A stretch of DNA of 64,000 bases. It comes from a virus. The notes beneath the pieces are model-generated. The model worked only from the letters and a program-made list of their open reading frames with translations. It did no database searches and was not told where the DNA came from. Of this stretch, positions 1 to 64,000 are shown in pieces. Positions within the stretch are counted from its first letter, which is position 1, and every line of letters begins with the position of its first letter. The position numbers and the translations under genes are program-made. Location: positions 1 through 64,000 of IMG/VR virus record IMGVR_UViG_3300008108_000039, one strand, 5' to 3'.

Positions 1-356
1 AAATTTGCTTATTAGTTAATAGATGTTCTAATAGACTTTCTATAGCGTTAGTAGCAATTTCAGCAATTTCATCTGTATTAACATCAATATTGTCTAAAAC
101 AATTTTATTTCCATTATCTAAGTCAAAACAAGCAGAATCAAAATCAACTAACTCATTAGAATTTACTCTATCTACTATCTAATGCTCTGTCAATTACAGT
201 ATACAATTCATCTTTAAGTTCTTCAAATTGGGTTTCATTAAGAATTGATGTTTGAGTGTTTTCTTCAATGTCACTAATCATTTTAATAACTTGTTCTACA
301 CTATAGAATCCAGGAAGCTGTTGTTTCAGCAATTCAATTGTTTGATTTTTTGTCAT
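1..356 (-). pseudogene. hypothetical phage protein frameshifted by a 7-nt tandem duplication; runs off the window edge
   Basis: ORF 168..356 stops at TAG inside TAGATAG-TAGATAG (168-181); removing one copy restores an open frame (...ALDRVNSNELVDFDSACFDL...) to position 1. Confidence 0.7.
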
Positions 357-379
357 AACTTTAATTTTTATTTGAGATG

Positions 380-401
380 AATGTATAACCTTTATTTTGC
401 C
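380..401 (-). promoter_or_regulatory. phage promoter motif GKCAAAAT-N-TAYATT
   Basis: GGCAAAATAAAGGTTATACATT; same bipartite motif recurs about 10 times in intergenic gaps. Confidence 0.65.
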
Positions 402-408
402 TTTATAA

Positions 409-789
409 TTATATTAAATTATTTAACGTGTATTCAATAGCTGCTTCGTAGGCTTCTGTTGGTGAGTTGTACTCAAAGGAAGAGTATTCAAATTTTTCCT
501 GTTTTTCCATTGGGATTATTTCATACCTAAACTTCTTACCGACTGGCGTGGAGCTTATCCAAACACCATGCTTCTCATACAACCACCACTTTACTTCATC
601 AACGGTTGGGTAAACTTCGTTAAATATAGACCATTGGTTTTCTAAATCAGATTGTTTTATAGGCCTTATTTTTTCATAACTTTTATTTACAGCATTTTGT
701 ATCCTACAAATTGTACCTACTTCAAGATTTTGCTCAAATCCCTTTTCTTTTAGCAATTTAGCTATTGGATAGTTTACTGGTGTGTTCAT
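409..789 (-). CDS. hypothetical phage protein (AKLLKEKGF...YEEA family)
   Basis: 126-aa ORF in tightly packed minus-strand run. Confidence 0.75.
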   Translation of the reverse strand: MNTPVNYPIAKLLKEKGFEQNLEVGTICRIQNAVNKSYEKIRPIKQSDLENQWSIFNEVYPTVDEVKWWLYEKHGVWISSTPVGKKFRYEIIPMEKQEKFEYSSFEYNSPTEAYEAAIEYTLNNLI

Positions 790-1193
790 ACTTCAAATTT
801 TTTATATGTTTCTTCAAATGTGTCTGTTATTGATTCTTTGTCAGTTATAACACTACAACCATATTGCAAAGGGGAATCTTCAGACATATCTATATTTACA
901 GAATATTTAGTGCCAACACATTCTCTAATATATAAGTCATGGTCTTTTACTAAAGCGTAAGCTCTATTGGCAGCAGTTTCAAGTGCTTGTCTAACTACAT
1001 TAGCTGTGTATTCATTGAGCTGTTCAGGTGTGAAGAAATAGCCTTTTTGTTCATTTACCCACTCATCTATTCTTTCACCATTATTTGCATCAACTATTTC
1101 ATATTCTGGTCTTTCTTCACCACTATCGTACTTTTTCCAAAATTCTTCTGTAATTTCTACAGGTAAATAAACTGTTTGTTTAGTTGGTGTCAT
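786..1193 (-). CDS. hypothetical protein
   Basis: 135-aa ORF, 4-nt overlap with next gene. Confidence 0.75.
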   Translation of the reverse strand: MTPTKQTVYLPVEITEEFWKKYDSGEERPEYEIVDANNGERIDEWVNEQKGYFFTPEQLNEYTANVVRQALETAANRAYALVKDHDLYIRECVGTKYSVNIDMSEDSPLQYGCSVITDKESITDTFEETYKKFEV

Positions 1194-1196
1194 AAC

Positions 1197-1415
1197 TTAT
1201 CGTTTTTTTTCTTTTCTCATATCATTATAGTATGGTGCTTGATGTTTACCCACTTTATCTATTGCAGTAAATCCATTTAAAACTTTATCAGTTCTACCAT
1301 GAACACAATAACCACAACAAGGAATAGTATTACACATCACCTTATCTGATATATTAGAAGTCCAAGCATTGCAATAAATTGGCTTGTTTTCAATCTTTAT
1401 TTCTTCTTGTGTCAT
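1197..1415 (-). CDS. small Cys-rich hypothetical protein
   Basis: 72 aa, CxxxxCCxxC cluster, packed in operon. Confidence 0.6.
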   Translation of the reverse strand: MTQEEIKIENKPIYCNAWTSNISDKVMCNTIPCCGYCVHGRTDKVLNGFTAIDKVGKHQAPYYNDMRKEKKR

Positions 1416-1708
1416 ATATCAAGTTTTAAGTTTGAGATGTATTCTTGAATCACTTTTAACATTCTTTGCACTTGTAAATGATGTGCAGAATCATAAGGGT
1501 CATATCCTTCATCAATTAATTCCTGTAATGGTTTTATATTCCCAGGAATTAAAGGAGTTGATTGGGATAGAAGAATTCGTAAAACATTTAATTCATGTGT
1601 CCATAACATTTTTTGTTCGTTAGTTAAAGCATTATTAATGTCTTTTTCCAACCCTTCCATTCTTTTGAGAATAGCTGTCTCGTTGATTACTACATATTCG
1701 TTATTCAT
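1412..1708 (-). CDS. hypothetical protein
   Basis: 98-aa ORF, coupled overlaps. Confidence 0.7.
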   Translation of the reverse strand: MNNEYVVINETAILKRMEGLEKDINNALTNEQKMLWTHELNVLRILLSQSTPLIPGNIKPLQELIDEGYDPYDSAHHLQVQRMLKVIQEYISNLKLDI

Positions 1709-1829
1709 CGTATTCGTGTTTACATTTTGAACAATAATATCTGTGTGTGTAATTTGAGTAAAAGGTAATAACCTTTTTATGACTTCCCCAATGAAAGAAA
1801 TGACAGAACCATATCTTAAGTTTATTCAT
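1701..1829 (-). CDS. small Zn-finger-like protein (42 aa, not in ORF track)
   Basis: MNKLKIWFCHFFHWGSHKKVITFYSNYTHRYYCSKCKHEYDE; fills the gap exactly. Confidence 0.6.
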   Translation of the reverse strand: MNKLKIWFCHFFHWGSHKKVITFYSNYTHRYYCSKCKHEYDE

Positions 1830-1840
1830 AATACAATGTT

Positions 1841-2110
1841 TTATGTTGTTTTGATTTCGATTCTATGAACTTCATTTATTTCGTATTTCTTAAATAACAA
1901 ATCAACTTCTCTTTTAAAATAACCTTCAATTGTTATTTTACCTTGATGTATTTCAGGACAAACATATCTTTTTCCTAAAGTGTGCCTATAAATCCAATTC
2001 CAAGACTTTTTATCCCACCAATGTTTTCGTTTCCATTCATATAAAACAATCTGATAAACATTACCAATAAAATTATTAATAATTTCTACCTTGTATAATG
2101 GTTTATTCAT
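1841..2110 (-). CDS. hypothetical protein (likely start MNKPLY at 2110)
   Basis: internal ATG overlaps upstream stop like neighbouring genes. Confidence 0.65.
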   Translation of the reverse strand: MNKPLYKVEIINNFIGNVYQIVLYEWKRKHWWDKKSWNWIYRHTLGKRYVCPEIHQGKITIEGYFKREVDLLFKKYEINEVHRIEIKTT

Positions 2111-2666
2111 AATACAATATTTTAGGTCTTTGTTCTTTCCAAATTTGGATGAGTTCTTTTGTAACACGTCTTACATTTTTATAAATATACTCACCATGAA
2201 TTGATGTTGAGTTGGTATTTAAAGTTAACCATTCGGCAAACTCAGCCGTATCACTATCTGAATTAGGATGTGTTTCTTGGGATTTGTTGTAGCCCTCTAT
2301 AATACCATCTACATGCCAAATTATAGAATAGTCTCTATCTTTATTATTCTTATCTTTATACCAATTTAAAGAAACATTAGCTATTTCACAAGCCGTTTCT
2401 CCAATAATATCAACCTCATCCACCACTTTAGGAATATCAATGCTTGGGTTGTTAGTTGCTATTACTTTTTTCTGTAGTAATAAATCTATATCATTTAGTG
2501 TATCAATTTGCTCTAGTCCTATTGTAGCATCTACATATATTTCTATTACAATGTCACCTACTTGAACTTTGTCATCACTCACATAATAAGCCCTTCCATC
2601 TACAACTACCTTCTCGCAGATGTGCTCTTCACCTGTTGTCTTGTTGATTAATTTGTACTTATTCAT
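2103..2666 (-). CDS. hypothetical phage protein
   Basis: 187-aa ORF. Confidence 0.75.
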   Translation of the reverse strand: MNKYKLINKTTGEEHICEKVVVDGRAYYVSDDKVQVGDIVIEIYVDATIGLEQIDTLNDIDLLLQKKVIATNNPSIDIPKVVDEVDIIGETACEIANVSLNWYKDKNNKDRDYSIIWHVDGIIEGYNKSQETHPNSDSDTAEFAEWLTLNTNSTSIHGEYIYKNVRRVTKELIQIWKEQRPKILYYE

Positions 2667-2676
2667 AATGTTTTAT

Positions 2677-3129
2677 CTATGTTAATGATGACTTCCGTAA
2701 AATGATTATTTTGTACCAACCATAACCGTTTGATGTTTCAACTCCATAAGGAAATACATCTTTATCATATTTAACCTCACATCTATCAAAAGGAACTCCA
2801 CTTTCATTTGCATTATTAACAAACCATTCTAAGAACTCATCATCAATAGCTTGTACACCATCATTGATTAAGTCTTGGTCTGTTGTTAGGATGATTATAT
2901 CTTGTTTAGAAGAATATTGAGCACCTCCCGAATTGTAAGGCTCATTTAATACTTTGTCTAAATACCATTGGTCAACACCTTCTTTAATTTCTTCTTCTGA
3001 TGTGATGTAGATGTTTACATTGTTCCAAAGTTGTGGGTTATTCATTGAAGAAAACATTAACTCTTTTGTAATTCTTCTTTGAACTAGCCTACTTGGTTTA
3101 TCCGTTGGTAATACGTGTATGTTTTTCAT
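2677..3129 (-). CDS. hypothetical phage protein (MKNIHVLPTDKPSRL family)
   Basis: 150-aa ORF. Confidence 0.75.
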   Translation of the reverse strand: MKNIHVLPTDKPSRLVQRRITKELMFSSMNNPQLWNNVNIYITSEEEIKEGVDQWYLDKVLNEPYNSGGAQYSSKQDIIILTTDQDLINDGVQAIDDEFLEWFVNNANESGVPFDRCEVKYDKDVFPYGVETSNGYGWYKIIILRKSSLT

Positions 3130-3142
3130 ATTTTGTTTTTAA

Positions 3143-3936
3143 ATAATTAGCACCCTCTTATCTTATTAACGTGCATTTCAGTTCTACACTGTAGTCCCTT
3201 TTAATAAGAGTAGGGTCACGTAGTTAACTGTGGGTCTTTCGGGGTTTCTGTTAGTTCCAAAGAACCTGCAATGAACCAAACCCTTAGTCTTATCATTGCT
3301 TTACAGCTTCAACCATTAACTACTTGCTGAGAACTTGTTCGTGTATACTTCCAGTATATCTCTATACATCTGGTACACGCCTATCATCTCTGATAGGTTT
3401 TTGAAACTGTAAGAGCAAGACCCTCTGTTACTGGACTAATTGTAACCGCAGGATTTATACTTGACCTATTATGTGGTATTTCCAAAGCCCACCACTCACA
3501 GTTTCAGGGATTTCATTAACCCTCGTTGATAACGACGCTCGGTATTTCTCCAACTACGTGTCTTACTATTACTCCACAAATCACGTGGTAGTTTCTGTGT
3601 CGCTAATTATCAACTACATCCAGATTATGTATTATGCTGGATGATTTTTAAGTTTAACCCTGTCACTCCAAGAATGTGAATACCCGTGATGCTCCTTAGG
3701 TTCATCTTTGGTAAGGCTTTCAAGTATCTGTCCCCAAACAACTCCATCTTGGTAGGGATTCTAATACTCACATTGTTTCTGTAACTCTCTTGAGCACGTT
3801 ACCCATGCAAAGGTTTTTATCCTTTATATTGGCTTGTTAATTCCTACCCCAAGTGTCCAGGCTTTTGAGTCATTTAAAAGTTAACAACATTAAACATGTC
3901 TTAACTTACTTATTTATTTGCTTTCAGCAGGGTTAA
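3143..3936 (-). ncRNA. large (~800 nt) multi-domain structured RNA candidate, unassigned
   Basis: no ORF, raised GC, long-range helices 3143-3151/3602-3610, 3217-3225/3552-3560, 3402-3413/3495-3506, 3654-3662/3928-3936; GNRA-capped hairpins on minus strand; boxA-like motif just upstream. Confidence 0.7.
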
Positions 3937-3940
3937 TTAT

Positions 3941-3951
3941 TTTCAAAGAAC
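3941..3951 (-). promoter_or_regulatory. boxA-like antitermination element
   Basis: GTTCTTTGAAA directly 5' of the structured RNA; related GATCTTTGA at 21341, 25201, 26676. Confidence 0.55.
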
Positions 3952-4122
3952 TTATTTCTTCTTGTACATTGGATTTCCTTTTACTGAAGGATATCCTTTA
4001 TATAATGGTTTTGATGGTTTTACACCGCGAGTAAAATATTTTTTATCAGTTGTAGGACAAGATTGTTTACTACATGACATTAAAACAGAAATAATTACTA
4101 ATAACATTAATACTTTTTTCAT
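3952..4122 (-). CDS. small lipoprotein (56 aa, not in ORF track)
   Basis: MKKVLMLLVIISVLMSC: basic N-terminus, hydrophobic core, lipobox Cys. Confidence 0.7.
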   Translation of the reverse strand: MKKVLMLLVIISVLMSCSKQSCPTTDKKYFTRGVKPSKPLYKGYPSVKGNPMYKKK

Positions 4123-4140
4123 AACCTTTTATTTGAAATA

Positions 4141-4162
4141 AATGTACAACTTTTATTTTGCC
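4141..4162 (-). promoter_or_regulatory. phage promoter motif GKCAAAAT-N-TAYATT
   Basis: GGCAAAATAAAAGTTGTACATT. Confidence 0.65.
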
Positions 4163-4164
4163 TT

Positions 4165-5292
4165 TTAATTACTTAAAGGTGCTTTAATTGCAGGGTGTGA
4201 TTGATAGTTTCCTAACTGTATATCTTCTTCTAATAGACATCTTATAAAATCATCATTAGATAAGGCTGAAATAAATACACTTTTACTTAATGGTCCTATT
4301 CCGCATTCACCGCTTTCTGTTTGCCAAAATTCAGTGTTAATATTTAATGATGGTAATTCATAAGGTGTTCTTGTAACCTGTTCTTTAGCTTGTTCAATGT
4401 GGTTATTGTAAAGGTGTACGTCACCTAGGTTGCCAATCAATTCATCAGGTACCATATTAACTACTTTAGCTATAATTTCTAATAGTAGTCCATAAGATGC
4501 TATGTTGAATGGTAATCCAAGGAATGTATCTACTGAACGTTGATTCCACATTAGAGAGATTGCTCGTTTAGGAACGCCGTATTCGTCAAAATGAAATTGT
4601 TTGAAGTTAATACCACTTATATGTAGTTGTAAATCTCTACCACATACTTTTTTGTAAATTTCAAATCTTTCATCGTGACTCAACTCTCTCGTATAAACTT
4701 GAAATCCATAATGACAAGGTGGTAACACCATTTGGTCCAACTCACCTACATTCCACGCATTAACCATTAAACGTCTTGAATCAGGATTTGTTTTGAGTTC
4801 GTTGATTAGGTTTGCGATTTGGTCAATTGGTTGTTGCGATGATTTAGGGTCCCCGATAGTTTTAATTGGTTTTTTCCAACTTCTCCACTGCTTCCCATAC
4901 ACGGGTCCGAGTGACCCCCACGTCTTAGCAAACTCATCATCTGTTTTTATTTTGTTGATGAATTCACTCTTTAACATACCTCCTTCATCTTCAGAACTTA
5001 TTATTTTATTTTTAATACAGTAATTTTTCCAAGCATCTCCATCCCAAATATGACAATCATTATCCACTAAGAATTTAATATTTGTATCTCCACGTAAAAA
5101 CCATAGTAGTTCAGTTACTATACCTTTAAAGTACATTTTTTTAGTGGTTAATAGTGGAAATCCTTCACTCATCCTATGACGGATTTGTCTACCAAATACT
5201 GATAGTGTACTACCATTTCGAGTTTCCTTAACAACTCCGTTGTCAAGTCTGTCTTGGAGGAGTGATTGGTATTGACGGTCTATATTATTCAT
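4165..5292 (-). CDS. thyA: thymidylate synthase
   Basis: FPLLTTKK, ELLWFLRG, LGPVYGKQWR, MVLPPCH, QRSVD, GLPFNIASY, GDVHLYNNH motifs. Confidence 0.97.
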   Translation of the reverse strand: MNNIDRQYQSLLQDRLDNGVVKETRNGSTLSVFGRQIRHRMSEGFPLLTTKKMYFKGIVTELLWFLRGDTNIKFLVDNDCHIWDGDAWKNYCIKNKIISSEDEGGMLKSEFINKIKTDDEFAKTWGSLGPVYGKQWRSWKKPIKTIGDPKSSQQPIDQIANLINELKTNPDSRRLMVNAWNVGELDQMVLPPCHYGFQVYTRELSHDERFEIYKKVCGRDLQLHISGINFKQFHFDEYGVPKRAISLMWNQRSVDTFLGLPFNIASYGLLLEIIAKVVNMVPDELIGNLGDVHLYNNHIEQAKEQVTRTPYELPSLNINTEFWQTESGECGIGPLSKSVFISALSNDDFIRCLLEEDIQLGNYQSHPAIKAPLSN

Positions 5293-5485
5293 TTTCGTTT
5301 TGTTTTAATTCTTTAACTATTTCATTACTTATTCCCTTACAAAAATCTCTTTCAAGGATATTCTTTAGTGCTTGTTCAGCATCAACACCACATTCATTGG
5401 TTGCCATTTCAATACACTCATCATCTGATTTACTAGACCAAAAAGTTAAGTGTTTAAGTAAATCACTTGAGTTAATATTATTCAT
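5285..5485 (-). CDS. hypothetical protein (likely start MNNINS)
   Basis: internal ATG overlapping upstream stop. Confidence 0.55.
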   Translation of the reverse strand: MNNINSSDLLKHLTFWSSKSDDECIEMATNECGVDAEQALKNILERDFCKGISNEIVKELKQNENE

Positions 5486-5675
5486 GTTTTCTTTTAAATT
5501 CTTGATATATTTTTTCTTGTTGTTCTTTAGACATAAAGACGTAATCATTAAACGTTACGTCGTTCGTAATAAACTTAGCAAAATTTATTGCTTCTGATTT
5601 CATAAGATATTCAATTCTACTATTTTCAACCGATTGTTGAATATCAGGGTCATTTTGTATACTGTGTTTATTCAT
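5478..5675 (-). CDS. hypothetical protein
   Basis: 65-aa ORF in operon. Confidence 0.6.
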   Translation of the reverse strand: MNKHSIQNDPDIQQSVENSRIEYLMKSEAINFAKFITNDVTFNDYVFMSKEQQEKIYQEFKRKHE

Positions 5676-5698
5676 AAACTTCTATTGTTTCGTTGTTA

Positions 5699-5986
5699 TC
5701 ATAACCCCGACATGCCTGAAGAACTCTGAGTATTAACTGGTCTCCATTTGATGCCTGTTTCAGGTTCAACATAAAATCCTCCTTCTTCATCGAAGCCCGT
5801 TTCCCACTCACTAATTGGTTTTTTTCCGTTATCGTCAATCTCAAACCATTTTCCTTTTAATGAATATGCTGTATCTTTTACTTTTTCCCGTTCTTCGATG
5901 CAATGTAAACATTCTAACTCTTCTGATGAGTGTACACATACTACTCTTTCATGTAGAGGGTTCCATATCACATAAACTTTATCCAT
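5699..5986 (-). CDS. hypothetical protein
   Basis: 95-aa ORF. Confidence 0.65.
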   Translation of the reverse strand: MDKVYVIWNPLHERVVCVHSSEELECLHCIEEREKVKDTAYSLKGKWFEIDDNGKKPISEWETGFDEEGGFYVEPETGIKWRPVNTQSSSGMSGL

Positions 5987-6251
5987 AAACTTCTATTATT
6001 TTTACTGAGTCGTACATTAATGTAACAGTATCTTCATTTAGACCTAATGAAGGTCTACAATTTTTTAATAATACTAACTCACATATTCCTTTACATTCAA
6101 TATCTTCAACATAATCTGCTTTTGATAGATTATATGCTTTTTTCTGCCACTTATAGAAAAATTTTATATCCTCTTCATCAACAAGAGGTATGTCAAATCC
6201 ACAATTAAAAAATTTACCTTCAAACCATTTACCATTAATTTTTACTTTCAT
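5979..6251 (-). CDS. hypothetical protein
   Basis: 90-aa ORF. Confidence 0.65.
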   Translation of the reverse strand: MKVKINGKWFEGKFFNCGFDIPLVDEEDIKFFYKWQKKAYNLSKADYVEDIECKGICELVLLKNCRPSLGLNEDTVTLMYDSVKIIEVYG

Positions 6252-6253
6252 AA

Positions 6254-6850
6254 TTATGGTTTATAAATGACAACAGTAACCTCACAATCTTTTAGTTCTG
6301 TTTGAATAATTTGTTTAATTCTTTCCCAATCACCGCCTGCAAGTCCTGCTCCAATTTTTGGTAATCCAATATGTTTGCCTTTAAATATATGATTAATTTT
6401 TCTCATACATAATGTTAGTGCTTCGTAGTCGAGTGGTTTAGAAACACCATCAACATGATTTTTACCATAGTGATATTGTGTATATGAATTCACAACTATA
6501 ATATCTTTAACATCTGGTTGGCCTAGCGACTTCGAGTTCATTGGATATGCAACTCCGGGTTCTGTAACTGCTGGATGTTTAAACCAAAGATATTGATGTT
6601 GATAATCAATAGTACCAAGTTTATTAATATTGCCTTTATTACCAGTTTTAATTTCCCATTCACCCTCGTCATCATAATCCCAATAAGATTCTCTTTCCAT
6701 GTCAAACTTATCACATCCAAATGCTTTCGCCATCTGTGGAGCAATACCGGCGCCCATAGTACAAAAACAATTTACACCATGCGTTATTACATCAAACTTA
6801 CCTTGTTTTGCTAATATAATCAAATCGCCTTCTATTTCCCTATAATTCAT
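6254..6850 (-). CDS. macrodomain protein (ADP-ribose binding / ADP-ribosylhydrolase)
   Basis: GDL...HGVNCFCTMGAGIA and LPKIGAGLAGGDW macrodomain loops. Confidence 0.9.
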   Translation of the reverse strand: MNYREIEGDLIILAKQGKFDVITHGVNCFCTMGAGIAPQMAKAFGCDKFDMERESYWDYDDEGEWEIKTGNKGNINKLGTIDYQHQYLWFKHPAVTEPGVAYPMNSKSLGQPDVKDIIVVNSYTQYHYGKNHVDGVSKPLDYEALTLCMRKINHIFKGKHIGLPKIGAGLAGGDWERIKQIIQTELKDCEVTVVIYKP

Positions 6851-6868
6851 AACTCCATGTTTTTATTT

Positions 6869-7291
6869 TTAATCAATCACATCTATTAGATATTGACCGG
6901 ATTTCAATTTGACTTTATAACAACCTTCTTGACTTTCCATCTCTTTCATCCAAGAATCCCAATTGTTTTTGAGTAGTTCAACAAATGCATCGTTGTTTCC
7001 CCTGTCCTTGTATCTTTGGATATATTCGTCCTTTAATGAACTATCAGGATACACCAACACAAAATTAATTCCTCGAGCAACTAAAGCATCTCTAACATTT
7101 TTGTGTGATGAAACAAGAATCTTATCAACATCCGGGTCCTGAATATTTTTTTCAATGTGTTGAATGTAGTTTTCAGGAAATTTTCTCTTGTCAAATTTGG
7201 AACTATCACTATCCAACACCTTTTTACTTGTTGTGTTAAAATATGTTGTCTTTCCAACACCGGGAAATGCCGAATATACTTTTGTTTTCAT
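6869..7291 (-). CDS. P-loop nucleotide kinase-like protein
   Basis: N-terminal AFPGVGKT Walker A followed by LDSDSS. Confidence 0.7.
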   Translation of the reverse strand: MKTKVYSAFPGVGKTTYFNTTSKKVLDSDSSKFDKRKFPENYIQHIEKNIQDPDVDKILVSSHKNVRDALVARGINFVLVYPDSSLKDEYIQRYKDRGNNDAFVELLKNNWDSWMKEMESQEGCYKVKLKSGQYLIDVID

Positions 7292-7292
7292 A

Positions 7293-8204
7293 CTAAAAAA
7301 TATTTAGTTGTTTTAAATTAGTTTTTATCTGATTACCATAAGAATCTGATACATAATCACCTATAGTTCTAACTGAATCAGTAGAAAAAATACCATCAAA
7401 ACATTCATTAAGTTTATCAAACCCAGCACTAAATATGCCGTGTGTAATAATTAAATAAATTTTGCCATACTCATTAGGATGAACTACTGAACTTAACATT
7501 CTACTTTTCATAATTTCTTTTGCCAATTCAATAAATGTTCTTCCACCGTCACAAATATCATCAATAATAACAAAAGTTTTAATTGCATCGTAGACATTAA
7601 GTGGAATATAAGTACCTGTAATATTACCAGTTACTATATCACGGGTTTTATGTGCCGTTATAATATTACTAATATTAACTGATTTGGCAACGTCAGCGAT
7701 TTTTTTATAAGCACCAGCATCTGGTGAAACTAAACAGATATTATCTTTTGGTACACCGATTTGATTAATAGCCCATTCAACAAGAGTATGATTATTTATT
7801 TTTGTATAATTGTTAAGACATGCCTCTAAAACATCGCTATGAGGATCCATAACAACAACATTTGAAAAATTTTGACTATTAATAATAGGACAAATAACTT
7901 GTTTTAAATAATTAATACCACCTTCAACAAATTTTCTATCGCTTCTTGAACCAAGAAAATAAGGTACAAAAAGTTCTATTTTAAGTTGTTCATCCATATT
8001 TTTAAAAGCCTGATTAGCACAAATAATTAATTCTAAATCTGTAAAGGAATTTAACCTTGAAATGATTTGAATATTTCTAAATCCCCACATTCGTTCCACT
8101 GTGGAAACTATATCAACTGTTTGTTGACCATCTGGGAATTTAGATATTTTATATTTAATATCTGATTTACTACTATCTACTAAATTAAGTGTTAATGTAT
8201 GCAT
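7293..8204 (-). CDS. ribose-phosphate pyrophosphokinase-like protein (probable Adps, ADPR-PP synthetase of NARP1)
   Basis: FPDG, PY..SRSDR, DPHS, SPDAGA, IIDDICDGGRTF, THGIFS; next to Nampt-like gene. Confidence 0.88.
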   Translation of the reverse strand: MHTLTLNLVDSSKSDIKYKISKFPDGQQTVDIVSTVERMWGFRNIQIISRLNSFTDLELIICANQAFKNMDEQLKIELFVPYFLGSRSDRKFVEGGINYLKQVICPIINSQNFSNVVVMDPHSDVLEACLNNYTKINNHTLVEWAINQIGVPKDNICLVSPDAGAYKKIADVAKSVNISNIITAHKTRDIVTGNITGTYIPLNVYDAIKTFVIIDDICDGGRTFIELAKEIMKSRMLSSVVHPNEYGKIYLIITHGIFSAGFDKLNECFDGIFSTDSVRTIGDYVSDSYGNQIKTNLKQLNIF

Positions 8205-8243
8205 ATTTAATTATTTAATAAAAATTATTTGAGTTTAATAACA

Positions 8244-8486
8244 TTACCAATCTCCTCCAGCTCCACCACCACCAGTATCACCACCTCCAAAACCATCAAA
8301 ACTACTATTGTTTGATGAAAAGCTGTCACTTGATGAAGAACTATCAGAATCACTTAACATATTACCAATTAATGAACCAGCAATATCACCAAGCAATTCT
8401 GAATCAGTTACAGCTGACACTGCTGTTGATGTTAAAAATTCACTTACATTTTGTTTTGTTGTTTTTTTCTTACTAGGAGCGTTCAT
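8244..8486 (-). CDS. Ser/Gly-rich small protein (FDGFGGG..GGGGAGGDW tail)
   Basis: 80 aa, low-complexity C-terminus. Confidence 0.65.
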   Translation of the reverse strand: MNAPSKKKTTKQNVSEFLTSTAVSAVTDSELLGDIAGSLIGNMLSDSDSSSSSDSFSSNNSSFDGFGGGDTGGGGAGGDW

Positions 8487-8574
8487 ATTTTATTGTTTTA
8501 AACGGTTACGAATTTCAGTTAATGTTGTTTGATTGTAAAAAATACCATTGTTGTAAATTGTTTGCAACTCACCA

Positions 8575-9951
8575 TTATTTTTTCTTTGTACCATCATCAG
8601 TTACTGGGTCTTTAAATATTTCTCTACCTACTGTTACTTGTTTATCCATTAGACCTACTTCACCTACTCCTGAATCACCAACTGATGTTGTTAATTCAAC
8701 ATAGGTTGCTTTCATTGCAAATCCGAATGTATCTCGGGTATTGTATTGATAGGTAAACGAACCTATACCTAATACTACGTTTGTTGATGCAAAGCCTTTA
8801 GCTTCTAATCTAGCACAAATTTCATCTGCTCTATCAATTGTAATACTATCACCATAAATTGCTCCAATATGTGAATCCAATACTTTGTAACCTTGTTCGT
8901 TTACTGTTCCACCAAATACATCCCAAAGAAGTTCGATTACTCCTTTCCATTCCGGTTTATCTTCTGATGGAAAATCGTTTCTATTTAATGATTCATTAAT
9001 ACCTTGTATAGAATTAATACCACAAAGAATATCAACAGGGTCACCACTATCAGGTCTGATTACTAACTTACCATCACGTGCTAAGATTTCTTCTTTTAAT
9101 GTAACAACGTGTTCAGTACATACTTTCCATAAATCCCACGTATCTGATACTATCGATAAAATACCAGTTGGATATGTTTCGATTAATCTACGGAATGTTC
9201 CTATTTCATCATCAGATCCTCCTGCACACATTACTGAATGTTCTGTTGCATTAACACTACCGCCTATAAATCCAGTTTCACCATAATATTTTCTTGCTCC
9301 GTGTAATGTTGGTAATGAATCTGTTCCACTAAATGATGTTAAATGACCAAGACCTGAACTGATAACAGCGTCAACTGAATCCATACCTCTCATTGAGAAA
9401 TCATGTCCTTGCCAATCAATAAACCAACTCTTTTCAGTATCTGTTTTCTCTTGCCACTTAGTTAATACCTTACGATATGTATGAGCAATAGTTGCTGATG
9501 TCATTGGTTTCCATAATAAATTAGATAGAATTGTCTCTAAGTAATTTGTCACCCAATAAAAATCAGGATGTGTATTGTAAATTGTTAATACAGGTACTTT
9601 AATTGGAACAAGGTTTCCTTCTTTAATTCCTTTAACGTGAATTGGTAGATAACCTAAATCATGTAATTTTTCAAAATGACTAACGTCGTAGTCAGTATCT
9701 AAATACATAGATAATTCACGTTTCATCTCTCCACAAACTTCTTCTTTTGGTTTAGAGAAAAATTCATTTTGAAACGCATCGTGAATTTGTTTCATTACCA
9801 TTTGTTGTCCAAATGAAACAACTTTGTCACAACCTTTAGGAGCGTATTTGTTGCTTCTAGGAGTGAAATTAGAATAAACTAAAGTAGTGTTCTTCGGATA
9901 CTGCTGATGATGTCCAGTTTTGTATCCATCTGTTAATAATAAAGGGTTCAT
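8575..9951 (-). CDS. nicotinamide phosphoribosyltransferase-like protein (probable Namat of NARP1); C-terminus truncated/frameshifted
   Basis: LLTDGYK..H, HDFSMRG, ATEHSVM, VSDTWD, IRPDSGDP, IYGDSIT, TRDTFGFAMKAT; terminal segment GELQTIY..TLTEIRNRL sits in another frame at 8490-8579. Confidence 0.9.
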   Translation of the reverse strand: MNPLLLTDGYKTGHHQQYPKNTTLVYSNFTPRSNKYAPKGCDKVVSFGQQMVMKQIHDAFQNEFFSKPKEEVCGEMKRELSMYLDTDYDVSHFEKLHDLGYLPIHVKGIKEGNLVPIKVPVLTIYNTHPDFYWVTNYLETILSNLLWKPMTSATIAHTYRKVLTKWQEKTDTEKSWFIDWQGHDFSMRGMDSVDAVISSGLGHLTSFSGTDSLPTLHGARKYYGETGFIGGSVNATEHSVMCAGGSDDEIGTFRRLIETYPTGILSIVSDTWDLWKVCTEHVVTLKEEILARDGKLVIRPDSGDPVDILCGINSIQGINESLNRNDFPSEDKPEWKGVIELLWDVFGGTVNEQGYKVLDSHIGAIYGDSITIDRADEICARLEAKGFASTNVVLGIGSFTYQYNTRDTFGFAMKATYVELTTSVGDSGVGEVGLMDKQVTVGREIFKDPVTDDGTKKK

Positions 9952-9972
9952 ATTTGTTTTAATTGTTTAATT

Positions 9973-10428
9973 TTAAAATAATTTCCACCAAGGTCGAGAT
10001 TTTATTTCTTCTAATTCAAAACTAACTTTTAAATCTTTAATTTCTTCTTTGTGTTTTACTTCTAAATCTTTTTGTTTCGTTTGCAGTTGAGTGATAGTTT
10101 CTTGTAAAGATTCTATCATTTTAAGTCTGCTATCGGCAAGTTGCTCTAATTTTAGGTTTTCTTTATAGTATATATCTTTATCTAGAATAACAGTATTTAT
10201 TTTTGTGTTAAGAGCCGTTATTTCTTTTGTTAATAATACTTCTTTTTCTTCAGTAGTAAAATTATGTACATAAAAATTAGTGCTAATATTACCGAAAGGA
10301 TGCCAGCGTGTATCCCTAAGTATAAAGCTTCCTTTTTCTTCTAGTATCTTATCTATTTTTTCTTTTAGTTCTTTAATATCATTTTGAGTCTTATCATACT
10401 CATCTTTTGGTAATGTAATTGTAATCAT
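9973..10428 (-). CDS. coiled-coil hypothetical protein (PWWKLF tail)
   Basis: 151 aa. Confidence 0.7.
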   Translation of the reverse strand: MITITLPKDEYDKTQNDIKELKEKIDKILEEKGSFILRDTRWHPFGNISTNFYVHNFTTEEKEVLLTKEITALNTKINTVILDKDIYYKENLKLEQLADSRLKMIESLQETITQLQTKQKDLEVKHKEEIKDLKVSFELEEIKSRPWWKLF

Positions 10429-10433
10429 AATTT

Positions 10434-10982
10434 TTAATTGTTTAAATATAATCTTTGATGATTGTAAAATGCTACAGGATTATTTTCAACTAATAATCCA
10501 TAATTTTCTATAACATAGTTATTAATAACATCTAATGGTTCATTAATTACTTCACCTAATAATTGAGCAAAATAATTATTAGATTGATCTACTGTGTCTT
10601 GTGGTATATTTGGTAATCCACAATAATTGGCTTCGCCTACTTCACTAATAAACATCCCACTATAAAAACCATTTAGTTTATGATATTTCATAAATTTATC
10701 TGCGTTACACCATATTGAAATACATTCTTTACTACGTAATAATTCTACCATTGAATGATCAATTATATAACCATTATTACTTTTAAATTGTCCTATAGTA
10801 AATAAACCGTAAGGCGAACCATGACCTAACATTATAATACGTTCATATTCAGTTATCAATTTACTAACTTGTTGTTTAGTAGATCCTCCTCTGAGAATAA
10901 GGGCATCAGATATATTATGGTATATCTGACATAAAAAATCAGTGCTACTGTCATTTGGGTGTATAACTAAATTAGTATTCAT
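10434..10982 (-). CDS. hypothetical protein, possible clan CD (caspase/gingipain-like) peptidase fold
   Basis: IIMLGHGSP ... ISIWCNAD His-Gly/Cys spacing. Confidence 0.5.
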   Translation of the reverse strand: MNTNLVIHPNDSSTDFLCQIYHNISDALILRGGSTKQQVSKLITEYERIIMLGHGSPYGLFTIGQFKSNNGYIIDHSMVELLRSKECISIWCNADKFMKYHKLNGFYSGMFISEVGEANYCGLPNIPQDTVDQSNNYFAQLLGEVINEPLDVINNYVIENYGLLVENNPVAFYNHQRLYLNN

Positions 10983-11239
10983 ATATCTTCATCTTCATAT
11001 TTACTTGATTTAAATGAATCTTCGTTTAGTTGAGTATTAATTTCATTTAATACTTCATCTTCTGCTGATTCAATCCAATCACTGATTAAGTCAAACATAC
11101 CTTTTTCATCACCATTAAGGTAATGGTTCATAAGATGTTCTGCTGATTCTTGAGAATATCTAACTAAATCGTAAGCAACTTGTGCTTTGATATTTTCAAT
11201 CTGCTCCTTATTAAGTAAGCGAAATTGATTTCTGCTCAT
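10979..11239 (-). CDS. hypothetical protein
   Basis: 86 aa. Confidence 0.65.
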   Translation of the reverse strand: MSRNQFRLLNKEQIENIKAQVAYDLVRYSQESAEHLMNHYLNGDEKGMFDLISDWIESAEDEVLNEINTQLNEDSFKSSKYEDEDI

Positions 11240-11260
11240 AACTTTTGTTTTATTTATATG

Positions 11261-11286
11261 AATATAAGAAAGGGGCTTTGCCCCTT
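11261..11286 (-). terminator. GC hairpin terminator overlapping a promoter-motif variant
   Basis: AGGGGC-AAA-GCCCCT-TTCTT after AAA ATPase; also reads GGCAAAG..CTTATATT. Confidence 0.55.
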
Positions 11287-11289
11287 TAC

Positions 11290-12330
11290 TTAAAACGCAT
11301 ACCCGTAATGGTATTGTTTTATCTCTTCGACTTTATACGTACTAATTACGTATTTCCCATCCTCACCCAATTTAATACCTCTTTCCCATACTTTAACCTG
11401 TACTGTATTTTCATCTATAACCCCAACTATTTCCCCTAAATCACTTCCATTTACATAAAAATCATTTCCATTATCAACATGACTTTGATTAAATTTTATT
11501 GGACTTATTTTAACATTATTTGTTAATTCAGGTTCTTTTTGACCTGGAGTTGTTTTATATATATTAAATCTAGGATCTAATATTCGAATATTGAATATAT
11601 CTTTGAATAGTTTAGGATCCTCATTATGAATATTAACCTCATCTATTATTGCCTTAACAATATCAACTGTAATTGTTTCTAATTGTAAAATAAATTCAAT
11701 TATTGATAGTCTATGTTCTAAATATATTAGTTTATCATCTATAATTTCTTTAATTGCTTCAAGTGGTAAATTTCCATATGTTTTTAAATAACGAAGACGA
11801 CCCGGTCTTTGAATCATATTTGAATTTAAATATAATTCATTTGTAGTTAATAAGAATACTCTACGAAAACCATTATCCAATACACCATCCATAACTGTTA
11901 ATATAGAATGATCTTTTTCATTGTACATTTTTTCATATTCATCAACAAATACTATTACATTTTGTTGAATATTATTAATAAAATTTGAAGTATTATCATA
12001 TCGAGTATGAATAACAATTACAGGCAAATTTAATTTGTTACATATTTGCTTTGCAGTAACTGTTTTACCAGTACCTTTAATACCATTAAGCAAAATACCT
12101 AAATTAGATGTTGTATTATTATAAGTTTTTTCTACACGATCAATGAAATCAGTTTCAATACCATATACTTTATAGGGAAAATCAAATTTATCAAGTATTT
12201 GAGATAAATACAATTCACCTGTTCTTTCATCTATTTCTAATTTATAAACTAATGGTTTTAGCTTTTCTACATTTTGAGATACTTCTCTAATAAAGAAATT
12301 GTTTGTTGACTGTTGCCATTGATTTTTCAT
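11290..12330 (-). CDS. AAA+ ATPase
   Basis: GIKGTGKT Walker A, VFVDEYEK Walker B, LTTN sensor, RPGR arginine finger. Confidence 0.9.
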   Translation of the reverse strand: MKNQWQQSTNNFFIREVSQNVEKLKPLVYKLEIDERTGELYLSQILDKFDFPYKVYGIETDFIDRVEKTYNNTTSNLGILLNGIKGTGKTVTAKQICNKLNLPVIVIHTRYDNTSNFINNIQQNVIVFVDEYEKMYNEKDHSILTVMDGVLDNGFRRVFLLTTNELYLNSNMIQRPGRLRYLKTYGNLPLEAIKEIIDDKLIYLEHRLSIIEFILQLETITVDIVKAIIDEVNIHNEDPKLFKDIFNIRILDPRFNIYKTTPGQKEPELTNNVKISPIKFNQSHVDNGNDFYVNGSDLGEIVGVIDENTVQVKVWERGIKLGEDGKYVISTYKVEEIKQYHYGYAF

Positions 12331-12349
12331 AACCTTATTTTTTATTTTA

Positions 12350-12371
12350 AATATAAGACTAGAATTTTGCC
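12350..12371 (-). promoter_or_regulatory. phage promoter motif GKCAAAAT-N-TAYATT
   Basis: GGCAAAATTCTAGTCTTATATT. Confidence 0.65.
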
Positions 12372-12539
12372 CTATTTAATCCACTCTTCTGCTCCTAATT
12401 TCATAGCTTGAGATGGAGATAAACTACTGTCTTCTCGCATATAAAGTAAAGCAGTGTAAATTAATTCTGCTTCTAAACCATATTCAGCGGCTTCTTCTAT
12501 AAAATTATTTATAGCTTTTAATTCGTCCTGTCTACCCAT
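12372..12539 (-). CDS. small hypothetical protein (55 aa, not in ORF track)
   Basis: MGRQDELKAINNFIEEAAEYGLEAE...EEWIK; ATATTTAT motif upstream. Confidence 0.65.
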   Translation of the reverse strand: MGRQDELKAINNFIEEAAEYGLEAELIYTALLYMREDSSLSPSQAMKLGAEEWIK

Positions 12540-12566
12540 GTTATTATTTTAATATAAATATAGATA

Positions 12567-12860
12567 TTATTTCCAAAACACCCACCAAGGATTTTTAGGT
12601 TTATCTTCTACTTTAAATGGGCTTGTATTGTCATAGCATTTTACTACTCCACCATATCTAGCATTCATCATTTGAATAAATATCTGATGATGTTCAGGTG
12701 GTATCCTTCCAAAATCTGCTTTAATTTTAACATCTAAAACTTCAACTTTACCTTTATCAGTAAATAATTTTAGTTGTTCATGCATTTCAACTACAGTTGA
12801 TGATTTAACAGTTAAACGATGATCTCCATCTACTGCAACCCAGGGTTCATTCATATTCAT
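12567..12860 (-). CDS. hypothetical protein
   Basis: 97 aa, PWWVFWK tail. Confidence 0.7.
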   Translation of the reverse strand: MNMNEPWVAVDGDHRLTVKSSTVVEMHEQLKLFTDKGKVEVLDVKIKADFGRIPPEHHQIFIQMMNARYGGVVKCYDNTSPFKVEDKPKNPWWVFWK

Positions 12861-13131
12861 TTTTTATTGAAAGTCCATAACCTATACTAAACCAACTAAA
12901 TTCTAATTCTGCTTGTTGGCGATTAAATTTATAAACATTTTGTATTTGTTTAATACTATATTCTTTCCATTTTTCATATTGATCCTTAGTTAATTTATTA
13001 TTTCGAAACCAATCAGGATCATCTTTAATTTCATCCCAAGTCTTCCCCACATAAGAAAGTTGATTATTGAGTAAGTGAATTGCTATGTTATTTTCATTAA
13101 GTTTTGATCGGCGTTGTAACAGACGTTTCAT
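12847..13131 (-). CDS. hypothetical protein, paralog of 14951..15271
   Basis: shared DWF....T..Q...W......YGL/CGL pattern. Confidence 0.65.
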   Translation of the reverse strand: MKRLLQRRSKLNENNIAIHLLNNQLSYVGKTWDEIKDDPDWFRNNKLTKDQYEKWKEYSIKQIQNVYKFNRQQAELEFSWFSIGYGLSIKNEYE

Positions 13132-13195
13132 GTAACAGTAATTTAGATACTCGTAAATATATGAACTATATTAAAAATATATAAATTTCGATTGA

Positions 13196-14290
13196 TTATT
13201 CATAGGAATCTCTATCTATATTAACCACCTTAGGAAATCGTAAAGAACCATCAACTGTCTTTTCAAAATATTTAACAGTAGCTTTTCTACCTATTAATGA
13301 ATCTTTAATATTCCATAACTCAGTTAAATATTCATGTGTACCATTTACTGCTGCATTAAATTCAATTCCTTCTTTAGTATTAAATATTAATGTACCTATC
13401 TTTCCACTTAAATTTCCAATCCCTTCAACATATCCTATAATAGTAAATTCATCATCAATAAACTGTTTTCGTTTTAATAAATATTTTGAACGTTTATTTT
13501 CATAAGATGAATTAGTTCTGATCATTTGACCTTCATAACCTTTCACTAAATATTCTTTATATTTATTATTTAATTCTTCTTGACTATTGCATTTAGTAGT
13601 TTCTACTACAACACAACATTCAGGTAAAGATAAATTATATAAAACTGATTTTCTATTTAGAAATATATTATCTTCTGATGGGAAATCATATATATAATAT
13701 TTAATAAAAGTTTTACTTAATTCTAAGTCAGCTGCTGTTGGTTTTGTTTTGCGAACGCAAGATATAATTGTATTAAAGTCAGCTACATCTTTTTCAGCAA
13801 ATAATTCCCCATCTAATATCATATCACCATTTTCTTCAAACAACGGTTTAAGCGATTCAAATATATGAGGCGCTGAAATAATAGGTTTACCATTTCGAGA
13901 CCACATACCATCTGATCTGATTATACATCTAACTCCATCGAGTTTTGGATCAGAAAGTAAGGGATATAGAATTTTATCCTTATAATCATTATAATCATGA
14001 GCTAACATTGGTTTAAAATATACAAGTGTATCTATATCATTTATATCTTCCCAATAACCTAATGCTTTACGTTTATCAAACATTGCTTGTGCTTCCGCAT
14101 CAGCTTGTTCAGCGGGGTTTGTTTCGTTTTTCTTTCCAATATTTTTACCTTCACAACACGTCCATTCAGATGTTACTTTTTGTCCATCTAAGAATCCACT
14201 TACTGTTCTAAAACATTCATCCTTTACTTCAACATACCATGTTGATACTTTACCTGTTACTGAGCGTTTGTACAATGTTGGCCAAATCAT
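13196..14290 (-). CDS. ATP-dependent DNA ligase
   Basis: KLDGVR adenylation motif, LDGEL, EGQMIR, LLKRK, SLRFP. Confidence 0.95.
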   Translation of the reverse strand: MIWPTLYKRSVTGKVSTWYVEVKDECFRTVSGFLDGQKVTSEWTCCEGKNIGKKNETNPAEQADAEAQAMFDKRKALGYWEDINDIDTLVYFKPMLAHDYNDYKDKILYPLLSDPKLDGVRCIIRSDGMWSRNGKPIISAPHIFESLKPLFEENGDMILDGELFAEKDVADFNTIISCVRKTKPTAADLELSKTFIKYYIYDFPSEDNIFLNRKSVLYNLSLPECCVVVETTKCNSQEELNNKYKEYLVKGYEGQMIRTNSSYENKRSKYLLKRKQFIDDEFTIIGYVEGIGNLSGKIGTLIFNTKEGIEFNAAVNGTHEYLTELWNIKDSLIGRKATVKYFEKTVDGSLRFPKVVNIDRDSYE

Positions 14291-14308
14291 AATTTATATA
14301 TTTAAATA

Positions 14309-14330
14309 AATGTAAGAAGGGGATTTTGAC
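14309..14330 (-). promoter_or_regulatory. phage promoter motif GKCAAAAT-N-TAYATT
   Basis: GTCAAAATCCCCTTCTTACATT upstream of ligase. Confidence 0.65.
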
Positions 14331-14341
14331 AATCCCTAATG

Positions 14342-14542
14342 TTAGATATCAGGGACATGTTTATCTTTTTGCTTTTGTTTAAATTTAAGCCATTCAAGTT
14401 GATCATGTAAACTTGCTCCTCGTTGTGTTAATTCACTCCAAGATTCATCGTGTAGTGACTTTCGTTTATTTTTTTTCTTTAACGATTTGTCTACTCGTCT
14501 TGATGCTTTATCTTGGGCATCGTCTTTAGAAATAATTGGCAT
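14342..14542 (-). CDS. small basic hypothetical protein
   Basis: 66 aa. Confidence 0.6.
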   Translation of the reverse strand: MPIISKDDAQDKASRRVDKSLKKKNKRKSLHDESWSELTQRGASLHDQLEWLKFKQKQKDKHVPDI

Positions 14543-14551
14543 TTATTTTAT

Positions 14552-14779
14552 TTAAAAATTAAAAAATTTATTCTTCCCAATATTAGCTGCTTTTCTTTCG
14601 CCTTCAGTCCTTGGTCTAGATTCAGGTCTAGTTGTTTGTTTTGGTTTACGTCCTCTTGGTTTGGATTGTATTTCTTCAGGATTATCCCATCTTTGATTAC
14701 GTACTTTTTTTAAAAAATCCTCAAACACTTTTTTATTATATTCAGGATCTTCTTTAGGATATACGGGTTTATTATTCAT
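14552..14779 (-). CDS. basic protein with AT-hook-like PRGRKPK (likely start MNNKP)
   Basis: KPRGRKPK motif. Confidence 0.6.
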   Translation of the reverse strand: MNNKPVYPKEDPEYNKKVFEDFLKKVRNQRWDNPEEIQSKPRGRKPKQTTRPESRPRTEGERKAANIGKNKFFNF

Positions 14780-14979
14780 GAAATATAATCTAAGATAAGT
14801 TCTTGGCCAAAACACATTTGCTGTAGTGTTCTAAATTTAGCTTCATCATCTAATGGTTTACATTCATTATAATCTTTACACCATACTAGTTCTCCACCAT
14901 ACATCATGCCACAAAAATATTCTAAATTAGAGTTCATTACGATGAACCATTTACGCTTTGGTTGTTTCTTCCCTCTCAT
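14776..14979 (-). CDS. hypothetical protein
   Basis: 67 aa. Confidence 0.65.
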   Translation of the reverse strand: MRGKKQPKRKWFIVMNSNLEYFCGMMYGGELVWCKDYNECKPLDDEAKFRTLQQMCFGQELILDYIS

Positions 14980-15271
14980 ATTTTGAATCTGATATTTTTA
15001 ATCCACAATATAAATCTATCCATCTCATTTCACGATCAGCTATGAATTTTTTATAACGATATTTTTTCATTATAAATTTAGTACCCCAATTTCGCCAATC
15101 CTCATTTTGAGATTCAGTCATAGTGTATTGTTGAAACCAATCATCAGTTCTACCCTCAACATCTTCAAATTTAAGAGGATGACCTGCTATTTCAAACATC
15201 TTATCAATTATTTCCTTTAATACTAGTTTATTTTTATCTGCTCGTTTCATCTGTAGAGTTTTCTGATTCAT
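14951..15271 (-). CDS. hypothetical protein, paralog of 12847..13131
   Basis: DDWFQQYTMT..Q..W pattern. Confidence 0.7.
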   Translation of the reverse strand: MNQKTLQMKRADKNKLVLKEIIDKMFEIAGHPLKFEDVEGRTDDWFQQYTMTESQNEDWRNWGTKFIMKKYRYKKFIADREMRWIDLYCGLKISDSKYEREETTKA

Positions 15272-16454
15272 CTTCTATAATACCCCTAGTGTATAATTCT
15301 GGTGGGGCAAATGGTGAATTATTAGCAATAACCCTATGACTATGAGTACGAATATCTGCAAGTTCTTGCATTCTTGCAATTTGTTCAGGAGTAAGAGAAA
15401 GATCTTCTGTAGTAAATGATGCTAATTCTGGAGTCAATTGTGCTCTCAACTTGCGATGACGATCTATCATTTCATTATCCCGAGCAGTTGGATTTACATC
15501 ATTAATGAATGTTGGTGCTGTTGCTAATGCTACTGTTAGATCATTTCCATGATATACCCCAGGTGAAATATAAATTGCATTATTATTTGCTGTTCCAGTA
15601 ATCCCTATAGCTCCACTTACTGATATGGAACCTGTTACAGCATGAAAAGATGATACGTTTTGGGGTTGGGGATCTGGAAATAATGATAAATTGGTAACTT
15701 TATTTTTATTTACTTCTTCTCTAAGGATACCAAGTATATGAAAAGATATATTTTCATTTTCAAGTGGTTCAAATCTTTTATCTTCCTCATTCCAAAACGA
15801 AAATTCATCTTTTTCAGTAGGATTTAGATTTTTAAAAACAGCAAATTTCAATCCTGTTTTTTTATTAATATTATAAATTAATATACCATTCCCGCTATAT
15901 TTCATAAAATAATTTCCACTATCCATTGTAGTACACCACTTAGTACCAGAACCATATTTTTTAGAAGCAAATAATGATAATGGTTTTAACATTAACCATT
16001 CTTCATCTTCATATATTTTAATAATATTTTTTTCTAATTCTTTACTCATTAATTTAATCTCAGCAAGATCTATAGCTTTGGTTAAATCTTCCCAAGTTTT
16101 ATAAGAAGTAACATCTTTATTTTCAATTAAATTTTGTTCATTTAATTCTATAAATTTAAAAAATATTTTAAAATTAGAAGGATGATTAATGTTAAAACCA
16201 TATATAAAAAAACAGAATAATTTTTCTAATATTGGTGTTTCTAGAGTTTCCAAATAATTTGGATCTACTGTTGGAAGGGTCATTAATTGGCTTATTGTAA
16301 AACCTCTTTCATTTTTTGTGATAAACTTATAATTATTTTTATTTAAATTAATATATAATTCAACATATTTACTAGGGCATAAAAGCTTTAGCATATCAAT
16401 ATCACTTAAAGCTAAATGTTTATGTTGTTTCTTTAGTTCATCTATTCTTGACAT
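15234..16454 (-). CDS. hypothetical phage protein with YGSGTKWCTT domain and low-complexity C-terminal extension
   Basis: 406 aa. Confidence 0.75.
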   Translation of the reverse strand: MSRIDELKKQHKHLALSDIDMLKLLCPSKYVELYINLNKNNYKFITKNERGFTISQLMTLPTVDPNYLETLETPILEKLFCFFIYGFNINHPSNFKIFFKFIELNEQNLIENKDVTSYKTWEDLTKAIDLAEIKLMSKELEKNIIKIYEDEEWLMLKPLSLFASKKYGSGTKWCTTMDSGNYFMKYSGNGILIYNINKKTGLKFAVFKNLNPTEKDEFSFWNEEDKRFEPLENENISFHILGILREEVNKNKVTNLSLFPDPQPQNVSSFHAVTGSISVSGAIGITGTANNNAIYISPGVYHGNDLTVALATAPTFINDVNPTARDNEMIDRHRKLRAQLTPELASFTTEDLSLTPEQIARMQELADIRTHSHRVIANNSPFAPPELYTRGIIEDESENSTDETSR

Positions 16455-16463
16455 AACATTAAT

Positions 16464-17201
16464 TTATCTTGTTTTACCAACACTCAATTTACCATTATTA
16501 ATAATTAAATATTCGCCTGTAGTTTCTTGACAATCTATAAGATAATATCTACCACCCATTGCTTTCATAGCACCATTAAGATCAAGTTTGTTAACCCCAG
16601 TATGACCCACTATTTGAATATAATCTTTCTTTAATGATTTATCATGTTTTTTATTAGAAACCATTAATGATCTAGGTCTAATCCAAATAGGAGTTTGAGT
16701 TATATTATCACCATAAGAATCAAAACCATTAAAATCAAAAGCTTTAGGTTTATATTTAAACAGTTCATTTAAATCAGCTACAACATTTTCTTTAGACCAA
16801 CCATTGGAACCAAACACTTCATCCATGAATATTGGACTTACACCAGCGTGAGTAAATAAGAAATTATCAAAACTATAAGCCATTTGTAAATGGTATCTAT
16901 TTTCTTCTATAATTTGAGTTATTGATGGAGCTATTTTAGTTTGATAACCACTAGTACCATTATAACCAATTTCTGGGAAATAATGATAGTCATGGTTACC
17001 AATTAATAGTATAACTTCTTTACCTGATGTTTGTTTGTATTCAATAATTTCTTTAAAATTATGGATTTGTTCAACACCAGGAATATCAAATGAATCAAAG
17101 TAATCACCTACAAAGATGATTCTATCAGCATCTCGTTCTTGATTTACTATTAATTTCCAGAGTGATCGACCATGTGTATCACCAATTACAATTGTTTTCA
17201 T
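16464..17201 (-). CDS. calcineurin-like metallophosphoesterase
   Basis: GDTHG, GDYFD, GNHD, THAG, VGHT motifs. Confidence 0.92.
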   Translation of the reverse strand: MKTIVIGDTHGRSLWKLIVNQERDADRIIFVGDYFDSFDIPGVEQIHNFKEIIEYKQTSGKEVILLIGNHDYHYFPEIGYNGTSGYQTKIAPSITQIIEENRYHLQMAYSFDNFLFTHAGVSPIFMDEVFGSNGWSKENVVADLNELFKYKPKAFDFNGFDSYGDNITQTPIWIRPRSLMVSNKKHDKSLKKDYIQIVGHTGVNKLDLNGAMKAMGGRYYLIDCQETTGEYLIINNGKLSVGKTR

Positions 17202-17229
17202 AACCTAAATTTAAGTATTAATTTTGACT

Positions 17230-17460
17230 TTACCAAAATTTATACCAAGGTTTCTTAGGGGATTTTTTAGGAAGGGGAAGTCTTAAAGGACGATTTAATA
17301 ATAAATTAGCATGAGATTTTATTAGTTCCTTTTCTACTTTATTTAATTTTGTAGTATCAACATGAATTTGAACAGGGGCTTCAACACTACCCGCTGTTAT
17401 TTGGGTAGTAATAACGTGGTATTCTTTTCCTTTTATTATTACTGTACGAATCATAACCAT
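17230..17460 (-). CDS. hypothetical protein
   Basis: 76 aa, PWYKFW tail. Confidence 0.6.
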   Translation of the reverse strand: MVMIRTVIIKGKEYHVITTQITAGSVEAPVQIHVDTTKLNKVEKELIKSHANLLLNRPLRLPLPKKSPKKPWYKFW

Positions 17461-17478
17461 AAATATATTAAATTTAGG

Positions 17479-18027
17479 TTATTTTTTCTTATTAAGATGA
17501 ACTCCTATCCCTAAATTAAATGAATTAAAAGAATCCCAACCAATTCTAATACATGATATATCACTTGAAAATTGAACCATAGCACCACCAATAAAATCAT
17601 TATATCCTCTTTGTCTAGTATACCACAGTTCATTTGATAGATTTCCTATGCCTTTACCATTTAAATATCTTGTTGTAACCCCCATTCCAAATTTCATTAT
17701 CCATGCTATTCTAGGAGTAACTTTATTACCAACCAGCATGTAAATAGAACCATTTTTAGCATAAAAATTTTCGTATACTGATGAATAATTTGTTATAAAT
17801 CCTGTGTAGTCTTTTCCTTTATTTCCTTTATTAAAGAAAAATGAAACACCACCACCATAAATCATGTGTTTATCTTTACCTCTAGGCACCGTAAATTCAG
17901 CAAGTACACTATTTTTTGTACTTAAAGCTATTAATGCTGTTGCTGGATCTGATGTTTGGCTTTGTACTTTTGTAAGAGCAAATAATGTTACTAATGTAAT
18001 TAGTATTTTGTTTTTTAATCCCACCAT
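17479..18027 (-). CDS. secreted, probable outer-membrane beta-barrel-like protein
   Basis: signal peptide ending VQSQ (Bacteroidota-style Gln at +1), amphipathic beta strands, FNLGIGV tail. Confidence 0.55.
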   Translation of the reverse strand: MVGLKNKILITLVTLFALTKVQSQTSDPATALIALSTKNSVLAEFTVPRGKDKHMIYGGGVSFFFNKGNKGKDYTGFITNYSSVYENFYAKNGSIYMLVGNKVTPRIAWIMKFGMGVTTRYLNGKGIGNLSNELWYTRQRGYNDFIGGAMVQFSSDISCIRIGWDSFNSFNLGIGVHLNKKK

Positions 18028-18524
18028 CTTGTAATGTTTTGTTCTAGTATTTTAAATAATAATTTATGTGCTCGTTTCTCATTTATATGACCCATATTCA
18101 TAGCTATACCTTGCTTAGTATTTATTTTGAATATATTTTTGTCTGATGATAATACCTGTTTGTATATAAGTGGATATTTTTTAAAATATTCATCAAATCG
18201 CTCTGATTTTAGTACTATATCTAATTCATAGTAGTCTGGGTGTGTTTTAGATTCTATCCAATTATAATCAGATTCATGATAATCCATGCATTCTTCTGCA
18301 TAGTATTCATTTTGAATTTTATCTATTAAACGAACACATAACATCATTATTTCAGCGTCGCGTTTAGCAGATCTATGTCTATCATGATAACCAATATATT
18401 CTGCTTGGTTTTTTAGTTTAAATTTGAGTATTTCAAAAATATACCAGTCATCCCAATCTTGGTCCTTCCATATGATTGGAAACCAACGAATTAGATTTTT
18501 AATTCTTTTAAAAAATTGTTTCAT
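18015..18524 (-). CDS. conserved hypothetical phage protein (WFPIIWKDQDWD...WWD)
   Basis: 169 aa. Confidence 0.75.
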   Translation of the reverse strand: MKQFFKRIKNLIRWFPIIWKDQDWDDWYIFEILKFKLKNQAEYIGYHDRHRSAKRDAEIMMLCVRLIDKIQNEYYAEECMDYHESDYNWIESKTHPDYYELDIVLKSERFDEYFKKYPLIYKQVLSSDKNIFKINTKQGIAMNMGHINEKRAHKLLFKILEQNITRWWD

Positions 18525-18552
18525 AACCTTAAATATATAATAAAGATTTTGA

Positions 18553-18804
18553 CTACTCTACAGAATCTGAATCTTTTTTACTATTAATCCATTTATCAAT
18601 TGAACCTATACCAAAGCAGGCAATAGTTAATATTTTAAACGAATCAAAAATAAATTCATTTACAACTAAATTTTTTCCTAACGCACCAGTTACCATGTCA
18701 ATGATAGCAAATATAACCATTATTAAGAATGACATAAACCCAATTACGGCTTTTTCGTTAATTGTATTTGAGTCATCGAACAAATTTTTAAAAAATTGTT
18801 TCAT
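18553..18804 (-). CDS. two-TM membrane protein (holin-like)
   Basis: two hydrophobic helices, charged tail. Confidence 0.55.
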   Translation of the reverse strand: MKQFFKNLFDDSNTINEKAVIGFMSFLIMVIFAIIDMVTGALGKNLVVNEFIFDSFKILTIACFGIGSIDKWINSKKDSDSVE

Positions 18805-18851
18805 ATTATTGATTTTAGTGGTTCATCAATAAATATGAATAAAAAAAGCAA

Positions 18852-19175
18852 CTAAACGTTGCTTTCCTTTACTTTACGACCGCGTTTTTTACCTTCTACT
18901 ATTTTCTTAATTTCAGCACATAACTCATATTCTTCAAGTTCAGCTAAATCATTAATACAATTATTTAATACTTCTTTATATTGTGATTTACCAACACCAA
19001 ATATTAGTTGGTCTGTATTTTTAAAGGTAATTTCAAATATATCTATTTGATCTTTACCTCGTTTATAAGCACTTAAAATACATTTAGCCATTTTTAGAAT
19101 AAGATCTGAGTCTCTATTTTTTAGTTTAGAGTAGAACTCATTGCTATTTTTCATGTTTAAATAGTGACATGCCAT
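18852..19175 (-). CDS. UVR-motif protein, paralog of 29692..29991
   Basis: ELEEYELCAEIKK UvrB/C-like coiled coil. Confidence 0.6.
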   Translation of the reverse strand: MACHYLNMKNSNEFYSKLKNRDSDLILKMAKCILSAYKRGKDQIDIFEITFKNTDQLIFGVGKSQYKEVLNNCINDLAELEEYELCAEIKKIVEGKKRGRKVKESNV

Positions 19176-19187
19176 AGTTATAAATAT

Positions 19188-19655
19188 TTATTTATTTTTT
19201 CCTGTATAGGTATTAGTTAAGGAGTGACAATTAGGGCAAAGGAATCTTAAATTAGATAATTTATAATTCCAAGCATTACCATCAATATGATCTAAATGTA
19301 AAGATAATTTTTTACCTATCCACTCTGAAATTCCACATTCGTTACATTCTTGCGGAATAAGATTTTCTTGTATAATACGTTTTCTTACTGAAGCACGAGT
19401 TGCATAATCCTCTATACTAATTATTCTTTTTTTGAAATTCTTTTTTAATCCTTTACCTGATTGGTTTGTATTGTAACAACCATATTCTATAGCGTATCTT
19501 TTAAAGGTATTAATATGCAATCCTAATCTAGAAGCAGCATGTGACATTGATTCACTACTATTACATATATCAATGAACTCTTGTTGGGGAATATCTTTGG
19601 GTTTAATTCCTGATTTTTCCCAGCTATTTGGTTTTTTAGTATTATATTGTTTCAT
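19188..19655 (-). CDS. freestanding HNH endonuclease
   Basis: CNECG...LHLDHIDG...NLRFLCPNCHSLT. Confidence 0.9.
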   Translation of the reverse strand: MKQYNTKKPNSWEKSGIKPKDIPQQEFIDICNSSESMSHAASRLGLHINTFKRYAIEYGCYNTNQSGKGLKKNFKKRIISIEDYATRASVRKRIIQENLIPQECNECGISEWIGKKLSLHLDHIDGNAWNYKLSNLRFLCPNCHSLTNTYTGKNK

Positions 19656-19699
19656 ATCAATAAATATTGGTAAATACTAGAAACCAATATTTTTTTGTG

Positions 19700-19981
19700 T
19701 GCCCCCAACGAGAATCGAACTCGTACTCGCTTACTAAGCGAACAGGATTTTCTTACTACTATAGCTTTCGCTACCTTTTCAGTTTGTAGTCTGGACTATA
19801 CCTTCACCTTATTTTTCAACTTAGGTGTTCCGTGTCTAGTCTCTACACCTTCCCTTTCGGGCTTGGCTCGGTATTACCATTTTAAAGGCTTCACCGAATT
19901 TACGGAATTTTACTCTTTAGATTTCTCTAAAGGCACTCAAATAACTAAGTCCTGCGTGTCTACCTATTCCACCACAGGGGC
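19700..19981 (-). tRNA. trnL: tRNA-Leu(UAA) interrupted by a group I intron (exons 19947..19981 and 19700..19751)
   Basis: joined exons give GCCCCTG acceptor, CAGGA-CTTAAAA-TCCTG anticodon arm, long variable arm, TTCGA T-loop. Confidence 0.9.
19752..19946 (-). mobile_element. ORF-less group I intron (IC3-like, 195 nt)
   Basis: inserted after U34; P1 ACUUA/UGAGU with U.G wobble; P AAATTCGGTGAA, Q AATACCGAGC, R GTAGAGACTAGA, S AAGGTATAGTCC; ends in G. Confidence 0.88.
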
Positions 19982-19984
19982 ATT

Positions 19985-20104
19985 TGCTGTCTTTCCAGCA
20001 GTCAGAAGAACTTGAAACTTACCTACGCACCAGTGAGGTATTCTTCATGTTTGTTCACAGAGCCTAAGCAGTGTCTAGTATGCTTTTGGTTGTCGTGCGT
20101 ATCA
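19985..20104 (-). ncRNA. pseudoknotted ncRNA motif, copy 1
   Basis: aligned with 23114..23233 with compensatory stem changes. Confidence 0.75.
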
Positions 20105-20196
20105 ATGATAGTTTATCCTTTTTACTCATCAAGTAATCCGTCCTATTGTAGGCACTTTGGCTCCTTAAAAACATACTACCAAACTAAACATCCTCG

Positions 20197-20353
20197 CTGT
20201 AAGGGAAGGATTCGAACCTTCATACGGTGATTCAATAAACGACATTTGTACTGCAGCTTGTGGTCAATCCTTATCGTTTATCTATTTCATTTTCCGCGCC
20301 CACGAGACGAGTGGGTGTGTATACCATGGTCTAGACTCTTTCACCACCTTACA
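20197..20353 (-). ncRNA. atypical tRNA-like RNA (expanded D-loop, ~70-nt variable region, loop TCGTCTC)
   Basis: TGTAAGG/CCTTACA acceptor, CCCAC/GTGGG arm, GAAGG-TTCGAAT-CCTTC T-arm. Confidence 0.7.
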
Positions 20354-20366
20354 ATTTTGTTTGATT

Positions 20367-20564
20367 TTATCTAGCTTCTTTATAAAGACGAATCAAAGTA
20401 AGTGCTATATCTACAGGAGCTAATATCCAACACATAATCACAAGACCTAAAGTATCAAGTCCTGGGCTAATGCCCAATCCTCCTGCCTGTACATCACGAT
20501 TCCATCTACGAAAAGTCATTATTAAACAATAAGCTAAACATATTAAATAATAGGTCCAAAACAT
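20367..20564 (-). CDS. small two-TM membrane protein
   Basis: 65 aa hydrophobic. Confidence 0.6.
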   Translation of the reverse strand: MFWTYYLICLAYCLIMTFRRWNRDVQAGGLGISPGLDTLGLVIMCWILAPVDIALTLIRLYKEAR

Positions 20565-20576
20565 AATTTTTATTTT

Positions 20577-21035
20577 TTATTTTACAAGAGCATCAGCAGC
20601 ATACGTCATCATTGGACATTCACCTTTATGTCTTACTTTATATCCCATACCTGTTACAATACCTACAGCACTTGCTAATGCTTGATTTGAACGGTATTTT
20701 GGATCAGGATTAAGATCAATATCAATCCAAGTTGCTACTATACTTGTTTCATTTTTAATTGCTTCTGCCACTTCAACAGAAAACCATACTTCATTTAATA
20801 AACGAACTGTATTTTCTTTTTCACGTAATGTATTAAATCTTGAATATAATACATGAGCTCCTTTTCCTGGGCGTGAAAGTCCAATTACAATAGCATATAT
20901 TGTTTCGTTTTTTCTGTTTTGTGAATCACATCCAATAAGTATTTCTACATTATCGTGTTGTAATATGTATTCTTTTATATATTGTATTAGCTCAATTTTT
21001 TGATTTGAAGCTAATGTTTTAAACATTTTTTCCAT
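20577..21035 (-). CDS. RNase H-fold protein (YkuK/DUF458-like)
   Basis: IGCDSQ, RLLNEVWFSVEVA, IDIDLN, YAAD. Confidence 0.8.
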   Translation of the reverse strand: MEKMFKTLASNQKIELIQYIKEYILQHDNVEILIGCDSQNRKNETIYAIVIGLSRPGKGAHVLYSRFNTLREKENTVRLLNEVWFSVEVAEAIKNETSIVATWIDIDLNPDPKYRSNQALASAVGIVTGMGYKVRHKGECPMMTYAADALVK

Positions 21036-21051
21036 AATTTAAAATTTAATA

Positions 21052-21119
21052 ACTGAGAAAATTTAACTGAGTTTGTTTTGATATTTGCAGAATCGAAGTA
21101 ACTCAACTATAACTACAGC
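21052..21119 (-). ncRNA. Y-RNA-like element 1
   Basis: stem-TAG-stem-GTTACTTCG...TTCT-stem consensus shared with 4 other elements; next to Ro60 gene. Confidence 0.65.
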
Positions 21120-21131
21120 ATTAATAAATTG

Positions 21132-21330
21132 ACCGAGATTTCTGGGGTGAGTCGTTCGGTAGCTCCGAACAGCACCAGGGAATTTATACTCGTCGTCAAG
21201 TGTTTTTTAAGCACCAGTACACGTCCTCTACCCTGATAACTCGAGGGAAGTTGGTAGATTGTATTTAAAATGAGCGGCATGTAGCCGCGGTATTTAATTA
21301 CGAAGTACCTCACCTAATCCTTACTACGGT
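21132..21330 (-). ncRNA. Y-RNA-like element 2 (large insert)
   Basis: ACCG-TAG...GGTGAG-GTACTTCG...CTCACC...TCT-CGGT. Confidence 0.65.
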
Positions 21331-21367
21331 AATATTTTAATCAAAGATCTATTTGTTATATATAAAT

Positions 21368-21397
21368 ATACGGGCGGCGTTTTAAACCGCCCATATA
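21368..21397 (-). terminator. hairpin terminator after Ro60 gene
   Basis: GGGCGG/CCGCCC stem followed by AT tract. Confidence 0.55.
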
Positions 21398-22939
21398 TTA
21401 TATTTCAATTGCTTCAATAGCTTTAATCAGTGCTTTTGGATCAATTTCTACTTTTTTAATCAGTTCATAAATGTCTGATGAATATCCGTAAATACCATAA
21501 ACTTTACTTCCTGGTTTAAACATTGTAGTTCCATATCCGCAAATATCTACTGAATATACATGCATATTTGCATATGCTGATTTTTCTATGTGATCTTTAC
21601 CTTGCATATCTGAAATTATAAACACACGATCATAGTTTTTTCCTATAGTTCTGAATATGCTTTCAAATGCTGTTCCATATCCTACTGATCCTTGTTGACC
21701 TAAGAATTGATTCTTAAGTGTATTTACACTATCAAGTGGGTTAAACTTAATTTGAGTAGTTCTATCAGCAAAATGATAAACATCGGCATTAATACCCTTA
21801 GCTAATGTAGCTGCAATTAATGCTGCTTTTGCAATAGCGGATTCTGAACCAGCATTTTTATTAGCTAATCTAATTCGTGAGGTCATTGAACCTGAACTAT
21901 CAAATATTACTGCTGTTTTTCCATGTGGAAATAATTCAGTTAAGTTTGGAATAGCTAACTCATAAGCTGTATTTAAAGCATTTATAAATGGTCTTGCTCC
22001 ACTTGCTCCAAATTCATCTAACATTATTTCTAATGCTAAATCAATTTGGTGAGGAAATACTAATGATTGCTTAATTAGAGCTTTATCAGTTAATAATTCA
22101 CAAGCACCTTTAATAACTTCGGATTTAGCTCCTGTTTTTAAGATGTTTCTTAAGTTACGTAGTAACGCTAAGTAACCAATCTTACGAGTTTCAATCAATT
22201 CAGCAAAGTTATCTTCTTTAGCTTCATTTAATACTGCTACAGCTTGTTCAGCAGTAATTTTTCCTGCTTTTACTTTAGCTGCTACTTCTTGACCTGCTTT
22301 AGTATTTTTATCTTCTACTGTGTTAAATTGCTTTAACTCACCTTTCATCAATTTAGCAAACACTGACTTCATCTTTTCAGAAGGTTTTGGGTGTACTAAA
22401 TTAATAATATCAACTAAAGATAAATCACGATTTTTAGCTTGATATTTTGCTAATTCATATTCATCAGCTGCTTCTAAAGCCGCTTTAAATCCTTTTTTGA
22501 TAGCGTTTGATAATTGTTTACCTGGGTTTCTAGCTTGATAGCATGCTGCTATTTCTAGCATATCATCTAAACGATAGATGACACCACCAGCATTTGCTTT
22601 TCTTTCTCTTTTAGAGAAGAATCTAGCACCTAAACTATCACCAGCTAATACTTTAGCTAATTCTACAGCACCAAAGTGTGTAACAGTTCTTTGACCCATA
22701 ACACTACGAGCATATACCATTGCTTTTGCAGCGAATACTTTATCAGTTTTAGCTACTTCAGCAATAACATTAGCAAAACGTTGTTCGCGTTCACCTAGTT
22801 TTTCATAATACTTATTATCCAAACCTGTAGCTAAAATTGCTACTAGTTCAGTTTTTGAATCATATTGATAACCATTTCCACCTTGGTGGTTTACAACTGT
22901 TTGTACAGTTGGTTTTGCTTTTGCATTAAAACGTGCCAT
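21398..22939 (-). CDS. rsr: Ro60/TROVE-domain RNA-binding protein with C-terminal vWA domain (Rsr-like)
   Basis: NHQGG, YELAKY, DIINLVHPKP, ALLRNLRNI, MIDAS DSSGSM, GYGT, ISDMQ. Confidence 0.92.
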   Translation of the reverse strand: MARFNAKAKPTVQTVVNHQGGNGYQYDSKTELVAILATGLDNKYYEKLGEREQRFANVIAEVAKTDKVFAAKAMVYARSVMGQRTVTHFGAVELAKVLAGDSLGARFFSKRERKANAGGVIYRLDDMLEIAACYQARNPGKQLSNAIKKGFKAALEAADEYELAKYQAKNRDLSLVDIINLVHPKPSEKMKSVFAKLMKGELKQFNTVEDKNTKAGQEVAAKVKAGKITAEQAVAVLNEAKEDNFAELIETRKIGYLALLRNLRNILKTGAKSEVIKGACELLTDKALIKQSLVFPHQIDLALEIMLDEFGASGARPFINALNTAYELAIPNLTELFPHGKTAVIFDSSGSMTSRIRLANKNAGSESAIAKAALIAATLAKGINADVYHFADRTTQIKFNPLDSVNTLKNQFLGQQGSVGYGTAFESIFRTIGKNYDRVFIISDMQGKDHIEKSAYANMHVYSVDICGYGTTMFKPGSKVYGIYGYSSDIYELIKKVEIDPKALIKAIEAIEI

Positions 22940-23026
22940 TTTACTACTAATTTAATTGTTAGAGAATATTAATTGCTTTTTACTTAATAAATGTAAGACT
23001 ATCTTTTTTGACAACCAAACTTTTTG

Positions 23027-23108
23027 TGCCCAGAGAGAGACTCGAACTCTCACGCCTTTCGGCACCAGTTTCTAAAACTGGCGTGTACTGCCATTTCACC
23101 ACCTGGGC
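23027..23108 (-). tRNA. tRNA-Leu(UAG)
   Basis: cloverleaf, CCAGT-TTTAGAA-ACTGG, long variable arm. Confidence 0.92.
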
Positions 23109-23113
23109 ATAGA

Positions 23114-23233
23114 GTGGGCCTTTCCCCACGGTCAAACAAGCTTGAAATTTACCTACGCACAGTGAGGTACTTGTTGTGATCATTCACAGAGCCTAACCCT
23201 TTACTAGTATAGTTTCGGTTGTCGTGCGTGTCA
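23114..23233 (-). ncRNA. pseudoknotted ncRNA motif, copy 2
   Basis: see copy 1. Confidence 0.75.
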
Positions 23234-23238
23234 TGCTG

Positions 23239-23334
23239 TAGTCAGGACAGGATTCGAACCTGCAGTGTAGGACTTATTTTTTTTTGCCTCTATCCGTTAC
23301 GGAACACCCTTTAGCCAATTTGGGACACCTGACT
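23239..23334 (-). ncRNA. tRNA-like element with AGTCAGG/CCTGACT acceptor and no canonical anticodon arm
   Basis: D-arm CCC..GGG, GCAGG-TTCGAAT-CCTGT T-arm. Confidence 0.65.
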
Positions 23335-23337
23335 GTT

Positions 23338-23583
23338 TTATAAGCCATCTTCCCAACGCCCTAAAACTAGTTGAGGAATTATTCCGGTATTCTCTTTCTC
23401 AAATAAACTTTCATCAAATTTAAAATCAACAACTATTTTTTCATCGCTTACCCAATTTTTACCAAAATCTTCAATAGTTAATTCGGCACCATATTTAACT
23501 AACAATGCTTTTAACTCATTATAAAATAATTGTTGCTTTTCAACAGTTGAATTATATTGCTTTTCCTTGTTCATATTATACAA
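23338..23583 (-). CDS. hypothetical protein
   Basis: 81 aa AT-rich ORF inside RNA island. Confidence 0.6.
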   Translation of the reverse strand: MYNMNKEKQYNSTVEKQQLFYNELKALLVKYGAELTIEDFGKNWVSDEKIVVDFKFDESLFEKENTGIIPQLVLGRWEDGL

Positions 23584-23625
23584 ATTAGTGCTATTATAGC
23601 CATTGTTTTTAGTTTTTATTTTTCG

Positions 23626-23728
23626 TAGTCTTTATATAAACGTAGGGTTGCAACCCCTAACTGCCTAAGTGTCATACACCTCCTGCTTGGACATTTATAT
23701 TGCGTCTAACCAATTTCGCCACCTGACT
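23626..23728 (-). ncRNA. second AGTCAGG tRNA-like element, T-arm missing
   Basis: AGTCAGG-TG-GCG-AAATTGGTTAGA-CGC 5' half; ends ...GACTAC without T-arm. Confidence 0.5.
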
Positions 23729-23735
23729 ATCTTAG

Positions 23736-23807
23736 AAGCCTCGGAGGAACTCGAATCCCCAACGTTCTCCTTAGAAGGGAGACATTCTTCCATTGAATTA
23801 CGAGGCC
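23736..23807 (-). tRNA. tRNA-Arg(UCU)
   Basis: TCTCC-CTTCTAA-GGAGA. Confidence 0.9.
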
Positions 23808-23812
23808 AAATG

Positions 23813-23884
23813 AGCAGGTAGTCAGAATCGAACTGACATCTCGAGTTTGGAAGACTAGAGCACTAACCGTTGTGCTATACCTGC
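23813..23884 (-). tRNA. tRNA-Gly(UCC)
   Basis: CTAGT-CTTCCAA-ACTCG, U73. Confidence 0.88.
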
Positions 23885-23972
23885 AATTCAAAGACAAACC
23901 TCGGCCTTGTATACCGACTTGGAAACCCTTTAGCTAGCCACTAACACTGATTGTAGTCTATTTGTCTTTTTG

Positions 23973-24056
23973 AGCCGAGCAAGAGATTCGAACTCTCAGT
24001 GGACTTTCGTCGCCTGCTTACAAGGCAGGTGCAATCAACCATTATGCGAACTCGGC
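23973..24056 (-). tRNA. tRNA-Thr(UGU) with long variable arm
   Basis: GCCGAGT acceptor, CCTGC-CTTGTAA-GCAGG, GAC-GAAA-GTC extra arm. Confidence 0.85.
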
Positions 24057-24064
24057 ATTATTTG

Positions 24065-24133
24065 TAGCGTATACTAGTGTCGATCTAGTCTAAAATCGGA
24101 TATGAGCCAATTTTGGTCGCCGGACCATACGCC
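24065..24133 (-). tRNA. atypical tRNA with CAU anticodon
   Basis: GGCGTAT/ATACGCT acceptor, 4-nt D loop, 8-bp anticodon stem, T-loop ATCGACA. Confidence 0.55.
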
Positions 24134-24137
24134 AAGT

Positions 24138-24274
24138 AAAACACTGCTGGGATACCCGTCTCGTCCCAATCTTAACGGCTTTATTGAAGTTTTATGATGC
24201 ATCGGCCGAGGGTGATACTGCTTTTATTCTCATTCGGTTTGTCGACAACCAGCCTGAGAGTCAGTCAGTGTTTT
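24138..24274 (-). ncRNA. structured spacer RNA with predicted pseudoknots
   Basis: closing helix AAACACTG/CAGTGTTT; CCGT/ACGG crossed by GGGA/TCCC. Confidence 0.5.
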
Positions 24275-24275
24275 G

Positions 24276-24349
24276 TTGCGGTGGGCTAGATTCGAACTAG
24301 CGATTTTGACCTTATGAGAGTCACGAGATGACCACTTCTCTACCCCGCA
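24276..24349 (-). tRNA. tRNA-Met(CAU), initiator-like body
   Basis: TGCGGGG acceptor, TGACT-CTCATAA-GGTCA. Confidence 0.8.
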
Positions 24350-24360
24350 ATATAAGTTTG

Positions 24361-24433
24361 TAGTGATGACGAGACTCGAACTCGTAACCTCGATGGTATA
24401 AGCATCTTGCGCTGACCATTGCGCCACATCACC
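24361..24433 (-). tRNA. tRNA-Ile(UAU)
   Basis: AGATG-CTTATAC-CATCG, A73. Confidence 0.85.
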
Positions 24434-24516
24434 AAATTTAAATAACTACTTACTCTATATAACCACCATCCACGTCATGCGCTGGTTGAGCTCAGCCAGC
24501 AAGTAGTTTGTTTAAG

Positions 24517-24590
24517 CCGGAACAACGGGATTCGAACCCGTACCGCACACCGTGACAAGGTGGCATTGTAAACCATTCAACCATGCTCCG
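24517..24590 (-). tRNA. tRNA-Asp(GUC)
   Basis: CACC-TTGTCAC-GGTG, G73. Confidence 0.88.
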
Positions 24591-24699
24591 GAATAAAGTA
24601 AGAAAGTTCATTACGTCTAACAAACCAGTGTTTCTACTTTGGCTCAATCGAATTATGATCACTTCACGATGTGTTGCATTTCGTCTACTTCTTACTTTG

Positions 24700-24771
24700 T
24701 ACTCCCGACGAGAATCGAACTCGCATTTTCAGATCGAAAATCTGACATCCTAACCATTAGATGACAGGAGC
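24700..24771 (-). tRNA. tRNA-Glu(UUC)
   Basis: TCAGA-TTTTCGA-TCTGA. Confidence 0.9.
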
Positions 24772-24775
24772 GTAA

Positions 24776-24884
24776 TGATGAAAGAATATTGGTACAGTTT
24801 CAGCCGGAATTGAACCGGAAAGTTTAAACCAAAATTAAATGCCCACCATGGGCGCGAAGTAACTGTGGTCCTTACTATTCATCA
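24776..24884 (-). ncRNA. Y-RNA-like element 3 with degenerate tRNA-Gln-like insert
   Basis: TGATGAA-TAG..ACAGTTACTTCG..AACTGT..TTCT-TTCATCA; D-, UUG anticodon- and T-like hairpins inside. Confidence 0.7.
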
Positions 24885-24887
24885 ATG

Positions 24888-24973
24888 TGGGAGTAACAGG
24901 AATCGAACCTGTACCTCTGCAGGCTGCGGTTTTACAGACCGTGGTGGCTAAAGCCAGTATCCACCTTACTCCC
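24888..24973 (-). tRNA. tRNA-Tyr(GUA)
   Basis: CGGT-CTGTAAA-ACCG, long variable arm. Confidence 0.88.
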
Positions 24974-24976
24974 AAT

Positions 24977-25108
24977 TTGTAGAAGAATGCTTAGAAAAGT
25001 TTGTTTTGGTTGTAAATGCGGGACTCAAACCCACGCGTTTTTCTTGGAAGGAAAATGATCTATCTCTGATCTAATTTACGAAGTAACTTTTCAATTTACT
25101 ATCTACAA
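24977..25108 (-). ncRNA. Y-RNA-like element 4 containing a complete tRNA-Gly(UCC)-like cloverleaf (25007..25080)
   Basis: TTGTAGA-TAG..GAAAAGTTACTTCG-[GTAAAT..GATC/GATC..TTTTC-CTTCCAA-GAAAA..GTGGG/CCCGC..ATTTAC-AA-CCA]-AACTTTTC..TTCT-TCTACAA. Confidence 0.72.
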
Positions 25109-25114
25109 TAATTT

Positions 25115-25192
25115 TGCTGAGAATGACTAGAAGAGTTGTTTTTCAATTTAGATTTACAAGTCTACGAAGTAACTCTATCTATAACTACAGCA
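25115..25192 (-). ncRNA. Y-RNA-like element 5
   Basis: TGCTG-TAG-TTATAGATAGAGTTACTTCG..AACTCTTCTAG..TTCT-CAGCA. Confidence 0.7.
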
Positions 25193-25200
25193 TTTGTATT

Positions 25201-25259
25201 TTCAAAGATCTTTTATTCTTATTTTTCTTATACATTAAATATACAATAAAAATTTTGCC
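25201..25259 (-). promoter_or_regulatory. internal promoter (GGCAAAAT..TATATT) plus boxA-like GATCTTTGAA for second half of RNA island
   Basis: motif at 25238-25259, boxA-like at 25201-25210. Confidence 0.6.
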
Positions 25260-25275
25260 AAAAGATATTTTTTTG

Positions 25276-25347
25276 CGCTTTCGGAGAATTACGATATCTC
25301 GGCCTCGAATTTAACAAATTCTTGCTCTGCCTCTGAGCTACGAAAGC
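25276..25347 (-). tRNA. tRNA-Asn(GUU)
   Basis: GAAT-TTGTTAA-ATTC; atypical T-loop. Confidence 0.8.
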
Positions 25348-25352
25348 GAATG

Positions 25353-25425
25353 TGGAGATACCAAGACTCGAACTTGGATTACCTGAGTATCAGTCAGGCG
25401 TGATAAACCATTCTACTATATCTCC
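25353..25425 (-). tRNA. tRNA-Ile(GAU)
   Basis: CCTGA-CTGATAC-TCAGG. Confidence 0.9.
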
Positions 25426-25486
25426 ATGGGGTCCGATACTAGCTTTCCATCACACTCGGACCAAGATGTGCGTCATACTAGGTTTG

Positions 25487-25572
25487 CGGAGAGCATTGTA
25501 TCGAAACAAATACCGTGTTAGGGTACCACTCGCTTAGCAGGCGGTGACAGCAACCTTACTGTTTTACTCTCC
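25487..25572 (-). tRNA. tRNA-Ser(GCU)
   Basis: GGAGAG acceptor, CGC-CTGCTAA-GCG, long variable arm, G73. Confidence 0.8.
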
Positions 25573-25634
25573 ATTTTGGCAGTTTTTAATTCATATCGAG
25601 GGAAGGAGATACCAGCTCCAAAACTCGGAAGGTG

Positions 25635-25706
25635 GGTGTAAGAACGGTATCGAACCGTCTTCCCTGGCTCCACAAACCAGTGCATCACCTTAATGCTTCA
25701 AACACC
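25635..25706 (-). tRNA. tRNA-His(GUG)
   Basis: G-1/C73, CTGGT-TTGTGGA-GCCAG. Confidence 0.85.
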
Positions 25707-25777
25707 ATGTAAAGAGAATCAGAACACACAATACGGATGAATTCTATGTTCCCGGACATTGCTGGTAATTCTCTCTG

Positions 25778-25861
25778 TGGAGAGTGACGGACTCGAACCC
25801 CCACGCCGTGTTACCGACTTCACTGTTTTCAAGACAGCTAACTACTCCTTTAGGACTCTCC
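25778..25861 (-). tRNA. tRNA-Ser(UGA), atypical D-arm
   Basis: GCTGT-CTTGAAA-ACAGT, long variable arm. Confidence 0.75.
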
Positions 25862-25946
25862 TTATTAAACATATCACCTGTTCTACGCACATTTTTACTT
25901 TAGTTTATATCAGCTAAAGTGCCGTGCCAGCTACGAACTATGTTTG

Positions 25947-26017
25947 ATGCCACAGAAGGGGTCGAACCTTCAACAAGAGAGCCAAAATCTCTTATGTTAC
26001 CATTACACTATGTGGCA
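25947..26017 (-). tRNA. tRNA-Gln(UUG)
   Basis: U1-A72, AGAGA-TTTTGGC-TCTCT. Confidence 0.9.
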
Positions 26018-26025
26018 GTGTGTTG

Positions 26026-26097
26026 AGCAGCAAAAGAATTTCGAAATCTCAACCTTCACATTGGCAATGTGACGCTCTGCCTTTGAGCTATTGCTGC
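26026..26097 (-). tRNA. tRNA-Gly(GCC)
   Basis: TCACA-TTGCCAA-TGTGA. Confidence 0.88.
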
Positions 26098-26103
26098 TTA
26101 TTG

Positions 26104-26175
26104 TAGAAGATGGGAATTTTGAAATCCCGACCCTCGCCATGTAAGGGCGATGCTCTGCCTCTGAGCTAATCTTCT
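26104..26175 (-). tRNA. tRNA-Val(UAC)
   Basis: TCGCC-CTTACAT-GGCGA. Confidence 0.88.
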
Positions 26176-26258
26176 AGATGTCAGCTGTTTAAGGTACAGC
26201 TGCGACTCAAACCTGAAGGTTAGTTATATATTGGAAACCTACCTACAATCTACCGGCG

Positions 26259-26331
26259 TGGAGAAGGTGGAACTCGAATCCACAACCTCATGCTTGCAAA
26301 GCACGTGCTCATCCACTAGAGCTTCATCCCC
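26259..26331 (-). tRNA. tRNA-Ala(UGC)
   Basis: G3.U70, CGTGC-TTTGCAA-GCATG. Confidence 0.9.
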
Positions 26332-26337
26332 ATTGTG

Positions 26338-26412
26338 TCGGGTAGAGAGGACTCGAACCTCCACGATGCCTTCGCCCCAAACGAAGTGACCTAGCCATTG
26401 GTCCACTACCCG
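26338..26412 (-). tRNA. tRNA-Pro(UGG)
   Basis: CGGGTAG acceptor, CTTCG-TTTGGGG-CGAAG. Confidence 0.9.
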
Positions 26413-26428
26413 AAATATTATTCTACCG

Positions 26429-26498
26429 AGGTTAAGGTGAGAATTGAACTCACTCCGTAGATTTTGCAGATCTACCGGCCGCCACGACCAACTTAACC
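26429..26498 (-). tRNA. tRNA-Cys(GCA)
   Basis: TAGAT-CTGCAAA-ATCTA, U73. Confidence 0.82.
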
Positions 26499-26505
26499 TT
26501 ATTCG

Positions 26506-26578
26506 TACTCCCGGACTGACTCGAACAGTCATTACTAGATCCGTAGTCTAGAGTTCTAATCCATTGAACTACAGGAGC
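26506..26578 (-). tRNA. tRNA-Arg(ACG)
   Basis: CTAGA-CTACGGA-TCTAG. Confidence 0.9.
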
Positions 26579-26588
26579 ATATAACTTG

Positions 26589-26660
26589 CACGCACGTAAG
26601 GACTCGAACCTTCATTTTCGCTTTTGGAGAGCGACGTTCTACCAATTGAACTACGCGCGC
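26589..26660 (-). tRNA. tRNA-Trp(CCA)
   Basis: TCGCT-CTCCAAA-AGCGA. Confidence 0.9.
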
Positions 26661-26675
26661 GTTTTTATCAATATG

Positions 26676-27113
26676 TCAAAGATCCTTTAGATAATCTTGT
26701 ATAGTTATATTTTGTTCTTTTTCTAAGTAGTGAAACTCAGAATGACAATTTCTACACAAAGTAATACATTTTTCTATTTCATTCCAAAATTTTTCTTTAC
26801 CTAAATAATAATTACTACTAATATCAAACTTTTTGTTTTTAGGATCTAAATGATGAAAATCTAAAATATACCATCTTTTATCTCCACATTTAGAACAAGT
26901 ACATGTTTTTTTATATTCAACAAAAATGTTTTTCTTTTTCTTAGTTACACTTTTATTTTTTTCTAATTGTATTTCTCTGTTTTCGTAATACCAATCTAAA
27001 TGTTGTTTTTTAGTACATTCACGACAGGCTTTTTGTTTACCATCACTTTGTATTTTATTATTATTAAATTCACTCAGTTCTTTTTGTTGTTTGCATTTAT
27101 TACATATTTTCAT
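26676..27113 (-). CDS. HNH endonuclease inserted in tRNA array
   Basis: CNKC..CREC Zn site; CSKCG..LDFHHLDP..KC..LCRNCH. Confidence 0.88.
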   Translation of the reverse strand: MKICNKCKQQKELSEFNNNKIQSDGKQKACRECTKKQHLDWYYENREIQLEKNKSVTKKKKNIFVEYKKTCTCSKCGDKRWYILDFHHLDPKNKKFDISSNYYLGKEKFWNEIEKCITLCRNCHSEFHYLEKEQNITIQDYLKDL

Positions 27114-27176
27114 AATTATTGTTTATAATAAATATATAGCTTTTAATAAATATTACAAATTAAAATACATTTTTTG

Positions 27177-27248
27177 TGCCCCCTACCGGTAACGATCCGA
27201 TCCTGGTATATTAAAAGTATACTGCTTACACCTGTTTGCTAAGAGGGC
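27177..27248 (-). tRNA. tRNA-Lys(UUU)
   Basis: GTATA-CTTTTAA-TATAC; atypical T-loop. Confidence 0.82.
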
Positions 27249-27279
27249 ATTTATTTTGTTCCCTCTTGCTTCAGAGGGA

Positions 27280-27315
27280 CTACTTATGTTTTCGTTTAGT
27301 TGTCTTTCGTTTCAT
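27280..27315 (-). CDS. putative 11-aa Lys/Arg-rich mini-ORF (MKRKTTKRKHK)
   Basis: ATG in A-rich context, TAG, then TCCCTCT/AGAGGGA hairpin, directly upstream of tRNA-Lys. Confidence 0.4.
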   Translation of the reverse strand: MKRKTTKRKHK

Positions 27316-27331
27316 TTTCTTATAGTTTGTG

Positions 27332-27404
27332 TGGTACCCCTCGGTTCCGACCCGAGTCCTGAAGATTTTCAGTCTTCCGCTTCTACCAAGTTAGCTTGAG
27401 CACC
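27332..27404 (-). tRNA. tRNA-Phe(GAA), first gene of the array
   Basis: GAAGA-CTGAAAA-TCTTC. Confidence 0.88.
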
Positions 27405-27407
27405 ATT

Positions 27408-27440
27408 AAAAAAGCCCTGATCTTTTGAACCAGGGCTTTG
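27408..27440 (-). terminator. intrinsic terminator (attenuator) immediately upstream of tRNA array
   Basis: AAAGCCCTGG-TTCAAAAGA-TCAGGGCTTTTTT. Confidence 0.8.
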
Positions 27441-27459
27441 TAATTTTGTTTATATATTT

Positions 27460-27600
27460 TTAAACATCTATATTACATTGCCCGGGTATACTAGGTTTGC
27501 CTTGCACATCCGTATTAATCGAATTAAAGCAATACCCTAGCGCTAACGTACTTCTACGTTCGTTTTGCCATGTTATTGTATGTAATATGTTTGTTTTCAT
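27460..27600 (-). CDS. putative attenuator leader peptide (46 aa, all 20 amino acids)
   Basis: MKTNILHTITWQNERRSTLALGYCFNSINTDVQGKPSIPGQCNIDV*; ATATTTAT motif at 27612-27619; stop ~20 nt before terminator. Confidence 0.65.
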   Translation of the reverse strand: MKTNILHTITWQNERRSTLALGYCFNSINTDVQGKPSIPGQCNIDV

Positions 27601-27652
27601 TTGTTGCGTCTATAAATATATACAAATCTTAATTCCCGATAAATATACTAAC

Positions 27653-27871
27653 TTACTTTGCCATCTCCAAAACTACTTCTACTATTTTTGATTCGCTTGC
27701 TGCTTTTACTTCAAAATTCTGTTCTGATCTTTCTGTCAGATGTTTTGTTATAGTAGCTTCTGCTTCAGTTACTGACATTGCGTCTACTAAGTAATTTGAA
27801 CTGTGTTTTTTTAATTTACCGTTTTCGTCTTCTACAGTAAATTGTACTTTTACATTAAAAAATTGTGCCAT
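27653..27871 (-). CDS. DUF4494-like protein (Bacteroidota-associated)
   Basis: ENGKLKK...YLVDAMSVTEAEA...ESKIVEV pattern. Confidence 0.75.
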   Translation of the reverse strand: MAQFFNVKVQFTVEDENGKLKKHSSNYLVDAMSVTEAEATITKHLTERSEQNFEVKAASESKIVEVVLEMAK

Positions 27872-27873
27872 AA

Positions 27874-28107
27874 TTATTGTTGTTTATATGTTTCGTTGTA
27901 GTATTGTTCTGCTTCTGATGAAAACCTATATGGTGACAAGGCAAGTGCAGCTTTTTTTATTTGCTCCTCAAACATTTGATTGGCTTGTTTAAGAATGTCG
28001 TGATGTTTTACAGCATATTCTCCTAAACTTAATTCCTTACTTTCTAATTGAATCAAAAGTTTGCGGTGTTCTTTAGCATACCAATCTACTGCTGTCTGTT
28101 GTATCAT
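27874..28107 (-). CDS. hypothetical phage protein (QTAVDW...EQYYNETY family)
   Basis: 77 aa. Confidence 0.7.
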   Translation of the reverse strand: MIQQTAVDWYAKEHRKLLIQLESKELSLGEYAVKHHDILKQANQMFEEQIKKAALALSPYRFSSEAEQYYNETYKQQ

Positions 28108-28316
28108 TATTTACAATATTTTAATAGTGCGTTAAAGTTTATGAATCCGATTTCTTGTGCGTGTTCCATTGAAAATGTATGTCTTTGTACATCAAGACCT
28201 TTTTCTATAACAACATGAACCATTGAAGAAAAATAATTTACTTCAATTGAAGTGACATGGTGTGTACCAGATAAATTCATACCCCAACATATAGATTTTT
28301 TTGTTTGTTGTATCAT
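28107..28316 (-). CDS. hypothetical protein
   Basis: 69 aa. Confidence 0.6.
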   Translation of the reverse strand: MIQQTKKSICWGMNLSGTHHVTSIEVNYFSSMVHVVIEKGLDVQRHTFSMEHAQEIGFINFNALLKYCK

Positions 28317-28648
28317 AGGTTTACTCCATGTGTCTTTTTCAATATCATATTCGCCTTGTAGTCATATAGGTATGGTCTGTATTTATAGAGTTTATTTGCA
28401 AATTGTGTTCTTGTTTTCATATCTTCATATGATTCATCTTCCATTCTACGTGGAGGACAACTCATAAAATAATCAATATCATCATTGGTTATTTTTTCTT
28501 GATTGGCAAACATCATCATTTTGGTAAATCCAAGAGAACCAATCATAGGCATTCCTGCTCTATAAGCTTCTACAATCTCTTTTGGTAGTTTAAATTCATT
28601 AAATTTTTGTGCTAATTCTGGTCTATTTAACATATTTTTTATTTGCAT
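28313..28648 (-). CDS. hypothetical protein
   Basis: 111 aa; promoter motif at 28651-28670. Confidence 0.7.
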   Translation of the reverse strand: MQIKNMLNRPELAQKFNEFKLPKEIVEAYRAGMPMIGSLGFTKMMMFANQEKITNDDIDYFMSCPPRRMEDESYEDMKTRTQFANKLYKYRPYLYDYKANMILKKTHGVNL

Positions 28649-28680
28649 TAAATATACAAAAAATTTTGCCTAAACCAAAA

Positions 28681-29283
28681 TTATATTATTCCTAATGCTC
28701 TCATGTTATCTAAATGTTTTCTTTCATCTACATCCCAAACATGAGGTACAGCTTTAACTTCAGTATTATCTTCAATATGACGTACTTGATCAGGAGTTAA
28801 TGGATCAGCTACTAATAAAAAATAGTCATTATAACACAACAATTCTAAATTATCAAGTAAATAATTAAATTTATTACCATCTTTAAAATTCAACAATAGT
28901 GGTATTTTATAATCAGTTACTCTACGCTCACAAAAACCACAAGTATAACACTCTTCCTTTAAATAACCTTCAGTAATTAATTTTGTTTTGATTTTTTCAG
29001 GAGTAAATGACTCCCATCCAGTACCAGTTTCAATTATAAGTTTAACATTAGGTGATTTTTTTCTATTGGGTAAAAATTTGGGAATACCCTTACCACATTG
29101 GTTTTTATGAGAATCAAATAATGTAGGAGAATTAATATCATTTTCATCCACTCTAAATAACTTAGCAAATGGTTTGTAATGTTGATATGAACATCCTAGA
29201 TATTTTGCAGCAGCTCGATTAGATTTTGTAAATCGCATTGCTCGCAATATATCTTCTTTACTTAGTGGCTTTGGTTGACGCAT
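28681..29283 (-). CDS. HTH + degenerate HNH-like protein
   Basis: SNRAAAKYLG HTH; CYTCG..LLNFKDGN..NLELLCYND. Confidence 0.65.
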   Translation of the reverse strand: MRQPKPLSKEDILRAMRFTKSNRAAAKYLGCSYQHYKPFAKLFRVDENDINSPTLFDSHKNQCGKGIPKFLPNRKKSPNVKLIIETGTGWESFTPEKIKTKLITEGYLKEECYTCGFCERRVTDYKIPLLLNFKDGNKFNYLLDNLELLCYNDYFLLVADPLTPDQVRHIEDNTEVKAVPHVWDVDERKHLDNMRALGII

Positions 29284-29689
29284 TTTTGATATTGTTTACA
29301 ACCTCCCATAGATCAGATGGGTTATTTAATATAACAGGATTATCGTCTTTATCTCTTAGTTCATTAATGGAACCATTAAGATTTAATCTTTCATAAACAT
29401 AGAAAAATATAACTGACGCTGCTTGTTTGCCGAAATGTAGTAATATCAAATTATCTATTATTTCATAGAAAGATTCATCATATTTGCTTAAGTCAATACT
29501 AAAATCATTTTCAACTAAAGAAGTTCTAACATTTGCTCTCTCTAAGGCAACAATAATTTTTTCGAATGTTTCTTTATTTAAATTATATTCGCTTTTTTTC
29601 TTACGTTTTAAGGATAAATCCGTACCAATCATTATCTCAAGAGTTTGTTTGATACTTTGAGCATGTTTTTCACCTTTATTTTCTTCCAT
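29258..29689 (-). CDS. hypothetical protein
   Basis: 143 aa. Confidence 0.7.
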   Translation of the reverse strand: MEENKGEKHAQSIKQTLEIMIGTDLSLKRKKKSEYNLNKETFEKIIVALERANVRTSLVENDFSIDLSKYDESFYEIIDNLILLHFGKQAASVIFFYVYERLNLNGSINELRDKDDNPVILNNPSDLWEVVNNIKNASTKATK

Positions 29690-29691
29690 AA

Positions 29692-29991
29692 CTATAATTT
29701 TTTAATTAAATCTCTACACTCAATACATTTGTCATATTTTTCTTTTTCGATAAAATATTCAAGTGCTAATTCAAGAGAAGATTTAAATTTATCTTTATTT
29801 AGTTGTATATAAAAATCTGAATCTGCTACATCAAATAATTCTATATTTGATTTTTTATATTTAACAGCTTCTTTTACTGCGCTTACAACCTCACCAATTA
29901 CTGCTTCTTTTATATTAGGTATATCATTCAACTGTTCATATGAAGCACCAGGTTGAACATAAACTTTAAACACTGGTATTTTACGTCTCAT
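29692..29991 (-). CDS. UVR-motif protein
   Basis: FIEKEKYDKCIECRDLI. Confidence 0.6.
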   Translation of the reverse strand: MRRKIPVFKVYVQPGASYEQLNDIPNIKEAVIGEVVSAVKEAVKYKKSNIELFDVADSDFYIQLNKDKFKSSLELALEYFIEKEKYDKCIECRDLIKKL

Positions 29992-29994
29992 AAA

Positions 29995-30324
29995 TTATAT
30001 TTTTGGTTCCTCTGGAGCAGGAGGTAATTCAGGGGCTACAGAAGGAGCAACATTTTCTCCCTTTAAAGCATTTTTAATTAGCAATCTTATATCTTGAATA
30101 CTAATTAAAAATCCAATTACATTAGCATAAGGTACATCAGTATCAACATTTGCTGTCATTTGATATTGAGACAACCCAGCATTTAGTCTTGATTGTAATT
30201 TTTGTATCATAGTAGCTTTAGCATCCCCCTCAAGTGTTTGGGATAATACAAATTGTACTTTAATTCCTTCTTTTGTAGGATTTTTATTAACTGATACTTT
30301 TAATTTGGGTTTTACTTCTGCCAT
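29995..30324 (-). CDS. hypothetical protein
   Basis: 109 aa. Confidence 0.7.
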   Translation of the reverse strand: MAEVKPKLKVSVNKNPTKEGIKVQFVLSQTLEGDAKATMIQKLQSRLNAGLSQYQMTANVDTDVPYANVIGFLISIQDIRLLIKNALKGENVAPSVAPELPPAPEEPKI

Positions 30325-30347
30325 TGTGTATGTTTATATATAAATAT

Positions 30348-30905
30348 TTAAATTACTTCATCAATTATACCTAAACTTAATGCTTCTTCAACATCTAGGT
30401 ACCATTCTTTTTGCTCTTTTCGTATATTTTGTAATGTTTTTAAAGGTATTTTGGTATTTTCAACAATTATATCATCATATATTTTCCATAATCGTTTACC
30501 CTCTTTTAATTCTTGTTCATGATATTTCATTTTTTCTTGTCCTGTATTCCAACTTATTTCATGATACATAAAAGTAGTGCGTTTAGTAGCATAACGATAA
30601 TGTCCACAAGTAGCAATAGCAAATCCCATTGACATTGCCTGACCATGTATATACATATGTACTGGTGTAATTGAGTTTTCAATGGCATCAATTATTCCCA
30701 TCCCATCATATACGTTCCCACCTGGGGAATTTAAGGTGAATTTTATAGGGTCACGATTTTCTTTAGCTTTATTTTTGTCTTCATTATTTATTTCATAAAT
30801 TAATCCTATTACTTCACATGCTGATTCACCATCAATTTCTCCAAGAGTTATAACTCGACTTAAATATTCTTGTTTGCGTTGGGGAGAACGAAGTGCTTTT
30901 GCCAT
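30348..30905 (-). CDS. clpP: ClpP-like protease subunit
   Basis: NSPGG, GQAMSMG (Ser), FMYHE (His), EEALSLGIIDEVI. Confidence 0.88.
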   Translation of the reverse strand: MAKALRSPQRKQEYLSRVITLGEIDGESACEVIGLIYEINNEDKNKAKENRDPIKFTLNSPGGNVYDGMGIIDAIENSITPVHMYIHGQAMSMGFAIATCGHYRYATKRTTFMYHEISWNTGQEKMKYHEQELKEGKRLWKIYDDIIVENTKIPLKTLQNIRKEQKEWYLDVEEALSLGIIDEVI

Positions 30906-30937
30906 AGATTATTTTTCAATAAATATATTATTAAAAT

Positions 30938-32095
30938 TTAATCTTTTAAAAGCTGATTAGTATAATACAATGAGTTATTATCTATTAATTGATTATTTAG
31001 TTTATCCATTCCAGATATATCTAGTTTAAATATATCTAATTCAAAAGTACCAATAGCTCCACTATTTGCTATAATTTCAGGAAATTGATATAAAAAGTCT
31101 AAATGATTATTAGTAAATTTAGTTCCATCCAAATAAATTAATATCTGATTTGTTTTAGGAGAATTATATGGTTTAATACGTTCTGATAGATTAAACTTTG
31201 TATTATTTTGTTCAGATGTAATATATTCGTATATACCATTATCAGCATATACTTCACCAAACAATTCAATAATAGATAATAAATTATAATGACAATTTTC
31301 TATAATATATCCAATATCATACTTTGCTTTAAACTCTCTACTACCCCATTTTCTTATAAAATTACGGTTTGAACAACGTTCAATTTGAGCAGTTTTAGCT
31401 TGATATTCATCTGAAAATCTAGACGTTTTAGATACAAAATGGTAAGTAATAGCATCTAATGATGTTATTAGATTCATACCCAATAATTTCCATCTTAAAA
31501 TTAAGTCATCATCTTCACAAAACATTGGATTATATAGATTATCTAAACCACCAATTTCAAGGTATTTGTCTTTAGGCATACACATAAAAAATACAATACC
31601 CGGTTCAGTTTTATCCTTATATTGTTCTGTTAATTGAGAAGCATATTCATAAAATTTATTTAAATCAAATTTTTCTAATTCTACTCCTAAATCATAAATC
31701 ACTTTACCAGGACGTTCGTGTCCTGCAAAAATAGGGGGTTCAATTGTAGTATAAGATACTACTGTATCTGGGTTGCAATGTTTTTCTAAATTTTCAATAA
31801 ATCCAGGAGCAATAACAATATCATTATGAAGAAATGCTATATATTCCTTAGTTGCTAATGAAGCAGCTTTATTAAAATTATCTGAAAAGTTACCAGGCAA
31901 TTCACTCCACCAACATTTTACATTTGGATCTTGGGATTGAATTTCTTGTAACCATTCATTAGTACCATCAGTACTGTTGAAACTGCTAAAACATATTTCC
32001 ACTTCAGGATAAATTGCTCTAGTTGTTTGATAAAAATGTTTGTTGTAGTCTAAATTATTTTTTAAAGCTACTAATAATGATATTTTATTTTCCAT
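30938..32095 (-). CDS. GT2-family glycosyltransferase
   Basis: STDGT, FLHND, IGGLD..EDDD..HFVSKT. Confidence 0.85.
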   Translation of the reverse strand: MENKISLLVALKNNLDYNKHFYQTTRAIYPEVEICFSSFNSTDGTNEWLQEIQSQDPNVKCWWSELPGNFSDNFNKAASLATKEYIAFLHNDIVIAPGFIENLEKHCNPDTVVSYTTIEPPIFAGHERPGKVIYDLGVELEKFDLNKFYEYASQLTEQYKDKTEPGIVFFMCMPKDKYLEIGGLDNLYNPMFCEDDDLILRWKLLGMNLITSLDAITYHFVSKTSRFSDEYQAKTAQIERCSNRNFIRKWGSREFKAKYDIGYIIENCHYNLLSIIELFGEVYADNGIYEYITSEQNNTKFNLSERIKPYNSPKTNQILIYLDGTKFTNNHLDFLYQFPEIIANSGAIGTFELDIFKLDISGMDKLNNQLIDNNSLYYTNQLLKD

Positions 32096-33005
32096 GTTGT
32101 AATTTTTTTATTTGATCTTGAATAAATCCAAGAACACCAGTATTAAAATTTTCTCGTTGTTCAGATACATCTCTTTTAACTAATAAATTTTTATAGTAAT
32201 TAGAAAAACCATTTACAGTATCGGTTCTTAAAGGACCAATACCATATTCAAATACTATTTGTCCATCTAAACGATATTGGGAAAAATCATATCCTAATTT
32301 AGTAGCATTAGATGCAACTATCATACTATACCAATCATAAGCACCATATCCTTTCCATTCATCTGGTATTTGACATAATTCTTCATAAAAAGCTTTATTA
32401 TATACATCAAACCATCCTGCCCACTTTATTTGGTCAAGTTCTGTTAAACCAACTGTATCAGAAAAAGTATGTAGATAATGATCAACATCAAATATATCTG
32501 TTGTTTTTTCCCATCCATAATGAGGACCAACAGCAAATTTAGGATGTGTTAATACTTCCCAAGTATTGTCCCACATTCTACAAATTTGAGGTGTTAATAC
32601 AAAGTATTTATTTTTAATTTCTCTAACAGCCAAAGTTAAATAATTTAATAAATACTCACTAAAGTACATATCAGGACAAATACTAATATAATATTCTGTT
32701 TCAGGTTCTATAGCATCACGTTGTAAATCTAAATGCCCCCATAATTCATCACCTTCATATATAAACATATCATGCTGATAATCTTTTAATAATATAGATA
32801 TTGTTTTATATTTCTCAATAAAATATTCTTTAGGTAGTTTACTTGCTTCCCAGTTAATTAAATGACTAGATAAATTTAAAGCTGATTTAATTTTTATATT
32901 AACATCAGGTTGTAAAAAATACTTTGATTTTTTTAGTTGGGTAAATGTTAATAAAGCGTAATCAATTTCCCAAGGCATTATATGATATGTAACTGTTATA
33001 TTCAT
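32085..33005 (-). CDS. glycosyltransferase-like (GT-A) hypothetical protein
   Basis: ICPDMYF DxD-like, GYGAYD; in sugar cluster. Confidence 0.55.
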   Translation of the reverse strand: MNITVTYHIMPWEIDYALLTFTQLKKSKYFLQPDVNIKIKSALNLSSHLINWEASKLPKEYFIEKYKTISILLKDYQHDMFIYEGDELWGHLDLQRDAIEPETEYYISICPDMYFSEYLLNYLTLAVREIKNKYFVLTPQICRMWDNTWEVLTHPKFAVGPHYGWEKTTDIFDVDHYLHTFSDTVGLTELDQIKWAGWFDVYNKAFYEELCQIPDEWKGYGAYDWYSMIVASNATKLGYDFSQYRLDGQIVFEYGIGPLRTDTVNGFSNYYKNLLVKRDVSEQRENFNTGVLGFIQDQIKKLQHGK

Positions 33006-33799
33006 TTTAATTTATTATATATTTCTTTGATACCTTGTTCTAATCCAATATAAGATAATGAGTATTTAGAAACATATTCACTCTTATAATCATTACCATT
33101 GTTTCCTAATATAATATCAACTTTATAGTCATCTAATTCATTTATTATATTAGCTATTTCTAATAAAGTATAATTTTTATCATATGAACAATAATCTTCT
33201 ATATGTAATTGATATTTGTTTGTTGTTATATAATGTTTTATTAATGTAATAAAATCCTTCATATAAAAAAAAGTCATTGCTTTATTTTCATAAACCTGTA
33301 AAGATTCTTTATTAATATATCTTTTAATATTAGACTTAATAAATCTAGTATCTAATTCATTCTCATCAAATAACCCAAATATTATTATATTAAAAAAATT
33401 AGGTGTTGATATTACTGAGGTTCTAATTATTGATTTACTAAGGCTATATGGAGTAGAAATAAAGGTAGATGGGGTGTAAGTAAAATGATTAAGTTCAACT
33501 CCTGAACCAAAATTTATAAATTTATCATAATTAGTATGTCTAAATTTATATAAATTAAAGTATATTTTTGTATTAATATCTTTTACTTCCTCACTATCCT
33601 CTTTTAATCGATGACCTCCTACAATGGCACAATGTAATACAACGTCAAAATATTTATTTTTAAAAAATTCTTCCATAGCATTAACATCAATCAAATCAAA
33701 ATCAGCTCTTGTAAGTGCTATTACTTCGTATTTATCTTTTAAAGCATTATACAATGATTTACCTATATAACCATTAGCTCCTGTAATTAATATTTTCAT
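33002..33799 (-). CDS. NAD-dependent epimerase/ketoreductase
   Basis: ITGANGYIG, YSLSK (YxxxK). Confidence 0.88.
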   Translation of the reverse strand: MKILITGANGYIGKSLYNALKDKYEVIALTRADFDLIDVNAMEEFFKNKYFDVVLHCAIVGGHRLKEDSEEVKDINTKIYFNLYKFRHTNYDKFINFGSGVELNHFTYTPSTFISTPYSLSKSIIRTSVISTPNFFNIIIFGLFDENELDTRFIKSNIKRYINKESLQVYENKAMTFFYMKDFITLIKHYITTNKYQLHIEDYCSYDKNYTLLEIANIINELDDYKVDIILGNNGNDYKSEYVSKYSLSYIGLEQGIKEIYNKLK

Positions 33800-34794
33800 T
33801 TTTTAAGTTTTTGAGCTACTTCTAAAATTAAATCTTCTTGACCAGCAACTAATTTTCTATTACCTAATTCAAATATTAGTGATGAATATTCAATACCATA
33901 TAATTTAGACGCTTTAATAATTGGTTTTTCAAAACCCGAAAATAAGCGATTTAAACCAGTTAAAACGTTTACAGGTGTAGATACCGGAGCTTGTGGTACC
34001 AAATATTCCATCACTTTATCCGCTTCTATAATAACTTTTTTGAAATCAATATTAATATCAAAATCCGATTTTTCTAATACTGGAATGAGCATTTCTAAGT
34101 GTGCATTACCAGCTCCGGCTCCAAAACCCCTAATACAAGCATCAATATATTTAGCACCACATTGAGCCGCTATTAATGAATTTGCTGTAGCTAAACCTAA
34201 GTTATCGTGAGCATGAAACCCAAAATCAATATCCAGGATATAACTTAACTCATCCATTCTTTCCTTAACATTAGATGGTAAATAAGTTCCTGTTGAATCC
34301 ATTATAATAACAGCATCAGCACCATATTCCTCCATTGTTTTGGCATTTCTAATTAATGTATCAATATCAGCTAAGGCACTCATCATTAATACACCAAATA
34401 CTTCTTTATCTTTATTTTTTAAATATTCAATGTGAGATTTAGATAAAGTAGCTTCCGTACAATGAGTAGCTACTCTAAATACATCTACTCCAATATTAAT
34501 TGCTTTTTCAATATCTTTCTTTACTGTAGCAATTCCTGGAATGATATGAACTCCTAATTTAGATGTTGTAAGATTTTCTCTAGCAGTCGTTAACATTTCT
34601 TCATCAGTAAGAGGTGATTGTCCTATCAATAATGATGAAGCTCCTAAACCGTTACCATGACCAACTTCAACAATAGGAATACCAGCACTATTAGCAAATT
34701 GACAATATCTCTTAATACTATCTAAAGTAATAGTATGTTTTACAGCATGGTTACCATCTCTTAAAGATGAATCTGTTATTATAATTTCATTCAT
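33796..34794 (-). CDS. dmpG: 4-hydroxy-2-oxovalerate aldolase (DmpG/MhpE-like)
   Basis: DSSLRDGNH, EVGHGNGLG, ATHCTEA, HAHDNLG, VAGQEDLI. Confidence 0.92.
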   Translation of the reverse strand: MNEIIITDSSLRDGNHAVKHTITLDSIKRYCQFANSAGIPIVEVGHGNGLGASSLLIGQSPLTDEEMLTTARENLTTSKLGVHIIPGIATVKKDIEKAINIGVDVFRVATHCTEATLSKSHIEYLKNKDKEVFGVLMMSALADIDTLIRNAKTMEEYGADAVIIMDSTGTYLPSNVKERMDELSYILDIDFGFHAHDNLGLATANSLIAAQCGAKYIDACIRGFGAGAGNAHLEMLIPVLEKSDFDINIDFKKVIIEADKVMEYLVPQAPVSTPVNVLTGLNRLFSGFEKPIIKASKLYGIEYSSLIFELGNRKLVAGQEDLILEVAQKLKK

Positions 34795-35642
34795 TATATT
34801 AATTTTTTAGTCACTTCAATAGCAGCACAATTAATAATATCTAAATTACCTGCATATTCAGGTAAATAATCACCTGATCCTTTTACTTTAATACTAAGTA
34901 CTAATATATCATCATTTAATGTTGGTGGCATTACTAATTCATAGTAAGGAATATATGTTTGTAATTCTTTTATTTTATCGTATATTTTAGGAACTAAATT
35001 AGTAAAATCAACATCTTTAACCTTTAAGAACATTGTTGTTTGCATATCAACACAAGGTTCAGCTGGGTTAAGGTTTAAGATTACTTTGCAATTAGGACAT
35101 TTTGTAAATTGATGAATAGCTCTCTCAGTAGTATGAATATAATTATCAATATTAATTCTAGTAGCCATACCTGCACTTTTAGATGCTATTTGAGATACTA
35201 CTTCAATATACTCTAATCCCTCACAATATTGAGATATTAAATTAAGCATAGGCATTGATGCTTGACCACCACAAGTAATCATATTTACATTTCCTTCATT
35301 TTTAGCTATATCAGCATTAATACTAGGAACACATAAAGGACCTATTTTAGCTGGTGTTAAATCTATTACTATTATTCCTTGTTCTTTAAAAATAACAGCA
35401 TGCTGTTTAGCATCAGCAGCACTTGTGCAATCATAAACTACATCACAACATTTAGGATTATCAATAAAATATTTGATACCCTTATCAGTAACAGGTATTC
35501 CTTTATCTTTAGCAATTCTAATTCCATCAGAATCCATTCTGCGTCCTGCAAATATAACAGGAGTAATAAAGTCTGTCTTTAATATTTTAAGTAATAAATC
35601 AGTTCCTATATTACCAGTACCTATAATTCCTGCTTTAATCAT
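34794..35642 (-). CDS. dmpF: acetaldehyde dehydrogenase (acylating; DmpF/MhpF-like)
   Basis: IIGTGNIGTDL, DLTPA, NVNMITCGGQA, YAGNLDII. Confidence 0.93.
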   Translation of the reverse strand: MIKAGIIGTGNIGTDLLLKILKTDFITPVIFAGRRMDSDGIRIAKDKGIPVTDKGIKYFIDNPKCCDVVYDCTSAADAKQHAVIFKEQGIIVIDLTPAKIGPLCVPSINADIAKNEGNVNMITCGGQASMPMLNLISQYCEGLEYIEVVSQIASKSAGMATRINIDNYIHTTERAIHQFTKCPNCKVILNLNPAEPCVDMQTTMFLKVKDVDFTNLVPKIYDKIKELQTYIPYYELVMPPTLNDDILVLSIKVKGSGDYLPEYAGNLDIINCAAIEVTKKLI

Positions 35643-37432
35643 CTTTTTATTTGTTTAGATTTTTCACTAACTCCAATAATCATTTCTTTTTTTACTATTT
35701 CAAATGGAAGTAATGGAGACATTTCTTCAATAGGAGGAGCAAATATACTACCATCTTCTTTAAGAACTCCTTTTACTTTAGGAATAAAATCCTGTTCTGG
35801 ATCCATAAACACTTCTAATACTGTAGCTTTATTATTATTTATGAATGCATTTACTACAGTATCAAAATCGTCCCATTTCTTTAATCCATAGTAATTATAT
35901 CCAAAGGCAGGCATTAATTTGCTAAAATCAGGTAACCCTACACCTGTTTTTTTATCTACATTTACATAATTTCCTTTAAATAGCATCTTTTGAGTATGCT
36001 TAATCATTAAGTATCCATCATTATTGAATATTACTATTTTTACAGGTAAATTATTCTCTACAATAGTATGTGCTTCTTGTAAATTCATCATCATCCCACC
36101 ATCACAATTTAAACATAGTACAGGTCTATCAGGACATGCTAATGCTGCTCCTAAAGCTCCAGGTAGGCCATATCCCATTTCTCCCAAACCTAATGATGTA
36201 AACATTGTTTGATTAGGTTTTAACTTAATTGCTTGATGGCCACTTAATAAAGCAGTACCCATATCAGTTACTATGATATGGTTGTCTTTTAAATGATCAG
36301 ATAATCTATCTATAAATTTATATGAATTAAGATAACCATTATCATTATGAATATTTTCATCTACCCAAGGATATTTTTGTTTTATTTCGTTACAATAGTT
36401 AACCCATTCTTCTTTGTAGCCCCAAATTCTGTAAGAATTATCTATAAGCTTATTTATAACGTATTTACAATCAGTTTGTATATAATTTACATTATATTTA
36501 TTTCCTTCATTTTTATCAATATCAATAACTATAATCTTAGCGTTTCTAGCAAATTGACTAAAGTCATATCCTACCTGAGGTAAAGCTAATCTACTACCTA
36601 ACACAATTATTAAATCAGCATTTTGTACTATAAAATTAGCTGCTCGTTGTCCATATAATCCAAAACGACCAAAAAAATTAGGATTATCATTATCTAATAA
36701 ATCAATACCTGACCAGGTTAATAGTGTGGGTATTCTTAATATTGAATTAAGTTGTTTAAATTTATCTTTTGCTCCAGATAATTTAACACCGTGCCCTCCA
36801 ATTACAACAGGACGTTTAGAAAAATTAATAGATTCAATAATTTCATCAACACTAAGTTGACTACCCGAAACATTTAAAAAAAGCGGATAATCAGGCCATA
36901 CTTTCTCTTCAACCATTTTAGCTTGTAAATTCATTGGTACATCTAACCAACAAGGACCTGGTCTTCCCATAGTTGAAGAGTCATATAATATTTCTAAAAT
37001 TGCTTGAATATCATATTCATCATTAAAAGCTATAGCACATTTAGTAACATCTTCTACCATTTTAGTTATGTTTAGACCCTGTGTGCCATACATTCTAAGA
37101 TGTTCTTGAGTACTTACATAATTATAATTTTCTTGTCCTGAAATAATTAACCCAGGAATTGAATCAGCCCAATTACTAACAACACCAGTCACAGCATTGG
37201 TTGCTCCTCCTCCTGCTGTTACTAATGCTACAGATAATTTACCTGATGCTCTGTAATAAGCTCCCATTGCTAATACAGCAGCCTGTTCATTATGAACATT
37301 AATAATTTTAGTATAACCTAATTTATTAATTGAATCAAATATATGTGAGTTAGCAGATCCTATAATACCAAATGCAGTATTAATTTCTTTTCTTTTTAAA
37401 AACTCTGCTATTACATCACTTACTTTTACCAT
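35639..37432 (-). CDS. ThDP-dependent enzyme (acetolactate synthase-like / YerE-like sugar-branching enzyme)
   Basis: HNEQAA, GRPGP, GEMGYGLPGA, CDGG..MNLQE..NNDGY. Confidence 0.88.
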   Translation of the reverse strand: MVKVSDVIAEFLKRKEINTAFGIIGSANSHIFDSINKLGYTKIINVHNEQAAVLAMGAYYRASGKLSVALVTAGGGATNAVTGVVSNWADSIPGLIISGQENYNYVSTQEHLRMYGTQGLNITKMVEDVTKCAIAFNDEYDIQAILEILYDSSTMGRPGPCWLDVPMNLQAKMVEEKVWPDYPLFLNVSGSQLSVDEIIESINFSKRPVVIGGHGVKLSGAKDKFKQLNSILRIPTLLTWSGIDLLDNDNPNFFGRFGLYGQRAANFIVQNADLIIVLGSRLALPQVGYDFSQFARNAKIIVIDIDKNEGNKYNVNYIQTDCKYVINKLIDNSYRIWGYKEEWVNYCNEIKQKYPWVDENIHNDNGYLNSYKFIDRLSDHLKDNHIIVTDMGTALLSGHQAIKLKPNQTMFTSLGLGEMGYGLPGALGAALACPDRPVLCLNCDGGMMMNLQEAHTIVENNLPVKIVIFNNDGYLMIKHTQKMLFKGNYVNVDKKTGVGLPDFSKLMPAFGYNYYGLKKWDDFDTVVNAFINNNKATVLEVFMDPEQDFIPKVKGVLKEDGSIFAPPIEEMSPLLPFEIVKKEMIIGVSEKSKQIKR

Positions 37433-38409
37433 ATAAAGTTTTTCTTATAATATTCTACTATTTTAGGGAGTTCTTCATTAAATATTCTTTTAGGTTTCCA
37501 ACCAAACGCTCTTAATTTAGAATCATCTAAAGAATATCTAACATCTTGTCCTGCTCTAGAATAAGTTAAATCTAAATACGAGTTAAACATTGGTAATTTA
37601 GGTTTACCTCCTTCATATTCAAAAATTACTTTCGCTACCGTATCATAGTTTGATTGTTCAAACCCACCAGCTATATTAAATATTTCATTTGATAATCCAA
37701 ATTCAATAATAGTAGTTATAGCATCTGCTGTATCAGCAGCGTGTAACCAATTACGAACTGGGGTTCCATTATTATGTAAAGGTATTTTTCTTCCTAATTT
37801 TAAATGCTGTACTGCTTTAGGGATTAGTTTTTCAACATATTGACCTATACCATAATTGTTAGTTGGTCTAACTATAATATAAGGTATATCATATGTTCTA
37901 GCCCACGATAATATTAATAAATCAGCTGCAGCTTTAGTTGCTGCATATGGATTTGATGGTTTTAAAATATCTTTTTCTGTATGTGAACCTTCACTTATAT
38001 CACCATATACTTCATCAGTACTAAATTGAATTAATGTTGGTGTTCTAGAACTTTCTTGTCTATAATTTCTAATTAATTCAAGTAAGTGATGTACTCCATC
38101 TATATTTGAATGAATAAAAGTTTCGCTATTAGTTATTGAATTTCCAACATGAGTTTCAGCTGCCGTATTAATGATGTAATCACAATCATGTAAAAATTCT
38201 ATATCATTAATATCTTTTTGTTCAAATCTAAAATTTGAATGTCTACTAAATTCATTTAGTAAAGAAGGAAATACAGCGTTATAATCCATAGAAGCGTATG
38301 TTATTTTATCTATTCCTCTAACATACCATCCTTTTTTAAGACAAGCTCTGGTAACATAAGAACCTATAAATCCTAAACATCCAGTTACGTATACTACTTT
38401 TGTACTCAT
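37426..38409 (-). CDS. rfbB: NDP-glucose 4,6-dehydratase
   Basis: TGCLGFIGS, AAETHV, STDEVYG, PYAATKA, NNYG. Confidence 0.88.
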   Translation of the reverse strand: MSTKVVYVTGCLGFIGSYVTRACLKKGWYVRGIDKITYASMDYNAVFPSLLNEFSRHSNFRFEQKDINDIEFLHDCDYIINTAAETHVGNSITNSETFIHSNIDGVHHLLELIRNYRQESSRTPTLIQFSTDEVYGDISEGSHTEKDILKPSNPYAATKAAADLLILSWARTYDIPYIIVRPTNNYGIGQYVEKLIPKAVQHLKLGRKIPLHNNGTPVRNWLHAADTADAITTIIEFGLSNEIFNIAGGFEQSNYDTVAKVIFEYEGGKPKLPMFNSYLDLTYSRAGQDVRYSLDDSKLRAFGWKPKRIFNEELPKIVEYYKKNFIW

Positions 38410-39239
38410 TTAAAATAATTTTGACAGTGTTTTATAAATTTAAAAACATTTTTGTGCATCTCCAACTTTATTTTTTCAATTTCATCAAACATCATAGGTA
38501 AAGTTTCTAACGCTCTAGGAATATCTTCTTCACCATACGCAATACCATATTTATATAATTGTGAACCATTTAGCCATTCGTCTTTTGTTTTATTTCCATC
38601 TGGTATTACTATGCTAATACAACCGCACATAGCCGCTTGAGTAAATATAAATGTATAATTGTCATAGCAATAAAATCTTTCAGTTCTATTAAATAAATTA
38701 GCTAATCCTGTTAAATCTCCTGCTGCTTCAAATGGAATAAAAAATGAATCTGTTGGATGAATTAATGTTGTTGGTTTAGCTTTTCGGATTGTGTAACAAC
38801 TACCTTTACGTTCATAATTCATATTTGTAAATATATCACTATGAAATTCTAAAATAAATAGTTGGTTATCTTTTTGTCCTAAATAATCATTATAATAATA
38901 ATCCATATACCAATACACTAAATCTGACTTAGAATAGGTTTCAGCTGCTTGTTGATCAAACGGACCTAATATCCATCTAACCACATTTTTAGCATTTAAA
39001 GGATTACCTTGTATTCCTTCAGGATATATTACTACAGTATTATCTAAATCATTAAGTATCTCCTGAGTAATTAAGGGTGTGTTATAATCAGAGCAAGTAT
39101 AAAAATCATCTTTAATATGAATAGGCATTAAATAAGCCTCAGAACCATTAGAATTAAGCATATCACATAACTTATGCATTACTTTAATCCCACCTACCCC
39201 AGGACTATAATCATATGTGTATATAACAAATTTTTTCAT
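38406..39239 (-). CDS. glycosyltransferase-like protein (WavQ-like)
   Basis: GGIKVMHKLC, VIYPE..GNPLNAKNVVRW, AAMCGC. Confidence 0.6.
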   Translation of the reverse strand: MKKFVIYTYDYSPGVGGIKVMHKLCDMLNSNGSEAYLMPIHIKDDFYTCSDYNTPLITQEILNDLDNTVVIYPEGIQGNPLNAKNVVRWILGPFDQQAAETYSKSDLVYWYMDYYYNDYLGQKDNQLFILEFHSDIFTNMNYERKGSCYTIRKAKPTTLIHPTDSFFIPFEAAGDLTGLANLFNRTERFYCYDNYTFIFTQAAMCGCISIVIPDGNKTKDEWLNGSQLYKYGIAYGEEDIPRALETLPMMFDEIEKIKLEMHKNVFKFIKHCQNYFK

Positions 39240-39973
39240 TGCGGGTAGGATAAATTTTCATTTTGAAACCAATATACGTTTTTAGAATACTGTTCTTCTC
39301 CCATACAATGGTTAGCATCAGGAGTGTAAGGTAATTCTATTATTCTTGGTTTATCCATAGCATGAGCTATCACTGCTGGAGCTGATAAATTAGCTATCAC
39401 TAAACTTGCTGAATTGATAGCTGTAAACCATTCATCCAATGTTATTACTTTATAAAATTTAATTCTATTGTTATAAGGAAATTCATTATAATCATTTATA
39501 TTAGATGATATAAATAATATATTTTCATCTCCATATTCATCTAAAACACGATCATAAGGAAATGAAGGATTTCTCATTACATTTGCTTTGCGTTGGATTA
39601 ATACTTTTCCTTCTAAATCCGGATTTATTTTACCCCAATTAATCCATTTATATTCTTCATTGATAGGAAAATCAAAAGTTTTACTATATAATTCAGACCA
39701 ACAAGTTTTATATAACCAAGGTGAATTAATATATTGACCTAAATCAATACTTCCTTCTTTTGGACCATCTGATATTAACAATTCATTAATATAACTTTGC
39801 TGCTCTAATATAGGTTTTAATTCAGCATGAGTATTTTGAATACCAAATTCCCAACCAATATCATACATATAAACATTGGCTTTAGTTCCATTATGTTGAC
39901 ATATATGTTTTACAGCAAATAAAGAATGAAGAAAATCTCCTAATCTCCCTCCCATTGAAAAACTACTTACCAT
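39236..39973 (-). CDS. GT-B (GT9-like) glycosyltransferase-like protein
   Basis: GRLGD, IANLSAPAVIAHAMDKP. Confidence 0.55.
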   Translation of the reverse strand: MVSSFSMGGRLGDFLHSLFAVKHICQHNGTKANVYMYDIGWEFGIQNTHAELKPILEQQSYINELLISDGPKEGSIDLGQYINSPWLYKTCWSELYSKTFDFPINEEYKWINWGKINPDLEGKVLIQRKANVMRNPSFPYDRVLDEYGDENILFISSNINDYNEFPYNNRIKFYKVITLDEWFTAINSASLVIANLSAPAVIAHAMDKPRIIELPYTPDANHCMGEEQYSKNVYWFQNENLSYPQ

Positions 39974-40214
39974 ACATTTTGGTTGAACCCTGTTTATATA
40001 ATTTTTGTAATTTACCTGTTTCTATCATTTCGTTTAATTTCTCATCTATTTCCTGAATTAAATCAGTGCGATAAGAATTAGCTACATTAGTAATACGTGT
40101 TGCATTTGCAATTTGTGTGTCTGTAGCATCTTTATTTCTTTTAATATCCTCAGCCATCCAAATGCGAATGTTAGTAATGGTGAGTTTATCAATCAAATTT
40201 CCAATTGTATCCAT
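39963..40214 (-). CDS. DUF4254-like helical protein
   Basis: TIGNLIDKL..NIRIW..ED..N..RTDLIQEID. Confidence 0.6.
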   Translation of the reverse strand: MDTIGNLIDKLTITNIRIWMAEDIKRNKDATDTQIANATRITNVANSYRTDLIQEIDEKLNEMIETGKLQKLYKQGSTKMYGK

Positions 40215-40215
40215 A

Positions 40216-41427
40216 TTAACCTATTATTTCAAATTTAGGACAAGGTACTATAAATTTACCTCCCCCATTTAAATATTTTTTTTCTCTTTGAACAAATTCA
40301 TTTATAAAATGCCAAGGTAATACCAACATGTAATCTGGTTTCATTTCTCTAACTGCTTCTTCTGATAATATTGGAATATTAGTTCCAATTGTTTTTAACC
40401 CATATTTGTAAGGAGAACGTTCTGCAATAGCATCAATTAAAGTGTGATCTAAACCAAACCATTGTAATAATGTATTTCCCTTAGTTGAAGCTCCATAACC
40501 ACAAATCTTTTTACCTTTTGCTTTTTCTTCTTTAATAAAATTTACAGTTTGTTCTTTTAACGCTTCAATATTCTTCATAAATTGTTCCCATACCTCAGGA
40601 TTACTAATGTTATAATGAGAATTTTCATATTCAAGTAATGATTGTATTCTAAAATTACAAACATCCCTCAAAGGACCTGTACCAAATGAATTTATATTAG
40701 CTTTATTTTTTTGAACATATACTCTAAAACTACCCCCATTAACATCATTTAAGCTACAATCTACAATTTTTAAATCATGTTTAGCAAATAGTTTTTTAAG
40801 TGAATTTAATGAATAATAATAAGCATGTTCATGACAAATATTATCAAATGCTAACTGTTGCAACATTAATGGGGTATAAGATAATTGTAATACCCAAACA
40901 CCATTATCATCTAATACCTTATTAATATCTTCAACAAATGAGTGGGGATTTATCAAATCGTAAAACATAGCAATTGTAGTAATTACTTTTGCTTTTTTAG
41001 TAGATGCAAAAAGATATGCTCTATGACTAAAATAATCTTGAACAATCATATTAGCCACCTTAGATGATTCAGCTACAAAAGTATCATCAGCTGGGTCTAT
41101 TCCTATTTTATAATATGTATTAGGTACTTGTTTAAGTAAAGTACCATCATTACAAGCAATATCTAACCAAATATCTCCTGTTTGATGTTTTACTCTTGAT
41201 ATAATTTCCCCAACAACATTACTTAATTCTCTAATCATAGTAGTATTAATACCACTTCTATACCAATACTTTCCCCACATAGTATTAGATGGAGCTACTT
41301 CAATTAAACGAGCAGCACCTATACTTTCATCTATTTCTAGATCTAGTCTATATTTTTCTTTACCAATATAATCTTTATCTGATTTTATAAAGTCAGATAC
41401 ATAATGTTTACCTAAGTTTACTATCAT
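40216..41427 (-). CDS. NDP-hexose C-methyltransferase
   Basis: DIACNDGTLL, HEH, GGS, YGASTKGNTLL, LPWHF. Confidence 0.88.
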   Translation of the reverse strand: MIVNLGKHYVSDFIKSDKDYIGKEKYRLDLEIDESIGAARLIEVAPSNTMWGKYWYRSGINTTMIRELSNVVGEIISRVKHQTGDIWLDIACNDGTLLKQVPNTYYKIGIDPADDTFVAESSKVANMIVQDYFSHRAYLFASTKKAKVITTIAMFYDLINPHSFVEDINKVLDDNGVWVLQLSYTPLMLQQLAFDNICHEHAYYYSLNSLKKLFAKHDLKIVDCSLNDVNGGSFRVYVQKNKANINSFGTGPLRDVCNFRIQSLLEYENSHYNISNPEVWEQFMKNIEALKEQTVNFIKEEKAKGKKICGYGASTKGNTLLQWFGLDHTLIDAIAERSPYKYGLKTIGTNIPILSEEAVREMKPDYMLVLPWHFINEFVQREKKYLNGGGKFIVPCPKFEIIG

Positions 41428-42395
41428 TGTTGTAATAATTTTATATCGTTTTTAACCATTTTTGAAATCATTTCACTAAATGATGTTTTAGGTTCCCATC
41501 CTAATTTTTGTTTTGCTTTAGAAGCATCTCCTTTTAAAACATCTACTTCTGCAGGTCTAAAAAATTTTTCATCTTTAATTACATACTTAGACCAATCATC
41601 AATTCCTATAGTTTTAAATGATTCATTTAATAAATCTCTAATACTATGAGTTACACCTGTCGCTAAAACATAATCATCAGGTTCATCTTGTTGTAACATT
41701 AGCCACATTCCTTCTACATAATCAGGAGCATATCCCCAATCTCTAATAGCTTCTAAATTACCTAATGCTAGGTTTTCAGACATACCTAAATAAATTTTAG
41801 CTACACCGTAAGTTACTTTTCTTGTAACAAATTGCTTACCACGTCTTTCAGATTCATGATTAAATAAAATACCACTACAGTTATACATTCCGTAAGACTC
41901 TCTATAATTTTTACAAATCCAATGACCATATAATTTAGCTACACCATATGGAGAACGAGGATAAAATGGAGTAGTTTCTTTAGCTGGATTTTCAACCATT
42001 TTTCCAAACATTTCAGATGATGATGCTTGATAAAATCTAATGTTTGATTTTTTATATTCTCGAATAGCTTCAAGCATCCTTAAAACACCTACACCAGTTG
42101 TATTAGCTATTACTTCAGGAGTACCCCAACTATCTTCCACAAGTGATTGTGAAGCTAAATTATATATTTCGTCAGGATCTGATTCTTTAATACATCTAAC
42201 TAATGAATTTTGATCAGCTAAATCCCCCTTAAGAATATTTACTTTACCTATTAAATGAGCAGTATTCGTTCTATCTTCATTTGCTTTACGTCTTTCCATT
42301 CCAAATACTTCATACCCTTTAGATAACAAAAAATCACATAGATGACTACCATCCATCCCATTGAAACCAGTTACTAATGCCCTTTTTTTACTCAT
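41424..42395 (-). CDS. gmd: GDP-mannose 4,6-dehydratase
   Basis: TG..GMDGS, YQASSSEMFG, PRSPYGVAK, LFNHES, RDWG. Confidence 0.93.
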   Translation of the reverse strand: MSKKRALVTGFNGMDGSHLCDFLLSKGYEVFGMERRKANEDRTNTAHLIGKVNILKGDLADQNSLVRCIKESDPDEIYNLASQSLVEDSWGTPEVIANTTGVGVLRMLEAIREYKKSNIRFYQASSSEMFGKMVENPAKETTPFYPRSPYGVAKLYGHWICKNYRESYGMYNCSGILFNHESERRGKQFVTRKVTYGVAKIYLGMSENLALGNLEAIRDWGYAPDYVEGMWLMLQQDEPDDYVLATGVTHSIRDLLNESFKTIGIDDWSKYVIKDEKFFRPAEVDVLKGDASKAKQKLGWEPKTSFSEMISKMVKNDIKLLQQ

Positions 42396-43704
42396 ATTGT
42401 TTTATAAATTTATCTAAAATGGTTTCTATATAATCTGTTTTTTCCTTATTAATTACAGGTGATGTTCCTAAAAAGAATGTATCTGTAGTTACTTTCCTAG
42501 CTACAGGATATAATTCAATTATATCTTTAGGGTTAGCTAAATGTGTATAAGCAGGTTGTAACATAATATTACCTGCAAAATAAGGTCGTGTTTGTATTTT
42601 ATTTGCTTCAAAAAACTTACAAATATCAGAACGTTTAAATGGAGCATCATCTTTAACAGTTACTGGGAACGCAAACCAATCAACATCTGCTCCAGGTTGT
42701 GCTTTATGTAAATGAAAATATTGTTCATATCTGCTAAAAGCTGTAAATAAGTTTTTATAATTTTCTCTACGCTTAATACCTATTTCTTCTAATTTTCCCA
42801 TTTGAACTAAGCCAATAGATGCTTGTAATTCAATTGGTTTTAGATTATACCCTATTTCTTCATAAACGTATTTGTGATCAAATATATCATTGGGTAATGC
42901 GGGAAGCCAATTATTAAAGCGACAATCACAAGTTCCATTTTCAAGTAAATTTTGTTTACCTACACAATAACATCCTCTACCCCATTCTCTAAAACTACGA
43001 ACAATACGTTCTGTTTCTATATCATTCATAGCTACAAATCCACCTTCACCCATTGTGATATGATGAGCTGGATAAAATGAACAACTAGCCATTTTACCAA
43101 ATGATCCTAGTGGTTTACTATCAAATGTAGTTCCTAGAGCATCACAACAATCTTCTAATAGAATTAAATTATATTTTTTAATTATTCCCATTAAACGATG
43201 CATATTAGGTGGATTTCCTAATACATGAGCAAAAGTAATAATTTTTGCATCTGGGTTGTTACGGCATGCTTGTTCTACTTGGTCTAAATCTAAATTTAAT
43301 GTTTCTAATTCAATATCAACAAATATAGGAGTAAATCCTACTTGTAATATAGGATTAATTGTAGTTGGAAAACCAGCTATGGGAGTAATTACTTTAGTAC
43401 CTTTAGGTAAATTTAAACCACGTTTAGAAGTTAAAGCTAACATCATTAATAAATTAGCACTTGAACCACTATTTGTTAATATACCATATTCTTTACCAAA
43501 CAATTTAGGAAATTTACGTTCAAATTTAATTGCTTCTGCTCCTAATACTAACCATTCACCTAACAATGTTTTAACAGCTGCTACGTATTCAGCTGAAGAA
43601 AAATAAGGTCCAGCATATTGAACCCAATCCTTACCAGCTTCCCATGTTTTATCAGCATGTTTTTTGCTAATATATTCTTCTACCAATTTTAGAATATCTT
43701 GCAT
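42388..43704 (-). CDS. rfbH: CDP-4-keto-6-deoxyglucose 3-dehydrase (E1, RfbH/DdhC)
   Basis: NSGSSANL, EDCCDALG, SFYPAHHITMGEGG (His in place of Lys), WGRGCYC, FDHKY. Confidence 0.92.
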   Translation of the reverse strand: MQDILKLVEEYISKKHADKTWEAGKDWVQYAGPYFSSAEYVAAVKTLLGEWLVLGAEAIKFERKFPKLFGKEYGILTNSGSSANLLMMLALTSKRGLNLPKGTKVITPIAGFPTTINPILQVGFTPIFVDIELETLNLDLDQVEQACRNNPDAKIITFAHVLGNPPNMHRLMGIIKKYNLILLEDCCDALGTTFDSKPLGSFGKMASCSFYPAHHITMGEGGFVAMNDIETERIVRSFREWGRGCYCVGKQNLLENGTCDCRFNNWLPALPNDIFDHKYVYEEIGYNLKPIELQASIGLVQMGKLEEIGIKRRENYKNLFTAFSRYEQYFHLHKAQPGADVDWFAFPVTVKDDAPFKRSDICKFFEANKIQTRPYFAGNIMLQPAYTHLANPKDIIELYPVARKVTTDTFFLGTSPVINKEKTDYIETILDKFIKQYE

Positions 43705-44516
43705 TAGATTATTTCATTTAATTTAAATATTTCTGTAATGCTATCAATTATATTTTGTTCGTAATCAACATAATTAAGAGCTAATTTATAATTATCATTA
43801 ATAATATCTAAACGTTCATTGTAATAATTTTCATCTAGTTGATTTACTTTAACTATCAATTCATCAATATTATTAAATATAATAATTCCTTCTGGCCTAA
43901 AAAAATTAGATATTGATGTACATCCCCAATATACCGGAATGGTTTTTAATAAAAAACAGTCTAATATTTTTTCTGTAAAGTATCCATTATGTGAAGTATT
44001 TTCTATAGCTACTCCAAACATTGAATTACCAAATACTTCTTCTTTACCTATTCTAGCTTTTTCAATATTGTGTCTATCTCCATATGTAGCATAAAAATTA
44101 GTAGGTATTTTTATTTCATTTTTTCTATCTAATAATTCGTGTCTTAATGATTGACCGTGTGTTTTCAATAAAGTGCCTCTTAAATGAGATAACTCAAAAC
44201 GTTTTTCATGTGGTTGTTCATATTGAAAAGGTTTAAACCAAGTATGTCCAAAAGGTAAAAACACAGCATTTTCACAATTGTTTATTACCTTATCATCCCA
44301 TGTTAATATACATGAAAATAAATGTTTATTGGTAATAGCCCAATCATGTAATCCAAAATATTCATTTGGTTCCTGAAGTACTAATACATTAATATCAGAT
44401 AATTCTTCTGATTTTTCAGGTATAGCATCTACAAATAAAGAAAAATCTATATGTTCAAGATGTGATAATTTTTTTCTGAATATTTCTATATCGAAGTAAT
44501 TAACTTTTAATTTCAT
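43704..44516 (-). CDS. GT10 (fucosyltransferase-like) glycosyltransferase
   Basis: AIEN..GYFTEKILDCF..TIPVYWG. Confidence 0.8.
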   Translation of the reverse strand: MKLKVNYFDIEIFRKKLSHLEHIDFSLFVDAIPEKSEELSDINVLVLQEPNEYFGLHDWAITNKHLFSCILTWDDKVINNCENAVFLPFGHTWFKPFQYEQPHEKRFELSHLRGTLLKTHGQSLRHELLDRKNEIKIPTNFYATYGDRHNIEKARIGKEEVFGNSMFGVAIENTSHNGYFTEKILDCFLLKTIPVYWGCTSISNFFRPEGIIIFNNIDELIVKVNQLDENYYNERLDIINDNYKLALNYVDYEQNIIDSITEIFKLNEII

Positions 44517-45139
44517 AATGTGCTATAATAATTGTTTTGTTTTTCTTGTCTTTCTATTGTTTTAGGATGGATTAAACATAATTCATCAAGTGGGGGAAAA
44601 CTAGTTAGTAAATTATATCCTTGCAACACTTCATGTACTTTATTTTTCCAAGTTATATTTCCATTATTTTTCCAAATGCGCCACTGAAAGTCAGGAAAGT
44701 TTACTCTATTATTTTCTACTATCCATCCCCATTTTTGGATATGTTCTTTAGTTAAACCTTCTACTGTATTAATTCTAGGGACTAAAAAAACATCTGTATC
44801 AGAATTATGTTCTAATATAATAGGTAAATTTACTATTAAATCAACATGAGGATATTCATCTGCATCAATTTGGAATATATAATCTCTAGTACAATGTTTA
44901 CTTAAATTGTTTTTAAATAAAGCAAAATCATTATTTAATGGATACCATATTCTATGATATTCATAAGATGTATTAACATTATATTTTTCTGCTACTAGTT
45001 TTACTTCTGATGTAGCTGTAGTATCTAATTGGACTACAATTTCATCTTCAGGACGAATATATTTGTTTAATAAATCTAATAAACGTTCTAATTCAACATG
45101 TTCATTACATGCTGTAATCGCATAACTAATTGAAGGCAT
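44513..45139 (-). CDS. GT2-family glycosyltransferase
   Basis: IFQIDADE, FPDFQWR, VHE. Confidence 0.85.
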   Translation of the reverse strand: MPSISYAITACNEHVELERLLDLLNKYIRPEDEIVVQLDTTATSEVKLVAEKYNVNTSYEYHRIWYPLNNDFALFKNNLSKHCTRDYIFQIDADEYPHVDLIVNLPIILEHNSDTDVFLVPRINTVEGLTKEHIQKWGWIVENNRVNFPDFQWRIWKNNGNITWKNKVHEVLQGYNLLTSFPPLDELCLIHPKTIERQEKQNNYYSTL

Positions 45140-45143
45140 AACA

Positions 45144-45536
45144 TTATATTTGATTGAAATATCCTATATATTCAAGAGCATCCATAAATTCATTTTGCTC
45201 ATATTCTTTTTTAGTTGTCATATCTGCTTTTCCATCTCGGGCTTGTACAGCAGACCATTTCCAATCATCTACTGATGTTCCCTCAGCAAATACCATTGAT
45301 TTATCTTCTAACATTACACTATTGGGATACCAATATTTACCCTCTCCATCTTTATACCTTAAAGCTATATATAATTCAGGTAGAGCAAATTCCATTTCTT
45401 CAACATTTTTATCTGTAATGGTATTATTGGAAGTAAATCCACATCCCATACAAATCCAAATAATTACTCTACCATCTGTTATTTCGCTACAGGCGTTTCC
45501 ACCACATTTAGCACATGTTATAAGTGATTCTTTCAT
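45144..45536 (-). CDS. Zn-ribbon hypothetical protein
   Basis: CAKCGG..CMGCGF. Confidence 0.7.
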   Translation of the reverse strand: MKESLITCAKCGGNACSEITDGRVIIWICMGCGFTSNNTITDKNVEEMEFALPELYIALRYKDGEGKYWYPNSVMLEDKSMVFAEGTSVDDWKWSAVQARDGKADMTTKKEYEQNEFMDALEYIGYFNQI

Positions 45537-45592
45537 AATTTAATGTGTTATTTTGAAAAATATATATTACTCCACCTGTATTATTTGTCATT

Positions 45593-45907
45593 CTAGTATA
45601 TTTGTTTTTCTAAATCATCATTTTCTACGGAATATTGTTTTTTTAAATCTTCTACTATTATTTTATCAATTTTTTCTATAGCTTCTTTTGATAAATTCTT
45701 TCTAGCTATAATATCAAAAGGATTATTTTCAAATTGTAATGACTTAGCAAAGTCATAAGGATCAGTAGGATTTAATATTAAAGCTCTAATAACAGGATTA
45801 CAACTTACTTTATTCTGTACAGCTTCTTCTACTAATTTTTTAAATCTTTTGTTTTGTTGTTTATATTGTTGTCTTTTTTCAATCCAACTTTTAATAAATT
45901 TAAACAT
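45593..45907 (-). CDS. hypothetical protein
   Basis: 104 aa. Confidence 0.65.
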   Translation of the reverse strand: MFKFIKSWIEKRQQYKQQNKRFKKLVEEAVQNKVSCNPVIRALILNPTDPYDFAKSLQFENNPFDIIARKNLSKEAIEKIDKIIVEDLKKQYSVENDDLEKQIY

Positions 45908-45909
45908 TG

Positions 45910-47205
45910 TTATTCAGTTTTTAATTTAGGTAATTCTATTTTCTTTAATTGAGGTAATTTAAATTGAGTTTGTTTTGGGACTTTAGCATCTAAAATAGCA
46001 TCTAATTTTTCAGCCATTTTATCTAAACTAAATTCAGTACGTGAACGATAAGCTTGTCTTTTAGCTCCTTCATTATATTTTTTATAATTTTTATAAATTT
46101 CTTCTAAAGCATCAGATCCTTCTTTTTCACCTACTGTAAACCACTGTGATTCAGATAAAATCATATTTTGTACTACAGCAGAAGGGTGAACTTGAGTTAA
46201 TGCACCTCCTACTAATGGAGTAAAATCAGGATCTAAGAAATCTAAATGAGCACTCCAAGCTGAGGCCAGTACTGGTTTTTGAGATAATGTAGCTTCAAGT
46301 AATGGCCTACCATAACCTTCACCTTTAGTAAATGACACGTGTGTCTTAATTTTAGGATGATTGTACAGTTCATTTATTTCTTCATCACTAAATTCTCCAT
46401 GAAGTAAATAAATTGATGGTAGTTTTCCTTTTACTGAGTTTTGAATAGCTCTAATTTTATCTAACATTTCTTCTCTATCCATAACACATGGAGTTGCAGA
46501 TTGTGTTTTTAAAATTAAAGCAGGTTGTTTAGGTTTATTTTTAAATGTTTCAAGAAATATTCTTACTAATCCAGATACATTTTTTCTATCTTCATTCATT
46601 TCACCTTGCAACCAATGTCCTACAAATAAGAAAGCATATTCTTCAGGAATTTCATCTATAAATTCAAATAATTCTTTATTTTTGAATTCTTCAATTTTTT
46701 TATAAATGTTTGTATTAACACCTTCAAATAATACTTCTACTGGTGCTTTTAATTCTATAAGTGATTCTACTTGTCCTGTTTGTTGATTACGTTTTTCAAA
46801 TTTAGAGTTTTGGAATACTTTTTTAGCATGCTCCGATGATACTAAGGTTAAATTCATTCTATTTACTCCTTCAATCCAACTAGGATCACATAAGGTAGTT
46901 TCAATACCTGCTGTCATACCTATATTAAACTTACCTACCTGTTGAAATTCATTAGGTACTGTTATTTGCATCCAAATATCAGGTTGTTTTGGTAGTTGAT
47001 TATTTACCATAATACATGATGCTATTTTTTCATGATCTGGATTTCCTGGTTTTAAAAAACCAAATGGTGTGTTTCCCCATCTTTGAGGTAATACTTTTAC
47101 ATCATATTTGTTTGTATTAATGATAGATAATACTACATCTCTTGAGCGTGCGCCATATCCACTGAATGTATCAATAGGGCAACTTATAACGAATAATGGT
47201 TTCAT
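45910..47205 (-). CDS. GT4-family glycosyltransferase
   Basis: SGYG, RKN, GEGYGRPLLEA. Confidence 0.88.
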   Translation of the reverse strand: MKPLFVISCPIDTFSGYGARSRDVVLSIINTNKYDVKVLPQRWGNTPFGFLKPGNPDHEKIASCIMVNNQLPKQPDIWMQITVPNEFQQVGKFNIGMTAGIETTLCDPSWIEGVNRMNLTLVSSEHAKKVFQNSKFEKRNQQTGQVESLIELKAPVEVLFEGVNTNIYKKIEEFKNKELFEFIDEIPEEYAFLFVGHWLQGEMNEDRKNVSGLVRIFLETFKNKPKQPALILKTQSATPCVMDREEMLDKIRAIQNSVKGKLPSIYLLHGEFSDEEINELYNHPKIKTHVSFTKGEGYGRPLLEATLSQKPVLASAWSAHLDFLDPDFTPLVGGALTQVHPSAVVQNMILSESQWFTVGEKEGSDALEEIYKNYKKYNEGAKRQAYRSRTEFSLDKMAEKLDAILDAKVPKQTQFKLPQLKKIELPKLKTE

Positions 47206-47206
47206 A

Positions 47207-48667
47207 TTATTTTGCGATAACGTGTTTTACAAAATGTTTTGGTTGTTTAAGTGATTCAACAGGAATAAATTCAAATTGGTATCTTGGTGTCCATTTTTCA
47301 AAAGTTTCATCAATAGCACTAATTACATTTTTAGACATCCATCTAGCTGATTCCATTGATTCATCTGATGTAACCCATTCACGAGCAGCTTTACATTGTT
47401 CCTCATATACTTCAGGAGTTTCTATTTTAGTTTTATATAAAGCCATTATTTGATCAGCTATATCAAATGGTTCAGCTCTATCATCGAATATATAAGGTGT
47501 AGGAGGAGAACCAACTAAAGATAAATTAGATGGAAATACGGGATAAGCCCATTTACCATGTTTTTTATATTTGCCTCTATGATTTGAACCAAATTCTTCT
47601 GTAAATTGAATCCATTTACCATTTTCATCTTCAAAACGCATTTGATCTTGCATACCACCTGTTACAGTAGCAATAATTGGTTTTCCACACATCATTGCTT
47701 CAGTTAATGATAATCCCCAACCTTCATTAGATGAAACTAAGGCACAACCATCAGTAGCATTATAAAGTAAATTCATAATATTAGCTGGATATCTTCCTTG
47801 GTCAAATATAATTTGAGCTCGTTCATCATATCCAAATAGATTATCTTTTACGGCTTGTAAATCAGTTCCATTATCATCTACTACTTGGGTATGGAGTACT
47901 AAAGCACATTTTTTAGCTTGTTCATCTGTTAATTTGTCAATGAATATCTTCCAAGCTAATACTAGATCAGGTACAGATTTACGGCGGATGTTACGCGCAT
48001 TATATAGTAGAGTAAAATCATACTTTTTTTCTCCATACAATTGCTTTTTAAATTCTTCCAAAGTTAAATACTCAGTTTTATCTTTAGTAATAGGAAAAAA
48101 TATTTCTTCATTAATTCCGTGAGGAACATATTTAATTACTTTTTCAGCTGATAATTCAACTCCTAATACCGATCTATTTATGTTTTCTGTTTGTTTACTA
48201 ATTGCAAGTAAGGCATCACATGATTCATAAAATGATTTATTATACATTGGGTAAGGTAAATCATCCCAAATATTTAAATAAATAATAGGTATTTGTTTTC
48301 TAATCTCATACTCCATTTGAAATAACCAAATCCAATATCTAGGATCAGTAAACATCATAATAGCATCGGGACGTTCCATTTGTATTAGTTGTCTAACAAT
48401 TTCTGGGCTGCCATAACCATCTGTAGGATATAAAAATACACTAGCATCTTCAATACTAGCTATTTTATTGGTGTCTGCGTTTAGATCAAATTTTTGACCT
48501 TTATCAGGGTGAGTAATAGCACCTCCTAAATTTACCCAATTATAGTGATGTGCTGTACCTAAAACGATTTCTCTAGCCATAGTGGAAACACCACTTGTCA
48601 TTCGGATATCGTCACATAGTAATAGGATTTTTTTGCGTTGAGCTTGTGGAATATAACCTTCTTTCAT
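47207..48667 (-). CDS. GT4-family glycosyltransferase
   Basis: VPHG, RNIRRK, NEGWGLSLTEAM. Confidence 0.88.
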   Translation of the reverse strand: MKEGYIPQAQRKKILLLCDDIRMTSGVSTMAREIVLGTAHHYNWVNLGGAITHPDKGQKFDLNADTNKIASIEDASVFLYPTDGYGSPEIVRQLIQMERPDAIMMFTDPRYWIWLFQMEYEIRKQIPIIYLNIWDDLPYPMYNKSFYESCDALLAISKQTENINRSVLGVELSAEKVIKYVPHGINEEIFFPITKDKTEYLTLEEFKKQLYGEKKYDFTLLYNARNIRRKSVPDLVLAWKIFIDKLTDEQAKKCALVLHTQVVDDNGTDLQAVKDNLFGYDERAQIIFDQGRYPANIMNLLYNATDGCALVSSNEGWGLSLTEAMMCGKPIIATVTGGMQDQMRFEDENGKWIQFTEEFGSNHRGKYKKHGKWAYPVFPSNLSLVGSPPTPYIFDDRAEPFDIADQIMALYKTKIETPEVYEEQCKAAREWVTSDESMESARWMSKNVISAIDETFEKWTPRYQFEFIPVESLKQPKHFVKHVIAK

Positions 48668-48674
48668 AACGTTA

Positions 48675-48875
48675 TTATTCTGTTTCTTTTTTTAATGTTG
48701 TGTCTAATTGATTATGGATTTGTTTTCTAAATTCATCATTTGTTAGGTATAAGAACATAGCACGTTCTGTTAATTTTTGAACGCTAAATTTGTACTTAAC
48801 ACAGGCAATTTTGAATTGTTCAAACAAATCCTCAGGGATTTTTACACTTGTAAGTTGCATGTTTGATTTTGCCAT
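48675..48875 (-). CDS. ribbon-helix-helix DNA-binding protein
   Basis: LTSVKIPEDLFEQFK beta-alpha-alpha pattern. Confidence 0.65.
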   Translation of the reverse strand: MAKSNMQLTSVKIPEDLFEQFKIACVKYKFSVQKLTERAMFLYLTNDEFRKQIHNQLDTTLKKETE

Positions 48876-48904
48876 AATATATTATTTGATATAAATATAT
48901 ACAA

Positions 48905-49849
48905 CTATACTAAAACTGCAACTTTATCACAAAGATCTGGCTTGTCTCTGTAGGGACACCATTTGCAACTACTTTCACCTACATTTTTAAGATACGACTT
49001 TATTTGAGGTTTACCAACTTCATTAAAACAATCTTTAATAAAAGATTGGAAATTATCTATTGTTTGTTTACGTTTATTTTTTCCACTTGCTGGTTTGAAA
49101 GATTGTACTCTTGGAATAGCATATTCGGATTGCTCCCAGATTTTTCGTTTAACAATAAAGAATTCAACTTCAATTTTTTCCACATCAACATTAAATTGTT
49201 GCGCAAAAAACTGCTTGTATAACAATACTTGAGCGATTTTAGAATTATCTCTTTTGTCATTATCTGACCATCCTCTGGTAGATGTTTTGATGTCATATAT
49301 ATAAATTTTATCTAATTCTTCATCATATAATACAAAATCAATAAATCCTTTTAAATAAATATTATTACCCACATTTACTAATAAAGGCATTTCTATACCT
49401 AGTAATTTTACTTTACGTATAGTAAATAATTTATTTCTGTTTTTCTTAATCCAATCTAATATAGCAACAGCATCTTCAAAAAATTCTCCCATTTGAACAG
49501 GATCACTAAAATGAGTACCTACTGCTTTATATTCTTTAGAATAAATTGTTGAAAATTTTTCCTTAAACAGTTTAATTAGATCCATTCTATCAGCAGCTGC
49601 TCCACTCTCATTGTACATTATTGTAATGTAGTCTTGTAATGTTTCATGAAATGCTGTACCAAATACAGTATGTATACTTGCTTGATATGGTTGTTTATTT
49701 TCTACATAGGTAAGATACCATTGATGTGGACATTTATTCCATATTGAATATTGAGAATAAGAAACACTACGTTGATATTCATAGTTTATTTCTGATGGTT
49801 TATAATTCTTAATTTTAACTTCAACCTCAGATAATTTTTTCTTAGCCAT
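48905..49849 (-). CDS. PD-(D/E)XK (Cas4/RecB-like) exonuclease
   Basis: SYSQ..CP, FGTAFHE, GFIDFV..DIKT, Q..LY, CKWCPY..C Fe-S ligands. Confidence 0.85.
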   Translation of the reverse strand: MAKKKLSEVEVKIKNYKPSEINYEYQRSVSYSQYSIWNKCPHQWYLTYVENKQPYQASIHTVFGTAFHETLQDYITIMYNESGAAADRMDLIKLFKEKFSTIYSKEYKAVGTHFSDPVQMGEFFEDAVAILDWIKKNRNKLFTIRKVKLLGIEMPLLVNVGNNIYLKGFIDFVLYDEELDKIYIYDIKTSTRGWSDNDKRDNSKIAQVLLYKQFFAQQFNVDVEKIEVEFFIVKRKIWEQSEYAIPRVQSFKPASGKNKRKQTIDNFQSFIKDCFNEVGKPQIKSYLKNVGESSCKWCPYRDKPDLCDKVAVLV

Positions 49850-50129
49850 ATATTTTCCTAATTGCTTTACCTAATTCTTGATCATTAGGATATTGTTTAA
49901 CTAAATCTTGAACAGTGTTAAGAGTAGTAATTTCTTTTTTTAAATATTGAGCTAAGTCAAGTGCTTCTTCATAAGCATGTTGAAGCATATTTTGATGATT
50001 ATTTTGTTCTAATGTAGTATTATACTTTTTTAACCCACGATCTGCTCTTAAAGCAAGATCTTTCATTACTGAAGTTGTAATCTTATCATCCGGGGTACAT
50101 ATAAGATTAAGTGATGTTATTGTATTCAT
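49842..50129 (-). CDS. all-alpha NTP pyrophosphohydrolase-like small protein
   Basis: GLKKYNTTL..HAYEEALDLAQYL. Confidence 0.55.
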   Translation of the reverse strand: MNTITSLNLICTPDDKITTSVMKDLALRADRGLKKYNTTLEQNNHQNMLQHAYEEALDLAQYLKKEITTLNTVQDLVKQYPNDQELGKAIRKIYG

Positions 50130-50689
50130 AATAAATTAAATTTTAATATTTCTTTGATTGCTTGTTTTCCATCTTCATTTATTTGTCTAGTACCTACACC
50201 TGCAAAATTCTTTGGCAATGAAGGGATAATGTATATTGGGAGGAATTTTTTTACAAGATATGAATACACATACCATTGTTTAAAATTTTGTTCATATAAA
50301 TAAACTGATTTATTGTTGTTTATAGCCATTTGAACTGCCCATCCAGTTCCACCATCTACTAATTTATCTGATCCTATAACTAAACGTCCAACAGCATATA
50401 TTGCTTCTGCATTTTTTACTTGAAACCAATTTCTACACAATAAATTTCTAACGTAAGGGTTATATTTAATTTTATATAACGGACGTTTAATTGGTTTTTC
50501 ACATAATAATACTTGTTGCCATCCTTCTTCTAATTGTTCAGATGTTAATACTACTGGATTTTCTCCATATTGGGTATGGCCTTGAAAAGAATATGCTATG
50601 GTTTTTACTTTATATTCTTTTAATTGATTTTCCCATTCCATATCAGAACCGGGGCATCCTCCACTATGACAAATATAAGTTTTATCCAT
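50126..50689 (-). CDS. SLOG-superfamily (Smf/DprA/YspA-like) nucleotide-binding protein
   Basis: HSGGCPGSD, RN, GGTGWAVQMA, FAGVGTR. Confidence 0.7.
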   Translation of the reverse strand: MDKTYICHSGGCPGSDMEWENQLKEYKVKTIAYSFQGHTQYGENPVVLTSEQLEEGWQQVLLCEKPIKRPLYKIKYNPYVRNLLCRNWFQVKNAEAIYAVGRLVIGSDKLVDGGTGWAVQMAINNNKSVYLYEQNFKQWYVYSYLVKKFLPIYIIPSLPKNFAGVGTRQINEDGKQAIKEILKFNLL

Positions 50690-51071
50690 TAATTTGAGAT
50701 GTTATATTTTCAACTTCATTTTTAGAAAGCATTCTGATGTATTCTTTAGCTTCTTTTTTAGATACTTCAAAATAAGTAGCTACTGCTTTTACTTCATCAA
50801 CATCATAATCTTCTTTTTTAGAGGCTTTAATATACTTTAAATATTTGTATTGTTTAGGAATAAGATCTTTATATAGATTATAAAGATACTCTCCTTTCAT
50901 TTGCCAAGTATTCTTTTGTACTATATTAACTACCTCACAGTAATCAGGGTCCATACTAAGTATTCTATTACACATCCAGTTATTGAAACTATTTTTTTCT
51001 TCTTCAGGAATATATTTCCACTCTTCTTTAGTTAATGTTATTCTTTTTATAGTATCAAAAATATTAGCCAT
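50682..51071 (-). CDS. clamp loader accessory subunit (T4 gp62-like)
   Basis: FNNWMCNRILSM..LY..IPK..YLKYIK; next to RFC gene. Confidence 0.7.
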   Translation of the reverse strand: MANIFDTIKRITLTKEEWKYIPEEEKNSFNNWMCNRILSMDPDYCEVVNIVQKNTWQMKGEYLYNLYKDLIPKQYKYLKYIKASKKEDYDVDEVKAVATYFEVSKKEAKEYIRMLSKNEVENITSQING

Positions 51072-51326
51072 TTAGTAAAATTTCGTTGTTCCACTATCTT
51101 TAGCTACTTTAAGTTGCATTTTAAGATAATTTACTTCATTTTTTAAATTATAAACATCAATTTGACTTGCTCTTAATTCTTTTTCTATTTCTAATTGATG
51201 AGATTTAATATCAAGAAATACAGTTTCACTTAGATTTCTTTCAATTATTAACTTTTGAATAACACTGTTTAAACGTTCTATCTCACGTTTACGTTTATTA
51301 AATAGATTTGTTAGCATTCTTACCAT
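51072..51326 (-). CDS. coiled-coil hypothetical protein
   Basis: 84 aa. Confidence 0.6.
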   Translation of the reverse strand: MVRMLTNLFNKRKREIERLNSVIQKLIIERNLSETVFLDIKSHQLEIEKELRASQIDVYNLKNEVNYLKMQLKVAKDSGTTKFY

Positions 51327-51540
51327 AGAATTGTTTTAAAGGTGCTTGAATAAATTCTTCAAGTAATACTCCACATTTGTCACAAGCGATTAATTGAATA
51401 GGAACTATTCTATCTTCAGGTAAACCTGATATTAATCTAGATTCTTTACGAATATACATTACATCTTTAAATGTAGGATTACCGCACTCGCATATTAAGG
51501 GAGTTGTAGCTGTTATATTAAGCTGTTGTGGTTGATTCAT
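51298..51540 (-). CDS. Zn-ribbon protein
   Basis: CECG..CDKCG. Confidence 0.7.
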   Translation of the reverse strand: MNQPQQLNITATTPLICECGNPTFKDVMYIRKESRLISGLPEDRIVPIQLIACDKCGVLLEEFIQAPLKQFYGKNANKSI

Positions 51541-52461
51541 TATAATATTTGTTTTTTAGTTGTTTCTAATATTTTAGCTATACAAGCAGCAAAGTTTATT
51601 TCTTTATCTGGCACTACACCTGCTCGCCAAATAAAATCATCTAATATAACTGATAGTTGGGCATCATTTCCATAACTAAATTCAGATAAATTATCAAACA
51701 TATAGCGATAAGCTGTTTGAAAGTCGTCAACTTGCGCGTCAGCTACAAGTTGGCGGATTTGGTACCAAGCATTTTTCTCGCGTTGTTTTAGTATTTGAAC
51801 TAATGGTTTACACCAATTATCATCTAATTTATCAACTACTAATATAGTTTCTCCTGATAATGGATCAAGTATAGAGTTTTGTTGTAATATTTTAATAATT
51901 GATCTTACATCAGGATAAAATGTATTTACTACCTGAGCAATATCTTCCATCTTATACATTATTTTTTCAACATCTAAAATGTTGGTGCAAATATGTTTTG
52001 CAACAGCACCTTTAGATGGTGGTTTTAATATATGAATCTCACAACGTGATTGAAGTGGTTCAATCAATCGTTCAATATAATTACACGTTAATATAAAACG
52101 AGTATATGCTGAGTATTCTTCAATTAGATTACGTAATGCTGCTTGAGCGGGTTGTGTTAAAAAATCAGCTTCATCTAATATAACAACTTTAAGTGGTTGA
52201 AATGATGACTTTATCCCTAATAACATCAATCCCATTTTCATCACTAGCGTTAAGATAGAGATAATCACATTTGATATTTTTAACAATTAATTTAGCTAAT
52301 GTTGTTTTACCTGTTCCTGCTGTGCCACTAAATATAAAATGGGGTATATCATTAGTAGCAATACAAGCAGCAATACGAGCTTTAATATCATCGTTACCTA
52401 TATATTGTTCTAATGTTTGGCTACGAAACTTTTCAATCCACAGTGTATGTTCTCTTTTCAT
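51540..52461 (-). pseudogene. clamp loader ATPase (RFC small / T4 gp44-like), split by frameshifting deletion near 52207
   Basis: N-part W.EKFR, GTAGTGKTT, NASDENGID in 52189..52461; C-part VILDEAD, AQAALR, SRC in other frame. Confidence 0.85.
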
Positions 52462-52467
52462 AACTTA

Positions 52468-52489
52468 AATATATAATTTTTATTTTGAC
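52468..52489 (-). promoter_or_regulatory. phage promoter motif GKCAAAAT-N-TAYATT
   Basis: GTCAAAATAAAAATTATATATT. Confidence 0.65.
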
Positions 52490-52493
52490 AATT

Positions 52494-53057
52494 CTAATAC
52501 TTAGATGACTTTTCTAAATTATCCTTCCACCATAGTGGTTGAAGATTAGTATAATGAAAGCATTGTTTTTGTTGCTCATAATCAGATAAATCAAATGATA
52601 CACATGGTCTAATATGATCTATATGCCATCCCTTTCTACCATAATTTTCCCAATTCATACCTTCAGTAAATTTGGAAGCAATATGTTGTTTAAATTTTTC
52701 CATACTACATCCCAACATATCCATTGTTTTAGCACCTTTAGAATTAGTATGAAGAGCAGCTCTTAAACGTTCTCTTAGGTTATGTGCTATCCTATATTCT
52801 ATATTAGTAGATAATTTTTCTTTAAACCACTCATTCATATACCCCGGACGATCTCTTAACCATTGTTTAACTTGATCGTTTTGTTTTTGTTTAAATTCAG
52901 GATTTTGTTCTTTATATTCTTTAAAATATCTTAATCGTTTTTCTTTATGTTTATGATATGATTTATTATCCATTTTGCTTTTACAAGTAGTACAATAATT
53001 ACTTGTTCTACCTACAGGCAATTCAATTTTACATTTAAAACATTTTTTAACTTCCAT
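52494..53057 (-). CDS. HNH endonuclease
   Basis: GM.WENYG..WHIDHIRP..FHYTNLQPLW..NLEK. Confidence 0.88.
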   Translation of the reverse strand: MEVKKCFKCKIELPVGRTSNYCTTCKSKMDNKSYHKHKEKRLRYFKEYKEQNPEFKQKQNDQVKQWLRDRPGYMNEWFKEKLSTNIEYRIAHNLRERLRAALHTNSKGAKTMDMLGCSMEKFKQHIASKFTEGMNWENYGRKGWHIDHIRPCVSFDLSDYEQQKQCFHYTNLQPLWWKDNLEKSSKY

Positions 53058-53129
53058 ATTATTATCGTTTCCAATAAATATATGAAAGCTAGAAAAATAT
53101 CGAATTATATTAAAAGTTGTTTCATAAAA

Positions 53130-53690
53130 TTATACTACTGTATATTTTGTTTTATTAATACTAATTTCAGATATAGTGTTGTATTTTACGCGACGGATAG
53201 CCTCATATGATTGTCCTTTTTTAGCTTCAACCATATCTTTTACCATTAAATAATCTAATTTTGTATCATTTAAATCTTTTAAATAACGACAAACCATTTT
53301 TCTATTATCTTTATTTAATTTCGTAAATGTAATACTAAAGATTTTGCCTCTACTATTTTCAATTAATTGTTTAGTTGTATTAACATCAATTACACCTCCA
53401 TTAGTAATTTGTACTTTAGTTTTAGTAGATTTTTTAAATGGGGTTGGATTAATAGGATTTTTAGGATCATAATATATTCTATATGAACCATTATCTTCAT
53501 AATTAAATATACCTTGATCAGCAAAAAACGCCATAGTTGTTGAGACTTGTTCTTGAAACCAAGAATAATGAGGATATTTTTTACGAAGTTCCTGTTTAAT
53601 TTCAAGAGTAGTAATAGTGTTATTAGCATGAAGAAGTTCCTTAGCTACTGTTTCAATTAAATCAATTTGATAAGATGTTAAAGTGTTCAT
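53130..53690 (-). CDS. winged-helix + SH3/WYL-like domain protein
   Basis: TITTLEIKQELR; GKIFSITFTK..RKM. Confidence 0.55.
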   Translation of the reverse strand: MNTLTSYQIDLIETVAKELLHANNTITTLEIKQELRKKYPHYSWFQEQVSTTMAFFADQGIFNYEDNGSYRIYYDPKNPINPTPFKKSTKTKVQITNGGVIDVNTTKQLIENSRGKIFSITFTKLNKDNRKMVCRYLKDLNDTKLDYLMVKDMVEAKKGQSYEAIRRVKYNTISEISINKTKYTVV

Positions 53691-53695
53691 ATTGT

Positions 53696-54907
53696 TTATT
53701 TTAAATGTATAATATATTTGATTCTATTTTGATGTTCATGATAAGCAATAATCTCAGAATTGAGTAATCCATTTCCTGCATTCACATGAGTACTGTCAAA
53801 ACCTCTTTCACTTAAATTTTTATAATTTAAAGTAAATGAATTACCTCTATACCAACCATTATAGATATAAGGGTTACCTGTGTGGACTTCATATATTAAA
53901 AGTATAGTATCTTTATCATAACCTGTATAGTTAAGTGATTTATCTGTTACTTCTGAAAAGTAGTTACCTTCACCATATGCTTTTCCACTAAATTGAAAAT
54001 TTCCTGCAGGGCGAATTTTAAGACCTTCTCTTAAGATAGGAATAACTGATGTACAGCGAGTACCATGAATGAGATATCGTGTTTGTTTATTGTTTTGCTT
54101 ATCAATCCAGTTTGTAAAACGATTATCTTCCCAAGCTTTTTCAACAGCATAAACACTTTCAATACGTTTTCTACGACTTGTATTTAATTGGTTAATTATG
54201 TATTGAATTTCTTTTTCTTTAGTATGGTCACATTTTTTTAATTTAATACCTAAAGCTTCAAGAAATGTTTGTTGTTCTTTATTTTCCTTTTTGTCTTCAT
54301 CTTTCTTAGTATCTTGAAACATAGATACTTGAGAAGATATAGCGTCAATATTATCTTGTTCTTGTACTAATGTTTTATCTAAATTAATATTAGGAAGAAT
54401 ATTATGTCTAACATTAGACATATAACGAGGAATAATAGTATAAAGTTCAATTAATTTATCATTAATTGCTTTTTCATTTTTTCTATCTATTTTAGATAAA
54501 TCATCAAGAATTTTTTGTGCTTCATCAATTTGTTTTTGACTAACTTTATCACATTTTACTGAATATGTTTTTTTAACTAGATCATTAGTGTAATTCCTCA
54601 TTAATGTGATAAAGTTATCAATTTGATTATCTTCAATACGTAAATAAGAATCAGTACTTTTATCTGTTTTTTCTTCAACTTTAACTGATACTAAAGCTGT
54701 AACGTCTGTATATCCTTTATCTATTTTTTCATTATATATATTTTTCCATTTTGAAATAGGTTTATGAAGAGTAGTTTTAGTGGAATCAATTCTACCATAG
54801 TTAATAGTAAAAGTAGGGCCACCTTCATAAATCATTTCATAATACTTGTTGTTATTAGCCCCAGTTACCATAATTAACTTGGCATATTTTTTATCAACTG
54901 AATTCAT
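53696..54907 (-). CDS. PARP-like ADP-ribosyltransferase (WGR + regulatory + catalytic)
   Basis: NNNKYY..YGRI WGR; LYTIIP regulatory; HGT, YGEGNYFS..KSLNY, NSEIIAY (H-Y-E triad). Confidence 0.88.
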   Translation of the reverse strand: MNSVDKKYAKLIMVTGANNNKYYEMIYEGGPTFTINYGRIDSTKTTLHKPISKWKNIYNEKIDKGYTDVTALVSVKVEEKTDKSTDSYLRIEDNQIDNFITLMRNYTNDLVKKTYSVKCDKVSQKQIDEAQKILDDLSKIDRKNEKAINDKLIELYTIIPRYMSNVRHNILPNINLDKTLVQEQDNIDAISSQVSMFQDTKKDEDKKENKEQQTFLEALGIKLKKCDHTKEKEIQYIINQLNTSRRKRIESVYAVEKAWEDNRFTNWIDKQNNKQTRYLIHGTRCTSVIPILREGLKIRPAGNFQFSGKAYGEGNYFSEVTDKSLNYTGYDKDTILLIYEVHTGNPYIYNGWYRGNSFTLNYKNLSERGFDSTHVNAGNGLLNSEIIAYHEHQNRIKYIIHLK

Positions 54908-54930
54908 AACAAATTATTTATAAAACAAAA

Positions 54931-56553
54931 TTACATTCCAAATTCTGCCATTCCACCTAAATCATCTTTTTTCTTATCTTCAGGTTTTTCATGAATTACA
55001 GCTTCAGTCATTAGTAATGTAACAGCAGCGTGAGCAGCATTTTCAAGAGCACAACGTACTACTTTAGTAGGATCCATAATACCTGATTTGAAAGCATCAA
55101 CTGTTGTATTATTTGCAATGTCAGGAACAACTGATTTATCTGTTTTAGAATTTAATTTATCCCACCATTCTTGAGGATCTTCTCCTGCATTTTTAAGGAT
55201 TTGTTTAAATGGTTTAGCACAAGCTTGGAATATAATTGATACACCTTTACTTTTATCATCCTTACCCATCACATCAAGTACTCTTCTAGCATGTAATAAA
55301 GCGATACCTGCACCTGGTAATATACCTTCATCAAGAGCTGCTTTGGTAGCTTGTAAAGCATCATCTAAGCGGTCTTTCTTTTCTTTCATTTCAATTTCAG
55401 TACCACCACCTACATTAATAATAGCTACTCCACCAACCATTTTACCTAAACGCTCTTGCAATTTTTCAACGTTGTATGGTGTAGTTTCTTTTTCTAATTG
55501 ATTTTTTAAAGATAAAATACGTTCTTCAATTTTCTTAGGATCTCCTTTACCATCTACAATTGTAGTAGCTTCTTTACCTACAGTAACAATTCTAGCTTGA
55601 CCTAACCAATCTGTATTAAATTTGGATAATGACATACCTCTTTCTGGGGAAACAACAGTAGCACCAGTTAATATAGCTATATCTTCTAACATTTGATTTC
55701 TTAAATCACCAAAGCCAGGTGCCTTTACAGCAGCTACTTTCAACGCTCCTCTACCTTTATTCATTACAAGAGTTGCTAATGCTTCACCCTCAATGTCTTC
55801 AGCAATAATAAGTAAAGCTTTTTGTTCAGCTGATACTCTTTCTAATAGATGCAATAAATCTTTAATTACTGTTATCTTTTTATCATAAATTAAAATAAAA
55901 GGATCATTTAAAACAGCAGTCATTGAATTATTGTCTGTAATAAAATAGTGTGATTTATATCCTCTATCGAATTGTAATCCTTCTACCACTTCAAGTGATG
56001 TTTCACCAGTACGTGATTCTTCTACTGTTACTACTCCATCTCTACCTACTTTATCTAAGGCAGTAGCTACTAATTCTCCAATTTCAGTATCACCATTTGC
56101 AGATAATGTTGCAATTTGTTTAATTTGTTCTTCGCTAGTAATGTCTACAGACATTTCTTTCAATTCATTAACTACAGCTTTAACTGCTTCTTCAATACCT
56201 CTTTTTATTTGAGTAGCATTAGTTGAAGCATATGTTGTTGCTTCTAATGCGTGAGATGCTATTGAATGTGCTAACACAGTTGAAGTAGTTGTACCATCAC
56301 CAGCTTGATCAACTGTTTTTTGTGCTGCTTGTTTAATAACAGTAGCAGCCATATTTTCAATTGGATCTTCTAAAACAATTGTTTTAGCAACAGTGACACC
56401 ATCTTTGGTTGATGATACTTCATTGTGTTCTTTTTCAATTAATACATTACGTCCAAAAGGACCCATAGTAATAGAAACAGCTTTGTTAACTTTATCAATA
56501 CCTTTTTGTAGTTTTTCTTTCGCCTCGCGGTCGAAACTAATTATTTTACTCAT
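54931..56553 (-). CDS. groL: chaperonin GroEL
   Basis: [47 protein letters not shown]. Confidence 0.97.
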
Positions 56554-56737
56554 ATTTTGTTTCCTTTATTTTATATTTGTTTTTATTTAAATCCAGTTGT
56601 ATATATTCATCACATTTCCAACAATTCGATTTAGGCATATTGTCAAAATTTCCTCCAATTCCATCATGTTGCCCATAATGTATTTCATTTATAATTCCAC
56701 ATTTAGGGCATTCTATATCTATGTCGTAGGAGGTCAT
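56546..56737 (-). CDS. small Zn-finger protein
   Basis: CPKC..CWKC. Confidence 0.6.
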   Translation of the reverse strand: MTSYDIDIECPKCGIINEIHYGQHDGIGGNFDNMPKSNCWKCDEYIQLDLNKNKYKIKETKYE

Positions 56738-57015
56738 ATTTTATTATAAATTTTATATCCTGCAAACCAATATCCTACTGGTTTAGCATAAACAAATTGT
56801 TTTTTAAATATTTCCCATTTACGGTTTGAAGAATTTTTAGTTGGCACCTCAGCAGAAGTTGGTATGTCGTAAGATTCAGGTTTATTACACTCTGGATAAT
56901 GTTTATTTATTCCATGGCAATTAATGCAAAATTTATTTGAGTGCATATATTGCCCTCCTCCTTGAGGTACATTTACAACATCACTTACTTCTGTATTTCT
57001 AAACTTACGTGCCAT
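56734..57015 (-). CDS. small Cys/His hypothetical protein
   Basis: CINCH..H..C. Confidence 0.6.
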   Translation of the reverse strand: MARKFRNTEVSDVVNVPQGGGQYMHSNKFCINCHGINKHYPECNKPESYDIPTSAEVPTKNSSNRKWEIFKKQFVYAKPVGYWFAGYKIYNKI

Positions 57016-57308
57016 TATTTTTCTAAAATTACTAACAAATCAGATTCTTTCATTACAACATATTCTTCACCTTCAATGGTCATTTTAGTTCCACCAAAAG
57101 CAGGAAATACTACTGTTTGACCAACTTTAATTTTTGTTTCAATAAATGCTTCTCCAGTAACAGAAAAAATACCAGGTCCTACTGCTACCACTTCACCCAT
57201 AAGTGGTTTTTCCTTACCCATATCAGGTATTAAAATGTTACCATACATTTCTTCTGAGTTGTCATTTTGTTTAATTACAATGTGATTGTGTAATGGTACT
57301 ATTTTCAT
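57015..57308 (-). CDS. groS: co-chaperonin GroES
   Basis: PLH, KEKP..GEVVAVGPG, KVGQTV, GEEYVVMKESDLL. Confidence 0.95.
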   Translation of the reverse strand: MKIVPLHNHIVIKQNDNSEEMYGNILIPDMGKEKPLMGEVVAVGPGIFSVTGEAFIETKIKVGQTVVFPAFGGTKMTIEGEEYVVMKESDLLVILEK

Positions 57309-57358
57309 AATAAAAATTTATTTAATAAATATACAATAATTTTATATAGTTTCCAAGT

Positions 57359-58087
57359 TTAGTTAGCTAGATTTGCTAATACTATATAAGAGGATTTATG
57401 TCCTTCTTTATTTTCAAAATCTAATTTTATGGCTCCCTGATCAGAAATAAAAGCTTTTCCTGTTGAATCTGAGTTAGCGTCAAATATAGATTTAATATAA
57501 TCAGCATTAAATTTTAATATATTTGATGGTATTGTTAAATTTGGTATAGGTATTTCAAATTGTATTTTATTTGAATGACCTTCTGGTTCTCCTAAAGTAA
57601 ATTTAACTTTATGTTCACTATCTTTATTTGTATATGCTTGAATAAGAGTTGTATCAGAATTTAATGCTTTTTTAGCTTTAACCCAGTTACTAACTAATTC
57701 AGGTGTAATGTCAAATTCATAATCACTTTCAAATTCATTTATTGAAAAACTAGCATTTGGAGCTAACATTAAATTAGCTAATGCATATTCTAAATTATAT
57801 TCATTATCTGCTATCAATAATCTAGTAGCAATATCATTATGAGATTGTAGGTCTATAGTGATAAATTGGTTACAAATATTAATTAACTTTAAAAATTTAG
57901 ATGTATCAAATATTAAAAATTCACTATCAGTAAATTCGAAAGGAGCAGTAATTATACCTACCATATCTTTAGTAGGTGAAAATGTTTTGATAGTAACTAC
58001 ATTATCTTTTACTGTCCATCTTACTTTCTCACCAATTCCATCTAAATAGTATTTATAAACTATTGATAATAACGATTGTTTTTCCAT
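57359..58087 (-). CDS. sliding clamp (T4 gp45-like)
   Basis: 242 aa two-domain beta/alpha repeat, downstream of PolB, clamp loader nearby. Confidence 0.65.
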   Translation of the reverse strand: MEKQSLLSIVYKYYLDGIGEKVRWTVKDNVVTIKTFSPTKDMVGIITAPFEFTDSEFLIFDTSKFLKLINICNQFITIDLQSHNDIATRLLIADNEYNLEYALANLMLAPNASFSINEFESDYEFDITPELVSNWVKAKKALNSDTTLIQAYTNKDSEHKVKFTLGEPEGHSNKIQFEIPIPNLTIPSNILKFNADYIKSIFDANSDSTGKAFISDQGAIKLDFENKEGHKSSYIVLANLAN

Positions 58088-58088
58088 A

Positions 58089-58427
58089 TTATTTCCAAAG
58101 TATTTGAATTAAAATTATTGCAATTCCTAGGCCTAAACAAATGAGTGTTTTAAGTGTTAATGGTTCTTTAAACATATAATGAGACATAATAGAAAATACT
58201 ATTACCCCAATACCAAATCCAATTAATCTACTAGGCCATATTTGGCCATCATAAGCTAATACAAAATTACGTACCGAATACATAAATAGCAGTGAAATAG
58301 GTATTCCCATACATGCTACTAAAAAAGTATTATTTTTAAACCACTCATATTTAATTTGTCCTTGTAACTGGAAAAATGTAAGTATTTGGGCTAGTAAACC
58401 GAATAATATTCCTTTTATTAAATTCAT
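58089..58427 (-). CDS. four-TM small membrane protein (SMR/DMT-like; likely start MNLIKG)
   Basis: four hydrophobic helices, KEPL before last helix. Confidence 0.6.
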   Translation of the reverse strand: MNLIKGILFGLLAQILTFFQLQGQIKYEWFKNNTFLVACMGIPISLLFMYSVRNFVLAYDGQIWPSRLIGFGIGVIVFSIMSHYMFKEPLTLKTLICLGLGIAIILIQILWK

Positions 58428-58455
58428 ATTACTCAATATACGACTATTATTTTGA

Positions 58456-61218
58456 CTAGACAAATTTAAAAAATTTAGAAGCATTCTCATGCATTGATGG
58501 AAAATCCCATTTTAAATCTTCATAAATGCCTACTAATTTATTCATTAATGTTGTTTCAAATCCTTCATCTCTATCAGCATATTGCTCAATAAATTGAGTA
58601 ATAAATTCGGGATCATTACCTGTAAATCCTATAACATCTATCCTATATGGGTTATTTTTTAATTGAATATATTTCATTTTATCTCCTTCAGTAAAACATG
58701 AATATTGTTTATCTAATTTTTTAAATCGTAATAAATCATTGTACCAAATAGCAGCTTTAGTATTAATAGGAGCTTTTAATTTTAATGTGCTAAATATTTC
58801 ACCTACTCCAGGTTTACGCTCAATATAATTAGATATTTGTTTTACTCCGGTTGGTTTAGCAATTTCAGCTATAGGAAGATTTTTAACATATTTTTTAAAA
58901 TCAGTAATTTTTTTATCTATATCTTTTTTAGGATACCCTTGTAATATTGATTCAATTATTTGAGACCCAAATTTTTTATATAATGGAGTCATATTAGATT
59001 TCATAAGATCAAGACCCATCATTACTAGTTCTTCCGTAGGTACTCCTTCTTTATTTACAATAAGCATTGCATATCGACGTTTACCCGCAAAATACCCTCT
59101 CTCAATTACAACTTCTTGCTTTAATTCAAAATAATGTTTTTTATCTATATTAAATAAAGGTTTAACTAGTTTATTTAAATTATCGTTTGCTGCTTTTTGA
59201 ATCTCATTTGCAATTTCTAATACAGCTTTAACGTATTCATCTTTAGTTTTAAGATCAGGATAACGTTGTAATACTAAATCTTTAACTTGTATAAATAACG
59301 AATCTGTATCTGATGTTACAACATAATCTTTATCTTTAGTATTTAATTGTTCATTCATCCATTTATTAACAAATCTAATTGATTCTTGAGTTACACGTTG
59401 TCCTGTTAATGTAATAGCTTTAGATATCATTTTATGACCATCAGTATAACGCCATCCATTAATAGCATAACATCCATAAACGTCATTTAATTTAATTTTA
59501 TAGGCGTGTTGACGACGATTATAAAATTCTCCTTTAATTACATCACCAGCTTTATATGCTTTTTTCATTAAATTTTTATACTCAACACGTTTATCAAACC
59601 AATCAGATAATACTTCACATACTACTGATGAACGATCTGTTCTAAACATAGCACCAGATGCTGCTATATTAATATTATTTTCCTCTATAAATTTTATAAT
59701 TTGCTTTACAGATACTTGTTGTTGATTTACAGTTCTATTTTCATTTAATCTTTCAATAGTAATTAATTGTTCAGGATCCATTTGTTTTAGATCAATTAAT
59801 GTCCAATTATTATCATATTTGTCTTTATTTACTATTCGCCCAATAAAAGTTTCAATACCTATATTCAAAGAACGAATAATAGAAGGATATAGTGAAGTAA
59901 AATCTAAATCAATAACCCATTCATATAATCCTGGTACTGGATCTTTAAGATATCCACCAGCATATTCCTCATTTTTAATTATGTTAGCTGTATGAAATTG
60001 ATTTATTTGTTTTGTTTCATGAACAAATACATTTACTAATCCATTTCCTACAATACTTACAATATATCCAGTCCACTTTCTACCTGTACCTGGTTTACTT
60101 TTTACTTCATCCTCTATTTCAAATACATTTGATTTCAATGATGGGTTAGTAGTTGTTGGTTTATTTGGTGAAATTATACCTTGACGTTTTAGGTATGTTA
60201 ATATTGCTCCATCATTTAATGCTGTTGATAAGTAAATATTATCATAAGGTACATGACATAGATGACAAATAGCAATTGTTAATTCTATAAATTTAAATTT
60301 ACTTTCTAATTTAATTAATATTTCAACATCACGAAGATTATATTCTATAAATTGATTAATATCTTCTCTAAATAATCTATCAAGACTACCTTCATATGGT
60401 ATTTTACCTAAATTAACATATTTAGTTCCTATATCTCCTAATTTATATGATTCTTCTTGTTTAGCATTATATTTTTTAAACAATAACATGTAATCTAAAT
60501 GGTTAATACCTCCTATTTCAACTGGAGCTTCCATAATGGGATTACCACCTATTTTTATTTTACCAATAGGGGATAACCTTGTTGCTTCAATAGTACCTAA
60601 TTGATTTTCTATTCTACAATACAGATATGGAATATCAAAATATTCACTATTCCATCCGGAAATTACAGTTGGGTCTAATTGTTCCCATAGATTTAAAAAT
60701 GATGATAATAATTCTTTTTCATTATTAAATGGAATAATAGCTCTATTATCTTCATTTATTGTTTGTAATTGTTTTTTTTCATCTAAAATTAAACAGTAAT
60801 ATTTTTGAGTGGTATTATCATAAACAGATATAGCAGTAATTTTAGTAGGAGCATTTCTTATTAGTTCTGGTGTTAATGCTCCTGCAATTTCACACTCAAT
60901 ATCTAAGTAAATAATATTTTGCCACTCAGCAGTATCATCACTATCTTTGTACTTATCAATTAATACTGAAGTACAAGCATCTAGATCTGATTCATATAGT
61001 GATTTATCTTTCCAATCATATTTACTTAATGCCGTAGCCCGTTTACCATCTAATGTATGGTATTGACCTTCAGGATCTATTTTATATCGTGGGCGAATAT
61101 ATTTAAATTCACTCCAACCAGTCTTATCATCGCGTAAATGAAATGTGTAAGTCGTCCTATCGTAGAAAATTGATTGATACATAACCTTAAATTTAAAATG
61201 GGGCTTTTGCAGCCCCAA
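58456..61218 (-). CDS. family B DNA polymerase
   Basis: ExoI LDIE, ExoII GWNSEYFD, ExoIII YNLRD, DFTSLYPS, K..LN..YG, SDTDS; likely start MYQSI. Confidence 0.96.
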   Translation of the reverse strand: MGLQKPHFKFKVMYQSIFYDRTTYTFHLRDDKTGWSEFKYIRPRYKIDPEGQYHTLDGKRATALSKYDWKDKSLYESDLDACTSVLIDKYKDSDDTAEWQNIIYLDIECEIAGALTPELIRNAPTKITAISVYDNTTQKYYCLILDEKKQLQTINEDNRAIIPFNNEKELLSSFLNLWEQLDPTVISGWNSEYFDIPYLYCRIENQLGTIEATRLSPIGKIKIGGNPIMEAPVEIGGINHLDYMLLFKKYNAKQEESYKLGDIGTKYVNLGKIPYEGSLDRLFREDINQFIEYNLRDVEILIKLESKFKFIELTIAICHLCHVPYDNIYLSTALNDGAILTYLKRQGIISPNKPTTTNPSLKSNVFEIEDEVKSKPGTGRKWTGYIVSIVGNGLVNVFVHETKQINQFHTANIIKNEEYAGGYLKDPVPGLYEWVIDLDFTSLYPSIIRSLNIGIETFIGRIVNKDKYDNNWTLIDLKQMDPEQLITIERLNENRTVNQQQVSVKQIIKFIEENNINIAASGAMFRTDRSSVVCEVLSDWFDKRVEYKNLMKKAYKAGDVIKGEFYNRRQHAYKIKLNDVYGCYAINGWRYTDGHKMISKAITLTGQRVTQESIRFVNKWMNEQLNTKDKDYVVTSDTDSLFIQVKDLVLQRYPDLKTKDEYVKAVLEIANEIQKAANDNLNKLVKPLFNIDKKHYFELKQEVVIERGYFAGKRRYAMLIVNKEGVPTEELVMMGLDLMKSNMTPLYKKFGSQIIESILQGYPKKDIDKKITDFKKYVKNLPIAEIAKPTGVKQISNYIERKPGVGEIFSTLKLKAPINTKAAIWYNDLLRFKKLDKQYSCFTEGDKMKYIQLKNNPYRIDVIGFTGNDPEFITQFIEQYADRDEGFETTLMNKLVGIYEDLKWDFPSMHENASKFFKFV

Positions 61219-61221
61219 ATT

Positions 61222-61971
61222 TTATACTAATCTTATCAAAATAAAGCTTCCGCTTCGATATAATCCACCTCTTGGAACTCCACCAGCGGCTGCTGCAGCA
61301 TCATTAGCAAAGTTTAAACTAGATGATACTTGAGGCATTACTATTACTTGGCTACCAGAAATAGACATTGCATAGTTAGTAGCAGAATTATAAAAAAATG
61401 TAATACTAGATGAATCAAAACGAGCTAAATCTCGTCTATTTGATACACTACCATTACCTATTACAAATAAAGATGAAGTGTTATCTAATATATTATATTG
61501 TCCTACTACTGTTTGACCTAATCCTTGAGCTACTGTGTATATACCTTCTGCGTGTGAATATGATCCAGAAGCTATAGTGCCAAGTCCTTCAGCATGAGAC
61601 GCAATACCTATTGCTTGTGTTTGGTTACCTTCTGCGTGTGATGATAAACCAGAAGCTACTGTACTTTGTCCCTCAGCATGGGCATTAAAATTATTAGCTA
61701 ATGTACTAATACCCTCAGCATGTGAATAAGCAAAAGCTGCTACTGTATTAAATCCTTCAGCATGAGCAAAGGTAGATGCTGATACATTATTTCCTTGAGC
61801 AAGTGAACCAGTAATTACTTGGTTACCACTAAATCTATTACTTCCTGTAGTTGCAAAATATGAACTGGATACTCCTAAACCTTCTAAATAGATGAAATTT
61901 CCATCCATTTCTTGATAGGTTAATTCTGATCCTTTAGGATTATTTCCTATTATACGAGTAATTAAAGGCAT
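61222..61971 (-). CDS. virion-type protein with YadA/Hep-Hag-like beta-roll repeats
   Basis: six 14-aa (S/A)HAEG..T.A.G repeats; KGSELTYQEMDGNF N-terminal module. Confidence 0.7.
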   Translation of the reverse strand: MPLITRIIGNNPKGSELTYQEMDGNFIYLEGLGVSSSYFATTGSNRFSGNQVITGSLAQGNNVSASTFAHAEGFNTVAAFAYSHAEGISTLANNFNAHAEGQSTVASGLSSHAEGNQTQAIGIASHAEGLGTIASGSYSHAEGIYTVAQGLGQTVVGQYNILDNTSSLFVIGNGSVSNRRDLARFDSSSITFFYNSATNYAMSISGSQVIVMPQVSSSLNFANDAAAAAGGVPRGGLYRSGSFILIRLV

Positions 61972-62006
61972 TATTGTAAATTATTTACGTATAAATATAC
62001 GAATAT

Positions 62007-62528
62007 TTACAATCTTTGCTTATCTCCTTGCCATTGCCCATTATATTTTTCAGTAGATTCACATTCGTGAAAATAGATTTGAGCAACTCTTGCATCTTTT
62101 TCAATAAAAATTGGTTCAGTTACCATCATTATTGTACCCATATTATCAGTTTCAAATCCAGGATCAAATACAGGACTATTAATCAAAGCCCCATTTCTCC
62201 ATAATGATGATCGTTGTTTAATAAAGGCTACACGGTTATCAGGAATTTTGCATCCTTCCCAAAATGTAATATCATATGTATAAGGATGCAATAACCATCC
62301 ATCTACTCCATCTAAGTTAATTATTTCTACTGGTGTATAAGTAGTTAATTGGGTTTTATTTTTTAATACTTTACCAATTGGACCTTGGGCATAAGCACTA
62401 CCTCCAATTTTATTACCTACTTTATTTACAGCTTTTAGTGATAAGTCATAACCAACTTGTGCTGGTTTTCCTTTAGTATGTTCTAATTTAAGTAAACCTT
62501 CGTCTATAATCTGAGATGAATTAAGCAT
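62007..62528 (-). CDS. dCTP deaminase/dUTPase family protein
   Basis: GYDL, RSSL.R.G, FDPGF, RVAQI, YNGQWQG. Confidence 0.88.
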   Translation of the reverse strand: MLNSSQIIDEGLLKLEHTKGKPAQVGYDLSLKAVNKVGNKIGGSAYAQGPIGKVLKNKTQLTTYTPVEIINLDGVDGWLLHPYTYDITFWEGCKIPDNRVAFIKQRSSLWRNGALINSPVFDPGFETDNMGTIMMVTEPIFIEKDARVAQIYFHECESTEKYNGQWQGDKQRL

Positions 62529-62553
62529 AACTTTATTTTATTTTTAAATTTAA

Positions 62554-63342
62554 TTATTTTTCTTTATATTTCCAAATAAAACCACCTGCACTTTTTTGTT
62601 TACCTCTACAACAAGCATATATACCGGTACTGTCTATATTATAAAATCTTCCTGCTTCAGACTGAGATGTCCATTCTTTAATAAAATTACCTTGTAAATC
62701 ATATTGACCAACACATTTATTCCATCTACTATTTTTTCTCATTTTTTCAATAGTGGTGGTAGATTTAGATTTTTTATTTAGTTCTATTCCTGCTTTTATT
62801 TTATCTTTCACCCACTGAGGTCTTGTTTTGTTAGATAAATAATGATTTGGATCTTTATTTTTTTCTGTTTTTTCTAAATTAGGTCTATTGATCATTTCTG
62901 ATAATTTATCTCCAAAATTTATTGGTTTGGATTTGTTAGATAATGCTTTTGAAACTAATAATCTACTTTCCATTGATCTAATTTTGCCTGTTGTCTTTAA
63001 AGAATGATCAATTTTCATTTGTTCAGTTCTTACAACACCATTTCCTCCTTCTCCTCCTTTAGTTAAATTTAATCCAAATGTATTATTGTTATAATGATAA
63101 GAATTATAATGATTTATCCAATATATTTCACGATCATTTAATTGGTCTTCGTTACATTCTTCTATTATTTCAAATATATGCTTATCCCAACCATATTTTT
63201 GAAGCGAATTATATATTTTAGTTTGTTTATTATTTTCCTTTAAATGTTTATAGTTTTTAAATCTACTAATAATATTTTTACTTTTACCTATATAAATTGC
63301 TCCTAAAGGATTGGTAATTTTATATATTCCACATTTTATCAT
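62554..63342 (-). CDS. GIY-YIG homing endonuclease with NUMOD tail
   Basis: GIYKITN..IYIGKS..R, E.YWI, GLN; QYDLQG..KSAGGFIWKY. Confidence 0.9.
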   Translation of the reverse strand: MIKCGIYKITNPLGAIYIGKSKNIISRFKNYKHLKENNKQTKIYNSLQKYGWDKHIFEIIEECNEDQLNDREIYWINHYNSYHYNNNTFGLNLTKGGEGGNGVVRTEQMKIDHSLKTTGKIRSMESRLLVSKALSNKSKPINFGDKLSEMINRPNLEKTEKNKDPNHYLSNKTRPQWVKDKIKAGIELNKKSKSTTTIEKMRKNSRWNKCVGQYDLQGNFIKEWTSQSEAGRFYNIDSTGIYACCRGKQKSAGGFIWKYKEK

Positions 63343-63387
63343 AATATATTGTTTGCAATAAATATGTGGTGCTTGTAGAGAACAACA

Positions 63388-64000
63388 TTATTTCATGGGT
63401 GTTCCATTCATGTGGATAGCTGACATTAATTCTTCTCTAACAAGATTATCTTTTTCAAGAAAGACACCGCTGAATTTATTTGTGGTCATTGTAGAACCAT
63501 GCTTTATTCCCCTTGAACTACAGCATGTATGTTTACAAGCAATACTTACTGCTACTGATGGACAATCCATTTTAGTAGCTAAATAATCATGAATTTGTTG
63601 TGTTAATGATTCTTGCATTTGTGGTCTACGAGAAAACCATTCAACAATACGATTTAATTTACTTAAACCTATTACTTGTGCACCTGGTACATAGGCTAAT
63701 GTAGCATAACCTGTAAATGCAAGATTATGGTGTGCACACATACTAACAATAGGAATACCTGATTGAATTACTAATCCATTATATCCATCATCATTAGGGA
63801 ATACTGTAATATTTGGTTCGTCAGTAATACTACCTACAATTAAATCTTTAAGCCATGCTTTAGCTACACGACGAGGAGTATCTACTGTTTGTCTATCAGC
63901 TTCATAATCAAAACCAACGGCATTTAGGAATTGTCCATATGCTTCGGCAGCTTTATCAATCATTTGCTCAATTTGTTCTGGTGTACGAGCTAAATTACCA
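63388..64000 (-). CDS. folE: GTP cyclohydrolase I (start probably outside window)
   Basis: TPRRVAK, SMCAHH, GLSKLNR, RRPQMQE, H.C..RG; frame open to window edge. Confidence 0.93.
   Translation of the reverse strand, partial: GNLARTPEQIEQMIDKAAEAYGQFLNAVGFDYEADRQTVDTPRRVAKAWLKDLIVGSITDEPNITVFPNDDGYNGLVIQSGIPIVSMCAHHNLAFTGYATLAYVPGAQVIGLSKLNRIVEWFSRRPQMQESLTQQIHDYLATKMDCPSVAVSIACKHTCCSSRGIKHGSTMTTNKFSGVFLEKDNLVREELMSAIHMNGTPMK

Follow-up and report, generated by a model that had tools for sequence, protein, structure and literature searches.

The window analysed here is a 64,000-nt stretch (positions 1 to 64,000 of IMG/VR record IMGVR_UViG_3300008108_000039) of a 167-kb phage genome. From 3130 to 4164 it contains no ORF of at least 70 aa, and no other gap of this kind reaches 300 nt, apart from those at the tRNA island and the start of the window. 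The ORF-free part, 3130-3950, has a G+C content of 0.40 against 0.30 window-wide, as a preliminary description made from the letters of the sequence had noticed, and the repeats quoted in that description were all found at their coordinates. Compared with shuffled sequences, the minus strand folded with a z score of -3.5 for the whole gap and -4.4 for 3143-3651, versus -1.8 for the plus strand of the gap; the segment 3654-3936 on its own reached only -1.1 on the minus strand, no better than shuffles. The whole-gap score and the covarying helices described below bear out the earlier proposal that the minus strand encodes structured non-coding RNA.

The gap resembles no catalogued RNA. An Rfam scan of the region, the first check that the preliminary description had proposed, returned no match at the gathering score or at E<=10. 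The gap thus encodes no RNase P, tmRNA or group I/II intron, signatures of which that description had also failed to find, and no GOLLD or ROOL; gathering-score scans of 27 related loci gave no match at the RNA positions. Small ORFs of the gap had no PHROG match. By blastn against 50,697 phage records, neither the whole gap nor its upstream RNA (RNA-A) found a match; the 3' core of the downstream RNA (RNA-B) matched phage phi14:2 over 25 nt and, weakly, four Rhizobium phage records over 22 nt (E 0.2), and nothing else. Neither TAnnTTTG nor the ATATTTAT motif occurs on the minus strand of 3100-4300, and a search of 2600-4400 for intrinsic terminators found none. We consider it highly probable that the gap encodes two independent structured non-coding RNAs in tandem on the minus strand, RNA-A of a small phage family (family A) and RNA-B of a large, modular, phage-restricted family (family B), which would be jointly transcribed and trimmed and would act in trans. 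The suggestion of a new phage RNA class was thus borne out, with two new families in place of one. The domain boundary had been placed correctly, at about 3650; the idea that the two domains form one molecule is unlikely, because A and B each occur alone.

Table 1. Features of the tandem RNA locus, in window coordinates.
Feature	Position	Strand	Remarks
GTTCTTTGAAA motif ("boxA-like" in the preliminary description)	3941..3951	-	After stop codon of 56-aa ORF, before RNA-A
RNA-A, complete family A member	3654..3936	-	Long form; ~115-nt insertion common to L246
RNA-A closing helix, 5' strand (TTAACCCTG)	3928..3936	-	Pairs with 3654-3662; covariation
RNA-A conserved central block (TTAGAATCC.TACCAAGA.GGAGTTGTTTG..GA.AGATAC)	3724..3764	-	Invariant A11 columns
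RNA-A conserved 3' block (GTATTCACA..CTTGGAGTGACAGG and closing-helix 3' strand)	3654..3684	-	Holds TCAC/GTGA hairpin 3679-3663
RNA-B 5' extension	3524..3651	-	Common only to L118; hairpin 3643-3617 and helix P0
RNA-B P1 hairpin, AGGG-TTAATGAAAT-CCCT	3506..3523	-	Matches family P1 by position and shape
RNA-B mid-module, insertion in helix P2	3403..3505	-	Closing helix GAAACTGTGAG/CTTACAGTTTC; hairpins GTGG..CCAC and GTTAC-AATTAGTCCA-GTAAC
RNA-B P3 hairpin, CCTATCA-GAGA-TGATAGG	3380..3397	-	GNRA-type loop; family-wide hairpin
RNA-B P4 and enclosed P5	3340..3379	-	P4 CGTGTA 3379-3374 with TACACG 3345-3340; P5 CCAG..CTGG 3373-3351
RNA-B 3' core	3145..3348	-	Covariance model R1
18-mer GTTCTCAGCAAGTAGTTA	3334-3317	-	Invariant
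Helix Pa, GTAGTTAA/TTAACTAC	3323-3316 / 3227-3220	-	Family-wide; compensatory change in L265
Variable insert of 3' core	3315-3228	-	Homologue in L141
Helix Pb	3215-3204 / 3166-3153	-	RNA-B 3' core
Tail TGCTAA	3152-3147	-	Conserved, single-stranded

RNA-A carries every block by which family A is recognised: the 5' sequence (T)TACC(C)TGCT.GAAGCAAAC, the central TTAGAATCC.TACCAAGA.GGAGTTGTTTG, the 3' ATTCACA..CTTGGAGTGACAGG and the terminal closing helix. An nhmmer profile built from 10 family A sequences found a single copy in the genome, at 3939-3650 (-) (E 6e-37, profile positions 3-215), and a full-length homologue with 70% identity lies at L246:1849-1547. RNAalifold placed 27 pairs in the family alignment, 8 of them with compensatory changes. 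The closing helix, 3936-3928/3662-3654, which the preliminary description had picked out, covaries in homologues: among 10 sequences, 3 to 5 have changes on both sides of its outer three pairs and still form them, and L246 and L142 also have compensatory changes. Inside it, TTGTTTGG (3741-3734) pairs with GCAAATAA (3921-3914), and GATAC (3728-3724) with GTAT in 3684-3680, the latter with double changes in up to 5 of 10 sequences. A pseudoknot that had been proposed for this domain is not supported, as its helix 3774-3763/3684-3673 clashes with two elements of the family, the TCAC/GTGA hairpin and the GATAC/GTAT helix that covaries. The 3' block occurs as an exact pattern in 12 IMG/VR stretches, and its columns are invariant in the A11 alignment.

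With about 15 members, family A is rarer than family B. Some members lie inside tRNA arrays (L443, L377, L442 and L345 are flanked by tRNA genes). The GTTCTTTGAAA motif ahead of RNA-A occurs once in the window, starting at 3951 directly past the 56-aa ORF's stop codon; T/A-rich motifs loosely like it stand ahead of two long-form relatives, L246 and L142, and short-form relatives have a different A/T-rich sequence at this position. The putative boxA reading of the motif rests on resemblance and is unsupported.

RNA-B consists of a core at 3523-3143 (-) and a 5' extension, specific to its lineage, that reaches about 3651, the position at which homology with its closest relative, L118, starts. 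The covariance model R1, which describes the 3' core only, scored 94.9 bits (E 2e-23) over its full length at 3145-3348 (-), its only strong match in the genome. All blocks of the core are exact, namely the 18-mer GTTCTCAGCAAGTAGTTA, Pa, the block AACTACGTGACCC, Pb and the tail GGGTGCTAA, and the elements of the family B 5' half stand in the same order at 3523-3340: P1, P2 with its variable insert, P3, and P4 around P5, the loop of which pairs with TCTCAG.

Comparison with relatives supports many of the helices. In the 5' extension, helix P0 (GTTGATAA, 3614-3607, with TTATCAAC, 3532-3525) has 8/8 positions paired in the window and in L118, four of them as G.U in L118, and the hairpin stem CATCCAG/CTGGATG becomes CATACAG/CTGTATG there (read by eye). 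The majority form of P1 across the family is AGGT-TAAACATTGAAT-ACCT; its stem covaries (AGGT/ACCT, GTCG/CGAC, ACTCA/TGAGT and others), and AGG/CCT is retained in L118. Homologues of the mid-module were found in L118, L263, L265 and L268, and in the alignment of the five sequences RNAalifold placed 31 pairs, 17 with compensatory double changes. P3, already recognised as a tetraloop hairpin in the preliminary description, corresponds to CTATCAGTAATGGTAG in most members and to CTATCAGAGATGGTAG in L091 and L131. P4 is represented by at least 9 compensatory sequence variants over family B, and the P5 stem also covaries. The helix TGAAACTGTGAG/CTTACAGTTTCA, another of the earlier predictions, covaries in homologues, and GCAATGA/TCATTGC reappears as ATAATGA/TCATTAT in L141. 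Compensatory changes, looked for in RNAalifold and family alignments of the homologues, are therefore present in both families.

A second GAGA hairpin that had been predicted, GTATA-GAGA-TATAC, is instead the conserved P5 loop, pseudoknotted with the TCTC of the invariant 18-mer. The pseudoknot that homologues support lies in RNA-B and not in RNA-A, where it had been drawn. The window, whose P5 loop is a minority form common to L040, L118, L086 and L119, allows only 4 pairs (GAGA, 3362-3359); relatives have compensatory versions, TTGAAA with TTTCAG in L289 and TCGAGA with TCTCGG in L285. Two long-range helices that had been proposed for RNA-B are not conserved. Its closing helix, 3610-3602/3151-3143, keeps 4/9 pairs in L118, and the nested helix CACGTAGTT/AACTACGTG keeps 3/9 and competes with the family-wide Pa. 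We considered an AGCA/TGCT closing helix for a 3' three-way junction and dropped it, because the tail variants GGGTACTAA and GGGTTCTAA and the 18-mer variants TCTCAAC and TCTAAGT are uncompensated. Several pairs of the core are beyond covariation testing because the core is so invariant.

Family B is absent from Rfam, and well over 100 contigs of IMG/VR carry its near-invariant, pseudoknotted 3' core. An exact copy of the 18-mer is present in 105 IMG/VR stretches; the 18-mer of block 2 gave 44 further matches in additional loci, nearly all of which have a one- or two-base variant of the first 18-mer. The family is almost entirely restricted to viruses. In 185,579 prokaryote genomes we found 7 exact 18-mer matches; among these, R1 matched strongly only in contigs of two 'Clostridium sp.' MAGs, which we suspect to be mis-binned phage; a Muribaculaceae MAG had one weak partial R1 match (20.8 bits). 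Exact 18-mers in Jejuia, Mongoliibacter and Baaleninema genomes and in L104, L134 and L144 were chance or coding matches. Pattern scans with AAGAGAGTTACAGAAA and AAGATGGAGTTGTTTG likewise gave mostly chance or coding matches, those of AAGATGGAGTTGTTTG reflecting a KMELFEDLE-type protein motif.

Family B is associated with tRNA and tmRNA genes. Such a gene lies within <1 kb of the RNA in 28/97 instances, on the same strand every time, versus 11% of locus bases that close. Phage tmRNA genes are often immediately 3' of the RNA on its own strand, beginning 5-150 nt past the tail in 13/90 instances. In the present phage, the two RNAs are 16 kb away from the tRNA island, and tmRNA (ARAGORN, Rfam), SmpB and RNase R are all absent from the genome; a link to ribosome rescue therefore cannot be obligatory. 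The phage also encodes a TROVE/Ro60-like protein (21398-22939). It has no homologue in any RNA locus compared, so no local Ro60 link was found.

One member of family B has a known transcript. In phi14:2, a crAss-like phage of Cellulophaga, the g004-g005 junction is reported to produce a long non-coding RNA that is early, persistent and rightward and outnumbers most mRNAs; the report describes the transcript, without family, structure or function (Drobysheva et al., bioRxiv 10.1101/2020.03.07.982082). R1 identifies a family B member there (110 bits, L187:2416-2594), with the exact 18-mer, block 2 and tail, on the transcribed strand. It occupies about 2915-3360 (+) of KC821624, between g004 (ends 2904) and g006 (starts 4602) of the re-annotated RefSeq record. 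The phi14:2 RNA has the majority 5' architecture, with P1 loop TAAACATTGAA and P5 loop TTGAGAA, whereas the RNA-B of the window has the minority P5 loop GTATAGAGATAT, the mid-module insertion and the 5' extension. The phi14:2 RNA is the only member with expression data, and we infer the transcription, strand and ends of both RNAs in the present phage from relatives. The second abundant non-coding RNA of phi14:2 is probably its tmRNA, because that region has a tmRNA-like T-arm and acceptor at its end; RNA-A and RNA-B, unlike tmRNA, have neither a tRNA-like acceptor end nor a tag reading frame.

Among known classes, the closest in character are GOLLD and ROOL. Like families A and B, GOLLD (RF02032) is large, ornate and phage-borne, has variable peripheral domains and lies in tRNA arrays on the same strand. 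However, the GOLLD model (gathering score 150 bits) had no match in the window at the gathering score or at E<=10, whereas it scored 250 bits in the positive control, L105, at a place other than that of the family B RNA. L105 carries a true GOLLD and a family B RNA as separate genes ~1.5 kb apart, by the same array of 18 tRNA genes. RNA-B, of about 290-510 nt, is shorter than GOLLD and matches it in neither sequence nor structure. ROOL (RF03087), found in phages and bacteria as a large structured RNA, is also often near tRNA genes; according to a cryo-EM report (PMC12286853), it self-assembles. The ROOL model (gathering score 99.1 bits) had no cmscan match in the window at E<=10; a genome-wide search also gave none, a weak test, as the control genomes gave none either. 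The taxonomic range of ROOL is different as well.

The two RNAs could still be parts of one GOLLD-like molecule of ~800 nt with two domains. Three independent loci (the window, L142 and, weakly, L265) have A immediately ahead of B. The A closing helix and the B 5' extension are about 3 nt apart, and neither a terminator nor a recognisable promoter was found between the two RNAs. However, A occurs without B in L246, L345, L377, L383 and L442-L447, and B without A in about 100 loci, including L118. A is closed on itself by its covarying terminal helix, and conserved pairing between A and B was not seen. We regard a single molecule as unlikely.

Somewhat less likely again is a cis-acting role for RNA-B, as a leader or processing element that governs or aids the expression or maturation of what lies downstream: tmRNA or tRNA in relatives, and a 150-aa ORF here. 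The RNA-B tail ends 13 nt ahead of the start codon of this ORF, at 3129; the same ORF family follows the RNA in both the window and L118 and occurs in the same loci in L040, L048, L065, L031 and L059. The frequent tmRNA genes downstream of relatives would suit this role too. Yet the downstream neighbours of family B are mixed (tmRNA, tRNAs, unrelated ORFs and convergent genes), and the RNA core is present in only 5/80 loci collected by the 150-aa ORF, which had no tblastn match in cultured phages. The phi14:2 RNA, unlike the adjacent early mRNAs, accumulates and persists, as a stable product would and a leader would not.

We find it very improbable that the sequences are functionless remnants of a mobile element, that is, an ORF-less group I/II intron or sequence associated with a homing endonuclease. 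An HNH-like ORF does lie directly upstream of some short family B members (L040, L121, L167, L177), modules are shuffled among members, and introns, too, typically have GNRA loops and pseudoknots. Against this, no Rfam intron matched at E<=10, and the flanking genes are whole and unsplit, the 150-aa ORF aligning from residue 1 in relatives. In the shortest member, L182, only about 15 nt lie between the Pa strands and no P3'/P8-type arrangement fits; a reading of the 18-mer as a group I 'R' element was dropped because the short members lack this room. The 18-mer and 3' tail are near-invariant over about 140 otherwise divergent contigs, which points to selection on the RNA itself. That the gap holds decayed protein-coding genes with structure by chance is barely credible: the fold of RNA-A alone is no better than shuffles, but there is no conserved frame, the small ORFs lack PHROG matches, many helices have compensatory changes, and the short conserved blocks are split by length-variable hairpins in a manner that is not codon-like.

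Two trans-acting RNAs thus remain the preferred reading. RNA-A is closed by its covarying terminal helix, with the conserved blocks held within. In RNA-B, the 5' half comprises P1, P2, which takes interchangeable insertions, P3, and P4 around P5; next comes the almost invariant 3' core, in which the P5 loop and the 18-mer form the pseudoknot, with Pa, Pb and the single-stranded tail after it. Both may be cut from a transcript that also spans neighbouring genes; in relatives, trimming could be carried out by tRNA-processing nucleases, which we propose because the RNAs abut tRNA or tmRNA genes by a few nucleotides. Our best guess is that both are stable, folded RNAs that act in trans and have a link to the tRNA/tmRNA module of the phage. 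In RNA-B, the invariant core would do the work, as an active site or as a place where a conserved factor docks, this factor being of host or phage origin and part of the machinery for translation, tRNA or ribosome rescue. The variable insertions would serve as structural decoration and might aid self-assembly as in GOLLD and ROOL.

Large, elaborately folded RNAs without known function are rare, and each class that has been solved, from RNase P, tmRNA and group I/II introns to the recent GOLLD, ROOL and OLE assemblies, has brought new biochemistry to light. Family B offers 18 nt conserved letter for letter in over 100 diverged phage contigs, a pseudoknot backed by covariation, swappable modules and, in phi14:2 on Cellulophaga baltica, a cultured and genetically approachable member that is among the most abundant phage transcripts; the role of the phage tRNA-island RNAs is therefore directly testable. 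The window adds a minority family B architecture and, with A, a second family, which is found repeatedly just ahead of family B. As a tentative proposal, which we put forward as a possibility rather than an expectation, families A and B may be further tRNA-island RNA classes beside GOLLD and ROOL, with the family B core acting on host translation or ribosome rescue, for example with or instead of tmRNA/SmpB/RNase R, or as an RNA-only assembly. If this is true, crAss-like and other Bacteroidota phages would own an RNA-based takeover device that is made from the first minutes of infection.

The gap at 3130-4164 holds two genuine and separable genes for structured non-coding RNAs, RNA-A (3936-3654) and RNA-B (~3651/3523-3143), both on the minus strand and assigned to two unnamed families, A and B. 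The record is a 167,479 bp phage, ~99% complete according to IMG/VR, and the genes flanking the gap are all on the minus strand. Devoid of ORFs of at least 70 aa, this is the sole such gap of at least 300 nt in the window once the tRNA island and the initial 408 bases are set aside. Its G+C content at 3150-3750 is 0.40 versus 0.30 overall; Rfam 15 gave nothing at gathering score and nothing at E≤10, and short ORFs within the gap had no match in PHROG. Every repeat reported in the preliminary description of the gap was found at its position.

Residues 7-374 of the 375-aa thymidylate synthase ORF cover the entire 266-position Pfam model, so its ~100 additional residues should represent one or more insertions. 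The 56-aa ORF, without a Pfam or PHROG match, has an N-terminus (MKKVLMLLVIISVLMSC..) that resembles a lipobox-containing lipoprotein signal peptide. The 150-aa ORF has more than 300 relatives in IMG/VR, belongs to no Pfam or PHROG family, and was not matched by tblastn in any of 50,697 cultured-phage records.

Features in and around the gap, with fold z-scores relative to shuffles and the majority architecture of family B
Feature	Position	Strand	Window form or value	Majority architecture of family B
Thymidylate synthase	4165-5292	-		
56-aa ORF	3952-4122	-	directly upstream of RNA-A	
150-aa ORF	2677-3129	-	after RNA-B	
P1	3523-3506	-	AGGG-TTAATGAAAT-CCCT	hairpin, conserved loop TAAACATTGAA
P2	3505-3495 with 3413-3403	-	GAAACTGTGAG/CTTACAGTTTC	helix closing an insertion of variable length
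P3	3397-3380	-	CCTATCA-GAGA-TGATAGG	hairpin, GNRA-type loop
P4	3379-3374 with 3345-3340	-	CGTGTA/TACACG	helix around P5
P5	3373-3351	-	CCAG..CTGG	hairpin, loop CTTGAGAAAG, then variable hairpin
3' core	3348-3145	-		AATGAG + 18-mer; Pa (GTAGTTAA/TTAACTAC) around variable insert; GTGA; Pb around variable hairpin; tail TGCTAA
Fold z-score	3130-3950	-	-3.5	
Fold z-score	3130-3950	+	-1.8	
Fold z-score	3143-3651	-	-4.4	
Fold z-score	3654-3936	-	-1.1	

One rival is a single 800-nt RNA, and family A does lie directly upstream of family B in the window, in the homologous locus L142 (L-numbers denote fetched loci) and, weakly, in L265. Homology between L118 and the window ends at 3651, and L246 carries a full-length homologue of 3949-3653 without any RNA-B; judged from these alignments, RNA-A is a self-contained RNA, distinct from RNA-B. 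Pattern and profile searches identified further members in L383, L377, L345 with identical copies, L442-L447 and L468, together with a divergent one in L142 and a weak one in L265, for ~15 in IMG/VR. They share a 5' motif, TACC(C)TGCT.GAAGCAAAC, a central motif, TTAGAATCC.TACCAAGA.GGAGTTGTTTG..GA.AGATAC, and a 3' motif, ATTCACA..CTTGGAGTGACAGG(G)TA. The closing helix previously proposed for domain A (TTAACCCTG/CAGGGTTAA) proved to be the terminal helix of the family, lengthened by covarying pairs, with both sides changed in up to 5 of 10 sequences. GATAC/GTAT also covaries, and two further pairings, GCAAACAA/TTGTTTGT and TCAC/GTGA, are conserved. The proposed helix 3774-3763/3684-3673 is incompatible with this set, leaving the domain-A pseudoknot unsupported; the second helix of that pseudoknot, 3848-3839/3760-3751, falls partly within an insertion shared with L246 alone and is poorly retained there.

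Family B emerged from loci fetched via the neighboring 150-aa ORF, a few of which had blocks matching the minus-strand 3' part. The 18-mer GTTCTCAGCAAGTAGTTA (window 3334-3317), expected by chance once per 4^18 (~6.9e10) positions, occurs exactly in 105 IMG/VR stretches, nearly all of which contain ..TTAACTACGTGACCCTACTCTTAT.. and ..AAGAGGGTGCTAA ~150 nt beyond it. Three of the 105 (L104, L134, L144) were rejected as coding false positives. A scan for the second block turned up 44 matches in loci not previously fetched; almost all carry 18-mer variants of 1-2 bases. A covariance model of the 3' core, R1, scored 94.9 bits on the window (3145-3348, minus strand), with no other strong match in the phage genome. 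Among one genome for each of 185,579 prokaryote species, the 18-mer was found seven times, and strong R1 matches were confined to contigs of two 'Clostridium sp.' MAGs: one 100-kb contig (NZ_JBNMNU010000001.1, 100,089 bp) with separately scoring copies L272 and L276, and a further contig, L277. From their size and content, we suspect that these are mis-binned crAss-like phage genomes. A Muribaculaceae MAG gave one partial, weak match (20.8 bits). On this evidence, family B is essentially virus-restricted.

Several helices of family B are supported by compensatory changes. P4 occurs in no fewer than nine forms that compensate one another, among them TGTGTTGT/ACAACACA, ACGTGAGT/ACTCACGT, GTCATTG/CAATGAC, CGCATT/GATGCG and AATGTGG/CCACATT, and variants of the P5 stem include TCC/GGA, TGC/GCA, AGC/GCT, AAC/GTT and TATC/GATA. 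Complementarity between TTGAGA in the P5 loop and TCTCAG in the 18-mer gives a pseudoknot backed by two compensatory cases, L289 (TTGAAA with TTTCAG) and L285 (TCGAGA with TCTCGG). Pa has a compensatory change in L265 (ATAATGA/TCATTGT). Pairing in the core helices reaches 89% across the seed alignment of R1 and falls to 40-53% with the partner slid out of register; a core this constant leaves little room for covariation. An AGCA/TGCT helix closing the 3' junction was unsupported. The same Pa insert is found with differing 5' halves and differing Pb hairpins, which argues for module shuffling by recombination. Many Pa inserts (e.g., L065, L090, L151, L154, L160) contain T-arm-like hairpins (GTGGTTCAAATCCAC, CATGGTTTGAACCCATG).

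RNA-B of the window has a minority 5' form, common to L118, L040, L086 and L119. Its P2 encloses an insertion of ~80 nt, also present in L118, L263, L265 and L268; P2 and insertion make up an ~100-nt mid-module (3505-3403) whose consensus fold has 31 pairs, with double changes in 17. The mid-module (GGGCTTTGGAAATACC..AATTAGTCC..GGGTCTTGC, ~100 nt) also occurs without an adjoining family-B core, at L263:11108-11230 (minus) and L268:5166-5284 (plus), and may be an independent RNA motif. The window's P5 loop, ATGTATAGAGATATA, extends the minority motif TGTATGAGATAT by one base, and the pseudoknot is reduced to GAGA/TCTC. L141 contains a homologue of the window's 88-nt Pa insert in which ATAATGA/TCATTAT replaces GCAATGA/TCATTGC. 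Upstream of P1, a 5' extension of ~125 nt (3651-3524), common to L118 only, contains a hairpin (3643-3617) and a helix, GTTGATAA/TTATCAAC, that pairs 8/8 in L118. The long-range helices once drawn for domain B retain just 4/9 and 3/9 pairs in L118, and the helix nested within them competes with the family-wide Pa.

Family B is associated with genes for tRNA or tmRNA: in 28 of 97 instances one is no more than 1 kb away, on the same strand in all, compared with 11% of locus bases that near. A tmRNA gene starts 5-150 nt past the tail in 13 of 90 instances (≤8 nt in five), and in L128 P1 begins 2 nt past a tRNA. In L105, one array of 18 tRNA genes has beside it two distinct RNA genes, a true GOLLD (250 bits) and a family-B member; the two (3961-4386 and 5878-6075, both minus) are ~1.5 kb apart on the same strand. 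Family A lies between tRNAs in L443, L377 and L442, and a tRNA directly follows it in L345; in L383 it appears by eye to begin 2 nt past a tRNA-like 3' end, where ARAGORN calls no tRNA. In the window phage, 16 kb separate the two RNAs from the tRNA island of 24 genes, and tmRNA, SmpB and RNase R were not found in the genome.

One member, in the cultured Cellulophaga phage phi14:2 (Crassvirales; L187), is strongly, early and persistently transcribed. Its RNA lies at KC821624 ~2915-3360 (plus; R1 110 bits); the June 2020 re-annotation of the RefSeq record puts the end of g004 at 2904 and the start of g006 at 4602. Transcripts of two junctions, g004-g005 and g005-g006, are reported to run rightward, to exceed those of most genes, and to be present from the earliest time point without declining, with no function assigned by the authors (Drobysheva et al., bioRxiv 10.1101/2020.03.07.982082). 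The position of the family-B RNA therefore places it in the first junction. The second (L187:3320-3850, KC821624 ~4090-4620) ends in GGGGGTTCGAATCCCCCCGACTCCA, a tmRNA-like T-arm and acceptor, and this second abundant 'long non-coding RNA' region looks like a tmRNA. A similar sequence follows the family-B RNAs of L175, L094, L115, L065 and L146.

The window contained no Bacteroidota-type promoter motif on the minus strand at 3100-4300 and no intrinsic terminator in 2600-4400, so the simplest reading is that both RNAs would be transcribed on the minus strand jointly with the adjoining genes. Where the RNAs abut tRNA or tmRNA genes, maturation would proceed via tRNA-processing nucleases. A cis leader is a less likely rival. 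For an intron or mobile remnant, the shuffled modules speak in favor and the nearly constant core against. A decayed gene would have to be reconciled with covarying helices in both RNAs. In L040 (6500-7100), L121, L167 and L177, short family-B RNAs that apparently begin at CTAAACCCTGATAGAAAC are closely preceded by the end of an HNH-endonuclease-like ORF (..NHKDSNRENN.LDNLEWVT..); this ORF may be a free-standing homing endonuclease with a conserved RNA gene as neighbor or target.

We favor, with low confidence, a stable RNA whose folded core would act in trans: the invariant pseudoknotted core would bind or act on a conserved translation, tRNA or ribosome-rescue component, with peripheral modules as scaffold. 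Self-assembly like that of GOLLD and ROOL is a live alternative form of this idea. The core sequences were found in no paper of the searchable literature, and a large viral structured-RNA catalogue has motif lengths of only 29-151 nt. Families A and B are absent from Rfam and belong to neither GOLLD nor ROOL, but they are of the same kind as these large ornate phage RNAs near tRNA genes, and the window contributes a minority architecture of family B.

Follow-up and report, generated by a model that had tools for sequence, protein, structure and literature searches.

A covarying RNA family of phages with a probable double pseudoknot, found beside tRNA genes, inside tRNA-like scaffolds and as stand-alone elements

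The window analyzed here is a stretch of 64,000 nt (positions 1 to 64,000 of IMG/VR record IMGVR_UViG_3300008108_000039) from the 167-kb genome of a freshwater T4-sized phage. It holds two copies of a structured RNA of about 105 to 120 nt, with a core of about 104 nt, whose sense strand is the minus strand, as it is for all of the at least 24 tRNAs. The copies and their immediate neighbors are as follows.

19699..19981, minus: tRNA-Leu(UAA), 3 nt downstream of copy 1; exon 1 at 19947-19981, exon 2 at 19699-19751
19752-19946, minus: group I intron in tRNA-Leu(UAA), 195 nt (Rfam RF00028, 75 bits)
19985..20104, minus: copy 1, read directly; core 20001-20104 and 3' hairpin 19985-20000 (R1 118 bits, R2 105 bits)
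23026..23108, minus: tRNA-Leu(UAG), 5 nt downstream of copy 2 (ARAGORN; Rfam tRNA, 53 bits)
23114..23233, minus: copy 2, read directly; core 23131-23233 and 3' hairpin 23114-23130 (R1 117.6 bits, R2 105.9 bits)
23238..23334, minus: tRNA-like scaffold RNA directly upstream of copy 2, read from the sequence, with acceptor stem GUCAGG/CCUGAC and D and T arms, without an anticodon arm

A sequence-only reading of this region had described two copies that share invariant blocks and differ in their stems, each ending within about 5 nt of the 5' end of a Leu tRNA. The coordinates are correct and belong to the minus strand, the blocks and stems are as described, including the helix that reads GAAGAA/UUCUUC in one copy and AACAAG/CUUGUU in the other, and the distances agree (copy 2 ends at 23114 with the tRNA starting at 23108; copy 1 ends at 19985 with the tRNA starting at 19981). 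The copies are 83% identical across 142 aligned columns, and copy 2 used as a query against the 167-kb genome matched only copy 1 (E = 6e-18, 80% identity).

ARAGORN missed tRNA-Leu(UAA) in the window because the group I intron splits the gene; once the exons were joined in silico, the program called tRNA-Leu(taa). The exon-exon junction is present in contigs from two freshwater RNA libraries, which run from the spliced junction through copy 1 to 20567 and 20676, a hint of expression from contigs that give no RNA ends and from libraries that can hold DNA. Close relatives of the window phage lack the element and have a tRNA-Arg abutting tRNA-Leu, or a small ORF, at the corresponding sites. The type of scaffold found beside copy 2 carries the element in place of its anticodon arm in other phages.

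Both copies are members of a real and widespread RNA family carried by phages. Exact patterns built from the window's own blocks found only one locus in IMG/VR (L095), nothing in metagenome contigs and 35 chance matches in bacterial genomes, and the family was opened up by a pattern on helix P_a plus pseudoknot 1. Covariance models gave 93 matches, 70 of them distinct, in IMG/VR loci of uncultured phages, among which the window copies represent a minor sequence variant, scoring 118 and 117.6 bits with model R1 and 105 and 106 bits with model R2. A further member is found in Porphyromonas gingivalis phage005b (70 bits); for phage005 of P. gingivalis ATCC 49417, the RNA is placed at about 33052-33154 of PP754928.1. 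Control phage DNA amounting to 0.7 Mb gave no other match with either model. R2 did not find the RNA in a sample of 151 Bacteroidales genomes, nor did a pattern in a sample of 401 Bacteroidota genomes, both searches being run without a positive control. One block of the element may resemble sequence of the 23S rRNA GTPase centre, a likeness on which nothing here rests.

The family is absent from Rfam. At the gathering score and at E<=10, Rfam 15 matched only tRNAs and the group I intron in the window and nothing on the element, and ten loci with the major variant gave only tRNA and tmRNA matches. Searches of GenBank phages by blastn returned only tRNA and intron matches for the window region and no match for the scaffold-embedded variant. 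Since the homologues covary and no Rfam motif matches, the novelty proposed for the element stands against both findings that had been named as able to refute it.

The helices were located in both copies, and positions below follow the minus strand.

20095..20100, minus: copy 1, 5' strand of pseudoknot 1 (ACGCAC), pairing with 20025-20030 (GUGCGU) in the loop of P_a; P_a is 20036-20040 with 20020-20024
23224..23229, minus: copy 2, 5' strand of pseudoknot 1, pairing with 23155-23160; P_a is 23165-23169 with 23150-23154
20041..20046, minus: copy 1, 5' strand of P_b, pairing with 20005-20010; in copy 2, 23170-23175 with 23135-23140
20091..20093, minus: copy 1, 5' strand of P_d, pairing with 20057-20059 and enclosing hairpin P_c (20063-20089)
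23220-23222, minus: copy 2, 5' strand of P_d, pairing with 23186-23188 and enclosing P_c (23192-23218)
20053..20056, minus: copy 1, 5' strand (GAAC) of probable pseudoknot 2, pairing with 20014-20018 in the P_a/P_b internal loop; in copy 2, 23182-23185 with 23144-23148
19985..20004, minus: copy 1, accessory 3' module, UGAC followed by a hairpin with a GAAAGA loop; in copy 2, 23114-23134
20075..20078, minus: copy 1, self-complementary apical centre CUAG, from the palindrome analysis
23202..23209, minus: copy 2, 8-nt self-complementary apical sequence UACUAGUA, from the palindrome analysis

Pairing and compensatory change lend good support to the proposal that the RNA is functional, structured and pseudoknotted. 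Across the 70 distinct homologues, 96.7% of pair cells hold standard pairs, compared with 15-44% in slid controls, and compensatory change is seen at 15 of 24 pairs; a structure kept in this way across so many distinct relatives is more than chance. The ACGCAC/GUGCGU pairing suggested earlier is present, and pseudoknot 1 occurs in three compensatory versions, including ACGUGC/GCACGU in L095 and ACGAGC/GCUCGU in the Porphyromonas phage. It is paired in 100% of sequences (n = 68), a figure to be read with the collecting pattern in mind, as P_a and most of pseudoknot 1 appear invariant partly because that pattern fixed them. All six pairs of P_b covary, with 4-5 pair types per position. P_d, a 3-bp helix added to those of the sequence-only reading, is 99.5% paired and covaries at 3 of 3 pairs, and its support is independent of the search model, from which it was absent.

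Pseudoknot 2 likewise lies outside the search model and still covaries. Identified by mutual information, it is paired in 89% of cases (5-53% in slid controls), and its key pair is C-G in 44 sequences, U-A in 21 and U-G in 2, with C-G in copy 1 and U-A in copy 2. The fold that covariation shows is a long hairpin, with P_b stacked on P_a, held by two locks: the 5' end pairs with the terminal loop, and the GAAC linker probably pairs with the internal loop. A reading of the internal loop as a T-loop or k-turn gave way to pseudoknot 2 in the light of the mutual information. No covariation was visible by eye for a pairing between this loop and the 5' UGAC. Single-sequence folding energy was no better than that of shuffles for either strand (z = 0.12 and -0.13) with a folding model that cannot form pseudoknots. 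The accessory module is found on 31 of 69 distinct 3' flanks, on at least 10 different stems with the conserved loop GAA(A/UA)GR.

The apical loop of the P_d and P_c arm always contains a palindrome of 4-12 nt, whose sequence varies. A perfect palindrome of at least 6 nt at the same centre occurs in 34 of 41 distinct apical regions, compared with 21% anywhere in shuffles, and eight different central tetramers are seen. Conservation of the palindrome while the sequence changes suggests kissing-loop dimers, so that the RNA probably pairs with itself through this loop. The predicted loop-loop duplex has an energy of -3.6 kcal/mol for copy 1 with itself, -6.3 for copy 1 with copy 2 and -9.0 for copy 2 with itself; self-pairing of copy 1 would be weak, as its palindrome has only 4 nt.

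Genomic contexts vary widely across the family. About 9 of 77 lie directly before a tRNA-Leu and about 17 directly before a tRNA-like scaffold, while in about 22 the element is embedded in such a scaffold, replacing the anticodon arm with the acceptor, D and T arms kept, and about 10 are stand-alone with a closing stem and a U tract. The Porphyromonas phage member is stand-alone, in a tRNA-free region between capsid and adaptor genes. Downstream neighbors are tRNAs, tRNA-like RNAs, terminators or varied ORFs, and no neighboring protein is conserved across the family loci, the best protein family occurring in 12 of 94. Thus, the association with tRNA-Leu seen in the window holds in one subfamily and breaks down elsewhere, where members are scaffold-embedded or stand-alone, which makes a pure role in tRNA-Leu processing unlikely.

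The explanation we lean towards, with somewhat more belief than doubt, is that the element is a stable, trans-acting, dimerizing RNA module excised from the tRNA transcript by tRNA-processing enzymes and, as part of that whole, a portable module rather than a device specific to tRNA-Leu. Each copy would be the gene of a compact small RNA, transcribed within the tRNA-array precursor. Cleavage by RNase P at the 5' end of the downstream tRNA-Leu would free its 3' side, 3' processing of the upstream tRNA-like RNA would free its 5' side, and the knot and the 3' hairpin may then stabilize the released molecule. Two molecules could join via the palindromic loop, as copy 2 with copy 2 or copy 1 with copy 2, and the dimer would work in trans, binding a host or phage factor as a platform or as a decoy.

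The function had earlier been sought among a ribozyme, a processing element and a ligand-binding RNA, and none of these finds support: no Rfam ribozyme or riboswitch matches at E<=10, an expression platform is lacking and the tRNA-Leu context is confined to one subfamily. The best surviving alternative, and still an unlikely one, is a cis-acting leader or insulator for tRNA-Leu maturation, in which the knot and the UGAC-hairpin module, placed 3-7 nt ahead of the tRNA, would influence cleavage by RNase P or protect the precursor. Its appeal lies in the subfamily with the 3' hairpin, where the 9 or so distinct tRNA-Leu contexts and the 17 or so with a scaffold of class II type immediately downstream place the element recurrently just upstream of class II tRNA-type 5' ends, which could mean a cis role; the hairpin loop is conserved over its many different stems, and both window copies fit the pattern. 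The scaffold-embedded and stand-alone contexts argue against it, as does the Porphyromonas phage member with no tRNA nearby, and the same two tRNA-Leu genes are matured in close relatives that have no such element.

A ligand-binding aptamer acting as a riboswitch-like sensor is improbable. The compact double pseudoknot and near-invariant junction nucleotides are as in many aptamers, but the element has neither an expression platform nor a constant downstream ORF, it is often embedded in a tRNA-like scaffold, and Rfam riboswitch models give no match at E<=10.

Slightly less probable still is a new self-cleaving ribozyme that separates neighboring RNAs of the array. Small ribozymes typically have conserved cores and double pseudoknots, the element sits between RNAs that need separation, and minimal HDV-like ribozymes occur next to phage tRNAs, so that the likeness to HDV-like (theta) and other small self-cleaving ribozymes covers both the double-pseudoknot core and the presence in phage tRNA regions. 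The order of helix strands, as read from the sequence, differs: HDV-like ribozymes follow P1-P2-P3-P3'-P1'-P4-P2', a nested double pseudoknot, whereas here the loop of hairpin P_a contains the 3' strand of pseudoknot 1. No Rfam ribozyme family matches, HDV models included (E<=10), and no cleavage-site logic is apparent. Moreover, a stand-alone member that brings its own closing stem and terminator has no neighbor to release, and an embedded one would cleave the scaffold that carries it.

A Y-RNA-like partner of a phage Ro60 protein is hardly credible. In its favor, a TROVE-domain ORF (21398-22939, Pfam E = 2e-9) occupies the same strand between the copies, and the Y RNA genes of bacteria and phages sit no more than a few kb from Ro60 (PMC4201824). 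Against it, a 95%-complete 162-kb phage has the RNA and no TROVE homologue, the syntenic relative L181 keeps the RNA without TROVE, nhmmer and covariance-model searches of 26 TROVE loci, with protein identity of up to 85%, found the RNA in none of them, and no Rfam Y RNA model matches. Location within about 4 kb of Ro60/TROVE across species is true in the window and fails across the family. The GNCGAAN0-1G motif described near the 5' end of Y RNAs and YrlA (PMC4201824) is absent from the alignment, the 5' region of the element being ACGCACGRCAACC. The TROVE gene between the copies looks coincidental. YrlA, representing the bacterial and phage Y RNAs to which Ro60/Rsr binds (PMC4201824), offers a likeness as a modular small RNA with a tRNA-like domain and a second domain, encoded beside a TROVE gene; the present family differs in lacking TROVE co-occurrence and the Ro60-binding motif, and its tRNA-like part is a separate scaffold.

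Several known systems come close to the element. T4 rnaC and rnaD (species 1 and 2; NC_000866 70908-71171) are, by annotation, small stable RNAs of a T4-type tRNA array released with the tRNAs, as the element may be. Kinship with them is rejected, as R2, run on the T4 locus (L116), gives no match at E<=1, and we know of no pseudoknot-plus-palindrome architecture in rnaC or rnaD. In the HIV-1 DIS kissing loop, the self-complementary loop hexamer varies between lineages yet remains palindromic, and GUGCAC is one of its versions. The apical loops of the family are likewise variable palindromic hairpin loops and also include GUGCAC; they belong to a bacteriophage small RNA and not to a viral genome, and their dimerization is predicted from sequence.

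GOLLD and ROOL often adjoin tRNA genes and assemble into homo-oligomers. Both are non-coding RNAs associated with phages and prophages, and RNA-only complexes of them are seen by cryo-EM (10.1101/2024.12.08.627333). They are 5-8 times larger than the element, which has no Rfam match and for which only a dimer is implied. The replacement of the anticodon arm in about 22 contexts recalls the tRNA-like domain of tmRNA and laboratory tRNA scaffolds, but the copies in the window stand free, with a scaffold RNA on one side and a true tRNA on the other, and have neither a reading frame nor a tag.

Stable RNAs such as T4 rnaC and rnaD have been recognized in phage tRNA arrays for fifty years. The element gives such array-borne RNAs a well-defined fold with strong covariation, a clear sequence signature of dimerization and a large family, and it is movable: it occurs on its own, ahead of tRNAs or inserted into a carrier of tRNA shape. 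With one member in a phage of the cultivable host Porphyromonas gingivalis, its function is directly testable. At its boldest, and with a low probability in our view, the family may be a new phage RNA class of symmetric RNA-RNA dimers, free or on a tRNA-shaped carrier, that serve as decoy or inhibitor of a host factor which is itself a dimer, for example an RNA-processing enzyme or a defence nuclease directed at tRNA, or it may be a new catalytic RNA. If host-factor binding or catalysis were true, it would constitute a new RNA class in phage-host biology and provide a compact natural dimerizing module for RNA engineering.

The record holding the window is a 167-kb virus with an estimated completeness of 99%, the window being its first 64 kb, and the samples behind the public runs containing the window are from lake and freshwater. 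At least 24 tRNA genes lie between 23026 and 27404 of the window, and as all of them are on the minus strand, the element was read on that strand. A minus-strand tRNA at 27332-27404 is an Rfam match (41.6 bits) missing from the ARAGORN list. Copies 1 and 2 share 83% identity across 142 columns, and with copy 2 as the query against the whole genome, copy 1 was the sole match (E 6e-18). The sequence-only reading had described two copies, each just 5' of a tRNA-Leu, which was correct in all essentials:

Features around the two copies (window coordinates)
20104 to 19985, minus strand: copy 1, by direct reading
19699-19981, minus strand: tRNA-Leu(UAA), beginning 3 nt after copy 1; exons 19981-19947 and 19751-19699
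21398-22939, minus strand: TROVE-domain (Ro60-like) ORF of 513 aa, between the two copies
23334-23238, minus strand: scaffold RNA, directly before copy 2
23233 to 23114, minus strand: copy 2, by direct reading
23108-23026, minus strand: tRNA-Leu(UAG), beginning 5 nt after copy 2

Patterns drawn from the window's own conserved blocks gave a single outside homologue, on a 9-kb phage contig (L095) where terminators stand on both flanks of the element, and no real matches in metagenome and bacterial-genome collections. These early searches failed because the window copies represent a minor variant of the sequence, having GACAACC with CUCUGUGAA where the majority has GGCAACC with CAAUGCGAA. Two more types were recovered when the central block was omitted, and a pattern on hairpin P_a and pseudoknot 1 collected 102 IMG/VR loci, 93 of which (70 distinct) were scored at 30-118 bits by R1, a covariance model built from five sequences. 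A second covariance model, R2, detected a member (70 bits) in phage005b of the cultivable host Porphyromonas gingivalis, flanked by the genes for major capsid and adaptor proteins and closed by a 10-bp stem and U tract. A 39-aa “hypothetical protein” of this phage (L292:1483-1602; PP754928.1 33075-33194) overlaps the family member and is probably a mis-annotated RNA gene. As a control, R2 was run on 0.7 Mb of DNA from other phages, among them 26 relatives that encode TROVE, unrelated loci and the T4 rnaC/rnaD locus; it matched the window copies only. The Rfam comparison proposed in the sequence-only reading returned no family in Rfam 15 for the element, either in the window's variant or in the major one, and no published description of the family was found there or in the literature searched.

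The element has a conserved double-knotted fold. Standard pairs occupy 96.7% of pair cells in the 70 distinct sequences, against 15-44% in controls where the partner strand was slid by 1-3 columns, and 15 of 24 pairs show compensatory change. P_b, the helix seen earlier to covary between the copies (GAAGAA/UUCUUC and AACAAG/CUUGUU), has 4-5 pair types at each position. Helix P_d, three base pairs long, flanks the second arm; all of its pairs covary (ACA/UGU, GCA/UGC, AGG/CCU), and this support is independent of the search model, since P_d was absent from it. The pseudoknot first proposed from the two copies, in which the P_a loop pairs with the 5' end, recurs as pseudoknot 1 in three compensatory versions, ACGCAC/GUGCGU, ACGUGC/GCACGU (L095) and ACGAGC/GCUCGU (the Porphyromonas phage); it is 100% paired, though the collecting pattern itself fixed P_a and most of this knot, which accounts in part for their apparent invariance. 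A mutual-information scan located a probable second knot, pseudoknot 2, formed by the GAAC linker that follows P_d and the initial bases of the P_a/P_b internal loop (89% paired). Its key pair is C-G in 44, U-A in 21 and U-G in 2 sequences, and differs between copies 1 and 2 in a compensatory manner.

At the apex of P_c, the sequence varies freely and is nearly always palindromic at one fixed centre. Perfect palindromes of 6-12 nt occur in 34 of 41 distinct apical regions versus 21% of shuffles (counted anywhere in the region), and most remaining regions have a 4-nt palindrome; the central tetramers are UGCA, CUAG, GCGC, UCGA, CAUG, GUAC, CCGG and CGCG. A hairpin itself requires no self-complementary loop, and the pattern is most simply read as two molecules meeting loop to loop in a kissing contact, like that of the retroviral dimerization site (DIS). 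Copy 2 carries an 8-nt palindrome and copy 1 CUAG only, with predicted loop duplexes of -9.0 kcal/mol for copy 2 with itself, -6.3 between the two copies and -3.6 for copy 1 with itself.

The 77 distinct contexts form three groups, across which the placement of the element is modular. In the accessory-module group (~36 contexts, including the window copies), the element is followed by 3' UGAC and a hairpin with a GAA(A/UA)GR loop on at least 10 different stems; immediately next comes tRNA-Leu in ~9 and, in ~17, the scaffold, a tRNA-shaped RNA with acceptor GUCAGG/CCUGAC, a class II-type D arm and a T arm, without an anticodon arm. The core is embedded within this GUCAGG/CCUGAC scaffold, between its D and T arms, in ~22 contexts (e.g., L200:4264-4414, another phage locus), and stands alone with a closing stem and U tract in ~10. 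The association with tRNA-Leu holds within the accessory-module group, both window copies included, and does not extend to the embedded and stand-alone groups. Even the most frequent protein family within 4 kb is present at just 12 of 94 loci, and the element is linked to no protein gene. Since close relatives of the window phage lack it, the element is a mobile module, which this phage acquired twice, or once with later duplication. In one such relative (L153; TROVE protein 85% identical), tRNA-Arg(UCU) and tRNA-Leu(UAG) abut, 4 nt apart, and a small ORF occupies the place of copy 1.

Several other RNAs and genes lie nearby. A tRNA-like RNA of ~150 nt at 20190-20345 (minus strand), called by neither ARAGORN nor Rfam, has acceptor UGUAAGG/CCUUACA, a class II D arm, a T arm, a strictly conserved anticodon-like hairpin (loop UCGUCUC) and ~75 nt at the variable-arm position. 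Conserved forms are present in relatives L152 (3622-3782, directly before tRNA-Leu) and L153 (~8845-9005). In 23238-23730 (minus strand), the scaffold 5' half occurs twice (23730-23700 and 23334-23305) around an 81-aa ORF (23338-23583) and the 3' half only once (23262-23238). Many community contigs connect 23262 to ~23709 through other middles, and the scaffold therefore carries different cargo in other phages. The short motif AGUUACUUCG, repeated at ~21095, 21305, 24860, 25080 and 25160 (minus strand) in tRNA-array spacers and downstream of the TROVE gene, and also within a scaffold RNA of locus L183, may mark another RNA family or the Ro60 partner. Full-length tmRNA genes lie in or beside the tRNA arrays of relatives and other carriers (L154:8805-9198, L158:2049-2430, L214:942-1349); none was found in the window. 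An ORF at 20577-21035 (minus strand) with a Pfam RNaseH_like domain (PF04308, E 4e-19) is conserved beside the tRNA-Leu/TROVE region in relatives, directly after tRNA-Leu(UAG) in L181.

ARAGORN missed tRNA-Leu(UAA) because a 195-nt group I intron (RF00028, 75 bits, E 2e-18) interrupts its anticodon loop between U34 and A35; with the exons joined in silico, it is called as tRNA-Leu(taa). An intron sharing 92% identity with it lies at another place in L152, and an HNH endonuclease ORF (19188-19655) lies just downstream of the split gene. The window stretch is found in freshwater RNA libraries of several studies. Two contigs, one per library, join 11 nt of exon 2 exactly to exon 1 at 19946 and continue through copy 1 to 20567 or 20676 with zero differences; such contigs do not reveal RNA ends. 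This junction is the product expected of splicing, which hints at an RNA origin for the contigs and at co-transcription of copy 1 with tRNA-Leu(UAA), although an intron-less DNA allele could also yield it.

Position or general resemblance is all that speaks for reading the element as an aptamer, a ribozyme or a cis-acting leader of tRNA-Leu. The same applies to a Y RNA of the TROVE protein, a reading prompted by the TROVE ORF between the copies, and here there is evidence against it: TROVE has no homologue in a 95%-complete carrier genome of 162 kb, the element persists in the syntenic relative L181 although the TROVE gene is missing there, none of 26 TROVE loci holds the element, and the element lacks GNCGAAN0-1G, a motif of bacterial Y RNAs (PMC4201824). 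The copies flank TROVE because that gene sits between the two tRNA-Leu genes; its homologues (26-85% identity, 26 IMG/VR phage loci) usually lie just after tRNA-Leu(UAG). By eye, the C-terminal part of the ORF looks vWA-like.

Nearest in kind to the element are the T4 stable RNAs rnaC and rnaD (whose locus gave no R2 match), Y RNAs, the DIS kissing loop and the GOLLD and ROOL RNAs, which are tRNA-adjacent and multimeric. We propose that RNase P, acting at the 5' end of the downstream tRNA, would cut the element out of the array transcript, while 3' processing of the upstream tRNA-like RNA would release its other side. Stabilized by its knot and 3' hairpin, the released element would dimerize and may act in trans, with a host or phage factor as its target.

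What the first reader, a model, noticed from the sequence alone, without database searches (positions are those of the whole stretch)
21052..25192. Ro60 (TROVE) gene with a five-member family of Y-RNA-like RNAs carrying swappable tRNA-derived cargo
Seen: five elements (21052-21119, 21132-21330, 24776-24884, 24977-25108, 25115-25192) share one frame: stem1-TAG-TWA-stem2-G(T/G)TACTTCG-[variable]-stem2'-(T)TCT-stem1'. Stem sequences differ but stay paired (GCTG/CAGT, ACCG/CGGT, TGATGAA/TTCATCA, TTGTAGA/TCTACAA, TGCTG/CAGCA). The cargo varies: anticodon-like hairpins (CTGCAAA in 1, CTTGTAA in 5), a degenerate tRNA-Gln (3), a full tRNA-Gly (4) and ~150 nt of other structure (2). Two lie directly downstream of the Ro60 gene. 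Established: bacterial Ro60 (Rsr) binds Y RNAs encoded nearby, and YrlA-type Y RNAs mimic tRNA. Inference: the conserved frame is the Ro60-binding module, and the phage makes a panel of RNPs presenting different tRNA decoys. The frame does not match the animal GGUCCGA/bulged-C element, so the Y-RNA label rests on context.
Basis: partly seen in the sequence, partly recalled or inferred. Interest (0 to 1): 0.8.

Follow-up and report, generated by a model that had tools for sequence, protein, structure and literature searches.

The report
Phage Ro60 with five modular Y-RNAs
A 167-kb freshwater phage encodes the RNA-binding ring protein Ro60 and five small RNAs that share one conserved stem "handle" but display different inserts, mostly tRNA look-alikes. 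The same handle sits beside Ro60 genes in dozens of other phages and in Bacteroidota genomes, so this is a widespread, unannotated branch of the bacterial Y-RNA family.

Summary
Exactly five elements on the minus strand share the frame stem1-U-RG-URA-stem2-UACUUCG-[cargo]-AAAAC-stem2'-UUCY-stem1'. The motif pattern gives 5 hits against 0 expected, and these are the only 5 in the 167-kb genome.

A covariance model built from the frame finds it beside Ro60 genes in more than 40 phage contigs and in 45 of 79 Bacteroidota-type genome loci. Hits lie almost always on the Ro60 strand, and all 12 modelled pairs covary.

A pattern-first scan that did not use Ro60 gave 14 of 19 frame-positive records with Ro60 against 0 of 28 controls (p = 3e-8).

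In relatives the same frame carries circularly permuted tRNA-like domains. Rfam's YrlA model aligns to these full-length but below threshold (28-46 bits against 69). Cellular relatives have UAGCGA or UGGCGA, which bridges the phage UAGUAA to YrlA's GNCGAA motif.

The frame is therefore a diverged YrlA/YrlB-type Ro60-binding stem, and the Y-RNA label no longer rests on context alone.

New here:
- an unpermuted tRNA-Gly-like cargo with encoded CCA but without GlyRS identity elements;
- anticodon-arm-only minis;
- a 150-250-nt non-tRNA cargo;
- embedding in tRNA arrays.

Ro60 binding and a decoy function are untested. This scan has noted analogous "handle" RNA arrays beside Ro60-like genes on other DNA.

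The parts
25115..25192 (-). E5: mini Y-like RNA. It consists of the frame plus one short hairpin with the anticodon-loop-like loop CUUGUAA.
   Evidence: CM R1 77.6 bits. Fold z = -2.2. An orthologous element in L008 keeps the loop ACUUGUAAA with a changed stem.
24977..25108 (-). E4: frame carrying an unpermuted tRNA-Gly(UCC)-like cloverleaf (25007-25080) with encoded CCA. The conserved UUCG runs into the acceptor stem.
   Evidence: ARAGORN. Rfam tRNA 54 bits. R1 36 bits. The acceptor is C1.A72, G2-C71, U3-A70 with discriminator A73, then CCA. Orthologs carry UUC or AUC loops with a pyrimidine at position 37.
24776..24884 (-). E3: frame carrying a degenerate tRNA-like body. It has a 5-bp hairpin in place of the D-arm, an anticodon-like arm and a canonical T-arm.
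   Evidence: R1 21.9 bits, E = 0.004. Five orthologs align at 88% column identity with compensatory changes in the inner hairpins.
21398..22939 (-). Ro60 (TROVE + vWA) gene
   Evidence: Pfam TROVE. Profile hits to PDB 9KOP/9L5Y (phiLo Ro60), 1YVP (Xenopus Ro60) and 2NVO (D. radiodurans Rsr).
21372..21392 (-). GC-rich hairpin just after the Ro60 stop codon; terminator-like
   Evidence: Read directly. Conserved in L008, and replaced in L009, L013 and L017 by a different hairpin followed by a T-run.
21341..21350 (-). Promoter-like box AGATCTTTGA, 10 nt upstream of E2
   Evidence: There are only two exact copies in the window, one before E2 and one before E5. The same box precedes the first elements of runs in relatives. 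It resembles the Bacteroidota -7 box TAnnTTTG (my own knowledge; inference).
25202..25211 (-). Second copy of the promoter-like box, 9 nt upstream of E5
21132..21330 (-). E2: frame with about 165 nt of non-tRNA structured cargo. It holds a conserved position immediately downstream of Ro60.
   Evidence: Orthologs lie directly after Ro60 in L007, L008, L009, L013, L015, L017 and L023. Seven of the 13 predicted frame pairs show compensatory changes. Fold z = -2.4.
21052..21119 (-). E1: mini Y-like RNA, 16 nt upstream of the start codon of the next gene
   Evidence: R1 74.1 bits. Stem 2 contains G.U and U.G pairs that exist only on this strand.
20577..21035 (-). RNase H-like (PF04308) gene, probably co-transcribed with E2 and E1
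   Evidence: Pfam E = 3.5e-19. It is conserved right after Ro60-E2-E1 in 11 close relatives and was not found in the more distant loci.

Best explanation
The five elements are phage Y RNAs. They are non-coding RNAs whose paired 5' and 3' ends form a conserved rod that is the docking site for the phage Ro60 ring. The distal end of the rod displays an exchangeable module.

Anatomy that is shown:
- Stem 1 (4-9 bp, free sequence).
- A bulged U.
- Two conserved pairs, RG:CY.
- An internal loop, 5' URA against 3' N3-4 UU.
- Stem 2 (about 8-10 bp).
- A second conserved junction, 5' (U)UAC against 3' AAAAC.
- UUCG then opens the cargo's closing helix.

This rod is a diverged form of the YrlA/YrlB 5' module: URGYRA corresponds to GNCGAA, and UUAC to the conserved YUAY.

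Inferred steps:
- The RNAs are transcribed from their own promoter-like boxes, together with neighbouring tRNAs.
- They are cut out by the host tRNA-processing enzymes, because they sit 2-6 nt from flanking tRNAs.
- Ro60 binds the rod on its outer face, as in the Xenopus Ro60-Y RNA structure.
- The displayed module recruits a partner protein or gates the Ro60 cavity, as shown for Rsr-Y RNA-PNPase in Deinococcus and in vitro for phage phiLo. The module may be a tRNA-like body, an anticodon-arm-like hairpin or the E2 domain.

E4 is more likely a non-chargeable tRNA mimic than a decoding tRNA.
For: Motif statistics are.

Covariation. On 44 aligned elements, 92% of cells are paired against 59% after shuffling, and against 36-48% when partners are slid. 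All 12 pairs show double changes, and 0 of 500 shuffles reach the observed score.

Association with Ro60:
- 45 of 45 CM hits lie on the Ro60 strand in 22 Ro60-anchored sources.
- Pattern-first test: 14 of 19 CM-positive IMG/VR records carry Ro60, including 5 of 5 that are at least 90% complete, against 0 of 28 CM-negative records; Fisher p = 3.4e-8.
- 13 of 13 whole-genome hits in five complete phage genomes lie within 4 kb of Ro60 on the same strand.
- 88 of 88 hits (E <= 0.1) lie on the Ro60 strand in 45 of 79 Bacteroidota-type genome loci, often as tandem runs directly upstream of Ro60.

Link to known Y RNAs:
- Rfam YrlA aligns full-length inside frame elements of relatives at 28-46 bits, with its stem on the frame stem.
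- Intermediate motifs UAGCGA and UGGCGA occur in relatives.
- Chen et al. 2014 (PMC4201824) define GNCGAAN0-1G and YUAY. They show that bacterial Y RNAs are encoded within 4 kb of Ro60 on the same strand.
- The phiLo Ro60, the closest solved structure, binds two phage-encoded Y-like RNAs and host PNPase (PMC12135203).

E4:
- Its acceptor is C1.A72, G2-C71, U3-A70 with A73. The phage's ordinary tRNA-Gly(UCC) has G1-C72, C2-G71 and U73.
- Orthologs have drifting, non-canonical anticodon loops.
Against: No binding, transcript or processing data exist.
- None of the five window elements is hit by any Rfam family, even at E <= 10.
- The strict GNCGAA motif is absent from the window.
- Some elements lie far from Ro60 inside tRNA arrays: 75 kb away in one 299-kb phage. 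One 171-kb fragment has an element but no detectable Ro60.
- The pattern-first test is limited to the first 80 of more than 119 matching stretches.
- Most Ro60-lacking frame-positive records are small fragments, so they neither support nor refute the link.
- Relatedness among loci inflates the covariation and strand counts.
Confidence: 0.75

Rival explanations
1. The frame is a leader-trailer duplex that cages or chaperones tRNA precursors. It would be a processing or storage handle. Cargo such as E4 would be released by RNase P and 3' processing as working tRNAs, with Ro60 at most a bystander or a quality-control factor for these precursors.
For: - E4 and at least 12 elements in relatives hold complete cloverleaves that start within the conserved UUCG.
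- The E4 lineage encodes CCA.
- Elements sit 2-6 nt from flanking tRNAs, like array members.
- M. smegmatis YrlA is an RNase P substrate (PMC4201824).
Against: - About 45% of elements are minis with no tRNA body, and E2-type cargo is not tRNA-like.
- Many cargos are circularly permuted tRNAs with a sealed acceptor stem, which can never be charged.
- E4 duplicates an existing tRNA-Gly(UCC) and lacks G1-C72, C2-G71 and U73.
- Orthologs of E4 have a pyrimidine at position 37 and shifted loops.
- The two internal loops are far more conserved than a mere duplex would need to be.
Confidence: 0.12
2. The frame is recognised by a different protein, such as the PF04308 RNase H-like protein encoded just downstream or a host factor. 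Under this view Ro60 co-occurs only because both belong to the same tRNA/RNA island.
For: - The PF04308 gene follows Ro60-E2-E1 in 11 close relatives, and E1 ends 16 nt before its start codon.
- Some elements lie tens of kb from Ro60.
Against: - PF04308 was not found in the more distant frame-bearing loci, L015, L016, L019-L032 and L001.
- Ro60 is present in every complete frame-positive genome tested.
- The frame aligns to the Ro60-binding stem of YrlA.
Confidence: 0.08
3. The elements are selfish or decaying repeats, such as MITE-like copies or tRNA pseudogene debris in a recombining tRNA array, with no function of their own.
For: They occur in multiple copies, cluster in tRNA arrays, and some cargos are degenerate tRNAs.
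Against: - Stem sequences differ between copies but stay paired, and the loop nucleotides are 95-100% conserved across Ro60 proteins as low as 26% identical.
- The strand link to Ro60 is strict.
- One 127-nt element is identical, apart from its anticodon, between two phages whose flanks are only 87% identical.
Confidence: 0.02

Closest known systems
YrlA / YrlB Y RNAs of bacteria and mycobacteriophages (Rfam RF02553; Chen et al. 2014, PMC4201824)
   Same: - Encoded beside Ro60 on the same strand.
- The 5' and 3' ends pair into a two-helix stem with a conserved purine-rich 5' motif, followed by YUAY.
- Relatives carry the T-arm, sealed acceptor hairpin, D-arm order of YrlA and align full-length to the Rfam model.
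- The minis parallel YrlB, which has the stem without the tRNA-like domain.
   Different: - Scores are 28-46 bits against the gathering score of 69, and nothing at all on the five window RNAs.
- GNCGAA is replaced by UAGUAA, UAGUUA or UAGUGA.
- There is an extra invariant UACUUCG / AAAAC junction.
- There are up to 5-7 copies per locus.
- Cargo types not described for YrlA: an unpermuted tRNA with CCA; a permuted tRNA opened in the variable region that keeps a separate anticodon arm; a 150-250-nt non-tRNA domain.
- In phages the elements are interleaved with tRNA genes.
Thermus phage phiLo Ro60 with Yrl1/Yrl2 (PMC12135203; PDB 9KOP, 9L5Y)
   Same: A phage-encoded Ro60 with phage-encoded Y-like RNAs next to the gene. 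It is the closest solved structure to this Ro60 (E = 1e-39).
   Different: The phiLo RNAs were picked by a CGAA motif. The frame model finds nothing in the phiLo locus. phiLo has two RNAs and no tRNA-derived cargo is reported.
Deinococcus radiodurans Yrn1/Yrn2 and metazoan Y RNAs (RF00019)
   Same: Modular design: a Ro60-binding bulged stem plus a variable effector-binding module. Several paralogous Y RNAs serve one Ro60.
   Different: There is no GGUCCGA/bulged-C element and no Rfam hit. The cargo here is derived from tRNA parts.

Membership tests
Y RNA (Ro60-associated ncRNA, general definition) | Physically bound by Ro60 | not testable with these tools
   Needs RIP-seq or EMSA.
Y RNA (Ro60-associated ncRNA, general definition) | The 5' and 3' ends pair into a long stem that holds a conserved bulged or internal-loop region | tested here: met
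   All 12 modelled pairs covary and 92% of cells are paired. The bulged U plus the RG:CY switch is. Loop bases are 95-100% conserved.
Y RNA (bacterial criterion of Chen et al. 2014) | Encoded within about 4 kb of the Ro60 gene, on the same strand | tested here: met
   E2 and E1 lie 68-346 nt downstream of Ro60 and E3-E5 lie 1.8-2.3 kb upstream, all on the minus strand. The same holds in relatives, with exceptions inside distant tRNA arrays.
YrlA (Rfam RF02553) | Score at or above the gathering threshold of 69 bits | tested here: not met
   No YrlA hit on E1-E5 at E <= 10. Frame elements in relatives score 28-46 bits.
YrlA / YrlB | GNCGAAN0-1G motif near the 5' end | tested here: not met
   The window has UAGUAA or UAGUUA. 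In relatives, UAGCGA/UGGCGA occur in 15 of 88 elements (17 with CG-containing variants) in the genome-contig set and in 4 of 98 elements in the phage set. The YrlA model aligns GGCGAAUG to UGGUAAUA.
YrlA | Conserved YUAY after the second helix | tested here: met
   UUAC within GUUACUUCG in E1, E3, E4 and E5; E2 has GUAC. It aligns to the model's CUA.
YrlA | tRNA-like domain in the order T-arm, sealed acceptor-like hairpin, D-arm | tested here: not met
   None of the five window RNAs has it: E4 and E3 are in canonical order, and E1, E2 and E5 have no T- or D-arm. It is present on the same frame in relatives, for example L007 2244-2395, L015 4860-4998 and L025 12457-12598.
Functional tRNA-Gly (for E4 only) | Cloverleaf recognised by tRNA finders | tested here: met
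   ARAGORN tRNA-Gly(tcc) at 25007-25080; Rfam tRNA 54 bits.
Functional tRNA-Gly (for E4 only) | Bacterial GlyRS identity set: G1-C72, C2-G71, G3-C70, U73, C35 and C36 (from established tRNA-identity literature; my own knowledge) | tested here: not met
   E4 has C1.A72, G2-C71, U3-A70 and A73; only C35 and C36 are kept. The ordinary tRNA-Gly(UCC) at 23812-23884 has G1-C72, C2-G71 and U73.
Metazoan Y RNA (RF00019) | GGUCCGA helix with a bulged C | tested here: not met
   No Rfam hit, and the motif is absent from the sequences.

The most novel reading that the evidence does not exclude
The phage, and Bacteroidota generally, run a multi-headed Ro60 particle. One ring protein is loaded with a panel of Y RNAs that present tRNA bodies attached at three different points of the cloverleaf (acceptor end, D/anticodon junction, variable region), or bare anticodon-arm mimics. 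The displayed anticodon loops are the business end. They bait or sense proteins that read anticodons, such as host anticodon nucleases used in anti-phage defence or tRNA repair and modification enzymes. The panel would then be a tunable counter-defence or tRNA-surveillance platform. The one clean hint is a 127-nt framed tRNA mimic that is identical between two phages except for two adjacent anticodon bases (UCU against GAU), while the flanks are 87% identical.
Probability: 0.15. Interest if true: 0.85.

Novelty: new variant of a known kind. Interest (0 to 1): 0.66.

Why it matters
Bacterial Y RNAs are known from a handful of experimental systems and one Rfam model. That model misses this entire branch.

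The frame defined here gives a searchable signature for Ro60 partner RNAs in several places:
- Bacteroidota;
- freshwater jumbo-size phages;
- crAss-like gut phages, including the named phage csAssE-Sib, where the RNA is unannotated;
- a 634-kb huge phage.

The family is a natural experiment in modularity. One invariant docking stem carries many cargos: canonical tRNA, two kinds of permuted tRNA, an anticodon arm alone, and a large unrelated domain. That makes two questions directly testable: what does the Y-RNA effector module recruit, and why does it mimic tRNA? It also warns annotators that some 'tRNA genes' in phage arrays, E4 here, are probably Y-RNA cargo and not decoders.

Tried and rejected
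- **Rfam on the window.** Gathering and E <= 10 searches gave nothing on the five elements. The only YrlA hit (19 bits, 24294-24415) spans two adjacent tRNAs and is the known dimeric-tRNA artefact.
- **Frame model on other phage Ro60 loci.** The Thermus phiLo and Vibrio phiKT1024 Ro60 loci gave no real hit, so the frame is clade-specific and not universal to phage Ro60.
- **RNA-repair partners in the genome.** RtcB (PF01139), Rnl-type RNA ligase (PF09414) and CCA-adding enzyme (PF01743) were all absent. An RtcB-type repair cassette is therefore not supported here.
- **'Anticodon drift' in the E3 lineage.** Rejected as evidence. The loops differ mainly by a register shift around a conserved UUUGG or UUAGG.
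- **Anticodon drift in the E4 lineage.** It is real but also involves a one-base register shift.
- **Control for anticodon conservation.** Canonical tRNAs matched between window and relatives keep the anticodon in 24 of 29 matches. Loci cover only parts of the arrays, so this is weak.
- **AGATCTTTGA as a general phage promoter.** There are only two exact copies in the window, so it is at best a local box.
- **Whole-genome CM scan.** The first-look candidate list was truncated in two genomes (150 of 154 and 150 of 173 scored), and it missed a 42-bit element 75 kb from Ro60 in G016. The '13 of 13 within 4 kb' figure is therefore not exhaustive.
- **Papers I could not read.** The supplement of Chen et al. 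2014, the 2018 and 2020 Wolin-lab reviews, and Burroughs & Aravind 2016. I cannot exclude that Bacteroidota YrlA-type members or tandem Y RNAs are listed there.

Full report
**Setting.** The window is the first 64 kb of a 167,479-bp, about 99% complete IMG/VR virus record. Bases 19.7-27.4 kb form an RNA-gene island on the minus strand with at least 24 tRNAs. The ORF 21398-22939(-) is a Ro60 orthologue. Pfam TROVE matches at E = 1.9e-9. A profile of it and eight relatives hits the crystal structure of Thermus phage phiLo Ro60 (9KOP/9L5Y, E = 1e-39), Xenopus Ro60 (1YVP, 1e-13) and D. radiodurans Rsr (2NVO, 8e-13).

**Observation.** Read on the minus strand, the five stretches have the stated frame and stems.
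- The pattern TAGTWA-N6-16-GKTACTTCG occurs 5 times against 0 expected, and nowhere else in the genome.
- A covariance model (R1, 72 positions, 12 pairs) was built from nine short elements of the window and relatives. With filters off over 8.2 kb it scores exactly these five (E <= 0.004), and the next hit is at E about 1.
- Spacing is tRNA-like. E5 to E4 is 6 nt, E4 to tRNA-Tyr 3 nt, tRNA-Tyr to E3 2 nt, and E3 to tRNA-Glu 4 nt. E2 to E1 is 12 nt, and E1 ends 16 nt before the ATG of a PF04308 RNase H-like gene.

**Anatomy.** Alignment of 44 and then 54 further elements shows the following:
- Stem 1 has free sequence.
- U is invariant (96-100%), R follows, then G (97-98%), U (94-95%), R, and A (100%).
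- Stem 2 follows.
- Then come U (100%), A (92-95%), C (100%), U, U (100%), C (97-100%) and G.
- After the cargo comes an A-rich AAAAC, then stem 2', N3-4, UU, C and Y, then stem 1'.

UAG..UUCU switches to UGG..UUCC. So the U is bulged and RG pairs with CY. UUCG usually opens the cargo's closing helix: it pairs with UGAA in E5-type minis and forms the first acceptor pairs in E4.

On 44 elements, 92% of cells pair against 59% after shuffling and 36-48% with slid partners. All 12 pairs show double changes, and 0 of 500 shuffles reach the score. Those alignments were fitted to the model and the sequences are related, so these numbers are generous. The RNAalifold runs on MAFFT alignments agree independently.

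**Association with Ro60.**
- *Ro60-anchored search.* 26 IMG/VR loci with Ro60 at 26-86% identity, plus the 634-kb huge phage LR745206, were collected. They give 45 CM hits, all on the Ro60 strand. In LR745206 (Ro60 36% identical) two elements sit just upstream of the gene, with new compensated stems.
- *Pattern-first search, blind to Ro60.* A 14-base pattern scan of IMG/VR returned 80 loci. R1 was positive in 19 new records. A Ro60 profile search of the whole records found Ro60 in 14 of these 19, including 5 of 5 that are at least 90% complete. It found Ro60 in 0 of 28 pattern-only records (Fisher p = 3.4e-8).
- *Whole-genome scans.* In five complete genomes of 68-299 kb, 13 of 13 hits lay within 4 kb of Ro60 and were co-oriented with it.
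- *Caveats.* The candidate list was truncated in two genomes. One 42-bit element lies 75 kb from Ro60 inside a second tRNA array. One 171-kb fragment has an element 6 kb from its end and no Ro60. The elements are thus residents of tRNA arrays in genomes that encode Ro60, and they are usually, but not always, next to the gene.

**Link to known Y RNAs.** Rfam finds nothing on the five window RNAs. In relatives the same frame carries a T-arm, a sealed acceptor-like hairpin and a D-arm, which is the YrlA architecture. RF02553 aligns full-length inside those elements at 28-46 bits, against a gathering score of 69. In these alignments the YrlA stem lies on the frame stem. YrlA's GGCGAAUG lies on UGGUAAUA, and its CUA (the conserved YUAY of Chen et al. 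2014, PMC4201824) lies on the UAC of UACUUCG.

A search of one genome per prokaryote species with the Ro60 profile gave 79 loci. Most are Bacteroidota MAGs (Saprospiraceae, Chitinophagales, Cyclobacteriaceae, Flavobacterium), on contigs up to 660 kb. R1 hits 45 of them. All 88 hits at E <= 0.1 are on the Ro60 strand, often as tandem runs of 3-7 directly upstream of the gene. There the 5' motif is UAGUGA, UAGCGA or UGGCGA, which bridges the phage UAGUAA to GNCGAA.

The frame is therefore a diverged YrlA/YrlB-type Ro60 module shared by Bacteroidota and their phages. A Bacteroidota host also fits the -7-like box (A/T)GATCTTTGA that precedes E2, E5 and the first elements of runs in relatives. That host reading is my inference.

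**Cargo.** Among 97 distinct phage elements there are 43 minis. Forty-seven have a T-arm, split between a permuted order (T before D, T-arm 10-25 nt after the motif) and a canonical order. Seven are long with no tRNA features. The genome-contig set has 46 minis, 27 permuted, 8 canonical-order and 7 other.

Three attachment points on the cloverleaf occur on one and the same frame:
- at the acceptor ends (E4 type);
- between the D-arm and a short anticodon-loop-like hairpin (YrlA type, for example L015 4860-4998);
- in the variable region, with a full 5-bp/7-nt anticodon arm after the D-arm (L025 12457-12598, L017 3214-3354).

The window itself has none of the permuted type. Its set is two minis (E1, E5), one degenerate canonical-order body (E3), one complete cloverleaf (E4), and the E2 type. 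The E2 type always sits right after Ro60 in the closer relatives, and its interior is only loosely conserved.

**E4.** It scores as a tRNA and is the only one of the first 13 tRNA-type sequences printed that ends in CCA. However:
- It duplicates tRNA-Gly(UCC) at 23812-23884.
- It has C1.A72, G2-C71, U3-A70 and A73, where bacterial GlyRS needs G1-C72, C2-G71, G3-C70 and U73 (established identity rules; my own knowledge).
- Its orthologues read UUC or AUC, with a pyrimidine at position 37.

I read it as a mimic tethered to the frame. The encoded CCA might block RNase Z, but that is speculation.

**One further hint.** Between two gut-phage contigs whose flanks are 87% identical, a 127-nt framed cloverleaf is identical except for two adjacent anticodon bases (UCU against GAU).

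**Mechanism.** Shown:
- a conserved, covarying rod with two invariant loops;
- a strict genomic link and co-orientation with Ro60;
- alignment-level correspondence to the YrlA stem;
- modular cargo.

Inferred: Ro60 binds the rod and the cargo recruits or gates. The basis is analogy with Rsr-Y RNA-PNPase in Deinococcus and Salmonella, and with phiLo Ro60-Yrl-PNPase in vitro (PMC4201824, PMC12135203). The genome has no RtcB, Rnl ligase or CCA-adding enzyme. A PF04308 RNase H-like gene follows E1 in 11 close relatives only. It may be a lineage-specific partner, but it cannot explain the frame's wider distribution.

**Novelty.** Phage Ro60 genes and phage YrlA or Yrl RNAs are published (PMC4201824, PMC12135203, PMC7824862). 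I found no paper or Rfam family for this frame, for its multi-copy arrays, or for a canonical tRNA carried on a Y-RNA stem. I could not read the 2014 supplement, the 2018 and 2020 reviews, or Burroughs & Aravind 2016. The named phage csAssE-Sib (OR575929.1) carries an unannotated element upstream of tRNA-Tyr, tRNA-Lys and its annotated Ro sixty-related protein. This scan's earlier notes describe analogous handle-plus-tRNA-mimic arrays beside Ro60-like genes on other DNA. Those are unchecked AI notes and are not used as evidence.

**Verdict.** This is a new variant of a known kind.

Noticed in passing
L007:5491-5917 (+): A GOLLD RNA (RF02032, 239 bits) lies directly upstream of the Ro60 gene in an 81%-identical relative. 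The window has only about 90 nt there and no GOLLD hit.
   Followed up: no
L029:4375-4501 vs L031:1461-1587: A framed tRNA-like element is identical between two phage contigs except for two adjacent anticodon bases (UCU against GAU). The flanks are about 87% identical.
   Followed up: partly
L153:3496-3630 (OR575929.1, phage csAssE-Sib): This named crAss-like gut phage has an unannotated frame/YrlA-like RNA (R1 23.8 bits, YrlA 28.5 bits) upstream of tRNA-Tyr, tRNA-Lys and its annotated Ro sixty-related protein.
   Followed up: partly
window 23109-23735, 23885-23971, 24134-24274, 24434-24515, 24591-24698: Long spacers between tRNA genes are not frame elements (no R1 hit) and have no Rfam match. 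They may hold other structured RNAs or introns.
   Followed up: no
window 24064-24133 and 27332-27404: The tRNA finders disagree. ARAGORN calls a 70-nt tRNA-Met at 24064-24133 that Rfam does not score. Rfam scores a tRNA at 27332-27404 (41.6 bits) that ARAGORN misses.
   Followed up: no
window 26676-26685 (-): A variant of the promoter-like box, GGATCTTTGACATATTG, sits just upstream of tRNA-Trp. The same GATCTTTGACATATTGG form recurs in several relatives, so it is possibly the array's main promoter.
   Followed up: partly
L016:1062-1220; L007:4387-4586: Relatives carry a permuted tmRNA (RF04321, 64 bits) and a group I intron (RF00028, 61 bits) inside the same tRNA arrays.
   Followed up: no
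L035:4444-4590 (-) in a 171,766-bp contig: A frame element sits between tRNA-Ala and tRNA-Gly in a large fragment (62% complete) where no Ro60 homologue was found. Either the gene lies off-contig or this is a true exception.
   Followed up: partly
L181:314-1097; L186:4143-4940; L189:3491-4948: Genome-contig loci have 5-7 tandem frame elements directly upstream of Ro60. L181 is labelled Patescibacteria, L186 Bacteroidota and L189 Sericytochromatia. L189 mixes the elements with about 11 tRNAs and looks phage-like despite its MAG label.
   Followed up: partly
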